DNA of 64,000 bases from an uncultured SAR86 cluster bacterium (GCA_902601475.1 CACKNK010000002.1:135739-199738); one strand, 5' to 3'; shown: positions 1 to 64,000, counted from the stretch's first letter. A program made the numbers and translations. The notes: generated by a model from the sequence alone, not told the origin.

Positions 1-2
1 TT

Positions 3-206
3 ATGAAGATTCATGAAAGCCCGATTAAGTTTATTTATTACAATCTTCTTAGAGGGCTTGCCATTGGATTGGGTTCAGTGGTTGGCGCCACATTGCTGGT
101 TTCAATCCTGGTAGCAATTCTTGCTCAGATTGAATTTATTCCAATTCTTGGCAATTATGCTCACGAAGTTATTGAGATTATTGAAAAGCTTGATAAGAAG
201 GGGTAA
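3..206 (+). CDS. Small hydrophobic membrane protein, possibly truncated at the window edge
   Basis: Open frame from the window start. Hydrophobic stretch LLRGLAIGLGSVVGATLLVSILVAILA. No family recognised with certainty. Confidence 0.4.
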   Translation: MKIHESPIKFIYYNLLRGLAIGLGSVVGATLLVSILVAILAQIEFIPILGNYAHEVIEIIEKLDKKG

Positions 207-221
207 GCCTCTATCTTGGCT

Positions 222-764
222 ATGAAAATTACTTTAAGGAAGTTTCATAAATACATCAGTTTGATAGTCTCGGTTCAGCTCTTGCTTTGGACAATCTCAG
301 GAATTTATTTCTCATTCAATAAAATAGAAAACGTACGTGGCGAGCAATATAGGATAGAGAAAAAAGTTATCAGCCCCAATCAAGAAGAACAAACTAAAAT
401 GCTCAGCACAGAAGAGGCAAAAAAAATAGTCTCCCTTAAAACTACCCTCACTCCAATTCAATCATTGTTGATCGATGAAGAAGTTCGTGGCTCTGAATTT
501 AGGGGACGCAATTTACCACTGTACAAAGTAATTTCTGAGAATGAAAAGGGCAAAAAAATAAACGTTTATGTAGACCCATTTTCAGGCGAAGTTAGTGCCA
601 TAAGATCTCTGCAGTGGCGTATCTGGGATTTCATGTGGGGCATCCACATAATGGACTGGGTTGAAAGAGATAATATAGATAATTTATGGTTAAAAGTTTT
701 TTCCTTCATTGCGCTTTTTACATCATTATCAGGCATACTTTTATTTTTTAATCGACGAACATGA
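222..764 (+). CDS. PepSY-domain / PepSY-associated TM helix protein
   Basis: N-terminal RKFHKYISLIVSVQLLLWTISGIYFS is typical of PepSY_TM. PepSY-like NVYVDPFSGEV. C-terminal TM helix. ATG at 222 preferred over the TTG at 216. Confidence 0.6.
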   Translation: MKITLRKFHKYISLIVSVQLLLWTISGIYFSFNKIENVRGEQYRIEKKVISPNQEEQTKMLSTEEAKKIVSLKTTLTPIQSLLIDEEVRGSEFRGRNLPLYKVISENEKGKKINVYVDPFSGEVSAIRSLQWRIWDFMWGIHIMDWVERDNIDNLWLKVFSFIALFTSLSGILLFFNRRT

Positions 765-773
765 GGCTAATTA

Positions 774-1892
774 ATGATTAGAAACAAATATTTACTTTTG
801 GCTACATTGGTTATGAGTGTTGGCATTTATTCGGTTTGCGAAATGTGTGAGCCATTGCTCAGCAAGTTATCTGAAGAAAAGAAAATGGCACACCAACACA
901 TGCATCATCATAAAATGATGAGCGCTTCTGATCATGCACCCATTGGAATAATGGGGGACATGCATCACAGTAAATTTATGCTCTCTTTGAGGCAAGAATA
1001 TATGCATATGAATGGCAACCTGCTTGATGGAAAAGATATTAGAGAACAGGCAATCATAAATTTACCAAACACCGTTTCAAACATGCCAGCAAATCTGTCT
1101 GTGGTGCCTAAAGAAATGAACATGCAAATGACCATGTTGGGGGGAATGTACTCCCCATCCGATAATATAACTTTAATGGCCATGGCCATGTACATGTCTA
1201 AAAGCATGGACTTAAAAACATTCAAGCCAATGATGAACAGGGACTTCATTGGAAAGTTTAAAACCTCATCAAGTGACTTATCTGACTTATCTTTAAGCCT
1301 GCTTTATAGATTTAACCAAAGCATGAGTTCAAGGTGGCATCTAGAAACAGGCCTGCAGCAGTCAATTGGAGAAAATACCTCAAAGGACATAGTGCTAACC
1401 CCAATGAACCAAAGAATGGGTATGATATTGCCTTATGGGATGCAGCCTGGTGATGATGCAACATCAGTGATATTGGGACTAACCAATGTCAGAACATTTA
1501 AAAACGGCATGGTTTGGGGTAACCAGATTAGAAACAAAACTGTTATTAATGACAAAGACTGGGCTTTTGGAGATAAGGCAGAATTTAACTCATGGTTACA
1601 AATGCCCCTAAGCAAATCTGTGTCAATATCATCGAGGTTAAACACAACACATCAAGATAAAATTTCAGGAAGAAACATCTTAATATCTGCGCCAGTACAA
1701 ACTGCAGATCCGAGAAATTATGGTGGTCTTAATATTTACCTTGCTGTTGGGGTTAACCTCCTTACTTCAATATTTTCGAGCGATAATCATAGGTTCGGTT
1801 TAGAAGTCATCTTTCCAATTGATCAGGACAAAGATAACCTACAGATGAAAACAGATTACAAAGTCATTTTTGGTTATCAAAAAAGCTTATAA
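774..1892 (+). CDS. Met/His-rich putative outer-membrane (beta-barrel-like) protein
   Basis: Signal-like N-terminus. Met/His cluster HQHMHHHKMMSASDH...MGDMHH. Alternating beta-type segments and an aromatic-rich C-terminal end KVIFGYQKSL. CopB/PcoB-like flavour only. Confidence 0.45.
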   Translation: MIRNKYLLLATLVMSVGIYSVCEMCEPLLSKLSEEKKMAHQHMHHHKMMSASDHAPIGIMGDMHHSKFMLSLRQEYMHMNGNLLDGKDIREQAIINLPNTVSNMPANLSVVPKEMNMQMTMLGGMYSPSDNITLMAMAMYMSKSMDLKTFKPMMNRDFIGKFKTSSSDLSDLSLSLLYRFNQSMSSRWHLETGLQQSIGENTSKDIVLTPMNQRMGMILPYGMQPGDDATSVILGLTNVRTFKNGMVWGNQIRNKTVINDKDWAFGDKAEFNSWLQMPLSKSVSISSRLNTTHQDKISGRNILISAPVQTADPRNYGGLNIYLAVGVNLLTSIFSSDNHRFGLEVIFPIDQDKDNLQMKTDYKVIFGYQKSL

Positions 1893-1901
1893 ACCTTTTC
1901 A

Positions 1902-2741
1902 ATGCTAGATTCAATTGATCATGTAATTATTGCAGTTGAAGACCTAGATGAGGCATCAAAAAATTATGAAATGATTCTTGGTAACCCTCCTGTCTGGAAA
2001 GGCGAGCATAAAGAATTTGGCACCAAAAACACCCTTTTTAATTTCCAAAACACCTATCTTGAATTGCTTGCCGCTGGGGGCGAGGGGATTGGTGCTGACC
2101 TTATAAAGCATACGCTTGCAAATAGTGGTGAAGGACTAAACGGTATTGTCTTTGGAACCTCAGACATGAATCAGTTTAGAACCACCATGCAAAAAAATTC
2201 ATTCAACTTGGCTGATACATCTCCAGGCGAAGGCGTAAACTTCGAAACGGGAGAGAAGAGAACTTGGATAAATCAATTCTTAGTGCCAGAGCTATCAAGG
2301 GGATTATTCTCATTCATCATTGAGCATACCGCAGGCAAACTGGCTATGGTTAATAAATATTCAGATTCATCAGTTCACCGATTAGATCATGTTGTTATAA
2401 GTACCAGCGATGCGGAAGGCTTTATTAGAACTTACAGAGATATATTCAATATCAGGCTTGCATTAGATAAATTTGTAGAACACTGGCAAAAGCGAATGTT
2501 GTTTTTTAGACTGAATAAAACCACAATCGAAGTGATCGAAGACAAGAATCAAAATGATGTAATCGACAAGCTTTGGGGTTTAGCTTGGAATGTAAGTGAC
2601 CTTGCCTCATGCAGAGAAAGATTGATGAAATTGGGAGTCGATGCAACAGAAATCAAAAAAGGCGTTAAAGAAGGTACTTTGGTTATGACAATTAAAAGTC
2701 ATACACACAGTGTGCCAACACTATTCATAGAGCATACTTAA
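1902..2741 (+). CDS. VOC (glyoxalase/bleomycin-resistance/dioxygenase) family protein, two-domain
   Basis: IDHVIIAVEDLDEASKNYEMILG and a second LDHVVISTSDAEGFIRTY repeat, typical of paired VOC modules. Confidence 0.6.
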   Translation: MLDSIDHVIIAVEDLDEASKNYEMILGNPPVWKGEHKEFGTKNTLFNFQNTYLELLAAGGEGIGADLIKHTLANSGEGLNGIVFGTSDMNQFRTTMQKNSFNLADTSPGEGVNFETGEKRTWINQFLVPELSRGLFSFIIEHTAGKLAMVNKYSDSSVHRLDHVVISTSDAEGFIRTYRDIFNIRLALDKFVEHWQKRMLFFRLNKTTIEVIEDKNQNDVIDKLWGLAWNVSDLASCRERLMKLGVDATEIKKGVKEGTLVMTIKSHTHSVPTLFIEHT

Positions 2742-2802
2742 ATCATTCTATTCTTGATGGTTTTCATAACTGTTTCTATAAACTTTTGATATATTTAGAT
2801 CT

Positions 2803-3309
2803 GTGAAAAAAATAATATTCTCATCGTTTGCAGCTCTTTCTTTTTTTTCATTCCTAAATGCAGATGCAATAGCTAACGATTGCACTCAAATCTCAAATGA
2901 TAAAAAGCGCTTGGCATGCTATGACAGTATTTTTATGGAGGAGCCAAAAGAAGGTGAGGTTGAAAGAATCATCCAAATTGATAAACCACAACCAAAGATT
3001 TCGCAAAAGGATTCGTCTCCTCGAGTGAAAGTAAGAGAAGAATTTGGGCTACCAAAAAAACTCATAGAGGATTCAAAAAAAATAAGTCTTAAAGCAAGAA
3101 TAGTTTCTGTGAAGCAACTCTCCAATAAAAAAGTTAGCGTTCAGCTCAACAATGGACAGACATGGAGGACTGTCGAAGCGCTCAATCGTGGACAGCTCTC
3201 AAAACTTAAAGGTTCAAATAATATTGAAATTAATGAGGCATTAATTAGTGGTTTTGTTTTAAAGGTTGAAGGTAAAAAACTATCAATAAGAGTTAGAAGA
3301 ATAAAATAA
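2803..3309 (+). CDS. Secreted hypothetical protein
   Basis: GTG start. Signal peptide MKKIIFSSFAALSFFSFLNADA. Lys-rich mature part. No recognised domain. Confidence 0.45.
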   Translation: MKKIIFSSFAALSFFSFLNADAIANDCTQISNDKKRLACYDSIFMEEPKEGEVERIIQIDKPQPKISQKDSSPRVKVREEFGLPKKLIEDSKKISLKARIVSVKQLSNKKVSVQLNNGQTWRTVEALNRGQLSKLKGSNNIEINEALISGFVLKVEGKKLSIRVRRIK

Positions 3310-3323
3310 AAAAGGAGTATCAA

Positions 3324-3758
3324 ATGGAAAAAGGAAAAAATCCGTTTCTGCTTATTGCAAGAATAGGATTAAAAGAAGACGTAGCTAAAGGCGGCTTTCT
3401 AGTTGAGGAATATCTTGGAATAGCCCAAGAGGTTGATGAGGCAGTTTATGAGTCTGAGCCTGGTATGTTATTTCATAACTTTGACATGCATCCGGATGGA
3501 GCCAATTCCGGCAAATTTGTTTGGAGCGAAGTCTATCTTAACAGCGAAGCATTGATTGCCCATATTAATAATCCACCTGTTCAAGCCTATGTTGAAAAAC
3601 ACGCCGAGCTGGCAGAAACATTTGAAATCGAGGTTTATGGAAACTTATCAGATGATGCAATTGACGCAGTGGAAGGATTGGGAGTGCCTTTTAAGCACTT
3701 TAGAACTACGGCTGTAGGTTTTATAAGAGAAGATTTTTGGGAATCAGGGATAAGTTAA
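3324..3758 (+). CDS. Hypothetical protein (possibly ABM/dimeric alpha-beta barrel-like)
   Basis: ORF with an AAGGAG-like RBS upstream (aaaaggagtatcaaATG). Family assignment is tentative. Confidence 0.4.
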   Translation: MEKGKNPFLLIARIGLKEDVAKGGFLVEEYLGIAQEVDEAVYESEPGMLFHNFDMHPDGANSGKFVWSEVYLNSEALIAHINNPPVQAYVEKHAELAETFEIEVYGNLSDDAIDAVEGLGVPFKHFRTTAVGFIREDFWESGIS

Positions 3759-5669
3759 GCCAAACCCAAATTTAAAAGTTGGATTCAGAGTATCGTCTGG
3801 AACATCTTCAAGCTGTTCATTCACCTCTTTCATTGAGGAGGGAATTTCAAAAGGTAATTTCCCAGTAGGTTTAGATTCACCAAATAAAGTTTCAAAAATT
3901 ACACTTTCATCAACACCAAAAGTTCCAACTAAAGCAGAGCTCATCTGATTGATGGAATCCAAAATGGCTGGCCTGTTGAGATCAACTATAACGATGAGGG
4001 GCTTGATCGAAGAAAATTCCTCAAGCTTCTCCAAAATTTCTGGAGAAAAGTTAAGGTCTTGGTTAGGAAAAATAGAGCTTAGAACATTATCTATCAGCCT
4101 ATCAATGCCAGATGGCTGATTGCCATTAAAAACTGTATGCACATAAGAAACTACTACGTCAGCATCTTTAATATCATTGACCACATTGCCATGGACAATG
4201 CTTTTATCATTAAACCCATCCACAAAAATATTAATGTTTTTATCAAGCGGTAAAGTTGAGTTATTTTTAAGTAGAACCATGGACTGTTTTTGAGCCTCTC
4301 TTCCGAGCTTAATATTGCGCTCAGTATTTACCCGACTTTTTACTTGATCAACCTCCACATAGGGGTTATCAAATAACCCAAGATCAAATTTATTTTTTAA
4401 GATCCTTTTAACAGAGGCATCTATTCTGGATAACGGCATTAGACCTTTTTTTACAAGCTCTATAACAACTTCTGTATCTTTTTCTCCGCCAAATTGGTCT
4501 ATCCCGGCATCGATAGCTTTAATATAGCGCTCTTCAATTGATAGATCTCCAACTCCCCAGTGTCGACCATTAATGATTCCCCAATCTGAACAAATTACAC
4601 CCTTAAAGCCAAGCTCATCTCTGAGCAGGATGGTTAAAAGGTCTTTATTAAAACCAATAGCAACATTTTCAGAAGTTTGATTTACCGTGATTCCATAGTA
4701 AGGCATGATGACGGCAAGATTATTATTGATAGCATCAATAAAGGGCTTAACGTGGTAATCAAACATATTTCCAGGATAGATCTGATTTCTGCCAGAAAAT
4801 AAATGAGGATCTAAGCCATTTTCTTGAGGTCCGCCCCCAGGAAAATGTTTCACCATGGTCATTACGCTTTGAGAGTTAATGGTCTCACCTTGAAACCCAT
4901 CCATGTAAGCCATGACTAGCTTTGAACTCAAAACATTATCCGACCCAAAGGTACCAAAGTTTCTTGCCCATCTTGGCTCAGTTGCAAGATCAGCCATTGG
5001 ATGCAGCGCAGTTCTGATTCCAACAGCGAGATACTCTTCTCGTGCTATTTCTGCAAATTGCTTCACAAGGCTAGGGTTTTGAGAGGCAGCGAGACCAAGC
5101 TGCGAAGGCCATTTAGAGAACCCATCCAGTGAAAAAGACGCTACACCTCCTCCGTTTGGCACTTCATGAATAGGGTCTGAGCTTATGGTAACTGGAATCC
5201 CCAATCTTGATCTTGAGGCAATCTTTTGGAGGCTGTTTAATCTTTTTGCAAGTCTCTCAGGTTTTGGATTGCCATATAAATTGAAGTGATTAATGTGCTG
5301 ATTAATAATTTCACTTTCAGTAAGCTTTCCGCCATCCACAAATAATGAATAAAGCCTAAACATCCAGTCAGGATTGATCGTCACCGGTGGATGAAACAAT
5401 GTTCCTACTTTCTCTTCAAGGGTCATTTGCGATATTAGATCTTCAACTCTTTGGGCAGTATCAAGCCTATAATCTTCGAATTGATCAAGCTTATTGTTTT
5501 TATTTAGATCCCTAAAAGACATGCCGTCTATATCAAGTGTTTTTACTTCTGGCTTCAATTTCGCTAAATAAATAATCCTCTCAATTGGAGAAAAAATAAA
5601 ATTAACAATTAAGACACTAATTAAAAAAAGTAATACTAAGAAAATTCTGCTAAAAACAGATGATCCCAT
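3744..5669 (-). CDS. Glycoside hydrolase family 3 (beta-glucosidase-like), N-terminally membrane-anchored
   Basis: KHFPGGGPQENGLDPH and the nucleophile motif GVICSDWG. N-terminal TM FLVLLFLISVLIVNFIF. Its 3' end overlaps the convergent upstream ORF by 15 nt. Confidence 0.85.
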   Translation of the reverse strand: MGSSVFSRIFLVLLFLISVLIVNFIFSPIERIIYLAKLKPEVKTLDIDGMSFRDLNKNNKLDQFEDYRLDTAQRVEDLISQMTLEEKVGTLFHPPVTINPDWMFRLYSLFVDGGKLTESEIINQHINHFNLYGNPKPERLAKRLNSLQKIASRSRLGIPVTISSDPIHEVPNGGGVASFSLDGFSKWPSQLGLAASQNPSLVKQFAEIAREEYLAVGIRTALHPMADLATEPRWARNFGTFGSDNVLSSKLVMAYMDGFQGETINSQSVMTMVKHFPGGGPQENGLDPHLFSGRNQIYPGNMFDYHVKPFIDAINNNLAVIMPYYGITVNQTSENVAIGFNKDLLTILLRDELGFKGVICSDWGIINGRHWGVGDLSIEERYIKAIDAGIDQFGGEKDTEVVIELVKKGLMPLSRIDASVKRILKNKFDLGLFDNPYVEVDQVKSRVNTERNIKLGREAQKQSMVLLKNNSTLPLDKNINIFVDGFNDKSIVHGNVVNDIKDADVVVSYVHTVFNGNQPSGIDRLIDNVLSSIFPNQDLNFSPEILEKLEEFSSIKPLIVIVDLNRPAILDSINQMSSALVGTFGVDESVIFETLFGESKPTGKLPFEIPSSMKEVNEQLEDVPDDTLNPTFKFGFGLTYP

Positions 5670-5673
5670 GATC

Positions 5674-6882
5674 TTAATTAATCGATGGTTTTAAGGTTGG
5701 CAATGCAATAAAGTTTAAGGCTACATAAATAAATAAGCCTAGGGCCAGCTGGTAGGTAAGAGGGTCGCTTAACGCATAGACACCAAGTACTACTAGCGCT
5801 ATCAATCGGAGTGATTCAGATTTGTATGCCTTTTTACCATCCAACCAAGCGGCAGTGCAATACATTGTGAATGCCATCATCCCAATGATTATGCATAATT
5901 CGGAGTATTCGAATATACCTGACTCAAGAACTATAAGCCCAACAAAACTCAGCACGACAAATTGAGCAAAAGCATAGAACTTAATTTTTTTCGATGATTG
6001 CGGATCATATTTTTTAAATAAATTTGGATCAAAATCGTCTTTGAATGAATCATTCTCCAATGAGCTTGGGCGCCAGCCGGTTCGGGCAAAGGGAACATAG
6101 AGCTTGTCTTTTAATGATTTTGAGCCCCAAATATCTTTAAGCATCTGAACATAAATATGTAAATTAGCCCAAACTGGGTTAAAGGTTTTAATAGGCCCCC
6201 TTATTCCATATATACACGGAATTTTTGTGTCTTCTTCTTTAAAGGTTCCGAACATTCTGTCCCAAATGATAAAAACACCGCCATAGTTTTTATCTATATA
6301 TTCGTCATTTTGGGCGTGATGAACGCGATGGTTTGAGGGCGTTACAAAAATCCATTCATAGAATCCAAGTTTTGGAATGTGTTCACTATGAACCCAAAAT
6401 TGATAAATTAGATTTAATGAGGCAACACTGACAAATACATAGGAGGGCACACCTATCAAGAAAACTGGTATGTAAAAAACCCACGTCAGTAAAGCGCCTG
6501 TTCCGGTTTGCCTCAGAGCAGTGCTCAGGTTGTAATCTTCGCTTTGATGATGAGCTACATGTGAAGCCCAAAAAATTTGGCGCTCATGGCTTATACGGTG
6601 AAACCAGTAATAAAAAAAATCATAGAACACAAAAGCAAAAACCCAAGTAAAGACTGAGCTTGCATCCATCCGCCAAAGCGTAAGGTTTGTTTCAATCAAG
6701 TAAAATACATAACCACCCAGACCAATAAAAACCAGTTTATTGGCTGTTCGAAGGGACCCCATGAATAAGCTTGAGATCGCATCATTTAGCCTGTAGGTAT
6801 TATTCTTTTTTAAAAAACCATAGGTAAGTTCTACCAAAATGGCTAATAAAAAAAACGGAACTGCATATGGCACATAATCCAT
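5674..6882 (-). CDS. Fatty acid hydroxylase / sterol desaturase superfamily membrane protein
   Basis: Histidine boxes HRISHERQIFWASHVAHHQSEDYN and HRVHHAQN. Multiple TM helices, plus a C-terminal hydrophobic extension. Confidence 0.8.
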   Translation of the reverse strand: MDYVPYAVPFFLLAILVELTYGFLKKNNTYRLNDAISSLFMGSLRTANKLVFIGLGGYVFYLIETNLTLWRMDASSVFTWVFAFVFYDFFYYWFHRISHERQIFWASHVAHHQSEDYNLSTALRQTGTGALLTWVFYIPVFLIGVPSYVFVSVASLNLIYQFWVHSEHIPKLGFYEWIFVTPSNHRVHHAQNDEYIDKNYGGVFIIWDRMFGTFKEEDTKIPCIYGIRGPIKTFNPVWANLHIYVQMLKDIWGSKSLKDKLYVPFARTGWRPSSLENDSFKDDFDPNLFKKYDPQSSKKIKFYAFAQFVVLSFVGLIVLESGIFEYSELCIIIGMMAFTMYCTAAWLDGKKAYKSESLRLIALVVLGVYALSDPLTYQLALGLFIYVALNFIALPTLKPSIN

Positions 6883-6941
6883 GATCGAAATTATACTAAT
6901 TATTGTTTACTTTTATGAGAATCCTGATATTTAAATCAAAA

Positions 6942-7373
6942 ATGGTAATGCTCGCTTTGAGCGGCATATTATTAATGGCATGCTCATTTGATAGAGACGA
7001 GGATGTGAATAAACAAGTTTACAAAATACTAACTACCAGCGAATGGGCAGAAGCGAAATCTTTAGGTGAGATCGAGACAGCTCTGGACCGCAGGGATGGT
7101 TTCATACATTTATCAACCGCACAACAATTAGCGGGAACGCTAGCTTTCTACTTTAAAGATTTTGATTCCTTGATTCTCCTACAAATCAACACACAGGATT
7201 TTAAGGATGAGATTGTTTTTGAGAAAGCAGTTCCGGCTGGAGACAGATTTGGCAAATTTCCTCACTTGTATGGCTCTCTAAAAGTTGAAAAAATCAAAAA
7301 TAAGTGGGAAATTAAAAGGGATGCATTTAGTTTGCCTGATGAGATAATTCTTGAGGCAGAAAATAATATATAA
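6942..7373 (+). CDS. DUF952 family protein with lipoprotein-type signal
   Basis: KILTTSEWAEA...DGFIHLSTAQQLAGTL...FPHLYGSL matches the DUF952 pattern. MVMLALSGILLMACS is lipobox-like, so the ATG at 6942 is preferred. Confidence 0.55.
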   Translation: MVMLALSGILLMACSFDRDEDVNKQVYKILTTSEWAEAKSLGEIETALDRRDGFIHLSTAQQLAGTLAFYFKDFDSLILLQINTQDFKDEIVFEKAVPAGDRFGKFPHLYGSLKVEKIKNKWEIKRDAFSLPDEIILEAENNI

Positions 7374-7385
7374 GTGAGAAAAAAA

Positions 7386-8072
7386 ATGACAGCAAAAATA
7401 GAATTTCAAAATGACATTTCAATCATCACGCTTGATGATGGTAAGGCCAATGTCTTTTCACAAGACATGCTCGAGAGTCTCTATGAGTGTTTGAGTAAAG
7501 CACACAAAGATAAAGGATGCTTGGTTATCACTGGTAGAAAAGGAATGTTTTCTGCTGGATTTGACTTAAAAACATTTGCATCGGGTGACAAAGAAAAGAT
7601 AGCCAAAATGGTGACGCTAGGAAATCAACTTCTCTATGATATTTATACATTTCCAAGACCTGTTATTGTCGCAGCATCAGGTCATTCCATAGCTCTAGGA
7701 GTATTTATACTTTGTTGTGCAGACTACAGAATTGGAGTCTCAGGAGAATATATTTGTCAGGCAAATGAGGTACGCAACAATATGGATATACCCACTCAAA
7801 TGATGGAGATTCTAAAGGATAGAGTTTCTAAAAAGCATTTTTATAATGCAGTATTGCATGGCTTACCTTTTTCAACAGTTGATGCAGTGGAAGTCGGGTA
7901 CCTTGATGAGGTTGTTAGCGAAGAATCTCTTATGAAAGCAGCTTTAGAAAAAGCCGAGGATCTAGCAACTTTGGGCCATCCCTTTTATGAAAATACCAAG
8001 CGTTACGCAAAGGATGACACAGCCAAAGTTGTTTTAGACGCCATGAATAAATTCAAGCAAAAAGTTTTATAA
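7386..8072 (+). CDS. Enoyl-CoA hydratase/isomerase (crotonase) family protein
   Basis: GKANVF...ITGRKGMFSAGFDLK oxyanion-hole region. ATG at 7386 preferred over the GTG at 7374. Confidence 0.75.
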   Translation: MTAKIEFQNDISIITLDDGKANVFSQDMLESLYECLSKAHKDKGCLVITGRKGMFSAGFDLKTFASGDKEKIAKMVTLGNQLLYDIYTFPRPVIVAASGHSIALGVFILCCADYRIGVSGEYICQANEVRNNMDIPTQMMEILKDRVSKKHFYNAVLHGLPFSTVDAVEVGYLDEVVSEESLMKAALEKAEDLATLGHPFYENTKRYAKDDTAKVVLDAMNKFKQKVL

Positions 8073-8083
8073 GCTTCTCAAGC

Positions 8084-8596
8084 ATGGATACTGAAATCCG
8101 CAGACTTTCAAAGAAAGAATCATCTCTATATTTAGATTCCATTTATAAGCTTAACCAAGAGAATACTCCTGAAGTTGGCAGTCTAGAAAATATAGATCAC
8201 TTAAAAAGCTTAATTTCAATGTCCGGTATCGTCATAATTGCTTCAGTTGAAAAGAAAATAGTTGGCTTTATGATTTGCATGTCTGAGGATTCAGAATATG
8301 CATCTAAAAATTATTTATTTTTTTTAAAAAAATATTCATCTTTCACTTACATTGACCGGATAGCAGTTAATAATAAATTTAGAAACTCCGGGTTAGCTTC
8401 TAAAATATATAGATACTTACAAATGCAAGACTCCACCAGAAATAGAGTTTGTTGCGAGGTAAATATAAAACCCTTAAACCAACCTTCGTTAAATTTTCAT
8501 CAAAAACATGGATTTGTTTCAGTTGGTGAAAAAACTTTTGAAGATGGGCATGCAGTCAGATATTTATTAAATGAATTTTTCAAAACCAAGAATTAA
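8084..8596 (+). CDS. GNAT family N-acetyltransferase
   Basis: Acetyl-CoA binding motif IAVNNKFRNSGLASKIY (Q/RxxGxG/A type). Confidence 0.65.
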   Translation: MDTEIRRLSKKESSLYLDSIYKLNQENTPEVGSLENIDHLKSLISMSGIVIIASVEKKIVGFMICMSEDSEYASKNYLFFLKKYSSFTYIDRIAVNNKFRNSGLASKIYRYLQMQDSTRNRVCCEVNIKPLNQPSLNFHQKHGFVSVGEKTFEDGHAVRYLLNEFFKTKN

Positions 8597-9083
8597 GAAA
8601 CATTGTTGTTTGTGGCTAACATTTAAAAATGATGAAGTTTTGGAGCATGCCATAAAGCACTTTGCAATTCAGTATGAAACCCCATTATTTAAACCCCACA
8701 TTTCAATATCTAAAGAGCATGGTTTTTTAACAGAAAGGGAATTTAAATCTCTTGATGAGATAGCAAGATCATTTGAGCCTTTTGAAATTGAAACCGAAAC
8801 TCTCCTCACTGGACAAACATACTTTCAATCTCACTATTTTAGTATCAAGCAAAGTGAAAAGCTTGATCTAATAGTTTCAAAAATTAATTCTATCCTTGGC
8901 CTAACCTATGCAACTCTTTTCCCACATATATCATTGATCTATGGACAACTAAATATTGACCCTAAGAGTGAACTTAATCCTCTACTAAAAGAGAGTTTTA
9001 AATTAACTGTTGATGCAATTCAGGTTATGGAAATCGTGAACGAAATATCTCATTGGCGACCTTTAAAGACTATCCTCATTTAA
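8571..9083 (+). CDS. 2H phosphoesterase superfamily protein (LigT/CPDase-like)
   Basis: Two H-x-S/T-x motifs, KPHISISK and FPHISLIYG, at the expected spacing. Overlaps the GNAT gene by 26 nt. Confidence 0.55.
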   Translation: MNFSKPRIKKHCCLWLTFKNDEVLEHAIKHFAIQYETPLFKPHISISKEHGFLTEREFKSLDEIARSFEPFEIETETLLTGQTYFQSHYFSIKQSEKLDLIVSKINSILGLTYATLFPHISLIYGQLNIDPKSELNPLLKESFKLTVDAIQVMEIVNEISHWRPLKTILI

Positions 9084-10412
9084 AAGAAACTCTCTTGCAA
9101 GGGTTATAACTTTTGGGGCCAAAATTATCGAAGATATAAGAGTGGGGATTGCCATCATCGCAAATGAACCATCAATAATATTAATTGCAGAATCTAAAGA
9201 AATAGAAGCAAAGAAGATGATGGTTGCTATAAAGATGTACAAATATAATTTTTGTCCTTTTGGGCCAAAGAGAAATCTTGCACACACAGAACCATAATAT
9301 GAGTAAGTAAAAATAGTACTAATTCCAAAAAATACCACGCATAAGAAGACAACAATAATGCCTGTGTTTCCAAGGAAAAACTCAAAAGACATCGCTGTTA
9401 GACTTACTCCTGAGTATTCATTACTTGTCCATAAGCCAGAGAGAATAATTACAAGAGCAGTTGCCGTACAGATTAGCAATGTATCAAAAATTGGACCAAT
9501 CATTGCAACAAAACCTTGCTTAATAGGGCTATTTGTTTTTGCTGTGCCATGAATTAATGCCTCTGTTCCAATTCCTGCTTCATTGCTGAAAGCACCTCTT
9601 TGAATACCATACATAATTACGCCCATTAAAGTACCGCCAGCAACAGAGGTGCCCGAAAACGCATCCGTGAAAATTATTTGAATTACTCGTGGCACATCAC
9701 CAAGGTTGAGAAGCAAAATAAAAGTTGCTGTAAACACATACAGCCCTCCCATAATAGGGACAAGCCAAGAAGATGCTTTAGCTATTCTAGTAAGGCCACC
9801 AATAATTACTGTTCCAGCTATAACAGCAATTATAAGGCCGCATAAAATGTTAAAAATTAACTGACTTTCAATTGATAGAATCGGCAAGGCAAACTCACTA
9901 ATTATTTGAACCATTTGATTGCTCTGAACTGCTGGGAGCCCTCCTATCATTCCAAAAAACGCAAAGAAATATGCTAAAAATGCCCACTTGCTAGATAATC
10001 CATTTTTAATTACATACATGGGACCACCCAAAATAGTTCCATCACTAGCTTTCTCTCGATACATTACAGAAAGCGAGCAGGTAAAAAACTTTGTAGCAAT
10101 GCCAAGGCATGCTGTCACCCACATCCAAAAAACAGCCCCTGGGCCAGCAAGCTGAACAGCAAGTGCAACACCCGCTATATTTCCTAATCCTATTGTTCCC
10201 GAAAGTGCTGAACTTAGAGCTTCATATTTAGAAATGTTTCCCTCGGAGGAGCGATCCTTTTGAAACATATATTTAAATCCTTTTTTAAGATTTAAAAATG
10301 GGATAAATCTTGAGAAAACAGAAAAAAAGATTCCTGCACCTACTAACAAGAAAACCAACCATGGACCCCATGCAAGTGAAACAAACAAGTTGGTGATTTC
10401 TGCAAAGCTCAT
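9063..10412 (-). CDS. Alanine/glycine:cation symporter (AGCS family)
   Basis: ALSGTIGLGNIAGVALAVQLAGPGAVFWMW is the signature region. About 11 TM segments. Confidence 0.85.
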   Translation of the reverse strand: MSFAEITNLFVSLAWGPWLVFLLVGAGIFFSVFSRFIPFLNLKKGFKYMFQKDRSSEGNISKYEALSSALSGTIGLGNIAGVALAVQLAGPGAVFWMWVTACLGIATKFFTCSLSVMYREKASDGTILGGPMYVIKNGLSSKWAFLAYFFAFFGMIGGLPAVQSNQMVQIISEFALPILSIESQLIFNILCGLIIAVIAGTVIIGGLTRIAKASSWLVPIMGGLYVFTATFILLLNLGDVPRVIQIIFTDAFSGTSVAGGTLMGVIMYGIQRGAFSNEAGIGTEALIHGTAKTNSPIKQGFVAMIGPIFDTLLICTATALVIILSGLWTSNEYSGVSLTAMSFEFFLGNTGIIVVFLCVVFFGISTIFTYSYYGSVCARFLFGPKGQKLYLYIFIATIIFFASISLDSAINIIDGSFAMMAIPTLISSIILAPKVITLAREFLLNEDSL

Positions 10413-10511
10413 TGTATTAAAGGACTTTAATTGATTGATATTAAAGCATAAAAATAAATTGTTTGATGTTAATTTTTCTTTCGCCTAAGATACCTAAAAT
10501 TTATATTCATT

Positions 10512-11486
10512 ATGAGTAAAATAGACCAATTAAAATCCCAATTAAAAATTCCAGTAATCGGCGCCCCGCTTTTTTTAGTTTCAGGGCCTGAGCTAGTAAT
10601 TTCTCAGTGTAAAGCAGGTATTGTTGGCTCATTTCCTGCATTAAATGCAAGACCTCAAAATATTCTCGATGAATGGATCATAAGGATTAAAGATGAACTA
10701 GCACAAGCAAAAGAAGCTGATCCAGAAAAACGGATAGCACCCTTTGCTGTTAACCAAATTTGTCATGGTTCGAATGATAGGCTGTTTGGTGACATGGAAA
10801 TTTGTGTTAAGCACGAAGTCCCAATCATCATCACATCTCTAAGACCACCAGAGGAGATAGTACAAGCTGCTCACTCTTATGGAGGAATGGTTTTCCACGA
10901 TGTAATTAATGTTAGGCATGCGAAGAAAGCTGCTGAGCAAGGAGTTGACGGTCTAATTTTGGTTTGCTCTGGAGCAGGAGGTCATGCTGGAACGCTATCT
11001 CCATTTGCCTTAGTTAGAGAAGTAAAAGAGTGGTTTGACGGTGCCGTTATTCTCTCTGGTGCAATTAGTTCTGGAAGTGCAGTTGCATCGAGTTTAGCTT
11101 TAGGATCTGACTTTGCTTATATTGGAACTCGATTTATTGCTACCGAAGAAGCAAATGCCGATCAAGGATATAAGGAAATGCTCATTGAAAGTGCAGCTGA
11201 TGATATTGTTTATTCATCATTATTTACTGGTGTCCATGGTAATTATTTAAAAGGCTCAATTGAAAAGGCAGGCCTTGATCCAAAGAATTTACCTGAGGCA
11301 GATAAATCTTCCATGAACTTCGGCTCTGGAGGAAACACAGAATCGAAAGCTTGGAAAGATATTTGGGGTTCAGGTCAGGGAACAGGCTCTATAAAAGATT
11401 CACCCTCGGTTGCAAAACTCGTTGATAATTTAGAGGCTGAATTTAAAGAGGCCATTCAAGACCTCAATCAAAAATCAGAAATATAA
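10512..11486 (+). CDS. Nitronate monooxygenase (NMO / 2-nitropropane dioxygenase-like)
   Basis: IPVIGAPLFLVSGPELV...GIVGSFPALN and CSGAGGHAG motifs. Confidence 0.8.
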   Translation: MSKIDQLKSQLKIPVIGAPLFLVSGPELVISQCKAGIVGSFPALNARPQNILDEWIIRIKDELAQAKEADPEKRIAPFAVNQICHGSNDRLFGDMEICVKHEVPIIITSLRPPEEIVQAAHSYGGMVFHDVINVRHAKKAAEQGVDGLILVCSGAGGHAGTLSPFALVREVKEWFDGAVILSGAISSGSAVASSLALGSDFAYIGTRFIATEEANADQGYKEMLIESAADDIVYSSLFTGVHGNYLKGSIEKAGLDPKNLPEADKSSMNFGSGGNTESKAWKDIWGSGQGTGSIKDSPSVAKLVDNLEAEFKEAIQDLNQKSEI

Positions 11487-11537
11487 CTTTTTAAAACTTT
11501 ATCTACGGAATTGTAAAAAGAGTAAAGCTATCCTCGA

Positions 11538-11954
11538 TCAAAGATCTCCATCTTTTCTGTGTTCGCTTTTTTCAACTTTAAACCCTTTTCCGTAACGTGC
11601 TTCAAGTTTTGACTTATTCTCATTGATCACTTCATAAGGGTCTAGATCAAGAGCCATACATGCCGTGGCCCAATACCAAATAATGTCACCTAATTCTCTT
11701 TTCATATGAAAGACATTGTCTTCAGTAAAAGGCTTGCCTTGTAAAAAAATCTTCTTTACGATTTCAACAAACTCACCACCTTCGCTTCCCAAGCCTAGTG
11801 CGGCAGTAAGGAGTCTTGCAGACTTAATATTCGACTCAGCCTCAATTTCCTCCATTCTCTTAATTAAGGCTTTTTGATCAAGGCTTGGTTCACTTGTTAC
11901 TTTGGTAACAAAATCACAATAATCTTTTAAATAATTTTTAACTTCATTTTCCAT
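11538..11954 (-). CDS. MazG-like nucleoside triphosphate pyrophosphohydrolase
   Basis: EGGEFVEIVKK and ELGDIIWYWA (EExxE/D metal-binding helices of the all-alpha NTP-PPase fold). Confidence 0.7.
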   Translation of the reverse strand: MENEVKNYLKDYCDFVTKVTSEPSLDQKALIKRMEEIEAESNIKSARLLTAALGLGSEGGEFVEIVKKIFLQGKPFTEDNVFHMKRELGDIIWYWATACMALDLDPYEVINENKSKLEARYGKGFKVEKSEHRKDGDL

Positions 11955-11969
11955 AAATATCTCCTATAC

Positions 11970-12965
11970 CTAAAATGGTTTTTCACTAAGTTTTAATTCT
12001 GTAAAATTCTTAAATTCAAAAGCTTTATCTTCATCAAGCACTTTCTTATTTATATAATCTAAGCCACTAAAGGCAGCGTATTCATCTAAAGAATTTATTT
12101 CTCCCAGCCCCCAAAAACTCTCTAGATTCCCTTGAATAAGATTAGTTAACCTGGCAATACTATTATCCTCAAGTTGACGCCACTTTGTGATTCTATTTTT
12201 ATCTTCATCTGGGTTCCAATGAAGCTTGCGCCCAGACGTTGATGGATCGTTATTATAAAGATGATATATAGGAATATTAGGAGTGTGAAAAATCGAATAT
12301 CCTCTGGTGAACGCTCTTAACATTAATGATATCTCTTCACCATAAAAATAATAATTTGGATCATAGGGTACTTCAGTGACAAAATTTCCTTCTGTAAAAA
12401 GACATCCAGCTGCCAATAAAAAGCCATGCACAGGATCTTTTGTTTTTAATGGCCTCCCGATTTGCCTAGAAAACAAATCCTTCATAAAGATACTATCCCT
12501 TCTGTAAGCTATTGAGTAGACTAAGTTATCTGTTGAATTCAACTTAAATTCCTCATCCTTAATACTTATGACTTCAAAACTTCTTGGATATGCAGTAATA
12601 ATTGGTTTTGAAAAATATGGTTCAGAAGATAGTCCTTGAAGAGACCTGAGCTGACCCATAAGAATCACGTCCCAATCTTTATCGAATTGAGTATGCGAAT
12701 CTATTTGCAAAAAATAATCTTCTCCTTGATAGAAACTCTGCAATCTGTTGCGAGCCCAGCAAGGCCCTTTTGAAAGAATGGGGTCAATGTGTTCGTAATG
12801 AATTTTTGCTTTCTTTGATAGCGATGATGCGTCTATCGGTGATGATGATTGATCACATACACCAAACACAAGATCTTGCTCAGCAGATGCTTTCATGCAT
12901 GCACTTTTGATAGTAGATGCCAATAAAGGATCTTGATAAGAGGCTATTGATATAAAAATGGACAT
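11970..12965 (-). CDS. GlcNAc-transferase-like glycosyltransferase (Gnt1/GT60-like GT-A fold)
   Basis: N-terminal SIFISIASYQDP...VFGVCDQS and LQIDSHTQFDKDWD (DxH metal motif) resemble the cytoplasmic GlcNAc transferase family. Recognised by eye only. Confidence 0.55.
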   Translation of the reverse strand: MSIFISIASYQDPLLASTIKSACMKASAEQDLVFGVCDQSSSPIDASSLSKKAKIHYEHIDPILSKGPCWARNRLQSFYQGEDYFLQIDSHTQFDKDWDVILMGQLRSLQGLSSEPYFSKPIITAYPRSFEVISIKDEEFKLNSTDNLVYSIAYRRDSIFMKDLFSRQIGRPLKTKDPVHGFLLAAGCLFTEGNFVTEVPYDPNYYFYGEEISLMLRAFTRGYSIFHTPNIPIYHLYNNDPSTSGRKLHWNPDEDKNRITKWRQLEDNSIARLTNLIQGNLESFWGLGEINSLDEYAAFSGLDYINKKVLDEDKAFEFKNFTELKLSEKPF

Positions 12966-12997
12966 TATAAAAAATAGTTAATATACAATTATCTCAT

Positions 12998-13627
12998 ATG
13001 AGCAAGCCTGAATATCCAAAAAAAATTGCTGATAACGTGACAATGTATGCTGCGGATCCAATTATTTACTTAGTTAAAGACTTTTTAAATGATGAAGAGT
13101 GCGAAGCATTTATAGATGCTGCCCAGGGAAAACTAAAAGACTCTACCGTAATCAGTGATGATCAATACATTACTCATGAAAGCAGAACATCACAAAATTG
13201 TTGGCTTGAACATGATTCTAATGAAATTGTTCATGAAGTAAGCAAAAGACTGTCAATCTTAGTTCAAACACCAATTCGTAATGCAGAGCAATATCAGGTT
13301 GTATATTACAAAAAGTGGGCAGAGTATAAGCCTCACTTTGACTCATTTGATTACAACACTGAAGAGGGAAAAAAGAACTGGGAACCTGGTGGGCAAAGAA
13401 TGATCACCGTTCTAGCATACCTGAATGATGTAAATGCTGGCGGGGGGACAGGCTTTCCTAAATTAGATATCGAAATAAAGGCTAACAAGGGAGACGTATT
13501 GGTATTTCATAATACCCTTCAAGAATCAACTGATATCAATCCAAGATCATTGCATGCTGGTTTGCCAGTAATTGAAGGTGAAAAGTGGGCTATTAATCTT
13601 TGGTTTAGAGAAAGACTGCGTTACTAG
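12998..13627 (+). CDS. Prolyl 4-hydroxylase-like 2OG-Fe(II) oxygenase
   Basis: HxD motif KPHFDSFD, distal His RSLHAGLPV, KWAINLWFRE tail, P4Hc-type LAYLNDV..GGGTGFP. Confidence 0.8.
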   Translation: MSKPEYPKKIADNVTMYAADPIIYLVKDFLNDEECEAFIDAAQGKLKDSTVISDDQYITHESRTSQNCWLEHDSNEIVHEVSKRLSILVQTPIRNAEQYQVVYYKKWAEYKPHFDSFDYNTEEGKKNWEPGGQRMITVLAYLNDVNAGGGTGFPKLDIEIKANKGDVLVFHNTLQESTDINPRSLHAGLPVIEGEKWAINLWFRERLRY

Positions 13628-14470
13628 CTATTTTATTTTTAAAGACGATTGACTAACAATGATATTGTACAAGTGATCTTGTGCTTCAGGTTTTAGTTGA
13701 GCCACCCCAACAGCTAACACATCGATAATTGCCATATAAGCGAGCCTTGAGGTAATCGGACTATTTAGTCTTGCGGAATTGCCAACATCAACCTCCAAAG
13801 AAATATCACATTCCCTAGAGAGCGGTGTCCCCGAGGGCATTAAGCCAATGACACGAGCGTTGAAACTCCTAACAGTTCTAACCGTATCTACCAATGCGCT
13901 GGTAGTTCCTGAATGGGATATTGCAACAACCACATCATCCTCATTTAACGAATTAGCTGACATGAATTGAATATGTGGATCGGATATACAAGAAGATGGA
14001 ATCTTCAGCCTAAAAAACTTATGTTGAGCATCCATGGCAACCGGGGCAGATCCCCCAAAAGCAAAAAATTCAATTCGTTTTGCATTTGCTAATGCCTCAA
14101 TAGCTTCCTCTAGGAGCTCTTGGTTTAATTGCGAGCGGATGTTTAAGATTTCACTTATGGTTGTATCGAAAACTTTCTCAGTTAGTACCTGAATAGAATC
14201 ATCCGGATCAATCTCATACGAGGTGAAGTATTCGTCTGCAGCAAGTTGCTGTGCAAGGGTTAGTTTAAATTCATTAAATCCTGAATAATTTAGCGCCTTA
14301 CAAAACCTATTTAAGGTTGGCTCACTAACACCTATTTTCTCAGCAGCTTGTGCCATAGTACTGGCAACCACATCAGCAGGATTCTCTAAAATAAAGTCAG
14401 CAACTAATTTTTCGGATTTTCTTAAATTGTCGTATGCGCCTTGGATTTCTCTGAGTAATTTAGTCTGCAT
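13628..14470 (-). CDS. MurR/RpiR family transcriptional regulator (HTH + SIS domain)
   Basis: HTH EKIGVSEPTLNRFCKALNYSGFNEFK. SIS motif VVVAISHSGTT. ATG at 14470 preferred. Confidence 0.8.
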   Translation of the reverse strand: MQTKLLREIQGAYDNLRKSEKLVADFILENPADVVASTMAQAAEKIGVSEPTLNRFCKALNYSGFNEFKLTLAQQLAADEYFTSYEIDPDDSIQVLTEKVFDTTISEILNIRSQLNQELLEEAIEALANAKRIEFFAFGGSAPVAMDAQHKFFRLKIPSSCISDPHIQFMSANSLNEDDVVVAISHSGTTSALVDTVRTVRSFNARVIGLMPSGTPLSRECDISLEVDVGNSARLNSPITSRLAYMAIIDVLAVGVAQLKPEAQDHLYNIIVSQSSLKIK

Positions 14471-14512
14471 GAAGGTAAAATAATCTATACATATCAATTG
14501 TAACCTCAAGAA

Positions 14513-16684
14513 ATGGACGTTTCATATATTTTAGAAAGCCTCAATGAAAAGCAGCGTGAGGCTGTTACATCTGAATCACCTCATCTGCTTGTTCTGGCTG
14601 GCGCTGGATCTGGAAAAACAAGAGTACTGGTGCATCGTGTAGCTTGGATTGTAGATGGATTCAGATCGAATCCTGGAACCATTATGACGGTTACCTTTAC
14701 CAATAAGGCTGCGAATGAAATGCAGAGCAGAATTCAGGAGCTGCTTAAATCACCTGTTCCAGAATTATGGTGCGGAACTTTCCATGGATTGGCACACAGA
14801 ACACTAAAAAGATTTTATAAAGAGGCAAATCTTATTTCAGGCTTCACGATTCTTGATGCAGACGACCAGCTCAGGATCATTAAAAGATTAGCCAAAGAGC
14901 TCGAGCTTGAAGATAGTGCATGGCCACCCAAGCAAATTCAATGGCAAATCAACTCATGGAAAGATGATGGAAAAAGATCAAAGGACATTAAGGCTGAAAA
15001 AGATTTCTATACCGAAACCATAAAAGGTCTTTATGAAAAATATGAAGATTTATGTAAGCAAGATAGCTTGGTTGATTTTGCTGAACTTTTGCTGAAAAGT
15101 TACGAGCTTATCCGTGATGATGGAAAGGTAAAGAAATTTTTTCATTCTCGATTTAAGCATATTCTTATCGATGAGTTTCAAGATACAAATAAGATTCAAT
15201 ATAAATGGCTACAAGAGATTGCTTCAAATGAAGCCAATCTGACCGCAGTGGGTGATGATGATCAATCAATCTACGGTTGGCGAGGAGCAAGGGTTGAAAA
15301 CATTGATGCTTATAAAAAATCTCATGATCAAAGTGAAACCATCAGGCTAGAACAGAACTATAGATCAACCAGTGTCATTCTTAATGCTGCGAATGCTCTA
15401 ATAGAAAATAACCAAGAAAGACTTGGCAAGAATTTATGGACTGACTCTAAAGAAGGTGAGTTGATCACGCTTTATCAAGCCTATAGTGAGCAAGATGAGG
15501 CTAGATTTATTGCTGAAGTTATCAAGGGCTGGATGAACAGTGGTGAGCTCTATAAAGATTGTGCGGTTGTGTATAGATCTAATGCTCAGTCTAGAGCAAT
15601 AGAAGAAGCATTATTGAGAATCAGTATTCCATATAGAATTTATGGCGGCTTACGATTTTATGAACGGTTAGAAATTAAAAATGCCATGAGTTTTTTAAAG
15701 GTGATTTTCAATCCACATGACAACCCATCATTTGAGCGCTCAATTGCAAATCCACCCAGAGGCATTGGAGCAAAGACGTTGATCAAAATTAGAAATAAAG
15801 CCAACGAGAATAATCTATCTTACGTTCAAGCTTCTGCAAAAATGCTTGATGAAGGTTTAATCGGCGGCAGAGGTGCTGCTGGCTTAAGATCTTATTTAAA
15901 GTTATTGATCGATCATGGCGAACAACTTGATAAGACTCCGTTATCCGATTTGCTTGATTCAATTATTCAATCATCAGGCTTAATTCAGCATCATGAAAAA
16001 GAACCTGGCGAAAAGGGTAAAACGAGAATAGAGAATTTGGAAGAACTGATCACGGCGGCCAAAAACTTTGAACAGAGTTTTGATAAAGAAAAAACAATTA
16101 AAGAAATCTCCGAATCATTTTTGGACACCGTATCTTTAGATGCGGGTGAGACTCAGGCTGGAGAATTTGACGATGCGGTCCAGCTGATGACATTGCATTC
16201 AGCCAAAGGTTTAGAGTTTCCTTTGGTATTTATGACTGGACTTGAGGAAACTCTGTTTCCTCATGGCAGATCGATGGAATCTCCTAATCAGTTAGAGGAG
16301 GAGAGGCGACTTTGTTATGTTGGTATCACCAGAGCAATGAAAAAACTTTATCTAACTTATGCAGAATCCAGAAGGCTTCACGGTTCTGATGTATTTAATC
16401 CGCCATCAAGATTTATTAAAGAAATACCCGCAGAATATATTGACGAGATTAGACCCAGAGCTTCAGTTAATGTTCCTTATAAAAGAACTTCACAATCAAG
16501 CCCGATGGATTTTAAAGAAGAGATTGGCATTGCGCTCGGCCAAAAAGTCTTGCATCCAAAATTCGGTCAAGGCATAGTTTTAAATTACGAAGGCTCAGGA
16601 GAGTCAGCAAGAGTGCAAATAAATTTTGAATCTGCTGGCACTAAGTGGCTGGTGCTTTCGTTTGCTAATCTTGAGGTAATTTAA
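14513..16684 (+). CDS. uvrD: DNA helicase II (UvrD, SF1)
   Basis: Walker A AGAGSGKTRVL, DEFQDTN, QNYRS, TLHSAKGLEF, RRLCYVGITRA. Confidence 0.9.
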   Translation: MDVSYILESLNEKQREAVTSESPHLLVLAGAGSGKTRVLVHRVAWIVDGFRSNPGTIMTVTFTNKAANEMQSRIQELLKSPVPELWCGTFHGLAHRTLKRFYKEANLISGFTILDADDQLRIIKRLAKELELEDSAWPPKQIQWQINSWKDDGKRSKDIKAEKDFYTETIKGLYEKYEDLCKQDSLVDFAELLLKSYELIRDDGKVKKFFHSRFKHILIDEFQDTNKIQYKWLQEIASNEANLTAVGDDDQSIYGWRGARVENIDAYKKSHDQSETIRLEQNYRSTSVILNAANALIENNQERLGKNLWTDSKEGELITLYQAYSEQDEARFIAEVIKGWMNSGELYKDCAVVYRSNAQSRAIEEALLRISIPYRIYGGLRFYERLEIKNAMSFLKVIFNPHDNPSFERSIANPPRGIGAKTLIKIRNKANENNLSYVQASAKMLDEGLIGGRGAAGLRSYLKLLIDHGEQLDKTPLSDLLDSIIQSSGLIQHHEKEPGEKGKTRIENLEELITAAKNFEQSFDKEKTIKEISESFLDTVSLDAGETQAGEFDDAVQLMTLHSAKGLEFPLVFMTGLEETLFPHGRSMESPNQLEEERRLCYVGITRAMKKLYLTYAESRRLHGSDVFNPPSRFIKEIPAEYIDEIRPRASVNVPYKRTSQSSPMDFKEEIGIALGQKVLHPKFGQGIVLNYEGSGESARVQINFESAGTKWLVLSFANLEVI

Positions 16685-17766
16685 TGAAAAAGTTTTGCGT
16701 ATCTTTTTTTGTTTTATTTTTAATTTCTTGTTCACAGGATTCTGTTCAGTCAGAAGTAGCTGTAAAGAAATTTAATTGGTCCATGGTAACCACGTGGCCA
16801 AAAAACTATCCTGGATTAGGGATGGCACCTGAGCGTTTTAGCAAAATGGTAAATGAGATGTCTCAAGGTCAACTGAAGATAACTGTTTATGGTGCCGGTG
16901 AATTTGTTCCCGCCATGGGAGTCTTCGATGCAGTTTCTTCGGGCTCAGTGGAAATGGGTCATGGCGGCGCTTATTACTGGAAAGGTAAGGTTCCTGCTGC
17001 ACAGTTCTTTGCAGGGGTTCCATTCGGATTCACAGCTGATGAAATTAATGCATGGGTTTATCGAGGCGGCGGTTTAGAGTTGTGGGAAGAAATTTATCAA
17101 CCCTTTAACATTAAACCCTTACCGGGTGGCAATACCGGCACCCAGATGTTTGGGTGGTTTAATAAGGAAATTAATTCACTTGCAGATCTGAAGGGTTTAA
17201 AAATGAGGTTTCCAGGTTTTGGAGGAGAGGTTTTTAAACGAGCAGGCGGCACACCGGTAAATATTCCTGGCGGCGAGCTGTATACAGCTATGCAAACGGG
17301 AACCATTGATGCAGTTGAGTGGGTGGGTCCATATAATGATCTCGCTTTTGGTTTTCAGCAAGTTGCAAAATATTATTATTATCCTGGTTGGCATGAGCCG
17401 GGGTCCATGCTTGAGTTTATGATCAACATTGATGAGTGGAATGGACTGCCTCCGCATTTACAAAAGATTGTTGAGGTTGCTGCCAAGGCAGTTAATCAAG
17501 ATCTTTTAGATGAATACACGGCTTCAAATAATCGAGCCTTACAGGAACTAATTAATACTCATGATGTTCAGTTAAGAAGATTACCCGATGATGTGATCAA
17601 TGAATTCAGAGCAATATCCGATGATATTTTGACATCCTCAGCAGAGAACGATGCAGATGTTAAAAAAGTTTATGAATCATTCAAAAAATTTATGGGAGAA
17701 GTTAGATCTTTTAATGCAATTGCCGAAGATGCATTTGTTGAAGCACGTAATTTGAGTGAAGAATAA
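16684..17766 (+). CDS. dctP: TRAP transporter substrate-binding protein (DctP family)
   Basis: Lipoprotein-like signal (LISCS). WPKNYPGLGMAPERF and GAYYWKGKVPAAQFF are typical of the COG4663-type TRAP SBP. TAATG overlap with the uvrD stop. Confidence 0.85.
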   Translation: MKKFCVSFFVLFLISCSQDSVQSEVAVKKFNWSMVTTWPKNYPGLGMAPERFSKMVNEMSQGQLKITVYGAGEFVPAMGVFDAVSSGSVEMGHGGAYYWKGKVPAAQFFAGVPFGFTADEINAWVYRGGGLELWEEIYQPFNIKPLPGGNTGTQMFGWFNKEINSLADLKGLKMRFPGFGGEVFKRAGGTPVNIPGGELYTAMQTGTIDAVEWVGPYNDLAFGFQQVAKYYYYPGWHEPGSMLEFMINIDEWNGLPPHLQKIVEVAAKAVNQDLLDEYTASNNRALQELINTHDVQLRRLPDDVINEFRAISDDILTSSAENDADVKKVYESFKKFMGEVRSFNAIAEDAFVEARNLSEE

Positions 17767-18358
17767 TTTGAAATTTTCTTATCTAGGAAAACAAGCTTAT
17801 CAAGACACATATAAGGATATGAAAGAACATATCCAAAATTTTTCCAGCAATCAGATCTGGATGCTGGAGCATGATGCAGTATTTACCTTGGGCACAGCAG
17901 CAGATGAATCTCACATTATTAATGCTGGTCAGATCCCCGTAATCCAAACCGATCGAGGTGGTGAGGTTACCTATCATGGACCAGGACAACTGGTAATTTA
18001 CTTTTTGATCGACATTAAAGAAATAAAACTTGGACCCAAGGCATTGGTTCAAAAGCTTCAAGAATTAATTTCAAGCATTCTGGGTCATTATGATATTGAA
18101 TCAAGTTTTATAGAGGGTGCACCTGGAGTCTATGTTGATGATAAAAAAATAGCCTCAATTGGGTTAAGGATTTCACAGGGGAAAACCTATCACGGCATTA
18201 GCATCAATGTGGACATGGACCTAACCCCTTTTTCATTTATTAATCCATGTGGGTATGAGGGCTTAGAGGTTACTCAAATAAAAAATTATGATTCAAATGT
18301 GAAAATGAAAGATGTAGAATCTATTGCCCAACAAGAAATAAGTAAAATTTTTGAGTAA
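17756..18358 (+). CDS. lipB: Octanoyltransferase LipB
   Basis: [18 protein letters not shown] and the catalytic region [17 protein letters not shown]...PCG. The exact start is uncertain (GTG at 17756). Confidence 0.9.
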
Positions 18359-19320
18359 TGGAAATCATACCAACAAAAAAAATCGTTAATCGAGATGGCA
18401 TCAAGGCTGTAAAAAATGGCCAAAAAGCCAATAAGTATTCTACGATTCCCAACCAAAAGAAACCGGATTGGATTCGGGTTAAAGCAACCTTTGATAAAAA
18501 CTTTAAGGCAGTTAAGGCACAAGTTGATGGCAAAAGACTTAATACAGTATGCGAGGAGGGTATGTGCCCAAATATGTCAGAGTGCTGGTCAGCAGGTACC
18601 GCAACATTTATGCTCATGGGTTCTGTTTGCACACGTGCCTGTAAGTTTTGTTCTGTAGATACGGGTAATCCAAAAGGATGGCTGGATCAGGATGAACCAC
18701 TCAATACTGCCAAAGCAGTTAAAACTATGGGACTTAAGTATGTTGTCCTAACCTCGGTCAATAGAGATGATTTAGAGGATGGGGGAGCAGAACATTACGC
18801 CAATACAGTCAAGGCCATTAAAGAACTTAATCCCAATACGGCGGTTGAGGCTTTAACACCTGACTTCAAAGGTTTGTCTTCATCAATTGAAACTTTGGTT
18901 AACTGCGGACTCGAAGTATTTGCTCAAAATGTTGAAACTGTGAAAAGACTCACTCACCCAGTTAGGGACATAAGAGCTGGATATCAACAAACTCTAGATG
19001 TGCTTGCAGAATCAAAAAGAATTAATCCCAAGGTGCTAACAAAAACCAGTTTAATACTTGGCTTGGGGGAAACCGATGCTGAGATCGAAGAGACCATGGA
19101 TGATTTAATTAAAAACAAGGTCGACATCCTAACTTTAGGTCAGTATCTAAGACCAACCCTTAATCATTTACCTGTTGAGCGATGGGTAACTCCAGAAGAG
19201 TTTGATAGATATAGAGACATCGGTCTCAAAAAAGGATTTCTTGAAGTGGTTTCTGGGCCCATGGTTAGATCAAGCTACAGAGCTGAAAGAGCTCTAGAGA
19301 AAAATAACGCTGGGCTCTGA
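18358..19320 (+). CDS. lipA: Lipoyl synthase LipA (radical SAM)
   Basis: [13 protein letters not shown] auxiliary cluster and [10 protein letters not shown] radical-SAM cluster. Confidence 0.95.
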
Positions 19321-19369
19321 ATGATAATTATCTTCTTAGATCTTTAACAAAGCAGAAAATTTAAATTCT

Positions 19370-20215
19370 TCAACCCTCACTCAACCAATCATTTACCAAG
19401 TAGGAGGGAAACCAACCATCTTCTCCTTTTTCATGAGCTTCATACCACCCAGAACCACCTTGAAAATCTAGATGAAAATCATGTCGCTCACCTTTATAGT
19501 CAACCGCTCTGATAGTATCTTCATCAAATGGCTTATCTCTATTTTGACCCAAAATACCATCGAATACATTGCAATAGTAGAGCCATGAAAGGTCATATTC
19601 TTCATTGGTGTCAGGATTATCGATAATCAATTTTAGGTCTCTAAGCTTAAAATCGTTAGCTACTTCAAAAGAGGTGTGAAGGGTTCCAGAGGAATAAGGT
19701 ATAACTTCAAATATGACAGTATGCCCCTCTGCAATAGCTTCCTTAGCCCCCAAATGCTGGAAGTCATCGTCACCAATTGGTTTCCAAACACAATCATCTG
19801 CATCAACATTATCTGGAGAACCATATGGAAAACCATAGTCTGTAATAGCCATTTCGATATAGTCAGAGTTTTCAAAATCTTCCATTTCAGTATATTCAAA
19901 CATACACGGGAAAAATGCCTTCTCCTCTCCATCAATACTGGCAGTATATTTGCAGCCTTCATTTCGAGCTGCGATACCATGTGAAATCAATGTAACCTTA
20001 GAATGCTCCTCCACAATCTCTATTGGCTCTCGATAAATTAAACCATTAGCCTCATTTTCTTTTATGCGTTTTTTTTCCTCTTCATCCAATTCAGGTATTC
20101 CAGTTTCCTTAAAAACATTATTAGCATTTTCTTTTAGTAGTTCCTTAGTTGCTGCATCGATTTCGTATGCATAAACTTGGACTCCTGGTGCTTCAATTTT
20201 TAGCTCTAATTTCAT
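19370..20215 (-). CDS. Hypothetical acidic protein (281 aa), last gene of the island operon
   Basis: Long ORF. ATG at 20215 preceded by GGGGA. Asp/Glu-rich. No recognised domain. Confidence 0.5.
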   Translation of the reverse strand: MKLELKIEAPGVQVYAYEIDAATKELLKENANNVFKETGIPELDEEEKKRIKENEANGLIYREPIEIVEEHSKVTLISHGIAARNEGCKYTASIDGEEKAFFPCMFEYTEMEDFENSDYIEMAITDYGFPYGSPDNVDADDCVWKPIGDDDFQHLGAKEAIAEGHTVIFEVIPYSSGTLHTSFEVANDFKLRDLKLIIDNPDTNEEYDLSWLYYCNVFDGILGQNRDKPFDEDTIRAVDYKGERHDFHLDFQGGSGWYEAHEKGEDGWFPSYLVNDWLSEG

Positions 20216-20304
20216 AATTTTTATTTTCCCCAACTTTTAAAATTTAATACTTATTACCTTAGCAGCGATAATATTAATAGGGAAATAAAAAGATTCTGAG
20301 GTGA

Positions 20305-20646
20305 CTATTTAAGATGGATATTGCTACCTTTAGCTGAAAAATCAGCCGCATCAAATTCTTTTTTTTCTATATCATCGCCATAAATTCCAAACATACTGTC
20401 TTGTCCAGGCAGGTAAACAAAAATATACAAACCTCCTCTATTGTGAGCAAAGAAATGATTTTCTCCCCATGCCAACTCATTGGTTTTATAAAGAAAAATT
20501 ATATTTTTTTCTGGATGGTTAATGGGATAAAGGCTGTGTTCATTTCCTAAATCTCCAGTCTTAACAAGTTTTTCTCCGTTAAGGACATTCAAAAAATAAA
20601 CAATGGTGTTTGGTTTTGCATAGTAAATATTGGTTTTTGATTTCAA
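20305..20646 (-). CDS. Hypothetical protein (113 aa)
   Basis: ORF co-oriented with the operon. Only a TTG start is available and there is no clear SD. No recognised domain. Confidence 0.4.
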   Translation of the reverse strand: MKSKTNIYYAKPNTIVYFLNVLNGEKLVKTGDLGNEHSLYPINHPEKNIIFLYKTNELAWGENHFFAHNRGGLYIFVYLPGQDSMFGIYGDDIEKKEFDAADFSAKGSNIHLK

Positions 20647-20668
20647 ATTTTTTAAATACCAAAAATAA

Positions 20669-20905
20669 TTAATGTGCTAAATTAAAAATCACTACAAATA
20701 AGACTCCTGTAGCAAGGACCCCCAGTACACAGATCAACCAATCCACAAAGAACACTTTAAACAGCTTAGCCCAAACACCATCATGAGCTTCATTCGCTGT
20801 GAGTTCTTTTTTGAAGACCTCCATTGCTGCATCTTTAAAAAATGAAAAGACACACAAGAAAGTTAGGCCTCCCAAAAGAAATATAAATGCATTCGTATTG
20901 ATCAT
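20669..20905 (-). CDS. Small 2-TM membrane protein (78 aa)
   Basis: Two hydrophobic helices (AFIFLLGGLTFLCVFSFF and WLICVLGVLATGVLFVVIF). Strong SD AAGGAGAAAACC-ATG. ATGA overlap with the upstream gene. Confidence 0.55.
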   Translation of the reverse strand: MINTNAFIFLLGGLTFLCVFSFFKDAAMEVFKKELTANEAHDGVWAKLFKVFFVDWLICVLGVLATGVLFVVIFNLAH

Positions 20906-21231
20906 GGTTTTCTCCTTAAATTTATTAAAGCTTTAATTATTCTTGAAAGTTCCGCATCAGCCCTTCGGAAATTTGTTTTAGTTAATGTTCTTGCTTGCCA
21001 GTAATCCTCATAACCATCTTCCATCCATTGTTTTCGAAATAATTGAAAGGTCCTTTGCAGGTACTTCTGCAATAATCGGATATCTGCAATTGCGTTAAAA
21101 TTATTCTTTTTTAGCCACGATTCAACTTCAAAAGAATCACTCTGAGCAACTTTTTTTACAAACATTTCTAGAATAGTAGATAACTCAGTATTGATGTTTT
21201 TTAGATCTTTTATTGATTTTGAATCTTTCAT
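20902..21231 (-). CDS. Hypothetical helical protein (109 aa)
   Basis: ORF 7 nt downstream of the HAD gene and translationally coupled to the 2-TM gene. No recognised domain. Confidence 0.5.
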   Translation of the reverse strand: MKDSKSIKDLKNINTELSTILEMFVKKVAQSDSFEVESWLKKNNFNAIADIRLLQKYLQRTFQLFRKQWMEDGYEDYWQARTLTKTNFRRADAELSRIIKALINLRRKP

Positions 21232-21238
21232 GATTAAT

Positions 21239-21820
21239 TTAAAAATTTGTTCTCTTAATCATAGTATCATCAACATGTTTTGGAATAATCCTTATTTTGG
21301 GGAATACCTTTTTGAGCTGAATAAAGCTTTGAATATTATCCATAGAGTCGTCGAACAGATAAGCTGCTTGGTATTGATGAGATTTTAAATATTTACTGAT
21401 AATTAATTTTTTTGCTTCAGCAGTTTTTAGCTTAGCTAAGTTTCCTGCCCTTTCAACATAGATATGATTGATGTCTAATCCTGAGGAGTTTAGGTATTCA
21501 AGAAAAATATCTTTACAATCAAAATCGGATCTTGCTGTTAATAAAATTGTTTTGGAACCATGGGCAGCTTCTTTTATGCAATCCTGCGCCTTTTTAATAA
21601 TTGGATTGATTGGCTGTGACTCATTTACAAATTTTTTTGAGTCCTTGAACTCTGCAAAACAAATGGTTTCATCATCTTTTAACTTAAAGTCCTTTAATTC
21701 TTGCGAGTTTAAATATATTACTTTACCCTCGCTATTTTTTACTTTTGCTCTTGCGGTAGTTCGGAAAAGGGTGTCATCTATATCAAAAACATAGAGAGAT
21801 TTAATATGCCTTCTAGTCAT
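21239..21820 (-). CDS. HAD-superfamily phosphatase (small, capless type)
   Basis: Motif I VFDIDDTLF (DxDxT). Motif II ILLTARS. Motif III/IV K...YLFDDSMDN. Confidence 0.7.
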   Translation of the reverse strand: MTRRHIKSLYVFDIDDTLFRTTARAKVKNSEGKVIYLNSQELKDFKLKDDETICFAEFKDSKKFVNESQPINPIIKKAQDCIKEAAHGSKTILLTARSDFDCKDIFLEYLNSSGLDINHIYVERAGNLAKLKTAEAKKLIISKYLKSHQYQAAYLFDDSMDNIQSFIQLKKVFPKIRIIPKHVDDTMIKRTNF

Positions 21821-22304
21821 AGCTTTCAGAGCTCCAAATCATGTTAAGTTTATTTTTATCAAGCTCCCAAACTTCAACTTTTATGTTTGATGAAAATTCA
21901 AGCGTCAACCCATCTTCGGATAGATGATCTTTCTTATTCCACTGAATTAACATGGCTTTACAAGTATTTTCTTTGGATAAATGTTTGGCTCTAGATTTAA
22001 GATAAATCTTTAGTTGACTCAAGTACTCAATTTTATTTTCTAATGCTGCTTGTTTTGTCTCAATAATAAGGTCTTCTTTTATGCCAAAGTTTTTTTGTTG
22101 AGGTATATAAAAATCAGCAACAATATACCCAACCGGATGCTTTTTATATAACACATCAAGTGAAAGCTCTTTCTCGTAGGCAACTCTAGAATTTATGAAT
22201 TCAACTGCTAATGCAGCTTGCAAAACATTTTCTTTAAATCCTGCACCTAGCTCTCTTTGAATTCGTTTAGAGAGTTTGGTGACGTGTTTATAAAATTCTT
22301 TCAT
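21813..22304 (-). CDS. GxxExxY-family PD-(D/E)xK nuclease-fold protein
   Basis: ELGAGFKENVLQAALAVEF (GxxExxY-like, Y replaced by L), ADFYIP...LIIETKQ (D...E-x-K), YLSQLKIYL. Strong SD AAGGAGGA upstream. Confidence 0.6.
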   Translation of the reverse strand: MKEFYKHVTKLSKRIQRELGAGFKENVLQAALAVEFINSRVAYEKELSLDVLYKKHPVGYIVADFYIPQQKNFGIKEDLIIETKQAALENKIEYLSQLKIYLKSRAKHLSKENTCKAMLIQWNKKDHLSEDGLTLEFSSNIKVEVWELDKNKLNMIWSSESYD

Positions 22305-22339
22305 AGCAAATCCTCCTTAACTGTCTTGTTAATAATTTT

Positions 22340-23752
22340 TTATCCATAAGCATTTACCTCGATTTTATTTTTTATAAATTGCTCAACCCCCTGAATGATT
22401 TTTAGATCTGATGGTGAGGATCTATCTTCTATTAATTCCTCGGCTTCTTTTAAACATGCTGAGCTTGAAGGCCAAGGACCCTCAGATGTCCATCGTTCTC
22501 TAATTAACTCTTGATAATAAGAGGTGAGTTCAGTTGGAAGATCAGATTCATTTTTTTGGGATAAGATTCGGTAGCCAAACTCTTTTGCTCTAGGATCATT
22601 GAATTTTTTGCAAATAAATAACTGCTCTTCCAAGCTCTTTGAATTATGAAATTGTTCAAATAGTTTCTTATCTTCATAGTCGAAGAATTTTTCATAGATT
22701 GTCTCTTCAATAAGGTTTTTCTTTGGCCATTTTCTTTGTTCGGTTTCTGTAGATGCAACAAGAACTTTTTCAATCCAATCTTCATTCCTAGAGTAATTTT
22801 CGGCATTTGAATTCAGCTCTTTCATTGAGCAATCAAAATTGAAGTCAAATTCATTTGCGTCAGCCAAGCCGCTTGATCTATTCAGTCGAATAATTTTGAA
22901 GGGTGATTCAGTAAAAGGTTTTTCTAAAAACTTTGTGATCTCTTCATAACTAAGATTTAAAACTTCATCAACTGGATAGTTAAGGTCCACACATATGGCT
23001 TCATTTTGATTAGTTGGATTGATACCAACGAATTTAATGGGGTATGTCCAAAATCTAGCAAACGGCTGATATCGATAGCCAATTACTTTTGTGTTTTTTA
23101 AAAATTCAGCACAACCTTGTTTTGTTCCCTGGCTCAGAAAGTCTGTTACTAACTTTTCTGCTGATAAATGAAAAAAATTAAGTAACTCGATCATAAAAAT
23201 ACAATCTGATAATGCATCATGTGCATTAGTAGTATCGATGCCGATTCGTTCAGCTACCGAGGATAATGAACATACTGGATGCCCATTTGCATTTATTTCG
23301 AAGTCAATCATCTTTGGGAAGAGCTGACTAACCAATCTGGTTAGCATGAGTAAATCAGATCGGCCATTGCCGTTTGTATTTGTGATGAATGGATCCATTA
23401 AATTCCAAAAGAATTGACGCCTGTATAACTCTTCATCAAAGTTATGACCGTTATAAGTAATAAAAAGGGCAGGGCCATCATTGCTCCAATTTTTCCACTG
23501 ACCATGAATGGTTTTCATCATTTGATAATGTGTTTCTGAGCTAGATAAGGTTTCTATTTTCTTATGAGTTAAATATGCCCCAGGTGAAGGAACCACCCAG
23601 GGTAAGGGAGCACAAGAAACATTCATTGAATCTTGAATGTTGTAATTTTGATCTGTCACCACCGAAGCTGACTGTATTATTTGAATAAAATCTTTTGGAT
23701 CTTTTCCGGTGGTTTCAGTGTCACTAAAGATAAGCTTATTTTGAAATTTCAT
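22340..23752 (-). CDS. sbcB: Exodeoxyribonuclease I-like DEDDh 3'-5' exonuclease (SbcB homologue, divergent)
   Basis: Collinear with my recollection of E. coli ExoI. FSDTETTG (Exo I motif), YNGHNFDEELYRRQFFWNLMDPF (Exo II), GRSDLLMLTRL, NAHDALSDCIFMIEL (Exo III H-x4-D). C-terminal SH3-like/helical region PFKIIRLNRS. 470 aa. Confidence 0.8.
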   Translation of the reverse strand: MKFQNKLIFSDTETTGKDPKDFIQIIQSASVVTDQNYNIQDSMNVSCAPLPWVVPSPGAYLTHKKIETLSSSETHYQMMKTIHGQWKNWSNDGPALFITYNGHNFDEELYRRQFFWNLMDPFITNTNGNGRSDLLMLTRLVSQLFPKMIDFEINANGHPVCSLSSVAERIGIDTTNAHDALSDCIFMIELLNFFHLSAEKLVTDFLSQGTKQGCAEFLKNTKVIGYRYQPFARFWTYPIKFVGINPTNQNEAICVDLNYPVDEVLNLSYEEITKFLEKPFTESPFKIIRLNRSSGLADANEFDFNFDCSMKELNSNAENYSRNEDWIEKVLVASTETEQRKWPKKNLIEETIYEKFFDYEDKKLFEQFHNSKSLEEQLFICKKFNDPRAKEFGYRILSQKNESDLPTELTSYYQELIRERWTSEGPWPSSSACLKEAEELIEDRSSPSDLKIIQGVEQFIKNKIEVNAYG

Positions 23753-24359
23753 TTAATTTTCCTTTTTTATATGAATAGGTTGTTACTTTTTGATCAGCCT
23801 GATCGGTGAAACGCAAGACATCTCCATCCCTTTTGTCTTCGTGCCAATAAGTTAATGAATTTAATCTGCCATCAGGATAGAAGTAAGTTGCTTTGCCATG
23901 TTTTTTTCCAGCTAAGAAGTTGTACTCTCTCCATTTATGGAAATTACTGAGAAAATGAATGAACCTGCCATGCAATAAACCATTGTTAAAATCGGCACTA
24001 ATTTCAATTGATCCATCCTCATGATATGTTTCATAAGTGCCGGTGAACTCAACAACGATGCATTTATTTATAGGTGTTTCATTTGATGGCTCACGAAGAA
24101 TTTCTTTATTATCAATGAGCTTTAAATCCATATATCTACAGAACTTTCCATTTAAATAAAACAAATCCAGCTTGGAATTTTCTCTCAGGACAAATCCAAG
24201 ATTACGATGATCGAATTCTTTATCCCATTCACATTCCAATTCAAATCGAATATCTTCATAATTAGCGTCTTCATCAATCAAATCCTTTTTCTTTTCCAAA
24301 GCTTTTTCACGATCGATGAGCTTTTGTTTGTATTCTTTGAGGTAGATAACTTTTTGCAT
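23736..24359 (-). CDS. MORN-repeat (YwqK-like) protein, first gene of the operon
   Basis: Repeats of the G-x-x-H/K-G...Y...G type: NGLLHGRFIHF, AGKKHGKATYFYPDGRL, EDKRDGDVLRF. Overlaps the ExoI start by 17 nt. Confidence 0.6.
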   Translation of the reverse strand: MQKVIYLKEYKQKLIDREKALEKKKDLIDEDANYEDIRFELECEWDKEFDHRNLGFVLRENSKLDLFYLNGKFCRYMDLKLIDNKEILREPSNETPINKCIVVEFTGTYETYHEDGSIEISADFNNGLLHGRFIHFLSNFHKWREYNFLAGKKHGKATYFYPDGRLNSLTYWHEDKRDGDVLRFTDQADQKVTTYSYKKGKLNEISK

Positions 24360-24383
24360 ATAGATTTATTATGCTTTACCTAT

Positions 24384-24400
24384 ACGACATATAATGTCGT
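24384..24400. promoter_or_regulatory. Operator candidate 1: palindrome ACGACATATAATGTCGT
   Basis: Perfect 7-bp arms around ATA. Lies 24 nt upstream of the MORN-operon start codon (24359, minus strand). Contains a TATAAT hexamer. Confidence 0.6.
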
Positions 24401-24450
24401 CTTTAAAAACATATTCTTAATTTTTGTATTAAAGATAGTAAATTATTGTA

Positions 24451-24467
24451 ACGACATATAATGTCGT
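24451..24467. promoter_or_regulatory. Operator candidate 2: identical palindrome ACGACATATAATGTCGT
   Basis: Identical 17-mer, 67 bp centre-to-centre from copy 1. Ends 13 nt before the WYL-regulator ATG. Followed by TATATGA. Confidence 0.6.
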
Positions 24468-24480
24468 ATATGATCTTGCT

Positions 24481-25482
24481 ATGAATAATGATACATCCTT
24501 ACGTTATTTAGAAATGCTTCAATACTTGCCTGTATATCCTGCTAAAAGATCTTTATCTGAGATTCGATCTCATTTATCGGAGTACGGACATTCGGTGAGC
24601 GATAGAACAATTCAGCGAGACCTTAGAAAGCTTGAAGGATCGTTTGGATTATATTGTGATGATCGGAGTATTCCTCATGGTTGGTGCTGGATGAAGGATG
24701 CAAAAAGGGTAGACATTGCTGCAATGGATCATGCAGAAGCGCTTACCTTGAGTCTTGCTAAAAAATATCTCTCTAGTGTACTGCCTCTTCAGCACTCCTC
24801 TAGAATAACTGGCCTGTTTAAGAGAGCCGAAGCTTTTTTGAATCAAACCCAAAGCTCTGACCTAATAAAATGGAATGATAAAGTAAGAGTAGTGCCTGCT
24901 AGCCATGAATACATAGGCCCAAAAATAAAAGGGGATATTCAACAAGTCATTTATGAAGCAGTCCTTAGAGAAAAAAAATTCAGTGGTAGCTATCAGTCTA
25001 GAGAATCACAAAAACCCAAAAAAGGAATTTATAATCCGTTGGCTATAATTTCACATGGTGTTGTAACGCGAGTCATCTGCACTAGAGAATTAAAAGGAGA
25101 GGCTGATAACTTAATTAGGTATTTACCCCTTCACAGATTTAAATCTGCAAGCCCCTTAGAGGATTCGATCAATATACCAAAAGAATTTGACCTTGATGAA
25201 TATCTTGATAAAGGCGAACTGAATTACTTATACGATAAAGAAATCGATTTGCATTTGGAGTTTTCTCAGAGTGCAGGCTCGCATTTAATTGAGACGCCTT
25301 TTTCTAAAAATCAATCTATAAAAATCATAAAAAATGGATTTATTATTCTTAAAGCAAAGACTCCTTATACAGAAACACTTAAGAGGTGGATTCTTGGTTT
25401 TGGTGACCAAGTAAGAGTATTAGGTCCTTCAAACCTTAAAAAAGAAATTCAAGAAATACATAAAAGATCCATCAAGAAATAG
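24481..25482 (+). CDS. HTH-WYL-WCX transcriptional regulator (BrxR/CapW/PafBC-like)
   Basis: N-terminal wHTH LSEIRSHLSEYGHSVSDRTIQRDLRKLE. Central WYL-type SH3 barrel FSGSY...YNPLAIISHGVVTRVICT...IRYLPLHRFKS. C-terminal WCX LKRWILGFGDQVRVLGPSNLKKEI. Confidence 0.8.
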   Translation: MNNDTSLRYLEMLQYLPVYPAKRSLSEIRSHLSEYGHSVSDRTIQRDLRKLEGSFGLYCDDRSIPHGWCWMKDAKRVDIAAMDHAEALTLSLAKKYLSSVLPLQHSSRITGLFKRAEAFLNQTQSSDLIKWNDKVRVVPASHEYIGPKIKGDIQQVIYEAVLREKKFSGSYQSRESQKPKKGIYNPLAIISHGVVTRVICTRELKGEADNLIRYLPLHRFKSASPLEDSINIPKEFDLDEYLDKGELNYLYDKEIDLHLEFSQSAGSHLIETPFSKNQSIKIIKNGFIILKAKTPYTETLKRWILGFGDQVRVLGPSNLKKEIQEIHKRSIKK

Positions 25483-25506
25483 TATTGATTTTAAGATAAG
25501 AATTGT

Positions 25507-26787
25507 TCAATTTAAGATATCTGTAATATTTAAATCCCTATTCTCATTACCTAAAATTTTTATTTCCAACGGAGAGAATACTTTGCTGGTTTTAGGATGA
25601 TCAAGAAGATATTTATAAGCAAGGGAAAATTCAAAATTTTCAAATTTTTCATATTTTTTTTCCTTCCCTTCTTTTTTGGCTTCTCTAGCAAGTCTTTTTT
25701 CAACTAGGTTTTTTCGCTTTAGACCAAGAAGCTTTCTTGAGTTATCATTTTCTCGAAGCTCCAAACTCATCCTAATTGATGTTATATCTCTTAATGATGC
25801 CAGCACCTTTAATGATATTGGTTCTTTAAATTCTTTCTCTTTTTCGGGCTCCTTGGGATCGTAACTATCTAATCTCGTAAAGTTCTCTAATTTGTCTATC
25901 AGTCTATTAATTCCTCCTAATACGCATTCTTCATAAAGCTTAAATTCAGTAGAGCTTGTTAACCAATAGCTCTGGGCAGACTCTGCTTTTTCACCAGGTT
26001 TATATAATGTTTTTCTAAATCTTGATGCAAGCAAATTCATCCCAAATATTGTTGCTTTAATAGGATTTTCAAAAGCATATTGTTCTTGCTCGTTTTTTGA
26101 ATTCCTATTTCCATAAGGGTTAATTCCATTCAATAATAATAGAGCCCTAATTAATATTGTTCTTTCAACCAGTGCTTGAGGCGTATCATAAATACCATGT
26201 TTGTAGATAAAATTATGATTAAATATCTCTTGCTCTCTATCCTGAAAACTTTTGGTAGTATCTGGTTTTGTATCACTTATGATTTTTTCCACAAACGATC
26301 TAAGATCAGTGTCGTTAATTTTTTTTAATAACAAAGAATCTGGTATTTCTCTTTCATAACTCATCTTTAACAAATCTGAAATTTCCATATCTTCTTTAAA
26401 TGCATTTTCTGCTGATTCTTTTGCATTTTTAAGATCCCAAGTTTTTTTATATAGACTGTTTTCATATTCTTGTTGTCGACATGATGCATATATTGTCCAG
26501 ATATCCTCTAACCATGTGCGAGGCTCATCAAATCGTATTTTTATTTGAGTGCCAACCATGTAATAACAAATATCATTCATTAATTTTTCTTTAACTTGAG
26601 CAAATTTACTGTGCTGCATCTTATTTTTTTCATCAAATAAGTCAGGATTTTCTCTTTTATGTCTAATATTTTTACCCAGGAAATACTCATCAATAATTTT
26701 CTCTATGCCTGCAAATTTACCATTAAGGGTTCTTATTTGACTTCTACAGAATTGAAGAACTGAATTTTTGCTATCATATTTCGCCAT
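25507..26787 (-). CDS. Hypothetical protein (426 aa), no recognised domain, Lys/Glu-rich C-terminal segment
   Basis: Uninterrupted 426-codon ORF with an ATG start, convergent with the WYL gene. Predicted mostly helical. KE-rich stretch LAREAKKEGKEKKYEKFE. Confidence 0.6.
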   Translation of the reverse strand: MAKYDSKNSVLQFCRSQIRTLNGKFAGIEKIIDEYFLGKNIRHKRENPDLFDEKNKMQHSKFAQVKEKLMNDICYYMVGTQIKIRFDEPRTWLEDIWTIYASCRQQEYENSLYKKTWDLKNAKESAENAFKEDMEISDLLKMSYEREIPDSLLLKKINDTDLRSFVEKIISDTKPDTTKSFQDREQEIFNHNFIYKHGIYDTPQALVERTILIRALLLLNGINPYGNRNSKNEQEQYAFENPIKATIFGMNLLASRFRKTLYKPGEKAESAQSYWLTSSTEFKLYEECVLGGINRLIDKLENFTRLDSYDPKEPEKEKEFKEPISLKVLASLRDITSIRMSLELRENDNSRKLLGLKRKNLVEKRLAREAKKEGKEKKYEKFENFEFSLAYKYLLDHPKTSKVFSPLEIKILGNENRDLNITDILN

Positions 26788-26847
26788 TTAATTATTTTAC
26801 ATTAAAATTAATAATTACAAAAAGTTAAAATTATTTATAATTTCTTG

Positions 26848-26876
26848 TTGACATTATTACTAGCAGAGTCTAAATT
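26848..26876 (+). promoter_or_regulatory. Sigma70-type promoter candidate for the acidic-protein genes
   Basis: TTGACA (26848-26853), 17-nt spacer, TAAATT (26871-26876), about 47 nt upstream of the ATG at 26924. Confidence 0.45.
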
Positions 26877-26923
26877 ATTGCCCTCCAATTTTGGAAAATA
26901 TAAAAAATTTTAAAGGAAATAAT

Positions 26924-27205
26924 ATGGCTACAATTAAATATATGCAACTCGAAAAACATCAGGTCTCAGTCAGGAAGGGTATGATCGCTACTACTGAAGA
27001 TTGGGACGGTAACGAGGTAGTATCAGAAGAGGATCTAAGAACTTTTCTAGAAGAAGGCACTACAGGCAATGATGAAACAGACGATATATGCTTAGAACAA
27101 GTCCAAGATTCAGAATGTGTGACTGACAGAGACGAGGATTGGATTAGTGACAGGAAGGGTTATACGGAGGTGGAGTATTACTCAATAGGTCAAGAATTTG
27201 AATAA
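26924..27205 (+). CDS. Small highly acidic protein (93 aa)
   Basis: ATG at 26924 with SD AAAGGAA. Runs of D/E (EEDLRTFLEEGTTGNDETDDICLEQVQDSECVTDRDEDW). Confidence 0.55.
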   Translation: MATIKYMQLEKHQVSVRKGMIATTEDWDGNEVVSEEDLRTFLEEGTTGNDETDDICLEQVQDSECVTDRDEDWISDRKGYTEVEYYSIGQEFE

Positions 27206-27220
27206 ATAAAAACTAACTTT

Positions 27221-27245
27221 TCAAGCTGAACTAAGTTCAGCTTGA
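27221..27245. repeat. Perfect 25-nt inverted repeat (11-bp stem, 3-nt loop)
   Basis: TCAAGCTGAAC-TAA-GTTCAGCTTGA, 15 nt after the stop of the 93-aa gene. No U-tract follows. Confidence 0.6.
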
Positions 27246-27266
27246 GCTAACAACACAGACAAAAAT

Positions 27267-27695
27267 ATGAATTTAAACAAAGACTATGATTGGGCCAGGG
27301 TTATTGGTAAAAGAGATAGTTTACTAATGCAATCAATGGAAGACGATATGAGCCAGGTAATCTTAGATTATCTAGGGGTTGAAAGTGAGGAGGATGTTTC
27401 AAAAGAACATGTCGAGGAACTTTTGGAGATTAGAAAATTTCTAGAAACACCTTTTAGCGAAGGTGGTAAGGGGTTTACCTTAAGTAGTTCACCACATTTT
27501 GAGGTTTTGTATAACTCAATCCAGATGTTGGCAGATGAGATCTTAGAAGAGGCCGAAGGAGTTTCACAAGAAGGAAAAATTGTTAACATTAACAAACAGC
27601 CTAATCAGCCACCTGAAATTAATCTTGATGATGAGTCAATGTGGGATGAGTTAATAGATGAAATGATAGAGGAAGATAAAGATAAGAAGAATTAA
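27267..27695 (+). CDS. Small acidic protein (142 aa)
   Basis: ATG start. D/E-rich throughout, with C-terminal DDESMWDELIDEMIEEDKDKKN. Confidence 0.55.
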   Translation: MNLNKDYDWARVIGKRDSLLMQSMEDDMSQVILDYLGVESEEDVSKEHVEELLEIRKFLETPFSEGGKGFTLSSSPHFEVLYNSIQMLADEILEEAEGVSQEGKIVNINKQPNQPPEINLDDESMWDELIDEMIEEDKDKKN

Positions 27696-27779
27696 TATAA
27701 AAGACACCAAAAAAAGAGTCATATCAACTTAACCTATGACTTAGAAGAAATTTAAAACCATAATAAAAAGGAGAACATT

Positions 27780-27842
27780 ATGAGATTAATTTTAGGAATA
27801 GCACAAGAAGAGCTTTTTAGTAGTTGTTTTAACAATGTGTAG
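27780..27842 (+). CDS. 20-codon mini-ORF (MRLILGIAQEELFSSCFNNV) with strong SD, upstream of the GIY-YIG gene
   Basis: AAGGAG 6 nt before the ATG. Stop lies 33 nt before the 27876 ATG. Too short for the ORF track. Confidence 0.3.
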   Translation: MRLILGIAQEELFSSCFNNV

Positions 27843-27875
27843 AATTAAATTTTTTAATAAAAGGGATGAAATTAT

Positions 27876-28793
27876 ATGAGTTGGAGTGAGTTTAGACCTT
27901 TTACTGATTATATTGATATCAAACATTTCACTGGTTACTCTGGTGGTGGAAAAAATATTTGGAAAACCAAATTACAAGAAGAAGCTAATAAAGAACCAGA
28001 TCTTTTGAGCTTTTCTCAAGCAGAAGGGTGCACACCAGTCAAAGGGGGTGTTCTCGATTATAGAAAAGATAATAGCTCTGGGGAATGCCCTGAAATTACA
28101 TGTGGAATTTACTTTATTCGTATTGATGATGAGAGCGCTAAACATAACGAAGAAACTCCATCTGGATATTATGATTACATTGGTTTGTCATCTAATTTCA
28201 CTAAAAAAACTTTTCAATCCGGCATCTATGGAAGACTATATGATCATTACAGGAAATTAGTATGCCTCCCTAAAAGAGGTAATTTTGGCGAGTTAATTAT
28301 AAGAAATCATTTTAAAGATATTAACTTAAGTAATTTGAATAAAGGCCAGAAAAAGGCTCTACTCAAAAAACATCAACTTAAAGCTATAGAACATCTCCAG
28401 AAGCAATCTTTTGAAGATTACCAAAAACTAAGAGACTATTTTGGGGGAGACGATATAGGTAATAATCTAGATTTATACGGCACTACTGAATACTTCTTTA
28501 AAGCTTTTAAAGCATGCAGTGAAACAAATGATCTGAATACAATTAATGGAATTAAACATTTTTTCAAAGAAAAAGTACATCTTTCATTTTATAAACATAC
28601 ATTTGGTGGTGAAGATCAGTTTCGTTCAAAAGGTAATAACCCGCAAATAAATGAGTCGTGGAAGAAGTTCGTCGAATTTATTGCAAAAGGAGAAGGGGTA
28701 GCTTTAGCAGCTTATAAAAATATAAATGGAAAGTTACCATATTTAAATAAGAGAGATGAGATAAAAAACCTTGATATTCTGCCCAACCACTGA
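27876..28793 (+). CDS. GIY-YIG-like nuclease-domain protein with a large internal insertion
   Basis: CGIYFIRI...YYDYIGLSS...SGIYGRLYDHYRKL (GIY, YIG, Arg-x3-His). A distal E/N region EFIAKGEGVALAAYKNINGKLPYLN lies about 170 aa later. Between them is a K-rich helical insert. Confidence 0.5.
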   Translation: MSWSEFRPFTDYIDIKHFTGYSGGGKNIWKTKLQEEANKEPDLLSFSQAEGCTPVKGGVLDYRKDNSSGECPEITCGIYFIRIDDESAKHNEETPSGYYDYIGLSSNFTKKTFQSGIYGRLYDHYRKLVCLPKRGNFGELIIRNHFKDINLSNLNKGQKKALLKKHQLKAIEHLQKQSFEDYQKLRDYFGGDDIGNNLDLYGTTEYFFKAFKACSETNDLNTINGIKHFFKEKVHLSFYKHTFGGEDQFRSKGNNPQINESWKKFVEFIAKGEGVALAAYKNINGKLPYLNKRDEIKNLDILPNH

Positions 28794-28940
28794 CGTCATT
28801 TTAACAGTAACATCACCAGTTAAACTTTACGAAAAGAATTTAATCAACCACCTCACATCGAAGAAAATTAATAAGGATAATTTTTCAGACTTGCTAGGTA
28901 GATCAAGAGTTAATTTAATCAAAGATTAATTTTCTCTATA

Positions 28941-28957
28941 ACGACAATATGTGTCGT
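28941..28957. promoter_or_regulatory. Operator candidate 3: ACGACAATATGTGTCGT
   Basis: Same 6-bp arms ACGACA/TGTCGT with a 5-nt spacer. Ends 23 nt before the ATG at 28981. Followed by GTATATGA, similar to copy 2. Confidence 0.55.
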
Positions 28958-28980
28958 GTATATGAGTTCTAATAGAACAT

Positions 28981-29487
28981 ATGAAAAAAAATACTGATAA
29001 CTGGTTAAATGTACGGGCAAACTCGAGCATATCATTTAATAATATAACCATCCATAATTCAAAGTATGTGAAAGTTAGCTCGATTAAGGTAACAATTTCA
29101 CTTCATTACTCTGATGATGATGGTACTTGCGTTTTTTTAACTAAAAATCCTCAACTTATTCATATGATGATTGATCGATGTGAAATTGAAAGAAACTTGC
29201 CTTATGGGGAGTGGGAAAAAACCGTTAGATCAATTCTTTTTAAAGAAAAAGGAATAAAAAATAGCGACCTTGATCAGTTTGTTAGTTGGAACCTAGCAAA
29301 CCCATCATTCTCACTGGCAAAGTATAGAAAATGCACAAAAAAAGAAATTGATGCTTTCAGATTTCATCGTGCTGATCAAAGAAGCGAAATTTTGTCTGGT
29401 AATGATAAGGTGGTTTATCAGCAATACATTAAAGCATCCTATAACGACCAAGACAGTTCAGTACCTCACAACTTTGTTATGCCATAG
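28981..29487 (+). CDS. Hypothetical protein (168 aa)
   Basis: ATG ORF directly downstream of operator copy 3. No recognised domain. Confidence 0.55.
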   Translation: MKKNTDNWLNVRANSSISFNNITIHNSKYVKVSSIKVTISLHYSDDDGTCVFLTKNPQLIHMMIDRCEIERNLPYGEWEKTVRSILFKEKGIKNSDLDQFVSWNLANPSFSLAKYRKCTKKEIDAFRFHRADQRSEILSGNDKVVYQQYIKASYNDQDSSVPHNFVMP

Positions 29488-29548
29488 GATTACAATAAGG
29501 TTAATAATATTTTATAAATTATTTTGAGTTAAAAAATGGAGAAAACCA

Positions 29549-29809
29549 ATGAGTGATTTGATTAGAGTGAAAAGAACAAGAACTGTAGTAACGACCTACC
29601 GGGATTTTGCCGATATAGATCGAGAGCAGATGATTAATGATTTAGGAATAACGGTACATGATTATGATGATTTTATGAATGAACTAGAAGATTGGATACT
29701 GAAATGGGAGATGCTTGATAAACCAACAGAGATCGAAGTAGATCAAAGTGAAACAGTTTCAGAGGAGGAGGAACTAGATTGTTGGATAGATGCTGATTGC
29801 ATCGATTAA
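29549..29809 (+). CDS. Small highly acidic protein (86 aa)
   Basis: SD GGAG 8 nt before the ATG. C-terminal EVDQSETVSEEEELDCWIDADCID. Confidence 0.55.
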   Translation: MSDLIRVKRTRTVVTTYRDFADIDREQMINDLGITVHDYDDFMNELEDWILKWEMLDKPTEIEVDQSETVSEEEELDCWIDADCID

Positions 29810-29811
29810 AT

Positions 29812-31140
29812 TTATAAAATTACAAATGGAAAAACTATAACAAATAGCAAAACCAATATTTGGATGATGATAAAAGGAATAACTCCTCTATAAATATCTG
29901 TAGTTTTAATGCTCGCGTCAGCAACCCCTCTCAAGTAAAACAAAGAAAATCCAAAGGGCGGTGTAAGGAAGGATGTCTGTAAGTTGATGGCCATTAATAT
30001 TCCAAGCCAGACAGGATCAAAGCCCATCATTAATAAAGGCGGAGCCACTAGTGGAATAATGACATAACAGATTTCAATGAAATCCAAAATAAAGCCAAAA
30101 AGAAAGATGGCAAAAAGGATAAAGAATAGGGCAGTGTATTTCCCACCTGGCATCATCTCAAAAATTTGATCAACTAAGAGATCACCACCCACTCCTCTAA
30201 AAATTAGTGAAAAAATTGAAGCTCCAATAAGGATGCTAAATATCATGGTGGTAACGGTTGCTGCCTTATAACTGGTTGCTTTAATAAGCTCTAAGTTAGC
30301 ATTGCCATTAATGGCAGCAATAATGAGTGCTCCAAGAGCACCCACTCCAGCAGCTTCAGTAGGCGTTGCTATACCTCCAATAATTGATCCGAGCACAACA
30401 AAAATTAGAGTGGCTGGGGGCAGTAGGGTTTTGAGAATGTTGGCTTCACCTTTAGTTTCTTCAATGACAACAAACTCTTTTTTCCTATTTATTAATATTG
30501 TGTAGATCAAATAGCCAATTACTATCATTAGGCCAGGGACAACCGCTCCAACAAATAAATCACCCACAGAGACCGTTTCCTGAGAGAACACTCCAAGATT
30601 ATTTTGCGCTCTTTGATAGGCATTCGACATCACATCACCGAGCAGTACCAACGCAATTGAGGGCGGAATAATTTGTCCCAATGTTCCTGTTGAAGCAACC
30701 AAGCCGGAGGCAAAGTCCTTGTCATAACCTTGTTTCAACATCGCTGGTAAAGACATTAGTCCCATGGTTACAACGGTAGCACCCACAATTCCAGTGCTGG
30801 CTGCTAAAAGTGCCCCCACAACAATTATTGAAATACTCAATCCCGAATTAGTATTTTTAAAAACGATTGCCATATCTCTTAGCATTTTGGAGGCAATGCC
30901 TGACCTCTCTAAAACCACTCCCATAAACACAAACAAAGGAACAGCCAAAAGCGTTTGATTATTCATGATCCCAAAAAGTCGCATGGGCAAAGTCTTAAAT
31001 AAATTAGCATCAAAGAAACCAAAAACGGTTCCTAGAAGAGCAAATAATATAGAGGTGCCCGCCAAGGTAAATGCAACTGGATACCCGACTAGCAGCGCCA
31101 TGCAAATTAGAGCAATTAAGAGAATGGGGATTATTTCCAT
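29812..31140 (-). CDS. dctM: TRAP transporter large permease (DctM family)
   Basis: About 12 TM helices. N-terminus MEIIPILLIALICMALLVGYPVAFTLAG and the LFVFMG/GIATPTEAAGVGA regions are typical of DctM. Confidence 0.9.
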   Translation of the reverse strand: MEIIPILLIALICMALLVGYPVAFTLAGTSILFALLGTVFGFFDANLFKTLPMRLFGIMNNQTLLAVPLFVFMGVVLERSGIASKMLRDMAIVFKNTNSGLSISIIVVGALLAASTGIVGATVVTMGLMSLPAMLKQGYDKDFASGLVASTGTLGQIIPPSIALVLLGDVMSNAYQRAQNNLGVFSQETVSVGDLFVGAVVPGLMIVIGYLIYTILINRKKEFVVIEETKGEANILKTLLPPATLIFVVLGSIIGGIATPTEAAGVGALGALIIAAINGNANLELIKATSYKAATVTTMIFSILIGASIFSLIFRGVGGDLLVDQIFEMMPGGKYTALFFILFAIFLFGFILDFIEICYVIIPLVAPPLLMMGFDPVWLGILMAINLQTSFLTPPFGFSLFYLRGVADASIKTTDIYRGVIPFIIIQILVLLFVIVFPFVIL

Positions 31141-31583
31141 AATTTATAAAGCTCCTTTAATCCGGCAAATGCTAAAACTATTGGAAATAAGAAAATTAAA
31201 CTTTTTTGAAAATAAACAAACTCCAAACCTCCTGGCTCAGTCGAAATTTCTTTTACCGACCAAGAAGTTGATACAAAATCAATTGAGTAATAAGCAAGCA
31301 CTCCTATGGTTGGAAAAAGAAAAAATATTATTCCTAAGGTATTAACTAATTTTTTGTATTGTGGCTTTGAGTTGCGATACAAAATATCTACTCTGACGTG
31401 TTCATCCTCAAGATAAGCCCATCCAGCACACCCAAGGAAAATTAAAGCATGCAAGTAGAGCGTTAATTCCTGCAAGTCTGTCCTGCCGACCCCAAAAAAA
31501 TACCTGCTCACTACAACAGCAATCATTAGCACTAAAAGTAGCGGAAGAAAAAGAGCAAAAAACTTTCCAATCCTGTTATTCAT
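31131..31583 (-). CDS. dctQ: TRAP transporter small permease (DctQ family)
   Basis: Four TM helices. HVRVDILY motif. Overlaps the dctM start by 10 nt. Confidence 0.75.
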   Translation of the reverse strand: MNNRIGKFFALFLPLLLVLMIAVVVSRYFFGVGRTDLQELTLYLHALIFLGCAGWAYLEDEHVRVDILYRNSKPQYKKLVNTLGIIFFLFPTIGVLAYYSIDFVSTSWSVKEISTEPGGLEFVYFQKSLIFLFPIVLAFAGLKELYKLWK

Positions 31584-31621
31584 ATTGCCTTAATTTAAAA
31601 GATGTAAGTAAAATAACTAAC

Positions 31622-32389
31622 ATGATTATTTTATTATCCCCTGCCAAAACATTAGATTACAGTAAGGACTTTAATTTCCAACCTTCTGTGCCCACTTTTT
31701 TAAATGACTCTGCAAAGCTTGTTAAGGGTCTTAAATCAAAAGAACCTAAAGATATAGCGAGCTTAATGGGCTTAAGTGATAAGTTAGCGACGCTTAACTT
31801 TGAAAGATTTCAGTCTTGGTCTGCAGCAAAAAAGATAGGATCTGATTCAAAGCATGCTCTGTTTGTTTTTCAGGGAGACGTTTATCAAGGCTTGCAAGCC
31901 GAAAACTTATCAAAAGGAGAAGTTATTTTTGCACAAAAACATCTACGAATCCTTTCAGGTCTTTATGGAGAGCTCAAACCCTTAGATTTAATTAAGCCTT
32001 ATAGGTTGGAAATGGGAACCAAATATAAAAATGAACGTGGTGATAACCTGTATCAGTTTTGGGGAGATAAGATTCAAAAAAATATCGTAAATGAGCTTAA
32101 GGCTAATAAGTCTAATTTAGTTATTAATCTTGCCTCAAAGGAGTATTTCTCTGTTGTTGGTAGGTTGCCAGAAGATATTGAAGTAGTTTCACCCATCTTT
32201 AAAGATTATAAGAATGATCAATATAAGATCATCAGTTTTTACGCAAAAAAAGCACGTGGATATATGAGCAGTTGGATTATTAAAAATAAGGTTACAAAAA
32301 GCGAAGACTTAAAAGGCTTTGATTTAGAGGGCTACAAGTTTTCAAAAAAAATGTCGACGCCACTAGAACCAGTTTTTATACGAAAATAA
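31622..32389 (+). CDS. yaaA: Peroxide stress protein YaaA (UPF0246)
   Basis: MIILLSPAKTLD N-terminus and LRILSGLYGELKPLDLIKPYRLEM. Confidence 0.9.
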   Translation: MIILLSPAKTLDYSKDFNFQPSVPTFLNDSAKLVKGLKSKEPKDIASLMGLSDKLATLNFERFQSWSAAKKIGSDSKHALFVFQGDVYQGLQAENLSKGEVIFAQKHLRILSGLYGELKPLDLIKPYRLEMGTKYKNERGDNLYQFWGDKIQKNIVNELKANKSNLVINLASKEYFSVVGRLPEDIEVVSPIFKDYKNDQYKIISFYAKKARGYMSSWIIKNKVTKSEDLKGFDLEGYKFSKKMSTPLEPVFIRK

Positions 32390-32403
32390 ATTAGGAGGTA
32401 AAT

Positions 32404-32658
32404 ATGCAAATTTTCTTAAACATTAGCCAAGTTGAACCTGAGGATACTCTAAGTGAAATGAAAGATCATGGTCTTGAATTTGAAACAGTTTCAGTTGAGG
32501 CAGATATGATGAATGGCTCATCTATAGTGACTGCAAACGTTAGTGATCTTTCTGAATTTCTGAACAAACTTAATGCGATTAAGGATGAAAATGAATACGA
32601 GTTGGAAATGTTAAGTGCAATTTTAGACGATGAGGATAACTGCCACTTCGAATACTAA
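32404..32658 (+). CDS. Small acidic protein (84 aa)
   Basis: Strong SD AGGAGG 6 nt before the ATG. D/E-rich. No recognised domain. Confidence 0.5.
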   Translation: MQIFLNISQVEPEDTLSEMKDHGLEFETVSVEADMMNGSSIVTANVSDLSEFLNKLNAIKDENEYELEMLSAILDDEDNCHFEY

Positions 32659-32666
32659 AAAAGTTA

Positions 32667-33527
32667 TTACGAGATTAATCCACTCTTTTCCCAAAAAGAT
32701 TTTTTGGGCTCAAGGTCTTCAAAATCACCAGAGACTTTTTCCATATAAGCTTTCATAGCTGATTCCATATCAGAAGAGCTAATCAAGGCTGAATTCCATA
32801 TCGCATGATAATCAAGCGCATCATCAACACTATTATCACGCGCATAATTGATTTGCTTCTTTATAACGCTTGTGACTAAGGGAGACTTTGATGCGATTTC
32901 TTCAGCGAGCCTAGTAGTCTCTTCTAATAGTTGGTCATGATCTTGAAAGACTTTTTCAACAAAGCCAAGTTGCTGAGCTTCAGCTGAGTCAAACTTTCTA
33001 CCGGTGTAAGCCAATTCTCTTACCGCACCCAAAGGCATTAGGGTGGGCAGTCTTTGCAGGGTGCCTACATCGGCTGCAAGACCAATATCAACTTCAGCAA
33101 TTTTGTAAAAAGCGTCAGTCGAGCAATAACGCATATCACAAGCAGCAGCCATATCAATGGCACCTCCAACACAAGCACCTTGGATTGCAGCAATTGTTGG
33201 CATACGGCACTTTTCTAATGCAGTAAATGCTCCCTGAAGTTCTAATAACTCATGATAAAAAGCCTCTCTTGTTCTTGAAGGATCTTTTTTCTTCTTACCA
33301 GAGCCGTCGTTAACAAAATTAGCTAAATCCATGCCTGCACTAAAGTGTTTACCTTCACCTCGAAGAAGAATCACTCTTGCATCAGCATTTTTATCAATTG
33401 TTTTGATAATTTCTGGAAGCTCTTTCCAGAATAGTCGTGTCATGGTGTTAAGCTCATTACCACGAGACATAATAATGTGAGCAACACCGTTAGATATTTC
33501 AGTTTTAAAGCATGTATAGTCACTCAT
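32667..33527 (-). CDS. Enoyl-CoA hydratase/isomerase family (dienoyl-CoA isomerase-like)
   Basis: LRGEGKHFSAGMDL and AAIQGACVGGAIDMAAACDMRY. Confidence 0.8.
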   Translation of the reverse strand: MSDYTCFKTEISNGVAHIIMSRGNELNTMTRLFWKELPEIIKTIDKNADARVILLRGEGKHFSAGMDLANFVNDGSGKKKKDPSRTREAFYHELLELQGAFTALEKCRMPTIAAIQGACVGGAIDMAAACDMRYCSTDAFYKIAEVDIGLAADVGTLQRLPTLMPLGAVRELAYTGRKFDSAEAQQLGFVEKVFQDHDQLLEETTRLAEEIASKSPLVTSVIKKQINYARDNSVDDALDYHAIWNSALISSSDMESAMKAYMEKVSGDFEDLEPKKSFWEKSGLIS

Positions 33528-33685
33528 TGACCGGACTCCTTTGTCTTAAGTTCTTTAACAGTTGTTAGCATTTCATCAATTAGATCGAAGGTTTTGTGAT
33601 GCGGTAGAACAACCTTTCGGTCTCTAGATAGCAGCTTTAACCCTTTTTCTAGCTCGTTTAATTTTTCCTGTAACTCTTTTGACAT
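33524..33685 (-). CDS. 53-aa coiled-coil-like small ORF, translationally coupled to the crotonase gene
   Basis: MSKELQEKLNELEKGLKLL... Its TGA stop overlaps the crotonase ATG (ATGA). Below the ORF-track size cut-off. Confidence 0.35.
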   Translation of the reverse strand: MSKELQEKLNELEKGLKLLSRDRKVVLPHHKTFDLIDEMLTTVKELKTKESGQ

Positions 33686-33730
33686 AATTAGATACTTTGT
33701 TTAGACAAAAAATTATAATAGCACCTCATC

Positions 33731-34558
33731 ATGAAAGCACCTTTAATTTACCTTTTCTTTTTATTATTTGCATTTAACTTTTCTGCAGAGGATTTTAGTC
33801 ATGAAGAACAACGCATGCTCTCAACCCTTTATGTACAAACAGCTGCAGAGCATCGCGCCTCTGTGCTCCAAACTTTTAAGACAGCAACCAACTTGTTGCC
33901 AGAAGCCATTGAGGATGCATCATGGAATGCCTTGCCAAACCTTGCATCAAACAATCGCGATCTAGCCCCAGCAATAATCATAGATGTTGATGACACAGTA
34001 TTGGATAACTCACCTTATGAAGCGCGGCTTATTAAATCTGGACAATCTTATCCTTCAGGATGGGGAGATTGGTGCAACGAATCACAAGCAAAACCTTTAC
34101 CAGGTGTTTTGGAATTTCTTCTAAAAGCAGAGCAAATGGGAGTCAAGATTTTTTATGTGACCAATAGAAAATATGAATACGAAAAAGGGACGCTTGAGAA
34201 TTTTAAAAAATTTGGTATCCCTATTGAGGGTGATGAAGACTCACTCTTGATGAGATATGAAAATGGTTGGGACTCAAATAAAACATCTAGAAGAGAACTT
34301 ATAGCTAAAAATCACAGAGTGATATTTCAAATCGGGGATAATCTTGGTGATTTTGTAGATCTTTCTCTTAGTCATCAATCGCCAGAAAAGCGTGTTGAAG
34401 TTGTTACCGAATTTAATGATATGTGGGGTAAGTATTGGTTCATGATTGAAAATCCTACTTACGGTGACTGGGAAGGCGCTCTATATAAATTTAATTTTGA
34501 TAGATCAAATCAAGAAATCATTCAGATTAGAAATAAAAAGTTGGATGAGGCCAGATGA
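33731..34558 (+). CDS. Class C acid phosphatase / 5'-nucleotidase, lipoprotein e(P4) family (HAD)
   Basis: IIIDVDDTVLDNSPY (DDDD-type motif I), YVTNR, GDNLGDF. Signal peptide present. Confidence 0.75.
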   Translation: MKAPLIYLFFLLFAFNFSAEDFSHEEQRMLSTLYVQTAAEHRASVLQTFKTATNLLPEAIEDASWNALPNLASNNRDLAPAIIIDVDDTVLDNSPYEARLIKSGQSYPSGWGDWCNESQAKPLPGVLEFLLKAEQMGVKIFYVTNRKYEYEKGTLENFKKFGIPIEGDEDSLLMRYENGWDSNKTSRRELIAKNHRVIFQIGDNLGDFVDLSLSHQSPEKRVEVVTEFNDMWGKYWFMIENPTYGDWEGALYKFNFDRSNQEIIQIRNKKLDEAR

Positions 34559-35679
34559 AAAGGGTCTTAGTGGTAGCAGCTTTGATTGCAATTTCTGCAA
34601 TTTATTTTTTTCAATCCAATAATCAAGAAAAAGTAAAGATTGGATCATCCGCTAGTCCTGAAAAACTTACTCAAAGAGACTATCAAGGTCCTCCGAAAAA
34701 AATCATCCTTCTTATTGGAGACGGGATGGGGCTTAATCATATACTTTTAGGTCGAATTGCATTCGGGGGTCCAGAGTTCAATATGGCAATGGATAGAATG
34801 CCAGTATTTGGAATTGTCACTACTCATTCAGTTGATGACTTAAATACTGATTCAGCAGCAAGCGCCACCGCATGGAATACAGGCTTTAAAACAAAAAATA
34901 GATTTGTTGGAGTAACCGTCGACAAAGAACCTAAAAAAAATATTTCAGAAACCATCAAAGACTTTGGTTTTATTTCTGGCTTAGTAGCAACATCATCAGT
35001 GACACACGCAACGCCTGCAGCTCAATATGCTCATACAGATAGTAGATACAAAGAAGAGCTAATTGCTCAACAACTAGTAGAATCTGAAATTCGAATAGCT
35101 TTAGGTGGAGGAACAGAGTTTTTCGAACAAGAAAATAAACAAGATTTATTTTTTATCGAAGATCTAAGTAGATTAAAAAACATCAGCACTGACAGTCGCG
35201 TTATAGGCTTGTTTGCTGAAGATGGCATCGAAAGATCTGTTGGCCCATCACAAATTGTAATGACAAAAGCAGCACTAAAGTTTTTATCCTCCGCTGCAAA
35301 AGACTGTAATAATTTCTTTCTTATGAGTGAAGGCAGTCAGATTGATTGGGAGTCTCACGACAATAAAGTAGATGAAATGCTGGTTGAACTAAAAGATTTT
35401 AATGAAACGATCAATTATGTATTGGATTATGCTGCAACTAGAGAAGACACACTGGTGATCGTTTCTTCAGATCACGAGACTGGAGGATTGGATGTCATAA
35501 AGCAGTCTGGTGATGATGTTGTCATAGGCTGGACTAGCGGAAGTCACACACTCGCACCAATTGGGATTTTTGCCTATGGTCCAGGCGCTGAAAATTTTTC
35601 AGGCAAGATTGATCAAACAGAAATATATAAAATCATTACAGAGCTTGCATCTGAGGCAAGCTGCTCAGCGGATCAATGA
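34555..35679 (+). CDS. phoA: Alkaline phosphatase (PhoA family)
   Basis: LLIGDGMG, TDSAASATAWNTG (active-site Ser), THATPA, DHETGG. ATGA overlap with the upstream gene. Confidence 0.85.
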   Translation: MKRVLVVAALIAISAIYFFQSNNQEKVKIGSSASPEKLTQRDYQGPPKKIILLIGDGMGLNHILLGRIAFGGPEFNMAMDRMPVFGIVTTHSVDDLNTDSAASATAWNTGFKTKNRFVGVTVDKEPKKNISETIKDFGFISGLVATSSVTHATPAAQYAHTDSRYKEELIAQQLVESEIRIALGGGTEFFEQENKQDLFFIEDLSRLKNISTDSRVIGLFAEDGIERSVGPSQIVMTKAALKFLSSAAKDCNNFFLMSEGSQIDWESHDNKVDEMLVELKDFNETINYVLDYAATREDTLVIVSSDHETGGLDVIKQSGDDVVIGWTSGSHTLAPIGIFAYGPGAENFSGKIDQTEIYKIITELASEASCSADQ

Positions 35680-36488
35680 AACTAGATGATAATTTCTTTT
35701 TGGAAGCAGAATCAGTCTTGCGTGAAATAGAGCATGAATGCTCAATAAAAATACTTGATATTTATGAGTCCAATGAAATTTTGCAAGAAAATAAATCAGA
35801 CGGCTCCCCTGTTACAGCTGCGGACTTAGCTGCAAATGAAATAATTAAAAATAGTCTTAATAGTATCTTTCCTGATATTCCAGTGCTTTCAGAGGAGCTC
35901 GAGTATCCAGAAAATATTCCAGAAACATTTTGGTTAGTTGATCCCCTTGATGGCACAAAAGAATTCATTAAAAAAACTAATCAATTTACAGTAAATATTG
36001 CCTTAGTTCATAAATCTGAATCAATTTTTGGAATGGTAAGCGCGCCTGCCATGAAAAAGATTTGGCTATCAGCCAAATCAAATCAAGTTATAAAAACTCA
36101 AGAGTCAGTTTTTGATCGCAAAATTAATGTAGCTACCAGTGCTAGCCACTCGTCTAGTGATGACAGCAGCTTTTTAAATTTTCTTAAGGATAGCGGAGTA
36201 GACGCAGAACCCATGCCACTTGGGAGCTCTTTGAAGATCTGCTTAGCAGCAGATGGCGATGTAGATATTTATCCAAGATTTGGCCCAACAAGTGAATGGG
36301 ATATAGCTGCTGCAAATGCCGTACTTAGTAATGTCGGGGGGCTTTTAGTAGATTTAGAATCACATCAAAAATTAGCTTATGGAAAGCAAGATTCTGTTCT
36401 AAATCCTAGTTTTATAGCAATAAGCCCTTATATAAATAGCATAGAGGTTTTAAAATTAGTAGAAGAGTTTAATAAAACCTTGCTATAA
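35676..36488 (+). CDS. cysQ: 3'(2'),5'-bisphosphate nucleotidase CysQ
   Basis: DGSPVTAADLAANEII, WLVDPLDGTKEF, SEWDIAAA. ATGA overlap with phoA. Confidence 0.8.
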   Translation: MKLDDNFFLEAESVLREIEHECSIKILDIYESNEILQENKSDGSPVTAADLAANEIIKNSLNSIFPDIPVLSEELEYPENIPETFWLVDPLDGTKEFIKKTNQFTVNIALVHKSESIFGMVSAPAMKKIWLSAKSNQVIKTQESVFDRKINVATSASHSSSDDSSFLNFLKDSGVDAEPMPLGSSLKICLAADGDVDIYPRFGPTSEWDIAAANAVLSNVGGLLVDLESHQKLAYGKQDSVLNPSFIAISPYINSIEVLKLVEEFNKTLL

Positions 36489-36539
36489 TTATGATATTAT
36501 ATAATTGAAACTTATAAATACTTATACTAATATTTTATA

Positions 36540-37400
36540 ATGGGAACCGAATTACAGACAATTGAGTTATCAACTCCGGGAAAGGATATCGAATCCTATC
36601 TTTCGTCTGTGCATTCAATTCCAATTCTAACGCCTGTTCAAGAGAGAGAGTTAGCCCAAAAACTTTATGATAATGACGATCTTGATGCAGCTAGACAGCT
36701 AGTGCTGGCTCATTTACGTTTTGTGGTTCATATCTCAAGAACCTATTCAGGTTACGGACTTCCACTTGCGGATATTATTCAGGAAGGGAATGTGGGTTTA
36801 ATGAAAGCGGTTGATCGATTTGACCCTAATAAAGGTGTAAGGCTTGTATCATTTGCTGTTCACTGGATTAAGGCAGAGATACATGAGTACATTTTAAAGA
36901 ATTGGAGGCTCGTAAAAATAGCGACCACAAAAGCTCAAAGAAAATTGTTCTTTAATCTTAGAAGCAAAAAGAAGTCATTGGATTGGCTTACCAAAGATGA
37001 GGCAGAGAAAATAGCTGAAGATTTAAATGTTGAAGTCAAAGACGTCCTTCATATGGAAAATAGATTGTCTTCAAATGATTCGTCATTTGACGGACCAGCA
37101 GATCATGATGATGAGAGTGATGTTATGGCACCTTCACAGTATCTTGAGGATAAAAGATTTAGTCCAGAAGATATTGTTGAAGCAGATGACTTTGAGCAAC
37201 ATAACAATCAGTTGCTTTTCTCAGCACTCAAAGATCTTGATGAGAGAAGCAAGGACATTATCAACAGGAGATTTCTTTCTGATCAGAAGGTTACGCTTCA
37301 TGATTTAGCAGATGAGTATGGCATTTCTGCTGAAAGAGTTAGACAAATCGAAAATGGCGCATTGAAAAAGTTGAAGTCTGCAATGTCAGATGCCGCCTAA
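36540..37400 (+). CDS. rpoH: RNA polymerase sigma-32 factor RpoH
   Basis: RpoH box QRKLFFNLR. Region 2 IQEGNVGLMKAVDRFDP. Region 4 ISAERVRQIENGALKKL. Confidence 0.92.
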   Translation: MGTELQTIELSTPGKDIESYLSSVHSIPILTPVQERELAQKLYDNDDLDAARQLVLAHLRFVVHISRTYSGYGLPLADIIQEGNVGLMKAVDRFDPNKGVRLVSFAVHWIKAEIHEYILKNWRLVKIATTKAQRKLFFNLRSKKKSLDWLTKDEAEKIAEDLNVEVKDVLHMENRLSSNDSSFDGPADHDDESDVMAPSQYLEDKRFSPEDIVEADDFEQHNNQLLFSALKDLDERSKDIINRRFLSDQKVTLHDLADEYGISAERVRQIENGALKKLKSAMSDAA

Positions 37401-37599
37401 ACTATCAATTACTCTCAACGGAGAATCCATCACACTACCTTCGAATAAACTTGAAGATCTTTTAGATTCCTTAAATCTACAAAATAAAAGATATGCTGTT
37501 GAAATAAACAGAGAAATTATTCCACGATCAAAACATTCATCCTATCAGCTGTCAGAGAATGATAGAATCGAAATCGTTGAAGCAGTAGGTGGAGGATAA
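37390..37599 (+). CDS. thiS: Sulfur carrier protein ThiS
   Basis: 66-69 aa ubiquitin-fold protein ending in VEAVGGG. Overlaps the rpoH 3' end by 11 nt. Confidence 0.8.
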
Positions 37600-38378
37600 T
37601 GGATAAAACACTAAAAATAGGCACGCATTCTTTTCAATCTCGTTTGATGGTTGGAACTGGCAAATATAAAGATTTTGAAGAAACTAAAAATGCTATCACT
37701 TCATCTGGTGCGGAAGTAGTTACAGTTGCATTGCGCAGAACTAATATGGGTCAGAACAAAGATGAGCCAAATCTGCTGGACTTTATCGATCCAAATAAGT
37801 GGACCATCCTTCCAAATACTGCTGGGTGCTTTAACGCTGAGGATGCAGTCAGAACATGCCAGCTCTCAAGAGAGCTTTTGGATGGAAAGGCCTTTGTAAA
37901 ACTAGAGGTTCTTGGCGAGAAAAAAAATCTGTTTCCTCATATGTCGCAAACCATCGAGGCCGCAAAGACGTTGATCGATGACGGCTTTGAGGTCCTTGTT
38001 TATTGTTCTGATGATCCAATTTTTTGCCAGGAGCTCGATGACATGGGTTGTGCAGCAGTTATGCCGCTTGCATCACCTATTGGCTCCGGTTTAGGGATTA
38101 TTAATCCTTATAACATTGAAATTATCTTGGAAAATTCATCTAAGCCAATCATTGTTGATGCTGGTGTTGGCACAGCCTCAGATGCTGCAATAGCAATGGA
38201 GCTAGGTTGCGATGGAATCTTGATGAATACCGCAATTGCACACGCTAAAAACCCTGTCTTGATGGCTGAATCGATGAAGGAAGCAGTGTTATCAGGTCGC
38301 AAAGCTTTTCTTGCAGGCAGAATGTCGAAAAGAGAAACAGCTTCTCCATCATCGCCAACAACAAATCTAATTGAATAA
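37599..38378 (+). CDS. thiG: Thiazole synthase ThiG
   Basis: [42 protein letters not shown]. Confidence 0.92.
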
Positions 38379-39006
38379 ACAAAAAAAATATCTTCCAAGT
38401 TTTGTAAAGCGGTTGGGTAGAATTACAGCTGCACAAAAAGCGAATCTAAATGATTTAGATCTCTACAAGACAAAGATAAAGGACTTAAAAAACAAAAATA
38501 TTGTTTTAGATATTGGTTTTGGTAATGGCGAATATACTGCTGCTTATGCGAATGCTTTTCAAGAAAAACACTTAATAGCAACTGAGGTCTATTTATCTGG
38601 AATAGGAAGCCTGATAGGTTTAATTAATAAGTATAAAATCTCAAACATTAGTATCTTCGATGAAGATGTAAGGTTATTAATGGACCAAATGCCCAAGGAT
38701 TTTTTAGATTCGGTTAATATTCTATTTCCTGATCCTTGGCAAAAGGCAAAACACCACAAAAGACGACTCATCAGCGAAGACTTTTTGTATCAGTTACATC
38801 CTTTGCTTAAGCCTAATGCAAGAATTTTTGTACGAACTGATTGGGAAGACTATGCCGAACAAATAAGTGAATTAGATGAAGTAATGAGTTCTCATTTCAG
38901 ATTAAAGAGAACACAAAATATTGAGTTTGAATTTGAGACGCGCTTTCATCAGCGCGCAATAAAAGAGGGCAGGGAGATAAACAGTTTTTTATTCACAAAA
39001 CTATGA
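38371..39006 (+). CDS. trmB: tRNA (guanine-N7)-methyltransferase TrmB
   Basis: [12 protein letters not shown] motif and [15 protein letters not shown]. Confidence 0.88.
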
Positions 39007-40119
39007 AAATAAAGAAACTGCATCATCCAAAAACTTAAAACCTTTCTCAGTTGTCCCAAGCCTTCTCTTTTGAAAATATCCTAGATCAACTCCGATTTCA
39101 TATTTTTTAATAAAGCGCTCAGATAATTTAATTTGATTGGTTGCTAGGTTTTTGTCATCTATGCCTAATTTATTTCTTAAAATGTTGATAGCTAAATCAA
39201 AGTCCAATTCTTTGCCCTCTAATTTTTCCATATGGATGGGTTTTGTGTCATTGATGTAACTCTTTATTGAATTACGTTTTCTAAAACGATGATGAAAATT
39301 ATCTTTAAAAATTTTGCTGGATGCGCCAGGCCCAATTCCTAAATAATCTCCGTACTTCCAGTAATTTTGATTATGAATGGATTTTGAATTTTCTTTTGAC
39401 CAAGATGAAATTTCATACTGGTTAAAATCATTTTTCACTAAAAGATCTGAAGAAACTATTTCAGCTTTTTCAATTTCATTTTCAGTTGGCAGTAGAGGCC
39501 TTTTTTTATAAAAAATAGTATTTGGCTCAATATTTAGTTGGTACAAAGAAAGATGATTTATCCCTGCATCAAGGAATATCTCCAGATCACTTTTTAGAGT
39601 TTGAGAATTTGAATTCGGCCCTCCATATATTAAGTCAATTGTTCCAATCAGCTCGCTTTCTGAAAGAAGCCTAAGAGCTTTTAATGAATCAGACGCATTA
39701 TGATTTCTTCCCAAAGAGCCAAGGTACTGATCATCAAAGCTTTGTATTCCAACAGACATTCGATTAATGCCACCATCTTTTAGTTCGACAATATAATCTG
39801 AAGTGAGATCTATGGGGTTTGCTTCAAAACTTACCTCGCAATTCAAAACAACCTTAAATTTACTATGTAAGAAATCTAAAAAATCTTTTATGAAGCTTGT
39901 TGGAACCTTAGATGGAGTGCCACCACCAAAATAGATTGACTTAAAAGGCCTTTGATTAATTAATTGCTCGGATTGGTCAAGGTCATTTTTAAGCGCATTA
40001 AAAAGTTCTTTAACGGAATCATTCAAAGAATCAGTTGTAATATTAAAGTCACAGTAGGGACATTTTTTATCACACCAAGGCAAATGAACATACAGCGATA
40101 GCTCCGGCAAATTATCCAT
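39001..40119 (-). CDS. hemW: Radical SAM heme chaperone HemW (HemN-like)
   Basis: LYVHLPWCDKKCPYCDF and YFGGGTPS. Confidence 0.85.
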   Translation of the reverse strand: MDNLPELSLYVHLPWCDKKCPYCDFNITTDSLNDSVKELFNALKNDLDQSEQLINQRPFKSIYFGGGTPSKVPTSFIKDFLDFLHSKFKVVLNCEVSFEANPIDLTSDYIVELKDGGINRMSVGIQSFDDQYLGSLGRNHNASDSLKALRLLSESELIGTIDLIYGGPNSNSQTLKSDLEIFLDAGINHLSLYQLNIEPNTIFYKKRPLLPTENEIEKAEIVSSDLLVKNDFNQYEISSWSKENSKSIHNQNYWKYGDYLGIGPGASSKIFKDNFHHRFRKRNSIKSYINDTKPIHMEKLEGKELDFDLAINILRNKLGIDDKNLATNQIKLSERFIKKYEIGVDLGYFQKRRLGTTEKGFKFLDDAVSLFS

Positions 40120-40710
40120 TTATTTTAATTTGTCTTTTAATACTGCAAATGCTTTTCCTCGATGACTTAGCTTTAATTTTGTTGAGGCATTTATGGAGGC
40201 AAAGGACTCGTTGTAGCCATCAGGGTAGAACATATCGTCATAGCCAAAGCCATGATCACCAATTGATTTTGTTTTAATTATGCCATTTGACCTTCCTTCT
40301 ACATACAGCGGAAGAGGATCATTTTTTGAAGTAATCATCACCAACACACACACAAAATAAGCCGGCATTTCTTCGAAGCCTAGACGACGCATTTCACTTT
40401 TAAGTTTTTCTTTGTTTTCATCATCTGAAGCATCATTGGATGCATATCTTGCAGACTTTAATCCGGGTTCATTATCAAGGCCAGGCACTATCAGACCAGA
40501 GTCATCCGCTATAACACTGTGATCTGTGAATTCAGAAACTCCCCTAGCCTTGAGAAGCGCATTTTCAAAAAAAGTTGAGCCAGTTTCATCAACCTCTAAC
40601 TGGACTATTTCACTTTGGGGAATAATTTCGGCAGGGGACAGCAGAGTCTTAAATTCATTAATTTTACCTTTGTTATTTGATGCGATAACAAAGACATCGT
40701 TAGGCCCCAA
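40120..40710 (-). CDS. rdgB: XTP/dITP diphosphatase RdgB (Ham1 family)
   Basis: VIASNNKGKINEF, GDHGFGYDDMF, SHRGKAF. Confidence 0.88.
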   Translation of the reverse strand: MGPNDVFVIASNNKGKINEFKTLLSPAEIIPQSEIVQLEVDETGSTFFENALLKARGVSEFTDHSVIADDSGLIVPGLDNEPGLKSARYASNDASDDENKEKLKSEMRRLGFEEMPAYFVCVLVMITSKNDPLPLYVEGRSNGIIKTKSIGDHGFGYDDMFYPDGYNESFASINASTKLKLSHRGKAFAVLKDKLK

Positions 40711-41278
40711 TTAAATAAACTCCCTCAGCTGCTAACAGATTTCCTCTTTTAAGTTTTTTTAAAGACCTCCCATGATCATCGAGATAAATTTTTTCTAAGA
40801 TCTTTAAATTCAGCTCAGCACAGAGCTCCTCAAAATCTTTAATAGTACACAGGTGGATATTTTTGGTCTCATACCATTTTGATGGCAATCTTGAAGAAAC
40901 AGGCATTCTTCCAGCCATCATTAATAGTCTAATTTTCCAATAACCAAAATTAGGTATTGAAACCACACAAGTTGTTGCGACATCCAACAAATCAATCAAA
41001 GCACTCTTAGGGTTTCTGAGGCATTGAATGGAGCTAGCCATGATGGCAGCATCAAAACCAAGATGTTTAAAATCTTTCAGTCCATCATCCAAATCATGCT
41101 GAATTACAGGAACATTATTTTCGATGCATTTTTTTATTTTTTCTAAATCATTCTCTACACCGAAACCATTAACACTTTTTGTATTCATAAGATCTCTAAG
41201 CAATGAACCATCACCGCAGCCAAGATCAATAACCTTGCTTTCATCCTTGATCCAATTATTTAAATAAGCAGAGTCCAT
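40700..41278 (-). CDS. metW: Methionine biosynthesis protein MetW
   Basis: VIDLGCGDGSLL SAM-MTase-like motif. Immediately downstream of metX. Confidence 0.85.
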   Translation of the reverse strand: MDSAYLNNWIKDESKVIDLGCGDGSLLRDLMNTKSVNGFGVENDLEKIKKCIENNVPVIQHDLDDGLKDFKHLGFDAAIMASSIQCLRNPKSALIDLLDVATTCVVSIPNFGYWKIRLLMMAGRMPVSSRLPSKWYETKNIHLCTIKDFEELCAELNLKILEKIYLDDHGRSLKKLKRGNLLAAEGVYLIGA

Positions 41279-41280
41279 AA

Positions 41281-42375
41281 TTATGAGCTTAAAAAAGTTT
41301 TTAGTATTTTTGAATATTCAGGTGAAGCGAACAAAAAGCTGTCATGCCCGTACGAACCTTCTAGCTCAATGAAAGAACTTTCTACATCAGAAAGAATGCA
41401 ATCTTTTTGTAAGCGTCGGCTATGCCAGCTTGGGAATAACCAGTCTGAAGTAAAACTAATAATGAGCAGTTTTGATTTAATTCTTTCTAACGCCTTGCTC
41501 ATACTGCCTTCAAATTGATCAGCTAAATTATATTCATCCATCGCCTTGGTCATCAAAATGTAGGAATTTGCATCAAAAAATTCAGAAAACTGATCTCCCT
41601 TATATTGTAGGTAATTTTCAATTTCGAAATTAACTTCTTCGGCAACTTTGGTTCCAGGCGCTTGTTTTTTTCTTCCAAACCTTCTTTGAATATTAGTCTC
41701 AGACAGGTAAGTAATATGTCCCAGCATCCTCGCAGTTTTTAAGCCTTCTTTTGGCGTTGTGTTATGCGTAATATATTCACCGTTATTAAAGGAAGAGTCT
41801 TTTCTAATTATTTGGCGTGCAACTTCATTGAGCGCAATGTTCTGAGGAGAAGTTTGTGCAGTGGCTGCAATTATTGCTGCTCTCTTAATTTTTTCTGGGT
41901 AGGATACTGCCCACTGAAGGGCTTGCATACCACCTAAACTTCCACCCGCAACCATTTCCCAACAACCAATTTCTAGTTCATCCATCAAAAGTTTTTGTGA
42001 ATTAACCCAATCCAAAACACAAACATCAGGAAACTTTGAGCCATAGGGCTCATTTGTTTCCATGCTTATGGACTTCGGCCCAGAAGATCCATAGCAACTC
42101 CCTAAGTTATTCACCGACACCACAAAATATTTTTCGGTGTCAATTGCTTTGCCCGGCCCAATAATTTCATCCCACCAACCGGTTTTATTCCCATCACTAG
42201 TTAAACCTGCTGCTTCATGACTTCCAGAAAAGGCATGACAAACTAAAACCGCATTAGTTTTATCTGCATTAATTTCGCCATATGTTTCGTATACGAGCTC
42301 GATCGAGGGAAGCATTTTATTGCTAGCAAATTTAAAATTTACATCGGATTTAAAGACGGCACTATTTTTTTTCAC
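41281..42375 (-). CDS. metX: Homoserine O-acyltransferase MetX
   Basis: NAVLVCHAFSGS and the nucleophile elbow GGSLGGMQALQW. C-terminal GHDSFL. Confidence 0.9.
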   Translation of the reverse strand: MKKNSAVFKSDVNFKFASNKMLPSIELVYETYGEINADKTNAVLVCHAFSGSHEAAGLTSDGNKTGWWDEIIGPGKAIDTEKYFVVSVNNLGSCYGSSGPKSISMETNEPYGSKFPDVCVLDWVNSQKLLMDELEIGCWEMVAGGSLGGMQALQWAVSYPEKIKRAAIIAATAQTSPQNIALNEVARQIIRKDSSFNNGEYITHNTTPKEGLKTARMLGHITYLSETNIQRRFGRKKQAPGTKVAEEVNFEIENYLQYKGDQFSEFFDANSYILMTKAMDEYNLADQFEGSMSKALERIKSKLLIISFTSDWLFPSWHSRRLQKDCILSDVESSFIELEGSYGHDSFLFASPEYSKILKTFLSS

Positions 42376-42911
42376 AGCAGGGGACCTGACAAACTTTTAA
42401 TTAAACTGATCAATACTGAGTTCACCAAGTTTAATAGCAACAAGCCTATAATAGGTGAGAAATCTAAGCCTCCCATTGATGGCAGATATTTTCTAATGGG
42501 ACTCAATACCGCATCAGAAAGACTATTAACCAACTCTGCAATGGGGTGTTGATTCATGGGCGCTACCCAACTAAGGATGACCGATCCAATTACAGCGTAA
42601 AACATTATCCTAAATAGAAAATTTACAACATCCACAAAAGAAAGAATCGATATAAATATCAAAGAATAACTATCTGAGTAGGCAACAAATAGGCCAACTA
42701 TTCTTAATCCCAATGCAAACAGCAAACTTGAAAATAAAGGATTTCCTAGAGGTAATACCAAACTTGAAACAGGCTCTACTTTTGTTGCAAGAAAGTTAAC
42801 TACAGGGTTGTAAAAATTTACTCTAGTGATTCTGAATAGAAATGAAAATAGGAATAAGTAACTTAAAAACATTGTAATTAGAACAACAAAGAAGCTGTAT
42901 TCAATATTCAT
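42372..42911 (-). CDS. yggT: YggT family membrane protein
   Basis: Four TM helices with the repeated YGGT-type organisation. Conserved position between proC and metX. Confidence 0.7.
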   Translation of the reverse strand: MNIEYSFFVVLITMFLSYLFLFSFLFRITRVNFYNPVVNFLATKVEPVSSLVLPLGNPLFSSLLFALGLRIVGLFVAYSDSYSLIFISILSFVDVVNFLFRIMFYAVIGSVILSWVAPMNQHPIAELVNSLSDAVLSPIRKYLPSMGGLDFSPIIGLLLLNLVNSVLISLIKSLSGPLL

Positions 42912-43692
42912 TTTGTATTTCCTTTGACCTTTTCTCAGCAGCCTTAAATGCAGACTTAAAGATGTTACTAATTTTGTTTTTCTTGAGAGCTTTTAATCCG
43001 CTGTAAGTAGTGCCTTTAGGCGACATAATTTTTTTTATGGACGGCTCAATGCCATTATTTAATTCAATATGTTGGGCGATACTAGATATAAACATAGCTA
43101 AATTTTTTGAGGCAGCATTTTTATTTTTTGAAAACTTTAATAGTTTTTCATCATACTGCTTTAAGGCCTCCATTATGAAAGCTTGTCCGCTACCCACAAC
43201 AGCAGTAAATTCGTGAAGATCCTTTTCTGATGATAGCTCAATTGTAGAGCCCATTTTATTTAGGAGGGGAATTAATTCTTTTGTTTGTTTTTTTTGTTCT
43301 TCTGCCATGAAAATAGCAGTAATGCTTTTACCAAATTCTGCACTGGTAGTTGGCATTATTCTTATAACCTTCTCCGAATTTACGAGTATTTTTAGCTTTT
43401 GAGATGAAATTCCTGCAACTACAGAAACAAGGGTAGTTTTACCCCAATTAATTGTAGACCCTTCAATGGCATCTTTTACATCTTTAGGCTTTACGCATAA
43501 AAAAATAAAGTCAAATTTAGCTGAATTTGCCTTACTTACAGCAAGACTTTTAATTGAGTTTTTTTCATAAAACTTTTTCTTTTTTTGGTTTCTGGTTAGT
43601 ACGGTAATAGAGGTAGGATTTAATCCGCTATCAAGCAAACCCATAATCATGGCTTGCGCAATGTTCCCACAACCTAAGAAACCAATATTCAT
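42901..43692 (-). CDS. proC: Pyrroline-5-carboxylate reductase ProC
   Basis: IGFLGCGNIAQAMI Rossmann motif and the SPKGTTYSGL C-terminal motif. Confidence 0.85.
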   Translation of the reverse strand: MNIGFLGCGNIAQAMIMGLLDSGLNPTSITVLTRNQKKKKFYEKNSIKSLAVSKANSAKFDFIFLCVKPKDVKDAIEGSTINWGKTTLVSVVAGISSQKLKILVNSEKVIRIMPTTSAEFGKSITAIFMAEEQKKQTKELIPLLNKMGSTIELSSEKDLHEFTAVVGSGQAFIMEALKQYDEKLLKFSKNKNAASKNLAMFISSIAQHIELNNGIEPSIKKIMSPKGTTYSGLKALKKNKISNIFKSAFKAAEKRSKEIQNEY

Positions 43693-44360
43693 TCTCTTTT
43701 ACCAAAAATATTTTCGCCCACTCTTATCAGATTAGAGCCATATTTTAATGCAATTGGATAATCATGCGATGTACCAAATGAAAAAGTATCAAAATTGTTA
43801 AAGTCCGAGCTGATGGCTTCGATTGCGTGTTTTATTCTCTCCATCGACTCATTCTTTTCATTTTCAGACTTAGTTAAGCTTGGCATAAACATCAGTCCGC
43901 GAAGCCTCAAATTAGAACAATGCTCCTCAATAAATTTTGCCAAGGGATGAACATCGCCTATTTGCACGCCGGATTTAGAAATTTCATCATCGATATTAAC
44001 TTGAATCAAAACATTCATAGATTTATTCAAATCAAAACAATGTTTGTTTAACCTTTCTGCAATTTTAATTCTTTCAACAGAGTGCACCCAGGTTGCAAAA
44101 GAGGCGATAGTCTTTGTTTTATTGCTTTGAATTGGCCCAATAAAGTGCCATACAGCATTGGCATTGATAGATTTAGCTTTTTCTGCAAGCTCGGCGGCAT
44201 AGTTTTCTCCAAAATTATTTATTCCCTGATTTAATGCAGCCAAAATGTGATCTACAGATTTCTTTTTTGAGACCGCAACAATCATTGGCTCTGATTGAGT
44301 TGCAGATGAAATATTAGCCTTAAGGCTTTCAACATTATTTTTTATTAATTCTTCGAGCAT
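43689..44360 (-). CDS. yggS: PLP homeostasis protein YggS (UPF0001)
   Basis: IVAVSKKKS (PLP Lys), HFIGPIQSNK, SFGTSHDY. Confidence 0.85.
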   Translation of the reverse strand: MLEELIKNNVESLKANISSATQSEPMIVAVSKKKSVDHILAALNQGINNFGENYAAELAEKAKSINANAVWHFIGPIQSNKTKTIASFATWVHSVERIKIAERLNKHCFDLNKSMNVLIQVNIDDEISKSGVQIGDVHPLAKFIEEHCSNLRLRGLMFMPSLTKSENEKNESMERIKHAIEAISSDFNNFDTFSFGTSHDYPIALKYGSNLIRVGENIFGKRE

Positions 44361-44884
44361 CTTTGTCGAATCAATGGCGATCTTCCTGACTTTATGAGAA
44401 TCTCTCTGGCATTGTTTACAGCAGATTTATTCTCATATGGGCCAGACATTAACCTAAAGTAGGCTTTGCCGGGCTCTTTGGAGCTAAAATAATTATCAAT
44501 ATAAGGTTGCAAGCCTAGTTTTAGAATATTAGTTAGCTCTTCCTGTGCATAAATTTTTCTCCCATATGTCTCTATCTGTAATATGTAGTTACATTCCTCA
44601 TTTGATCTATCTAGGTCTTCTGTATAGATCCAGTCTTCTGTAAGGCCAACTGGATAGGAGAATTCAATATTAGAAGTTATATCAAGCCCAACCATTTTTT
44701 TTACATCAGTATTCATGTTATTAATAAGAGCAAATGCACCAATTGCTGAGATAATTACAAGAGTAAGCCCTGTTTTTAAGCTAAAGGGATTTTTATATGT
44801 TTTTTTTGTAATAAATCTTTGATTTACTGATTTATTTTTTTTTAAACTCTTTTTGCTATTTATGCGCTTGGCAAAATCCTTCAT
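44345..44884 (-). CDS. SPOR-domain membrane protein
   Basis: TM LTLVIISAIGAFALI. C-terminal SPOR-like YILQIETYGRKIYAQE...AYFRLMSGPYENKSAVNNA. The ATG at 44884 lies 1 nt after the argS stop and is preferred over 44914. Confidence 0.6.
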   Translation of the reverse strand: MKDFAKRINSKKSLKKNKSVNQRFITKKTYKNPFSLKTGLTLVIISAIGAFALINNMNTDVKKMVGLDITSNIEFSYPVGLTEDWIYTEDLDRSNEECNYILQIETYGRKIYAQEELTNILKLGLQPYIDNYFSSKEPGKAYFRLMSGPYENKSAVNNAREILIKSGRSPLIRQRCSKN

Positions 44885-44885
44885 A

Positions 44886-46598
44886 TTACATTTTGTCCAT
44901 TGCATTAATTCCAAGTAAATCTAGGGATTTTGAAAAAATCTTTTTCACATTACTCAAGACAAACATAATGTCATTTTGGGTTTTTACATCAGATTTTAAA
45001 ATATTATGGTCATTATAGAATTGATGAAATTGATGGGCTAAGTCTTTTAAATAAAAAATGATAAGGTGAGGCTGTAAGTTTTCAACAGCACTATCAATAA
45101 TCTCATCAAATTTAAGCGACTTGAGTATTAATTTATCGCAAAGATAGAATTCAGTTGATATCAATTCTGAAGGGAGGCCATCATTATTTAATAGGTACTT
45201 TTGTTCCAAAGAAGAAATCCTTGCATGTGCATACTGAATGTAAAAATAGATATTTTCTTTATTTTCTTCTGTTGCCAGTGACAAATCAAAGTCAAGATGC
45301 TGATCAGCCTGTTTAGACAAATAATAAAACCTCGAAACATCCGTACCCAGCTTTTCAATCAAATCCGATAGCTTATAAAACTCTCCTGATCTGGTAGACA
45401 TTTTTACCTTTTTTCCACTTTCAAAGAGATTAGCAAATTGAACTAATTGAACTCTCAATCTTTCTTTTGAGTAACCCATAGATTCAATGGATGACTCTAT
45501 TCTTTTGATGTAACCATGATGATCTGAGCCCCAAACATTAACGATAACATCAAAGTTTCTATCAAGTTTATTTTTATGATATGCAACGTCTGATGCTAAA
45601 TATGTACCTCGCCCATCTTCTCTAACCAAGACCCTATCTTTGTCATCACCATGATTGGTCGATTGAAGCCATAATGCTCCATCTTTTTCATAGCCATTGT
45701 TCTCTTTTACAGTTTCTATGGCTTTTCCTAGCAGAGATTCTTTGTCTTCAATGCTCCCAAGGCTAGATTCATAAAACCAATGTTCATGGATGACATTAAA
45801 TTTTTGCAGATCATCTTTAATTAATTCAATCACATAAGCCAACCCAATTTTCCTTGATTCAGCCCATAGATCCGGACTCTCTTTTTTAAAAACTGCAATC
45901 AGGTCATCAATTTGCTTTTCAGGATCATTTTGACTTTGTTCTAATTCATCAATACTGAAATTTTCAAAGAATTCAGGATTAATTTTGGCAGCAATATCAA
46001 TAATATATTCTGCCTTATATGCAGATTCTGGAAAGTCATCATCATTAAATAAGTTCTTTCCTCTGAGGATTATGCTGCAAGTTAGGATATCAATTTGTCT
46101 GCCAGCATCATTTACATAATACTCACCTGTAGCATCATGACCTTTGAAATTAAGCAATCTTATTATTGCATCTCCATAAGCAGCACCCCGTCCATGCCCA
46201 ACATGGAGTGGCCCTGTAGGATTTGCTGAAACGAATTCAACCTGAATTTTTTGTTTTTCTTTTTTTGGAACTTGATTTGAGAATTGAACGCATTCACATA
46301 ACAGATCTAAAAATATTCTTTGTTCAAGGAAGATATTGATGAAGCCTGGTCCAGCAATTTCAATTTTATTAATGGATTGATCTTCTAAAAGACTTTTTTT
46401 GATAAATTCAGCAATCTCTTTAGGATTCTTTTTTGCAACTCCTGCACCGACCATTGCAATATTTGTTGTTAAGTGACCCTTGTCTAGATTATCCGAAAAT
46501 GAAAGCTTCGAATTTTTAATAATTTGATTTGTTGATTGATCCTCAAGCCCTAAATCAGATAATCTCTTATTAATAAGTGCACTAATCTTTGCAATCAT
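44886..46598 (-). CDS. argS: Arginine--tRNA ligase
   Basis: HIGH-type SANPTGPLHVGHGRGA, MSTR (KMSKS-like), DALR anticodon-binding C-terminus. Confidence 0.93.
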   Translation of the reverse strand: MIAKISALINKRLSDLGLEDQSTNQIIKNSKLSFSDNLDKGHLTTNIAMVGAGVAKKNPKEIAEFIKKSLLEDQSINKIEIAGPGFINIFLEQRIFLDLLCECVQFSNQVPKKEKQKIQVEFVSANPTGPLHVGHGRGAAYGDAIIRLLNFKGHDATGEYYVNDAGRQIDILTCSIILRGKNLFNDDDFPESAYKAEYIIDIAAKINPEFFENFSIDELEQSQNDPEKQIDDLIAVFKKESPDLWAESRKIGLAYVIELIKDDLQKFNVIHEHWFYESSLGSIEDKESLLGKAIETVKENNGYEKDGALWLQSTNHGDDKDRVLVREDGRGTYLASDVAYHKNKLDRNFDVIVNVWGSDHHGYIKRIESSIESMGYSKERLRVQLVQFANLFESGKKVKMSTRSGEFYKLSDLIEKLGTDVSRFYYLSKQADQHLDFDLSLATEENKENIYFYIQYAHARISSLEQKYLLNNDGLPSELISTEFYLCDKLILKSLKFDEIIDSAVENLQPHLIIFYLKDLAHQFHQFYNDHNILKSDVKTQNDIMFVLSNVKKIFSKSLDLLGINAMDKM

Positions 46599-47161
46599 TA
46601 TTTTCTTCCAGCGTATTCACTGGTTCTTGTGTCAACCTTGATAGTTTCTCCTTCTTCAACAAAAAGAGGAACCTGAATTGAAACTCCAGTCTCCAGTTTC
46701 GCAGGCTTTGTAGCTCCTGATACGGTGTCCCCTTTAACCCCTGGCTCTGAACTGGTAATTTTTAATTCTACAAATGGAGGTACTTCAATACTAATAGGCG
46801 ATCCATTCCAACTAATTACCTCGCAAGCCTCTTGTCCAATTAACCATTGTTTTGCATCAGACATAATGTCTTCATTGATGCTAATTTGATCGAAGTTCTC
46901 TTGATCCATGAAGTGCCAATTATCACCATCGGAATATAGATATGTCATCTCTTTTGCAATCACATCTGCTTGATCAACGCTTTCACCAGATTTAAAGGTT
47001 TTGTCGATCACTTTGCCAGTTAGTAGGTTTCTATATTTAACTCTCATTACAGCTTGACCCTTACCAGGTTTATGAAACTCATGATCAAGTATTGAGCAAG
47101 GTGCGCCATTGAGTATAATCTTTAGTCCGTTTTTGAATTGATTAGTCGAGGTTTTAGTCAT
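46598..47161 (-). CDS. efp: Elongation factor P
   Basis: KPGKGQAVMRVKYRNLLTG (modified-Lys loop) and the three-domain length of 187 aa. Confidence 0.93.
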   Translation of the reverse strand: MTKTSTNQFKNGLKIILNGAPCSILDHEFHKPGKGQAVMRVKYRNLLTGKVIDKTFKSGESVDQADVIAKEMTYLYSDGDNWHFMDQENFDQISINEDIMSDAKQWLIGQEACEVISWNGSPISIEVPPFVELKITSSEPGVKGDTVSGATKPAKLETGVSIQVPLFVEEGETIKVDTRTSEYAGRK

Positions 47162-47195
47162 ATCTATGCGGTTTTAATTAAATAAGGGTTTTATC

Positions 47196-49007
47196 ATGAA
47201 GAGATTTTATACGTTTTTAGCAAGTTTATTACTAATTGTATCTTGCTCAGATACAAATTCATCCACTTATACAGAAGCTGATGCATTAGAGTTTTTGGAA
47301 CGAATCGAGAAAGAGGATGAGACGCTTGGACCTATAGCTAGTTCAGCTTATTGGATCGGCTCTAATTTTATTACCTACGATTCACAAAAAATAGTTTCTG
47401 ACTTCGGCATGAGATTGCAACTTTTATCCTTGGAGAGGGCTAGGGAAGCAGCCTTATTTAATAATTCCGAACTATCTGACTCAACTAGGAGGAAGCTGGA
47501 TTTAATAAAGGGTTCATTTGTAATGCCATCACCTTATGATAGTGAGCTTGCCAAAGAATTATCAAATATATCAACTGAACTAGAAGCAATGTATGGGACT
47601 GGCACACATTGCTTTGAGGATGGAGAGTGTTATGACCTTGAGGCCTTTGAAAATGTGATTGATAACTCTAGAGACACAGATGAATTATTGAGAGCTTGGA
47701 CTGGCTGGAGAGAAATTGGCAAACCTATGAAAGAAAAATACCTCAGAATGGTAGAAATAGGCAATCAAGGTGCAGAAGATCTAGGATACTCCGGCCTTCT
47801 TGATTTATGGTTTAGTAAATATGATATGCCGGTTGAAGAGTTTCAGAATGAGACCGAGAGAGTATGGCAAGAATTAAAGCCCTTATATGACTCACTTCAG
47901 TGCCATGTCAAAAACAAGCTTACTGAATATTATGGTCCTGAAATAATGCCAGGCGATGGAACCATTCCAGCTCACATTTTAGGAAATATGTGGGGTCAAT
48001 CATGGATAAATATTTATGATCTTGTCTATGAGCCTGCAGGAGAGCAATCTGCCATTGATTTAACTGCCATCATAAATGAAAGAAACCTTGATGAGATAGA
48101 GATGGTAGAAATAGCTGAAAACTTTTTCTTATCATTGGGGTTTGATGAGCTTTCAGATACTTTTTGGGACAGATCCCTTTTTGTAAAACCACAGGATCGC
48201 GATGTTGTATGTCATGCATCAGCTTGGAATCTTGACTCCAATGAAGATCTAAGGATTAAGATGTGCATTGAGAAAAATTCAGAAGACTTCACAACGATTC
48301 ACCATGAATTAGGACATATATTTTATTATCAAGCTTACAATCATCTTCCTAGCGTATTTGAAGGTGGAGCCAATGATGGCTTTCATGAAGCAGTTGGAGA
48401 CTTACTAGCTCTTTCGATAACACCAGATTATCTTGAAAGGATTGGCTTCATTTCAAAAGAAGAAGCTGATGCTGCAAATAGCGATCCCATAGCGTTATTA
48501 ATGCAGCAAGCTTTAGATGGCGTCGTAGGAGTTCCATGGACATTAATGCTTGATAGATGGAGGGGAGGTGTTTTTGAAGGAACAACCAGTAATCAAGAAC
48601 TTAATTCTAGCTGGTGGGACCTTAGAAAGGAGTACCAAGGAATAACATCACCAGCTCAAAGACCCTTAGATGCATTCGATCCAGGAGCTAAATATCATAT
48701 TCCTGGCAATACTCCCTACACAAGATATTATCTTGCTAGGATCATGCAATATCAGTTTCATGAAGCCCTATGTAAAAAGATTGGATTTCAGGGACCACTT
48801 CATGAGTGTTCCATATATAACAGTAAAATTGCTGGAGAAAGCTTAAGAGATATGCTTAGCCTGGGACAAAGTGTTCCTTGGCAAGATGCATTTGAAAAAA
48901 TAACAGGAACAAGGTCTTTAAGCGGAACCTCAATGCTAAACTACTACATGCCACTAAAAGAATGGCTTGATGAGCAAAATGATGGCCTCGAGTGTGGCTG
49001 GGAGTAA
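47196..49007 (+). CDS. Peptidyl-dipeptidase A (peptidase M2, ACE-like), lipoprotein
   Basis: Zincin HHELGHIFYY plus the downstream FHEAVGD third ligand. Lipobox LLIVSCS. Confidence 0.85.
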   Translation: MKRFYTFLASLLLIVSCSDTNSSTYTEADALEFLERIEKEDETLGPIASSAYWIGSNFITYDSQKIVSDFGMRLQLLSLERAREAALFNNSELSDSTRRKLDLIKGSFVMPSPYDSELAKELSNISTELEAMYGTGTHCFEDGECYDLEAFENVIDNSRDTDELLRAWTGWREIGKPMKEKYLRMVEIGNQGAEDLGYSGLLDLWFSKYDMPVEEFQNETERVWQELKPLYDSLQCHVKNKLTEYYGPEIMPGDGTIPAHILGNMWGQSWINIYDLVYEPAGEQSAIDLTAIINERNLDEIEMVEIAENFFLSLGFDELSDTFWDRSLFVKPQDRDVVCHASAWNLDSNEDLRIKMCIEKNSEDFTTIHHELGHIFYYQAYNHLPSVFEGGANDGFHEAVGDLLALSITPDYLERIGFISKEEADAANSDPIALLMQQALDGVVGVPWTLMLDRWRGGVFEGTTSNQELNSSWWDLRKEYQGITSPAQRPLDAFDPGAKYHIPGNTPYTRYYLARIMQYQFHEALCKKIGFQGPLHECSIYNSKIAGESLRDMLSLGQSVPWQDAFEKITGTRSLSGTSMLNYYMPLKEWLDEQNDGLECGWE

Positions 49008-49010
49008 ATT

Positions 49011-49874
49011 TTGATTAATATATTAATAACCCTTGGGGTTGTAATTTTCGCTCTGCTATTTTCATGGATGATTTCTGGAGAGTCATTGATTTTTAATGAC
49101 CATCCAGCTTTGATTTTACTGTTTGGATTGTCATTCCTCATCCAGTGGATGGCTTATATTCCATCTGTAACTTTAAAAACAGAAAAGTTTTATGATCTTA
49201 CAGGCAGTATCACATATATAACTGTAATGCTGATATCTATTTACTTAGCCTCATTATTTAACGTTCTATCGATACCAAAAATTATTATCGCTGGGGCAAT
49301 AATCATTTGGGCTCTTAGGCTTGGCTCATTTTTATTCATGAGAATTCATAAAGCTGGAGAGGATAAAAGATTTGCTGATATCAAGGTTAATCCTCCTCGA
49401 TTACTAATGACGTGGACTTTGCAGGGATTATGGGTATGCATATGTTCGGCATCTGCACTGGTTGCCCTAACAAGCTCTATGATGCTTGATATCTCGACTA
49501 TTTTTATAGCCGGTTTAGCTTTATTTATTATCGGGTTTCTTTTGGAGGTAATCGCTGATAACCAAAAAACTAAATTTAATTCCTTGCCTGAAAACAAAGA
49601 TAAATTTATAAACGTTGGCTTATGGTCAAGATCTAGACATCCAAACTACTTTGGTGAGTTTTTGGTGTGGGCGGGAATTAGCATAATGTCTATTGAATAC
49701 ATGTCGGGACTCTCTTATGCAGCGCTAATATCCCCTGTTTTTTCATATTTGCTTATTAATTATGTAAGCGGGGTAAGAATGCTCGAAAACAAAGCCAGGA
49801 AGAAGTGGGGGCATTTAGACTCGTATAAGGAATATTTAGCAAAAACTCCGAAATTTATGCCAAAGTTGTTTTAA
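49011..49874 (+). CDS. DUF1295 / steroid 5-alpha-reductase-like membrane protein
   Basis: Polytopic membrane protein with SRHPNYFGEFLVW. Confidence 0.7.
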   Translation: MINILITLGVVIFALLFSWMISGESLIFNDHPALILLFGLSFLIQWMAYIPSVTLKTEKFYDLTGSITYITVMLISIYLASLFNVLSIPKIIIAGAIIIWALRLGSFLFMRIHKAGEDKRFADIKVNPPRLLMTWTLQGLWVCICSASALVALTSSMMLDISTIFIAGLALFIIGFLLEVIADNQKTKFNSLPENKDKFINVGLWSRSRHPNYFGEFLVWAGISIMSIEYMSGLSYAALISPVFSYLLINYVSGVRMLENKARKKWGHLDSYKEYLAKTPKFMPKLF

Positions 49875-50000
49875 AATACCACTAAATATTAAAATTAAAA
49901 AATATAGAAGATTAAGAGTAGGTAAAGCAGTTGAAATTATATTTTGTCATTACATTGTCTTCTGTTAGTATTAATTTTCTCGAATCACAAGGGGTCTAAT

Positions 50001-50750
50001 ATGTTACGTAATAAATTAGTAATTGCTGGGATCTTTTGCGCATCACTCACCGCTTCAGAAATGGAGCTGGTTTTAGATGTAGGCAAAGATAACACCAATT
50101 TATCAGCACAATCTCAAGCTAAAATCGATTCAACTGAGAGCGATACAGACAAGATTGTTAATGAATATAAGGTTGTCTCAAAGCAGGTTGAAGGTTTAAA
50201 ACTATACAACGCTCAGAAGAGAATCCAAATCCAAGCACAGCTTGATCTAATGGACAAATATGATGAGCAACTTATTCAGGTTGTAATCATGCAAAGACAA
50301 ATACCACCACTAGCGCAAAGAATGCTAGAAGGTTTAGAGAAGTACGTAAACTTAGATACACCTTTCCATATTGAGGAAAGAAGACAGAGAATCGACTTGG
50401 TAAGAAGCTCACTATCTAACCCCAAAGTGACAGCTTCAGAACAAGTTAGACAGATCTTAGAAGCTTTTAACATTGAGGCTGAATACGGAAGAAAGCTTGA
50501 TGCTTATGAAGAAACAATAGTCTTGGACAATCAAGAAATTGTAGTGAATATTCTAAGAGTGGGTAGATTAGGCATGTTCTATCAAACTAAAGATGGAAGA
50601 GATACTGGTTATTGGGATCCAGAACTAGGCTCATGGGAATCATTACCAGGAGGTTACCGAACTCAAGTAAGAGACGGAATTAGAATGGCTAAGAAAGAAG
50701 CTCCTATCGACATGCTGGTGTTGCCAGTAAAAATGGGAGGTAATTCCTAA
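50001..50750 (+). CDS. DUF3450-type periplasmic protein (TtpB-like) of the TonB2-style cluster
   Basis: Signal peptide, coiled-coil region, and position directly upstream of the large MotA/ExbB protein. ATG at 50001 with a GGGG RBS preferred. Confidence 0.6.
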   Translation: MLRNKLVIAGIFCASLTASEMELVLDVGKDNTNLSAQSQAKIDSTESDTDKIVNEYKVVSKQVEGLKLYNAQKRIQIQAQLDLMDKYDEQLIQVVIMQRQIPPLAQRMLEGLEKYVNLDTPFHIEERRQRIDLVRSSLSNPKVTASEQVRQILEAFNIEAEYGRKLDAYEETIVLDNQEIVVNILRVGRLGMFYQTKDGRDTGYWDPELGSWESLPGGYRTQVRDGIRMAKKEAPIDMLVLPVKMGGNS

Positions 50751-52135
50751 TGAAAAATCTATATTTAATACCGCTTTTAATAGCATTTTTCCTATCTATA
50801 CCTTTTATAGCGCAAGAAACTGATGCTGAAGGCGAACCAACCACAATTCAAGGTTTGCTGCAGTTAGTCCAAGAGGGCAGAACAACTGAGCAAAATGAAA
50901 ATACAAAGCGTGAGCAGACATTTCTTGCTGAAAAGAGCAAACAAGCATCTATTTTAGCTGCAGAAAAAAGAGAGCTAGCCAGGCAAGAAAGGATAGCTGA
51001 TCAATTAGAAGCTGAGTATAAGAAAAATGAAGAAATCCTAAAGGTAAAAGAAGAAGCATATAAAAAAGAGCTTGGTTCTTTGGTTGAGCTTTTTGGACAC
51101 CTTCAAAGTACAGCTGGTGAGGCAAGCTCATTATTCTCTGAATCTATAACTGCTGCTGAGTATGGAAGAGAAAGGGAAACATTCCTAAATGAACTGGCTA
51201 AGAAAATGTCTGATGCCACTGAACTTCCAACTATTACAGAACTTGAAAGACTTTGGTTTGAGTTGCAAAGAGAAATGGTTGCTGGATCAGAAGTTACTAG
51301 GTTTACTACTAGTGTTATTGGTCTCGATGGAGAAAGTACTAATTGCGACGTAGTAAGGGTGGGGCTTTACAATGCAATATGTGATGGCAAGTATTTAGAA
51401 TACGTTGCGTCAAAAGGCCAATATGCCTTTCTTCCAAAACAACCTGAAAGAAAATATAGAGGCGGTGCTGGTGATATTTCTGACGCATCAGCGGGTGAAA
51501 TCATTAAATTTGGTGTTGACCCAACAGGACCTGCAGGCGGAAGCTTATTGGCTAACTTGATTCTTGCACCGAGTTTACTTGAAAGAATTAATCAAGGTAG
51601 AGAAGTCGGATATATCATTATATTTGTAGGTTTCTTTGGTGTTGTTATTGCTCTTTGGAAACTCTATCAACTTTACATGATGGGAAGAGCTGTCAAAGCT
51701 CAATCATCTGCTAAGAAACCTAATGCTAATAACCCATTAGGTAGAGTCATGAAAGTGGGTAATGACAATCTTGATAAAGATATTGAAACACTAGAACTTA
51801 AGCTTGCAGAAGCAATTATGTCTGAAAGGCCTGCTATTGAGAGAGGCATCAATGTTGTAAAAATTATATCAGTTGTAGCTCCCTTAGCAGGACTGTTAGG
51901 TACTGTTACAGGTATGATTGTTACTTTCCAACAAATTACTTTATTTGGAACCGGTGATCCTAAGATCATGGCAGGAGGTATATCACAAGCACTAGTTACC
52001 ACTGTTCTTGGTCTTGTTGTTGCGATACCAACAACCTTACTCCATTCATTTGCTAACTCCTCTGCAAGAGGAATTATCAATGTGCTAGAGGAGCAAAGTA
52101 CTGGGATTGTTGCAGAGCATTCTGAGAATAGATAA
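50750..52135 (+). CDS. Large MotA/TolQ/ExbB proton-channel family protein (TtpC-like)
   Basis: Long periplasmic coiled-coil N-terminal part. C-terminal VAPLAGLLGTVTGMIVTFQ channel motif. Confidence 0.8.
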   Translation: MKNLYLIPLLIAFFLSIPFIAQETDAEGEPTTIQGLLQLVQEGRTTEQNENTKREQTFLAEKSKQASILAAEKRELARQERIADQLEAEYKKNEEILKVKEEAYKKELGSLVELFGHLQSTAGEASSLFSESITAAEYGRERETFLNELAKKMSDATELPTITELERLWFELQREMVAGSEVTRFTTSVIGLDGESTNCDVVRVGLYNAICDGKYLEYVASKGQYAFLPKQPERKYRGGAGDISDASAGEIIKFGVDPTGPAGGSLLANLILAPSLLERINQGREVGYIIIFVGFFGVVIALWKLYQLYMMGRAVKAQSSAKKPNANNPLGRVMKVGNDNLDKDIETLELKLAEAIMSERPAIERGINVVKIISVVAPLAGLLGTVTGMIVTFQQITLFGTGDPKIMAGGISQALVTTVLGLVVAIPTTLLHSFANSSARGIINVLEEQSTGIVAEHSENR

Positions 52136-52139
52136 TTAA

Positions 52140-52661
52140 ATGTACGCTATTTTCGAAGCATTTGATTCTCTCAATGACTTTATGTCAGCTGGGGGAATGG
52201 TGCTTTGGTTAATAGCGTTTTTAGCCCTTTTCATGTGGGCACTTATTCTAGAAAGAATTTGGTACTTTAATTCAGGACATAAAGAGTTTATGAAGCCCCT
52301 AGTCAAACAGTGGAATGGGATTTCTGATCACTCTAGCTGGAAGGCATCACAAATCAAAGATAAGTTGAGGTCCGAAGCAAAGGAGGAGATCAACAAGCAT
52401 ATGTCTTTGATTCAAACATGCGTTGCTCTTGCTCCGTTATTTGGATTGCTTGGAACCGTGACCGGAATGATTGAGGTATTCCAAGTTATGGCTTTTACTG
52501 GTGGTGGAGATGCAAGATCAATGGCAGGCGGTGTCTCTAAGGCCACCCTTCCAACGATGGCTGGCATGACAACAGCACTTTCTGGTGTTTTTGCTACAAT
52601 TTATTTAAATGCAGCAAAAAATAATGAAGAAATCCATCTTAAAGAACTTATTAAAAACTAA
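52140..52661 (+). CDS. exbB: ExbB/TolQ-type proton channel
   Basis: APLFGLLGTVTGMIEVFQ and three TM helices. Confidence 0.85.
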   Translation: MYAIFEAFDSLNDFMSAGGMVLWLIAFLALFMWALILERIWYFNSGHKEFMKPLVKQWNGISDHSSWKASQIKDKLRSEAKEEINKHMSLIQTCVALAPLFGLLGTVTGMIEVFQVMAFTGGGDARSMAGGVSKATLPTMAGMTTALSGVFATIYLNAAKNNEEIHLKELIKN

Positions 52662-52673
52662 AAGGAGATTATT

Positions 52674-53084
52674 GTGAGAAGAAATGCAATATCATCAGCT
52701 GTTCAAGAAGAAGAAAGCGAAATTAATCTAACTCCAATGCTTGATGTTGTTTTCATCATGCTAATCTTTTTTATTGTTACAGCAAACTTTATTAAGGAGC
52801 CAGGTTTAGAAATCAACCGTCCAGATGCTGAAACTTCTGAAGTTCAAGAAAATGCAGCTATTTTAATTGCCGTTGGACCTACAGGTGAAATCTGGATGGA
52901 CGGAAGAAGAATCGATGCAAGACAAGTAAAAGCTAACGTTGTAAAACTTCTTGCAGATAATCCACAAGGGTCAGTAGTGATTCAGGCTGATGAAAAAGCA
53001 ATGGCTGATACAATTATTCAAGTAATGGACGGAGCAAGAGATGCAGGAGTGTTCAACATTTCGCTAGCATCTGAACCAAAATAA
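52674..53084 (+). CDS. exbD: Biopolymer transport protein ExbD/TolR
   Basis: INLTPMLDVVFIMLIFFIV and a periplasmic domain. Confidence 0.85.
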   Translation: MRRNAISSAVQEEESEINLTPMLDVVFIMLIFFIVTANFIKEPGLEINRPDAETSEVQENAAILIAVGPTGEIWMDGRRIDARQVKANVVKLLADNPQGSVVIQADEKAMADTIIQVMDGARDAGVFNISLASEPK

Positions 53085-53088
53085 TATC

Positions 53089-53796
53089 ATGGACGGAGTG
53101 CTGAAATCGATCACTGATCCTATAAACAAAGCACTTGCACCCCTATACGACTTAATAAATAAAGCTTTTGAATATAATAAGTTTCTAGCAGGAGGCGCTT
53201 TAGCTACATTCATAACTGTTGCTTTATTTTTTCTCATGGTTGCATTGATATCTCTTGGAGATACGGGCATCAAAACGGATAATTCTAGAAAATTAGCTGA
53301 TGTCATCATGCCAGAAAGAGATATTGATACTCTCTTTGACGATTTTGAAAAACCTGAAGAACCCGAAGAACAGCCCGAGGACATAGCTCAACCAGAATTG
53401 GATTTATCTCCAGTTGATAATGTTCAGGTTGCAATGCCAAAGCCAAAAGCAAACTTTACAGCCGGAAGTGGATTTTTTAGGGACGGAGAGTATATTCCAT
53501 TATTTAAAGTCACACCTATTTATCCAAGACGAGCACAAGAAAGAGGCATCATGGGATATTCAATCGTTGCCTTCACCATAACGGAAACAGGAACCGTTGA
53601 AAATGTTGAAGCACTTGAAGGTGCCTGTGGAGATCCAAGGGATCCCGCCACCGAGTTTAGACCATGCTCAATTTTTAATAGCTCAGCAAAACGTGCGGCA
53701 GTTAAATTAAAGTACAAACCAAAAATTGTAGATGGAAAAGCAGTTCCGGTGCCTGATGTACCACATAAATTTACATTTATTTTAGAGGATGACTAA
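53089..53796 (+). CDS. tonB: TonB-family energy transducer
   Basis: N-terminal TM. Pro/Glu-rich linker EKPEEPEEQPEDIAQPE. C-terminal domain YPRRAQERGIMGYSIVAFTITETGTVENV. Confidence 0.8.
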   Translation: MDGVLKSITDPINKALAPLYDLINKAFEYNKFLAGGALATFITVALFFLMVALISLGDTGIKTDNSRKLADVIMPERDIDTLFDDFEKPEEPEEQPEDIAQPELDLSPVDNVQVAMPKPKANFTAGSGFFRDGEYIPLFKVTPIYPRRAQERGIMGYSIVAFTITETGTVENVEALEGACGDPRDPATEFRPCSIFNSSAKRAAVKLKYKPKIVDGKAVPVPDVPHKFTFILEDD

Positions 53797-53797
53797 C

Positions 53798-55222
53798 ATG
53801 AGAAACTTTTTAAGCATTATCTTCGTTGCCTCTTTACTAATCACAGCTCCGTTGTCTTTTGATCTTAATGCGCAAGCCGGCACACAGAAGAATCAGAATG
53901 ATGACATGAAGCAAAAATACCGAAAAGCTCGTGTCCTCCAAACCAGTACCGCCAAAAAGATTACTAAAGTTGTTGAAGCCTTAGAAAGAGTTAATGAGGA
54001 AGGAAAAGAGGACCCCGACTGGGTTACCGTCAGAGTAATATTAAATGAACTGCTAGCCAATAAAGATGAGCTTAAAAGCTATGACAGATCAGTCATGTGG
54101 AATTATTGGGGATACGTATATTTTAGTGATGAGGATTATGACAGTGCGATGTATGCCTATGAACAGCTCCTCCAAGAACCAGAAGCAACTATTCCACTCA
54201 GAACAGCTTCATTATTTACAGTTGCACAACTTTATATGGTTAAAGGCAACTTCAAAAAGGGTATTGATTACATACTTAGATGGATGGATGAGGTTGAGAA
54301 AGTTACAGCTCAATCTTACTCATTATTAGCTACAGCCTATTATCAAATAGATGACTTTATCAAGGCTAGAGATAGCATGCTAGAAGCTGTAAGGTTGGCA
54401 GAAGAAGTTGAAGAATATAGACCCAAAGAAAATTGGTATGTTTTATTAGCAGCTTGTTATGCAGAATTGCTGGATGCTAAGAAAATGACGAAGCAAGAGT
54501 CATTAGAAAAGCGTTTAGAGATATATGAAATCTTAGTTAATTACTATCCTAAAAAACAATATTTTCTTCAGCTAGGTGGTGTCTATTCACAGATGGATAG
54601 AGAAACTGATTACATGATTACGCTTAAAGCTGCCTATATGAAAGATCTGCTCGATAAAGAGTCTGAGTATATGGCACTTGCTCAATTACTATTATTGAAT
54701 AAAAATCCTTACTGGGCTGCTCAAGTAATTGTTGATGGTCAAGAAAAACAGGTTCTTGTTAAGGATGAAGAAACCGAAAAAGAGGAGCTTAAACCAGTTG
54801 TAAAAGATACGTTTAAGAACCTAAAAGTATTAGCTGACTCCTGGAGAATGGCTCAAGAAATAGATAAAGCAATTCCAGTTTTAGAGCAAGCAGCAAAGTT
54901 AGCTAAAGATGGCGAGACATTTATCCTTCTAGGAAACCTTTACTTATTTGAAGACAGATTGGATGATGCGATTGTTGCAATTCAAAATGGTATCAAGAAA
55001 GGCGGACTTAAGAAAACTTCCCAAGCTCATTTAGTGCTTGGCCAGGCATTTTTTGAACTGCAGAACTTTGATGATGCCAAGAAATATTTCAGAATGGCTG
55101 CTAGGGATGATGATAAGCGCATCAAGAAAACAGCAAACTCTTGGATAAAGTATTCTGAAAATGAAGAAGTAAGAGTCAGGAATTTACAGCTAAGAAGAGA
55201 ATTTATAGAGCAAAACTCCTAA
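53798..55222 (+). CDS. TPR-repeat protein (TtpD-like) of the TonB2-style cluster
   Basis: Signal peptide. Multiple TPR-like A/Y/L helices (AMYAYEQLL, LGQAFFELQNFDDAKKYF). The second ATG (53798) has a GAGGA RBS. Confidence 0.7.
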   Translation: MRNFLSIIFVASLLITAPLSFDLNAQAGTQKNQNDDMKQKYRKARVLQTSTAKKITKVVEALERVNEEGKEDPDWVTVRVILNELLANKDELKSYDRSVMWNYWGYVYFSDEDYDSAMYAYEQLLQEPEATIPLRTASLFTVAQLYMVKGNFKKGIDYILRWMDEVEKVTAQSYSLLATAYYQIDDFIKARDSMLEAVRLAEEVEEYRPKENWYVLLAACYAELLDAKKMTKQESLEKRLEIYEILVNYYPKKQYFLQLGGVYSQMDRETDYMITLKAAYMKDLLDKESEYMALAQLLLLNKNPYWAAQVIVDGQEKQVLVKDEETEKEELKPVVKDTFKNLKVLADSWRMAQEIDKAIPVLEQAAKLAKDGETFILLGNLYLFEDRLDDAIVAIQNGIKKGGLKKTSQAHLVLGQAFFELQNFDDAKKYFRMAARDDDKRIKKTANSWIKYSENEEVRVRNLQLRREFIEQNS

Positions 55223-55725
55223 ATTTTTTCATATAAATCTATACTAAAATCAAATTGGTTTTTTTCATCCTTTAAATGTTTTGATACATTTTTTCTAGAA
55301 AAATTTTGCATATCAATTTCAGGATAGAAGACGTCACCATCAATTTCACAATCAACTTGCGTTAACACTAGCCTATTCATTATAGGAAGAGTCTCATTAA
55401 AGATTTGTGCTCCACCAATTATTATTACTTCATCTTCTAACTGGTGTTTCTCGTTATATTGATTTGCAAAAGCAATTCCATCTTCCACTTCACTAAAAAC
55501 ATTTACACCCTCAATTTCTGATAGAGACCTAGAAATCACAATATTTATTCTTTGAGGCAAAGGTTTTCCAATTGACTCAAAAGTCTTTCTACCCATAACT
55601 ATCGGTTTATTCAATGTATATTGTTTAAAGTGATTTAAGTCATCAGGCAAACTCCAAGGAAGATCATTATTGACTCCAATAACTCTATTTTTTGCCATAG
55701 CAACTAAATGAGATATCACTGACAT
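55219..55725 (-). CDS. folA: Dihydrofolate reductase
   Basis: VIGVNNDLPWSLPDDLNHFKQYTLNKPIVMGRKTFESIG. Confidence 0.9.
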   Translation of the reverse strand: MSVISHLVAMAKNRVIGVNNDLPWSLPDDLNHFKQYTLNKPIVMGRKTFESIGKPLPQRINIVISRSLSEIEGVNVFSEVEDGIAFANQYNEKHQLEDEVIIIGGAQIFNETLPIMNRLVLTQVDCEIDGDVFYPEIDMQNFSRKNVSKHLKDEKNQFDFSIDLYEKI

Positions 55726-55727
55726 AT

Positions 55728-56594
55728 TTATACGGCCATTTCTGCAGTTATCGCTGGATGAGGATTATAGCCGTCTAATGCAAAATCATCCAAAGACAGA
55801 GAATTTAATTCTTCGATTGATTTAATATTTGGCATCTTAAGTTTAGGAAGTTTTTTTGGCTCTCGGGAAATTTGTTCATTTACCTGTTCGACACAGTTCA
55901 TATAGATATGACAATCACCAAAGGAATGAACAAAATCTCCAACCTCTAATTCAAGGATGCTTGCAAGAATATGTGTGAGTAGAGCATAGCTAGCAATATT
56001 AAAGGGTACACCCAAAAACATGTCCGCACTTCGCTGATACATATGACATGAAAGCTCAGACTTATTACTAACATAAAATTGGGACATCACATGACATGGA
56101 GGAAGAGCCATCTGATCTATCTCTCCAACATTCCACGCAGTAAGAATATGCCTTCGACTGTGTGGATTATGTTTAAGGTTTGTAATCAGCTCTTTTATTT
56201 GATCTTTACCTCCCCAATTTCTCCATTGAACACCATAGATCGGCCCAAGCCTTTTTTCAGTTTCAGAATTGGTGTATCCAAGTGAAACACCTTGATTATC
56301 AGCATTATCAGTCCAGATCGTAGAAAATTTGCCTTGATCAGTTAAGTTTTCCCTGGACTCATTAAATCTTATTTCAGCGAGTCTACGCTCATCATCAGAA
56401 CCCTCTAAAAACCAAAGTAATTCTGATACAACTCCTTTCCAAGCAAGTTTCTTGGTCGTTACCGCAGGAAAACCATCTTTTAAGTTAAACCTAAGTTGTT
56501 TGCCAAATAAACCAATTGTTCCAACCCCAGTTCTATCAGATTTTTCTTCTCCGGAATCTAGAATTTCTTTTAAAAGCTCAAGATAGTTTTGCAT
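55728..56594 (-). CDS. thyA: Thymidylate synthase (ThyA)
   Basis: DRTGVGT, ALPPCH active-site Cys, RSADMFLGVPFNIASYA. Confidence 0.95.
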   Translation of the reverse strand: MQNYLELLKEILDSGEEKSDRTGVGTIGLFGKQLRFNLKDGFPAVTTKKLAWKGVVSELLWFLEGSDDERRLAEIRFNESRENLTDQGKFSTIWTDNADNQGVSLGYTNSETEKRLGPIYGVQWRNWGGKDQIKELITNLKHNPHSRRHILTAWNVGEIDQMALPPCHVMSQFYVSNKSELSCHMYQRSADMFLGVPFNIASYALLTHILASILELEVGDFVHSFGDCHIYMNCVEQVNEQISREPKKLPKLKMPNIKSIEELNSLSLDDFALDGYNPHPAITAEMAV

Positions 56595-57381
56595 ATTTAT
56601 TTGAAAAGAAGAGTACCAATATTATCCCAATAATTATCATTGGCAAGGATAAAATTTGACCCATACTTAAGTTAAATGTGAGGTAACCTAAATGAGCATC
56701 GGGCTCTCTAAAAAACTCTACCGAGAACCTAAATAATCCATAAAAAACAAGTAGTGATGATGCAACAACTCCTGGTTTAGGCTTGAATTTACTGACTAAA
56801 TATAAAACATAGAACAAAACAAACCCTTCCAGAATAAGTTCATAGATTTGTGAAGGATGTCTTGGATACCCATATGGATCTGTAGGAAATATAAAGCCCC
56901 ATGATCCACTTGTGGGCTTACCAAATAATTCTCCGTTTAAGAAGTTTCCTAATCTCACAAGACCAAGGCCAATAGGCATGCTGAGAGCTACCGCATCCAT
57001 GATTGATAAAAAGCTTATTTTTTTCTTAACAGAAAATAAAAACATACTAGCTATGACACCCAATAATCCACCGTGAAAGCTAAGGCCTCCCTGCCATACA
57101 TAAAATAAACTTAAAGGATTTGATATTAGTTGTTCAGTTCCATAAAAAATCATATACCCCACACGACCGCCCAACATCGCTCCAAAGAAGAGGCCCCATA
57201 TAAAAACCATGTCGTTAATTTGTTCTGGAGAAAGCCCCTCAGCTGCTAAGATTTTACTTCGTTTTAAATGTTGAAAGATTAATATCGCTGAAAGAATCCA
57301 CGTTAAGGCATAGTACTGAATTCTAAAATTACCTATTTCAATAATGCTCGGATTATTAAAAAATTCTGGAAGTTCAATCAT
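56578..57381 (-). CDS. lgt: Prolipoprotein diacylglyceryl transferase
   Basis: YALTWILS, GGRVGYMIFY, HGGLLGV, HPSQIYE. Confidence 0.9.
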   Translation of the reverse strand: MIELPEFFNNPSIIEIGNFRIQYYALTWILSAILIFQHLKRSKILAAEGLSPEQINDMVFIWGLFFGAMLGGRVGYMIFYGTEQLISNPLSLFYVWQGGLSFHGGLLGVIASMFLFSVKKKISFLSIMDAVALSMPIGLGLVRLGNFLNGELFGKPTSGSWGFIFPTDPYGYPRHPSQIYELILEGFVLFYVLYLVSKFKPKPGVVASSLLVFYGLFRFSVEFFREPDAHLGYLTFNLSMGQILSLPMIIIGIILVLFFSNKYAKLS

Positions 57382-58164
57382 TCAAATAACTAAAAAAATT
57401 GCAACGATAAAAACGAAGACCCCAAATATTCTTTTTAAAAGATCCTCTTTGATTAGATAGGTTAGTCTAGCACCTAATCTTGAAAAGATGATGCTACTGA
57501 AGCTAATCCAAAACACTCCAGGCCAATAGATAAGATTTTCATTGAATCGGAGTGAAGCTAATTCTATTGGTAGGCTAAAGAAAATTGTTGCAGTTACTGC
57601 TATCACAATTCCACAAGCTGCGGAGGTACCAATTGCTTTTCTAATGTCATGCCCAAGTGATTTTAGATATGGGACGGTAAAAGTTCCTCCTCCGATTCCC
57701 AAAGGAATTGATAGAAAGCCAATTATTGAACCAGGAAAAAAATGATTAGTATTTTGGAGCATGATGTTTTTAGTTACTTTAGTTTTACTTGAGAGCATAT
57801 TGATGCCGATATAAATCATAAAAATGACAATTAAAATTTTTAAAAGAAATCCTGAAATTAAGTTAACCAATACCACACCCAACAAAGCTCCTAGGGGTAT
57901 ACCCATACCTATTGATTTAACAAGGTTCCACATAACACCATTTTTTTGATGATGTGCATAGGTTGAAGAAATGCTTGTAATCACAATACATGCCATTGAT
58001 GTAGCAACTGACATTTGAATTATTTGATTGGTGTTTGTATCAGAGAATTCAAAAAGAAAAATTAATGCAGGAACGATAATTGTCCCACCACCAACACCAA
58101 GAAGCCCAGCGATCAAACCTGCTATAGCTCCAACGCCAATCAACAGCAATATTTCAACTAACAT
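57382..58164 (-). CDS. TSUP (TauE/SafE) family anion exporter
   Basis: Duplicated 4-TM halves with LLGVGGGTIIVP and PLGIGGGTFTVPYL motifs. Confidence 0.8.
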   Translation of the reverse strand: MLVEILLLIGVGAIAGLIAGLLGVGGGTIIVPALIFLFEFSDTNTNQIIQMSVATSMACIVITSISSTYAHHQKNGVMWNLVKSIGMGIPLGALLGVVLVNLISGFLLKILIVIFMIYIGINMLSSKTKVTKNIMLQNTNHFFPGSIIGFLSIPLGIGGGTFTVPYLKSLGHDIRKAIGTSAACGIVIAVTATIFFSLPIELASLRFNENLIYWPGVFWISFSSIIFSRLGARLTYLIKEDLLKRIFGVFVFIVAIFLVI

Positions 58165-58687
58165 TAAGCTCAGAATAATGATTTGAAAAAAATCTCAAAA
58201 CTTTTTTATACACATCCTTTTTAAAAAAGATAATCTTTCTAAGAGGATACCAAAAACTTACCCATTCGTACCCGTCAAATTCCTGATCATCATCATTATT
58301 AAAATGTATGTCTGCATTTCTACATAATTTAAACAAATACCATTTTTGCTTTTGACCTAAAAAGCCTCTGAGATTTTTTTTATTTTTTTTATACTCATCA
58401 GGAAGTTCGTATGTTGCCCAGAAATTTGTTGAGCCTATAAATTTTATTTCATTCCTTTTAATATTTACTTCTTCGTATAACTCTCTATAAGCAGCTCTTT
58501 TAGGAGTTTCACCCTGATCAATGCCACCTTGAGGAAATTGCCATGAATTGCTTTTTTTTCTTCTACACAGCAGGACTTTCCCTTGATCATTTATAATTAT
58601 CAGGCCAACATTTTTTCTATATCTTGAAGTATTCAATTTATAAATGAGCGAAGAGAAGTTAGTTATATTTGATCTTGATAATACCAT
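58154..58687 (-). CDS. rppH: RNA pyrophosphohydrolase RppH (NUDIX)
   Basis: YRKNVGLIIIN start region and the Nudix box GGIDQGETPKRAAYRELYEEVNI. The start is uncertain (ATG 58687 or TTG 58637). Confidence 0.85.
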   Translation of the reverse strand: MVLSRSNITNFSSLIYKLNTSRYRKNVGLIIINDQGKVLLCRRKKSNSWQFPQGGIDQGETPKRAAYRELYEEVNIKRNEIKFIGSTNFWATYELPDEYKKNKKNLRGFLGQKQKWYLFKLCRNADIHFNNDDDQEFDGYEWVSFWYPLRKIIFFKKDVYKKVLRFFSNHYSELNVS

Positions 58688-59309
58688 TCTAAATGGTGAT
58701 TCAGATTATTCCATGATCAATTTCTTGGTAGCAAAATCAATTCTTGATAATTCAGCTCTTGATGTAAATCAATCTTTTATGGACGACTATGAGAAAGGCA
58801 AGCTAGATTTTGATGAATACACTAAATTTGCTCTTAAATCATTTATAGGGATGAGCCATATTGAAATTAGTAAACTTACCATTGAATTTGTAAAAGAAGT
58901 CATTGAGCCAATGATCAATATTTATGCTCTTAAGATTATTCATGATCATCAAGATGATGGGTGCAAGATTCTTATAGCAAGTGCTACTAATGAACTTATT
59001 GTAAAACCAATTGCAAAGAGGCTAGAGGTAGCTGATTACTTGGGTACAAAAGTAGAATTTATTGACAATAAGTGTACTGGGAAATATTTACCACCCCCAG
59101 CTTTAGGAGAGGGCAAACTAAAGCTTGTTACCGAGTGGGCAAAGATTGAAGGTTTTAATTTAGAGCTTGCAACCTTTTATAGTGATTCAATTAATGATCT
59201 GCCTTTGTTGGAAAAAGTTAATAATCCTATAGCAGTTAATCCTGATCCAAAATTAGAAAGAATATCAATTAAAAGAGGCTGGGAGATATTGGACTTGCCC
59301 AGAATATAG
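58644..59309 (+). CDS. HAD-IB family hydrolase (SerB-like)
   Basis: VIFDLDNTILNGDSD motif I, ILIASATN, YSDSINDLPLL motif IV. Confidence 0.75.
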   Translation: MSEEKLVIFDLDNTILNGDSDYSMINFLVAKSILDNSALDVNQSFMDDYEKGKLDFDEYTKFALKSFIGMSHIEISKLTIEFVKEVIEPMINIYALKIIHDHQDDGCKILIASATNELIVKPIAKRLEVADYLGTKVEFIDNKCTGKYLPPPALGEGKLKLVTEWAKIEGFNLELATFYSDSINDLPLLEKVNNPIAVNPDPKLERISIKRGWEILDLPRI

Positions 59310-59311
59310 AA

Positions 59312-62197
59312 TTACTCAAAATCTTTAATTGAAGGGCAAGAGCACATAAGATTTCTGTCACCGTGAACATTATCAATTCTGGACACGGGCACCCAATACT
59401 TTGATCTTTTTAGATACTTAAGTGGATAAACAGCTTTCTCTCTTGAGTATGGATGCTCCCATCTATCACTAGTAACTTCCTCTGCTGAATGGGGGGCATG
59501 TTTAAGAACATTATTGTCCAACGGGTAATCTCCATTCTCAACCTCGCTTATTTCATTTCTGATTTCAATCATTGCATCACAAAATCTATCTATCTCTTTT
59601 AATGATTCACTCTCTGTAGGTTCTATCATTAAAGTTCCAGGAACTGGGAATGACATTGTCGGTGCATGAAAGCCAAAGTCTACCAGTCGTTTTGCAATAT
59701 CATCGACTTCAATTCCAATACTCTCTTTTAAAGGCCTTATATCAATAATGCATTCATGGGCAATCATGCCATTTTGACCAGTGTAAAGAATGGCGTAATG
59801 TTCCCTTAACTTATGAGCAATATAGTTAGCGCTCAGGATGGCTACTTGTGTAGCTAATCGCAAAGCCTGTGAGCCCATCATCTGAATGTACATCCAGCTG
59901 ATTGGGAGAATTGAAGCACTTCCAAAATTTGAAGCTGAGATTGGACCAGTTGTATTTTCATCTGAATATGTAAGAGGATCAGAGGGCAAGTAGTCTGATA
60001 ATTCTTCTTCTACTCCAATAGGTCCGACTCCAGGACCACCTCCGCCATGCGGTATACAAAAAGTTTTATGAAGATTTAAGTGAGAAACATCCCCACCAAA
60101 TAAACCAGGCTTACAAAGAGATACCATTGCATTTAGGTTAGCTCCATCTATATATACCTTTCCACCATGAGAATGAATAACATTACAGACTTCTGTGACG
60201 GTTTCTTCAAACACTCCATGCGTAGAGGGATAAGTAATCATAATGCCAGCAAGTTCCTCTGAATTATTGTTTGCCTTATCTTGAAGGTCGTTTAAATCAA
60301 TGTTGCCAGATTTATCACATTTAACAGGCACAACTTTCATGCCTGCCATTTGAGCAGAAGCAGGATTAGTGCCGTGTGCAGATTCTGGTATTAGGCAGAC
60401 TTTTCTATTGTGGTGACCATTGCTTTTATGAAAAGCATCAATTGCTAGTAAGCCAGCATATTCTCCTTGAGAGCCCGCATTAGGCTGCAAAGAAATCGCG
60501 CTGTAGCCGGTAATTTTTTCAAGCATTTGTTCTAGATCATCTATTAACTGGAGGTAGCCTTTAACTTGATGCTCGGGTGCATAGGGATGAATAGATGAGA
60601 ATTCTTCCCAGCCAACCGGAATCATTTCAGAGGTTGCATTTAATTTCATTGTGCAAGATCCAAGAGGGATCATGGCTCGATCAAGAGCGATGTCTTTATC
60701 GCTTAACTTCCTAATGTATCTCAGTAAGTCAGTTTCAGTAAAATAAGTATTAAATACAGGGTGGGCAAGGTAATCAGATTCTCTTTTTGTGTAAGCAGGT
60801 ATTGAATTTAGCTTTGATTTAATTTTTGTCTGCTTTTCATTTTCAAATATTTTTTTAATTATTATCAAATCCTCATCTTCGGTGGTTTCATCAATAGATA
60901 GAGCAACATGATCATTATCAAATTTTCTGAAGCCATATCCAGCTGATTCCGCGGCATCAATAATCTCTTCTGTTTTTTCTTTGGTATTAATTACTAGGGT
61001 ATCGAAGAAACTTGAAGATAAGATTTCATAACCACTTTCAATTAAGAAATTAGCCAAACTTTCGGTTTTCTTATTTATTGAAAGCGCAATGTTTTTTAAA
61101 CCTTTAGGGCCATGATAAACAGCATAGAAGCCTGCAATAATTGCAAGCAAAGCCTGCGCGGTGCAGATATTTGATGTAGCTTTTTCCCTTCGGATATGTT
61201 GCTCACGAGTCTGCAGTGAAAGTCTATAAGAGGTGTTTCCAAGCTTATCCACTGATGCTCCAATGAGCCTGCCTGGCAAAGATCTTTTAAATTTTTCATT
61301 TGCTGCCATGAATGCAGCATGAGGTCCACCGAAACCCAGCGGAACACCAAATCTCTGAGAGTTGCCTATAGCAATATCAAACCCTAGGTCCCCAGGTGCT
61401 TTGATCAAAGTAAGAGCTAGCAAGTCTGTTGCAGCTATAGTGATTATGCCTCTATCTTTTAGAGGCGCTAACAATTCTGTTGAAATCTCAACTGAACCAT
61501 CATTTCCTGGATACTGGAACAACGCTCCAAAAGCTTCACTTGCATTGAATTCCTTTAAATCAATAAGTTCAACATTAATGCCTAATGGTTTAGCTCTTGC
61601 CTTAACTATTGAAATGGTTTGTGGAAAACAATTCTTATCGACAAGAAAAGTATCGCTTTTAGATTTTGAAGACCTATGAGCAAGTGTCATAGCTTCAGCA
61701 GCAGCAGTTGGCTCATCCAACAGAGAAGCATTAGCAATATCAAGGTTTGTTAAATCAGCAACCATTGTTTGAAAGTTGATGAGTGCTTCCAAACGCCCTT
61801 GAGAAATTTCAGCTTGGTAAGGAGTATAGGATGTATACCAGCCTGGATTTTCAAATACGTTTCGCTTGATGACATTTGGCATATATCCTGAGTAATAGCC
61901 TTGACCAATCATTGATTTCACGACAACATTTTTTTTAGCAATTTCTTTTATTTTCTTAAGAGCGCTTTGTTCCGACAAGGGTTCTCCTATATCGGGTAAA
62001 TCATTATTGAGAATATTCTTTGGAACAACCGCTTCAGTAAAGGCATCTATATCTTTGTAACCCAAAGTATCAAGCATATGGTTGATATCATCAGTACTTA
62101 AACCAATATGTCTTGCAGCAAAACCACTCAAGGTTTCTTTAACATTAGTTAAGTAATTGTCATTAGAGCTGTTTTCAGCCTTAAGATTTTTTTTCAT
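59312..62197 (-). CDS. gcvP: Glycine dehydrogenase (decarboxylating), single-chain P protein
   Basis: 961 aa. PLP-Lys region SHLNLHKTFCIPHGGGGPG. YQAEISQGRLEAL. Confidence 0.95.
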   Translation of the reverse strand: MKKNLKAENSSNDNYLTNVKETLSGFAARHIGLSTDDINHMLDTLGYKDIDAFTEAVVPKNILNNDLPDIGEPLSEQSALKKIKEIAKKNVVVKSMIGQGYYSGYMPNVIKRNVFENPGWYTSYTPYQAEISQGRLEALINFQTMVADLTNLDIANASLLDEPTAAAEAMTLAHRSSKSKSDTFLVDKNCFPQTISIVKARAKPLGINVELIDLKEFNASEAFGALFQYPGNDGSVEISTELLAPLKDRGIITIAATDLLALTLIKAPGDLGFDIAIGNSQRFGVPLGFGGPHAAFMAANEKFKRSLPGRLIGASVDKLGNTSYRLSLQTREQHIRREKATSNICTAQALLAIIAGFYAVYHGPKGLKNIALSINKKTESLANFLIESGYEILSSSFFDTLVINTKEKTEEIIDAAESAGYGFRKFDNDHVALSIDETTEDEDLIIIKKIFENEKQTKIKSKLNSIPAYTKRESDYLAHPVFNTYFTETDLLRYIRKLSDKDIALDRAMIPLGSCTMKLNATSEMIPVGWEEFSSIHPYAPEHQVKGYLQLIDDLEQMLEKITGYSAISLQPNAGSQGEYAGLLAIDAFHKSNGHHNRKVCLIPESAHGTNPASAQMAGMKVVPVKCDKSGNIDLNDLQDKANNNSEELAGIMITYPSTHGVFEETVTEVCNVIHSHGGKVYIDGANLNAMVSLCKPGLFGGDVSHLNLHKTFCIPHGGGGPGVGPIGVEEELSDYLPSDPLTYSDENTTGPISASNFGSASILPISWMYIQMMGSQALRLATQVAILSANYIAHKLREHYAILYTGQNGMIAHECIIDIRPLKESIGIEVDDIAKRLVDFGFHAPTMSFPVPGTLMIEPTESESLKEIDRFCDAMIEIRNEISEVENGDYPLDNNVLKHAPHSAEEVTSDRWEHPYSREKAVYPLKYLKRSKYWVPVSRIDNVHGDRNLMCSCPSIKDFE

Positions 62198-62214
62198 ACA
62201 AAATTTAGGATGTT

Positions 62215-62601
62215 TTAGTCTTCACAAACTTCTGAGTATTCTTCTGGGCTTAACAGATCACTCATCTCATCTACATTGATAGGCTTCACTTTAAAAAACC
62301 AACCATCATCATAAGGAGAACCATTCACTGTTTCAGGTTGTTCCTCCAGAGCTGAATTCACTTCAATAATTTCTCCACTTATAGGCGTATAGACATCTGA
62401 TGCTGCCTTTACAGACTCTACTATTGCAGCATCTCCCTCAGCTTCAACTTCTTTGCCAACTTCAGGAAGTTCTATGAAAACTATATCTCCTAATAAATCT
62501 TGAGCATGATCACTGATACCCACAGTAACAGTGCCATCATCTTCAAGTCTTGCCCATTCGTGCGAAGAAAGAAATTTCAAATCACCTGGAATTTCACTCA
62601 T
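62215..62601 (-). CDS. gcvH: Glycine cleavage system H protein
   Basis: Lipoyl-Lys motif [18 protein letters not shown]-terminus. Confidence 0.93.
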
Positions 62602-62609
62602 GTCTTATT

Positions 62610-63659
62610 TTATATTTTTTTTAGGAATCTAGGGGAAACAAATTCAATTTCAAGCTCTTTATTTCTAATTTTTACTCGCCCGCTTTGTTCAACTGTTCGA
62701 TCAACCCTTGCAAGACCGATACTTTTTTTAAGCGTTGGAGAGAAGGTACCTGATAAGACTGTTCCTTTTCCATCTATGTGAGTAATTTCATATCCTGGCC
62801 TTAGGATACCTTTATCTTTGAGAAGAATTCCAATCATTTTCTGTTCATCTCTCTCATTTATATTTAAAAAAGCTTGCTTACCTATAAACTCTCTGTCCTC
62901 ATCATTTAGATCCACTGTCCAAGTTAGTCCACAAGCATGTGGATTAACGGACTCATCCATATCTGATCCATATAAACAAAATCCAGCTTCCAGTCTTAAC
63001 GTATCCCTTGCAGCTAGGCCTATTGGTTTAGCTCCGCTTTCTATTGCGGAGTTCCAAATCTTTCGAAGATATTTGTTTTCGCATATAACCTCGAAACCTT
63101 CCTCGCCTGTATAGCCTGTTTTTGCAATCATCACCCCATCAACTTTTACACATTCATTTGTGTTTAGAGATGATGCTTCTCCCCCAAATATTTTTTCAAT
63201 TACCTTTATTGAATTAGGGCCTTGAACGGCCAATATACCCTCGTTATCAATGTATTCAACAGAGACATCAAATTCACTTGCATGTCTTTGATACCAGGCT
63301 TCGTTTTTTTCTTTTGTAGCGCAATTAGAAACAATCATGAAATCACCTTCCAAACAATAAACAATTAGGTCATCAATAATTCCAGCATTTTCATTTAGCA
63401 ACAGACCATATAAGGCCTTATTTTTGCTACTTATTTTTTTTACATCATTCGAAAAAATATATCTTAAATAACCTTCTGCATTTTGACCTGAGATCTTAAA
63501 AATACTCATATGCGAAACATCAAAGATACCAACATCATTTCTTACTTGGTGATGTTCATCAATTTGTGAGCCATAGTTGATGGGCATGCTCCAGCCAGAA
63601 AAATCAACCATCTTGGCACCATGAGAAAGGTGATCCTCATATAAAAATGTTTTTTTCAT
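62610..63659 (-). CDS. gcvT: Aminomethyltransferase (glycine cleavage T protein)
   Basis: GWSMPINYGSQIDEHHQVRNDVGIFDVSHM. Confidence 0.93.
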   Translation of the reverse strand: MKKTFLYEDHLSHGAKMVDFSGWSMPINYGSQIDEHHQVRNDVGIFDVSHMSIFKISGQNAEGYLRYIFSNDVKKISSKNKALYGLLLNENAGIIDDLIVYCLEGDFMIVSNCATKEKNEAWYQRHASEFDVSVEYIDNEGILAVQGPNSIKVIEKIFGGEASSLNTNECVKVDGVMIAKTGYTGEEGFEVICENKYLRKIWNSAIESGAKPIGLAARDTLRLEAGFCLYGSDMDESVNPHACGLTWTVDLNDEDREFIGKQAFLNINERDEQKMIGILLKDKGILRPGYEITHIDGKGTVLSGTFSPTLKKSIGLARVDRTVEQSGRVKIRNKELEIEFVSPRFLKKI

Positions 63660-64000
63660 TTATTTATTTTGCTTTGATTCTGTAACTAAAATTATAGCAA
63701 GTAGGGTGCTAATAATTACAAGGACTAGACTTGGATTTGCAGCTAACTCCCACTGTCCTTCAGTAGTGAAGTTGTACACCTGTGTTGATAATGTTTCAAA
63801 TCCTGAAGGCCTTAATAAGATGGTTGCAGGCTGCTCCTTCATGCACTCAATTGCTATGAATAAGAACCCAAACACAAAAGGCTTTTTCAGAAAGCCTAAA
63901 TAACCACTTTTAAATGCTGGCCAAGGCTTTAAGTTATGCAATGCGATTACATGAGTATTATTTTTGGGAATTTGATCTAGTGCCGTAGAAAAGTATCTAT
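63660..64000 (-). CDS. ABC transporter permease, C-terminal part (gene continues beyond the window)
   Basis: The frame stays open upstream of the TTG at 63941 to the window edge (...ALDQIPKNN...). ILLRPSGFETLSTQVYNFTTEGQWELAANPSLVLVIIS resembles the C-terminus of FbpB/ThiP-type permeases. Confidence 0.5.
   Translation of the reverse strand, partial: RYFSTALDQIPKNNTHVIALHNLKPWPAFKSGYLGFLKKPFVFGFLFIAIECMKEQPATILLRPSGFETLSTQVYNFTTEGQWELAANPSLVLVIISTLLAIILVTESKQNK

Follow-up and report, generated by a model that had tools for sequence, protein, structure and literature searches.

Box 3, a 17-bp palindrome located directly upstream of the gene for a 168-aa orphan protein of an uncultured SAR86 cluster bacterium, is conserved and matches in its sequence a type of binding site already known, that of the DriD/DdaA-type WYL DNA-damage regulators. 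It is quite probably a functional site of the wHTH-WYL-WCX regulator encoded in the same genomic island, which would activate the 168-aa gene in response to single-stranded DNA (ssDNA) or DNA damage; the binding, the activation, the leaderless start of the mRNA, the signal and the role of the protein are what we infer here. Two more copies of the palindrome, boxes 1 and 2, are present in the 64,000-nt stretch of DNA that was analysed (the window), both of them at the promoter of the regulator gene (Table 1).

Table 1 Features of the SAR86 island discussed in the text, with their positions in the window
Feature	Position	Strand	Remarks
Predicted co-regulated operon	21239..24359	-	MORN-repeat protein, ExoI-like exonuclease, PD-(D/E)XK_3 nuclease, HAD/polynucleotide-phosphatase-like protein
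Box 1	24384..24400	.	ACGACATATAATGTCGT; would serve the minus-strand operon MORN / ExoI-like / PD-(D/E)XK / HAD
Box 2	24451..24467	.	Within the spacer of the regulator's own promoter
HTH-WYL-WCX regulator gene, 333 aa	24481..25482	+	Pfam WCX (1.5e-11) and WYL; presumed binder of the three boxes
Box 3	28941..28957	.	17-bp palindrome ACGACAATATGTGTCGT; its core CGAC-N7-GTCG is that of a predicted DriD/DdaA-type WYL-regulator site
-10-like hexamer TCTAAT	28968..28973	+	+11 to +16 past box 3; family consensus TYTAAT; putative -10 element
168-aa basic protein gene (pI 9.06)	28981..29487	+	Orphan SAR86-only family; no Shine-Dalgarno sequence; probably leaderless
86-aa acidic protein gene (pI 4.05)	29549..29809	+	Own GGAG Shine-Dalgarno sequence; facultative; probably co-transcribed in this strain
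Terminator-like hairpin	29789..29803	+	End of the 86-aa gene; no other such site was seen past box 3; from a consensus scan only

Three boxes in one island

The island is bounded by lipA (18358-19320) and dctM (29812-31140). No tRNA genes, which were sought as a mark of mobile elements, were found in the window, and the island contains no recognisable defence system, the PADLOC matches being to generic WYL, SbcB and DEDDh models only. The ExoI-like protein of the operon next to box 1 matched the PADLOC SbcB model at 7e-55 and the NCBIfam model for exodeoxyribonuclease I at 5.8e-41, the latter being below the curated cut-off of the model.

A search of the window for ACGACA-N5-TGTCGT, allowing at most one mismatch, returned exactly three matches (at 24384, 24451 and 28941). 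An earlier note on this DNA had stated that box 3 has the same 6-bp arms and 5-nt spacing as the two copies at the WYL promoter, and the pattern match bears this out. The expectation that a chance match would occur far less than once in a window of this size also held, as shuffled windows had a mean of 0.01 matches and three were reached in 0 of 100 shuffles. In the whole assembly (1,352,762 bp in 22 contigs, about 81 % complete), the same three sites were the only ones, all within one 4.6-kb stretch of the island, and versions of the box with two mismatches were few and scattered. When ACGAC-Nx-GTCGT was sought across the assembly at spacings of 0 to 14, matches were obtained at spacing 7 only. 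A genome-wide excess of the motif, named earlier as something that would weaken the link between the boxes, is therefore absent, with 3 sites in 1.35 Mb.

Box 3 has the sequence A-CGACAATATGTGTCG-T. It is directly followed by GTATATGA and ends 23 nt before the ATG at 28981, both as described before. That all three copies precede a start codon is likewise correct, with the nuance that for box 1 this holds for the minus strand, where the MORN gene starts 24 nt away, and not for the plus strand; the end of box 2 is separated from the ATG of the regulator gene by 13 nt. The TATATGA-like sequence following copies 2 and 3 had been taken as a further shared element. Part of it corresponds to the outer AT in the 21-bp consensus of DriD, at copy 2 it is the -10 of the WYL promoter, and the version at copy 3 lacks conservation among relatives.

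For DriD, the consensus reads ATACGAC(N7)GTCGTAT, in which the spacer is AT-rich, and alphaproteobacterial driD homologues have a CGNC-N7-GNCG site that is located on average about 17 nt before the start codon (PMC10853764). Box 3 has the palindromic CGAC-N7-GTCG core with an AT-rich spacer as well. For DdaA of the Moraxellaceae, the motif CGWCA-N5-TGWCG has been reported (PMC12392091), and it fits all three boxes. Using EMSA, it was shown that A. baylyi DdaA binds CGACAATATGTGTCG in the aciT promoter (PMC13010146); this site is, letter for letter, the 15-bp core of box 3 at 28942-28956.

Conservation of box 3 upstream of the 168-aa gene

The three boxes were present in all seven related loci that came from genomes or long contigs (the window, G006, G001, G180 and three metagenome contigs), and in each of these exactly 23 nt separate the third box from the start codon of the 168-aa homologue. 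Another 34 loci came from a scan of metagenomes, 31 of them with upstream DNA. Of these 31, 23 have the 17-mer unchanged and the ATG at +24, and the remaining eight differ in the outermost base(s) only (GCGAC or GTCGC/GTCGA), so that the CGAC-N7-GTCG core is kept throughout. Among the 32 distinct promoter sequences, C2-G3-A4-C5 and T12-G13-T14-C15-G16 of the box are invariant, as are T, A and T at positions +11, +14 and +16, and the ATG is always at +24. The 7-nt centre of the box occurs in at least 12 variants in the same set, and the 20 nt upstream of box 3 are not conserved in it.

Among 266 SAR86 genomes, close orthologues of the WYL gene (88 % identity or more) were found only in G000, G001, G006 and G180, the same four genomes that carry a close 168-aa gene. 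In 25 of the 34 metagenome contigs, a WYL gene is located upstream of the 168-aa gene, the rest having mainly little upstream DNA, and in several loci the 168-aa gene directly follows the WYL gene. The order of boxes and genes across the loci indicates a conserved module consisting of the nuclease operon, box 1, box 2, the WYL gene, box 3 and the 168-aa gene. Some strains, the one studied here among them, carry variable cargo between the WYL gene and box 3. The same box accompanies this WYL clade in other SAR86 clades too, and it was also seen near WYL homologues (43-49 % identity) of other marine bacteria, beside PD-(D/E)XK or RNase_T nuclease genes.

The occurrence of the motif at only these places in the genome, the invariance of arms and position in 32 promoters and the identity with the published DriD/DdaA box all argue for the single regulator that the earlier note had proposed for the three copies. 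The same three lines of evidence would place the 168-aa gene in one regulon with the nuclease operon, as had also been suggested. As the box is conserved and of a known kind, a SAR86-only orphan family can thus be assigned to the putative regulon of the neighbouring WYL regulator.

The WYL regulator and its relatives

A cognate wHTH-WYL-WCX regulator with a box at its own promoter is encoded nearby, as would be expected for a site of this kind. A single-sequence search of the PDB, using the full WYL protein and its N-terminal 139 aa, gave nothing significant. When a profile of 17 homologues (27-81 % identity) was used instead, the DriD chains 7u02, 7tzv, 9cu3, 9pfq and 8tp8 were matched at E about 1e-13 and PafC at 1e-7, with PafBC and PafB lower. 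The only other chains below E 0.01 were wHTH domains of ArgR; no WYL-regulator chain other than DriD and PafB/C passed this threshold in the profile search. The HMMER alignment to DriD covers residues 155-329, the WYL-WCX region, and the wHTH lies outside of it. In the 17 homologues, R42, T43 and R46 of the stretch R42-T43-x-Q45-R46, in the presumed recognition helix, are invariant and Q45 is nearly so. The i/i+4 spacing of R42 and R46 is that of the base-reading pairs R37/R41 of DriD and R47/R51 of DdaA, a correspondence that was made by motif and not by a computed alignment. By sequence, both the site and the regulator are of the DriD/DdaA kind.

DriD of Caulobacter crescentus (wHTH-3HB-WYL-WCX) senses ssDNA and governs an SOS-independent damage response. 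The system described here shares with it the consensus of the box, the presence of a box near the regulator's own start codon, the divergent orientation of regulator and putatively activated operon, the position of the box over a missing -35 with a set spacing to the -10, and target genes for nucleases, an exonuclease and small proteins whose function is unknown or specific to the lineage; the best profile matches in the PDB are also DriD chains. The differences are that DriD belongs to the Alphaproteobacteria and SAR86 to the Gammaproteobacteria, that the sequence similarity is seen only by profile and only over the WYL-WCX region, and that the target is a 168-aa soluble protein unrelated to DidA. 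Moreover, LexA and RecA are also encoded in the SAR86 genome, and the three boxes all lie within one accessory island, which suggests that the regulator is local to the island and not a replacement of the SOS system.

DdaA, the WYL activator of damage and anti-phage genes and of the division inhibitor gene aciT in Acinetobacter and other Moraxellaceae, comes from the same taxonomic class as SAR86, the Gammaproteobacteria. In addition to the fit of its motif to all boxes and the identity of its aciT site with the core of box 3, it has the arginine pair of the recognition helix at the same spacing (by motif), and its regulon holds a lineage-specific protein with a function other than repair. Unlike the SAR86 regulator, with its single island in a genome that has LexA, DdaA replaces LexA and controls many loci, among them recA, ssb, uvrA and CRISPR/RM genes. 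The boxes of DdaA are reported to lie about 50 bp upstream of transcription starts (PMC12392091) and about 160 bp before aciT (PMC13010146), in contrast to the 23 nt between box 3 and the ATG.

Promoter anatomy and direction of control

The region downstream of box 3 consists of 10 nt, the hexamer TYTAAT at +11 to +16, 7 nt and the ATG. Box 1 has a similar arrangement on the minus strand, with 10 nt, (C/T)ATAAT at +11 to +16 (24368-24373), 8 nt and the ATG of the MORN gene at +25. Neither a -35 hexamer nor a Shine-Dalgarno sequence is present in the promoters at boxes 1 and 3. Box 2 is different in that it occupies the spacer of a complete promoter, TTGTAA(24446)-17-TATGAT(24474), which is followed after 6 nt by the ATG of the regulator gene at 24481.

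In promoters activated by DriD, the box overlaps a missing -35 and has a fixed distance to the -10 (PMC13004042). A "-35-optimised" DriD oligo from the same work carries TTGACA in place of core positions 5-10 (PMC13004042), which puts the -10 hexamer at +10/+11 past the 17-bp core. The distance between box 3 and its hexamer deviates by no more than 1 bp from that in DriD-activated promoters, so that the geometry of DriD activation is found at box 3, with the hexamer as the presumed -10 element. The second position of this candidate is never A, an unusual feature for sigma-70. Two other arrangements were considered. A promoter of the box 2 type, with the -10 directly after the box, would require positions +2 to +7 and a presumed -35 that are not conserved in relatives. 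TAATAG at +13 to +18 as the -10 was ranked lower; its last position is never T and it is shifted by 3 nt in one clade.

The mRNA of the 168-aa gene is probably leaderless, as predicted from this layout: a start of transcription at the ATG would demand the rigid distance between box and ATG that is observed together with a variable sequence in between. A GGAG Shine-Dalgarno sequence is present at the neighbouring 86-aa gene, and GGAG/GAGG leaders precede distant homologues of the 168-aa gene. Leaderless transcripts are uncommon among Gammaproteobacteria.

The following course of events would account for these observations. A dimer of the regulator would read the two CGAC half-sites with the conserved arginines R42 and R46. 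As box 3 occupies the place of the -35, with no hexamer there and only the -10-like TYTAAT 10 nt past the box, the bound regulator would recruit RNA polymerase when ssDNA builds up as a consequence of DNA damage or, possibly, of phage or foreign DNA. An essentially leaderless mRNA would then start from the ATG at 28981 or right beside it; its product would be the 168-aa protein, together with the 86-aa protein in this strain. The same signal would turn on the divergent exonuclease/nuclease/phosphatase operon via box 1. The location of box 2 in the spacer of the regulator's own promoter would be suited to autoregulation and suggests that it occurs; the equivalent site in Caulobacter did not regulate driD.

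Alternatives to activation through box 3

Some WYL regulators, such as CapW and BrxR, are repressors with sites that overlap promoters. The main rival to activation is that box 3 has this role, the WYL protein blocking RNA polymerase until it is released upon binding ssDNA; the regulon link would be the same and its sign the opposite. The earlier note had spoken of an operator, a word that implies repression. Box 3 does overlap the core promoter region, at about -24 to -40 from the ATG, box 2 is clearly inside a complete promoter, and ssDNA-sensing WYL repressors are documented (PMC11662680). With CapW and BrxR, the SAR86 system shares the wHTH-WYL-WCX architecture, a palindrome that overlaps a promoter beside the regulated genes and the location in a variable genomic island. 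A repressed promoter must, however, be strong by itself, and at box 3 there is no -35 hexamer, the upstream flank is not conserved and the -10 is weak; an operator over a complete, self-sufficient promoter, as in CapW/BrxR systems, is found at box 2 only. The agreement with the geometry of DriD-activated promoters also speaks against repression, as do the matches of the regulator profile, which below E 0.01 are to the activators DriD and PafBC, next to ArgR, and to no other WYL-regulator chain. A further difference from CapW and BrxR, which repress defence systems, is that PADLOC recognised none here. The absence of -35 hexamers from boxes 1 and 3 favours activation, and repression at box 3 is considered unlikely. 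Box 2 alone sits as a repressor site might; boxes 1 and 3 have the anatomy of DriD-type activation sites. Most likely, the 168-aa gene is activated through box 3 in response to ssDNA or damage. That the third palindrome is instead a chance occurrence or relic, or belongs to the upstream gene as an RNA hairpin or terminator, and has no role for the 168-aa gene, is exceedingly unlikely. A 6-bp inverted repeat with a 5-nt loop could fold in RNA, and the stop codon of a 305-aa gene lies 148 nt upstream. Against this reading stand the expectation of 0.01 matches per window, the invariance of the arms without compensatory changes in 32 sequences at a fixed distance to the ATG, and the fact that the box accompanies the 168-aa gene even where another gene, or the WYL gene itself, lies upstream. 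No run of T follows the repeat, and the terminator scan passed over box 3.

A further proposal of the earlier note concerned the downstream gene pair, for which a toxin-antitoxin or effector-immunity logic had been suggested, with its expression tied to the nuclease system. The pairing of a basic with a very acidic protein is real (pI 9.06 vs 4.05, with 26 Asp/Glu among the 86 residues of the latter). The two genes are neighbours on one strand, nothing resembling a terminator was seen between them, and since the sole terminator-like hairpin is at the end of the 86-aa gene, they are probably co-transcribed in this strain. Wherever the 86-aa gene is present, its position is constant, about 65 nt past the stop codon of the 168-aa gene. 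The two genes are not strictly co-inherited, however: of about 29 loci that extend far enough downstream to be informative, about 10 have the 86-aa gene after the 168-aa gene and about 19, or about two thirds, lack it. These include many in which dctM is located within 100-150 nt of the 168-aa gene. As the 86-aa gene is only facultative, a toxin-antitoxin pair is unsupported. In the window, the two genes are separated by a gap of 61 nt and would have separate ribosome binding sites, and similar small acidic genes move about the island, their places differing between strains; those of this window encode 104, 142 and 84 aa. Neither protein matched a toxin-antitoxin, immunity or defence family in Pfam, PADLOC, PHROGs or NCBIfam, and for the model of the 168-aa protein no fold match was obtained in the PDB or BFVD. 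The proposal is accordingly judged very unlikely.

The 168-aa protein as a probable target of the regulon

Searches of Pfam, PADLOC, PHROGs and NCBIfam with the 168-aa and 86-aa proteins gave no family match, which upholds the earlier statement that the 168-aa protein has no recognisable domain; the sole Pfam match among its homologues was a dubious one, on a chimeric fragment. The family comprises 63 metagenome homologue clusters, with about 62-95 % identity among full-length matches, and a profile search of 1.84 billion representatives yielded only 34 relatives, most of them of 145-163 aa and starting near residue 17 of the query. Of 266 SAR86 genomes, 11 encode a member; 400 genomes of other Gammaproteobacteria gave no match, and neither did tblastn of phage and plasmid collections.

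P40, I60, I64, W103, C118, G140 and Y149 are nearly invariant in the family. There is no evident catalytic set, as near-invariant positions are few and some members have another residue in place of H61 or of C118. An AlphaFold model built with 13 close homologues was poor (pLDDT 68.6) and had no fold match. The use of 21 diverse homologues resulted in a confident model (pLDDT 88.1, pTM 0.80), for which Foldseek searches gave no match in the PDB (best E 0.98) or BFVD (best E 0.05), with TM-scores below 0.3.

Distant homologues (25-33 % identity) were found in other SAR86 genera in the same lipA-dctM hotspot, beside dctM. Their loci have entirely different cargo, no WYL gene and no box, and normal Shine-Dalgarno leaders. 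The lack of box and WYL gene in these loci suggests that a resident gene of the lipA-dctM hotspot was recruited into the WYL regulon in one lineage.

From the context of the regulon, the 168-aa protein is most likely an accessory effector of a local damage or ssDNA response, and it does not look like an enzyme. By analogy with DidA of the DriD regulon and AciT of the DdaA regulon, which are lineage-specific proteins with functions other than repair, it might be a damage-induced arrest or modulatory factor, which is only a guess. A more specific version is rather improbable: the protein would be a SAR86-only effector with a new fold, its gene captured from the hotspot by promoter replacement, in which the box and a leaderless start took the place of a Shine-Dalgarno leader, and it would be either a counterpart of DidA, AciT and SulA in growth or division arrest or a modulator of the co-induced nucleases.

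Conclusions

To our knowledge, WYL activators of the DriD/DdaA type have been described only between 2022 and 2026, in two cultured genera. SAR86 bacteria are among the most abundant uncultured marine bacteria, and the same box, promoter geometry and nuclease-centred regulon would now extend to this genome-streamlined group. New with respect to the known systems are the SAR86 setting, a regulon that appears to be local to one island beside intact LexA and RecA, targets that are apparently leaderless and an orphan family as a conserved target. The tempting toxin-antitoxin reading of the 168-aa/86-aa pair is corrected. By comparative genomics, an orphan protein family could be assigned unusually cleanly to a putative regulon, which provides a testable handle on the otherwise unapproachable 168-aa protein.

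Promoter-like sequences next to the box

Read on the minus strand, the sequence that follows box 2, one of the two copies of the palindrome ACGACA-N5-TGTCGT in front of the WYL regulator gene, consists of 10 nt and then the hexamer TACTAT at +11 to +16 from the end of the box; in the most distant locus the hexamer is replaced by TATTCT. This geometry is the same as that of boxes 1 and 3, upstream of the nuclease operon and of the gene of the orphan 168-aa protein, respectively. From this spacing, box 2 may drive the nuclease operon from an additional promoter further upstream, besides filling the promoter spacer of the regulator gene itself.

Boxes are located just 3' of the WYL gene in a different WYL clade of SAR86 (~35 % identity; L062, L063, and L066). 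In each case, a perfect TATAAT begins after 9 nt, and another 6 nt separate it from an ATG, which in two of the three loci starts a 62-aa protein (MGNLEDICLKLIG...). Judged from this arrangement, the protein looks like a leaderless small-protein target of the box.

The same box is kept in other marine bacteria (L042-L045) beside WYL homologues with 34-49 % identity, which are divergent from adjoining PD-(D/E)XK_1, PD-(D/E)XK_3, RNase_T, or MORN genes. In one of these loci (L045), the WYL gene is followed by an RmuC/large helicase/MZB (DUF1998) cluster resembling a defence system.

Cargo of the lipA-dctM interval

The 193-aa protein of the nuclease operon gave weak matches to HAD domains of RNA-repair proteins and to the phage polynucleotide-kinase family phrog_415 (7e-07), which would fit a role of the operon in DNA-end processing. 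No match was obtained in Pfam, PADLOC, PHROGs, or NCBIfam for the 305-aa protein encoded upstream of box 3. With only 25-58 % identity to the corresponding proteins of related loci, it is variable cargo.

Comparison across SAR86 genera (L036-L040) shows a hypervariable hotspot between lipA and dctM, with wholly unlike cargo, e.g., unknown proteins of 1116 and 1249 aa. Its dctM edge repeatedly carries a distant homologue of the 168-aa protein family, with neither a WYL gene nor a box. In L041, another such homologue comes directly after a phage-integrase-family gene of the same orientation.

The window encodes four small proteins that are highly acidic (pI 4.05-4.17). Other strains (L009, L015, and L021) have homologues of one of these, of 84 aa, within the island, so the small acidic genes change position between strains.

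Coordinates of the features discussed (window positions unless a locus is named)
Feature	Position	Strand
lipA-dctM interval	19321-29811	
193-aa protein	21239-21820	-
Sequence read from box 2	24401-24450	-
305-aa protein	27876-28793	
Acidic-protein regions	26891-27695, 29549-29809, 32404-32658	
84-aa acidic protein	32404-32658	
Boxes 3' of WYL genes	L062:2699, L063:2693, L066:2702	
168-aa homologue and integrase-family gene	L041:45-1792	same
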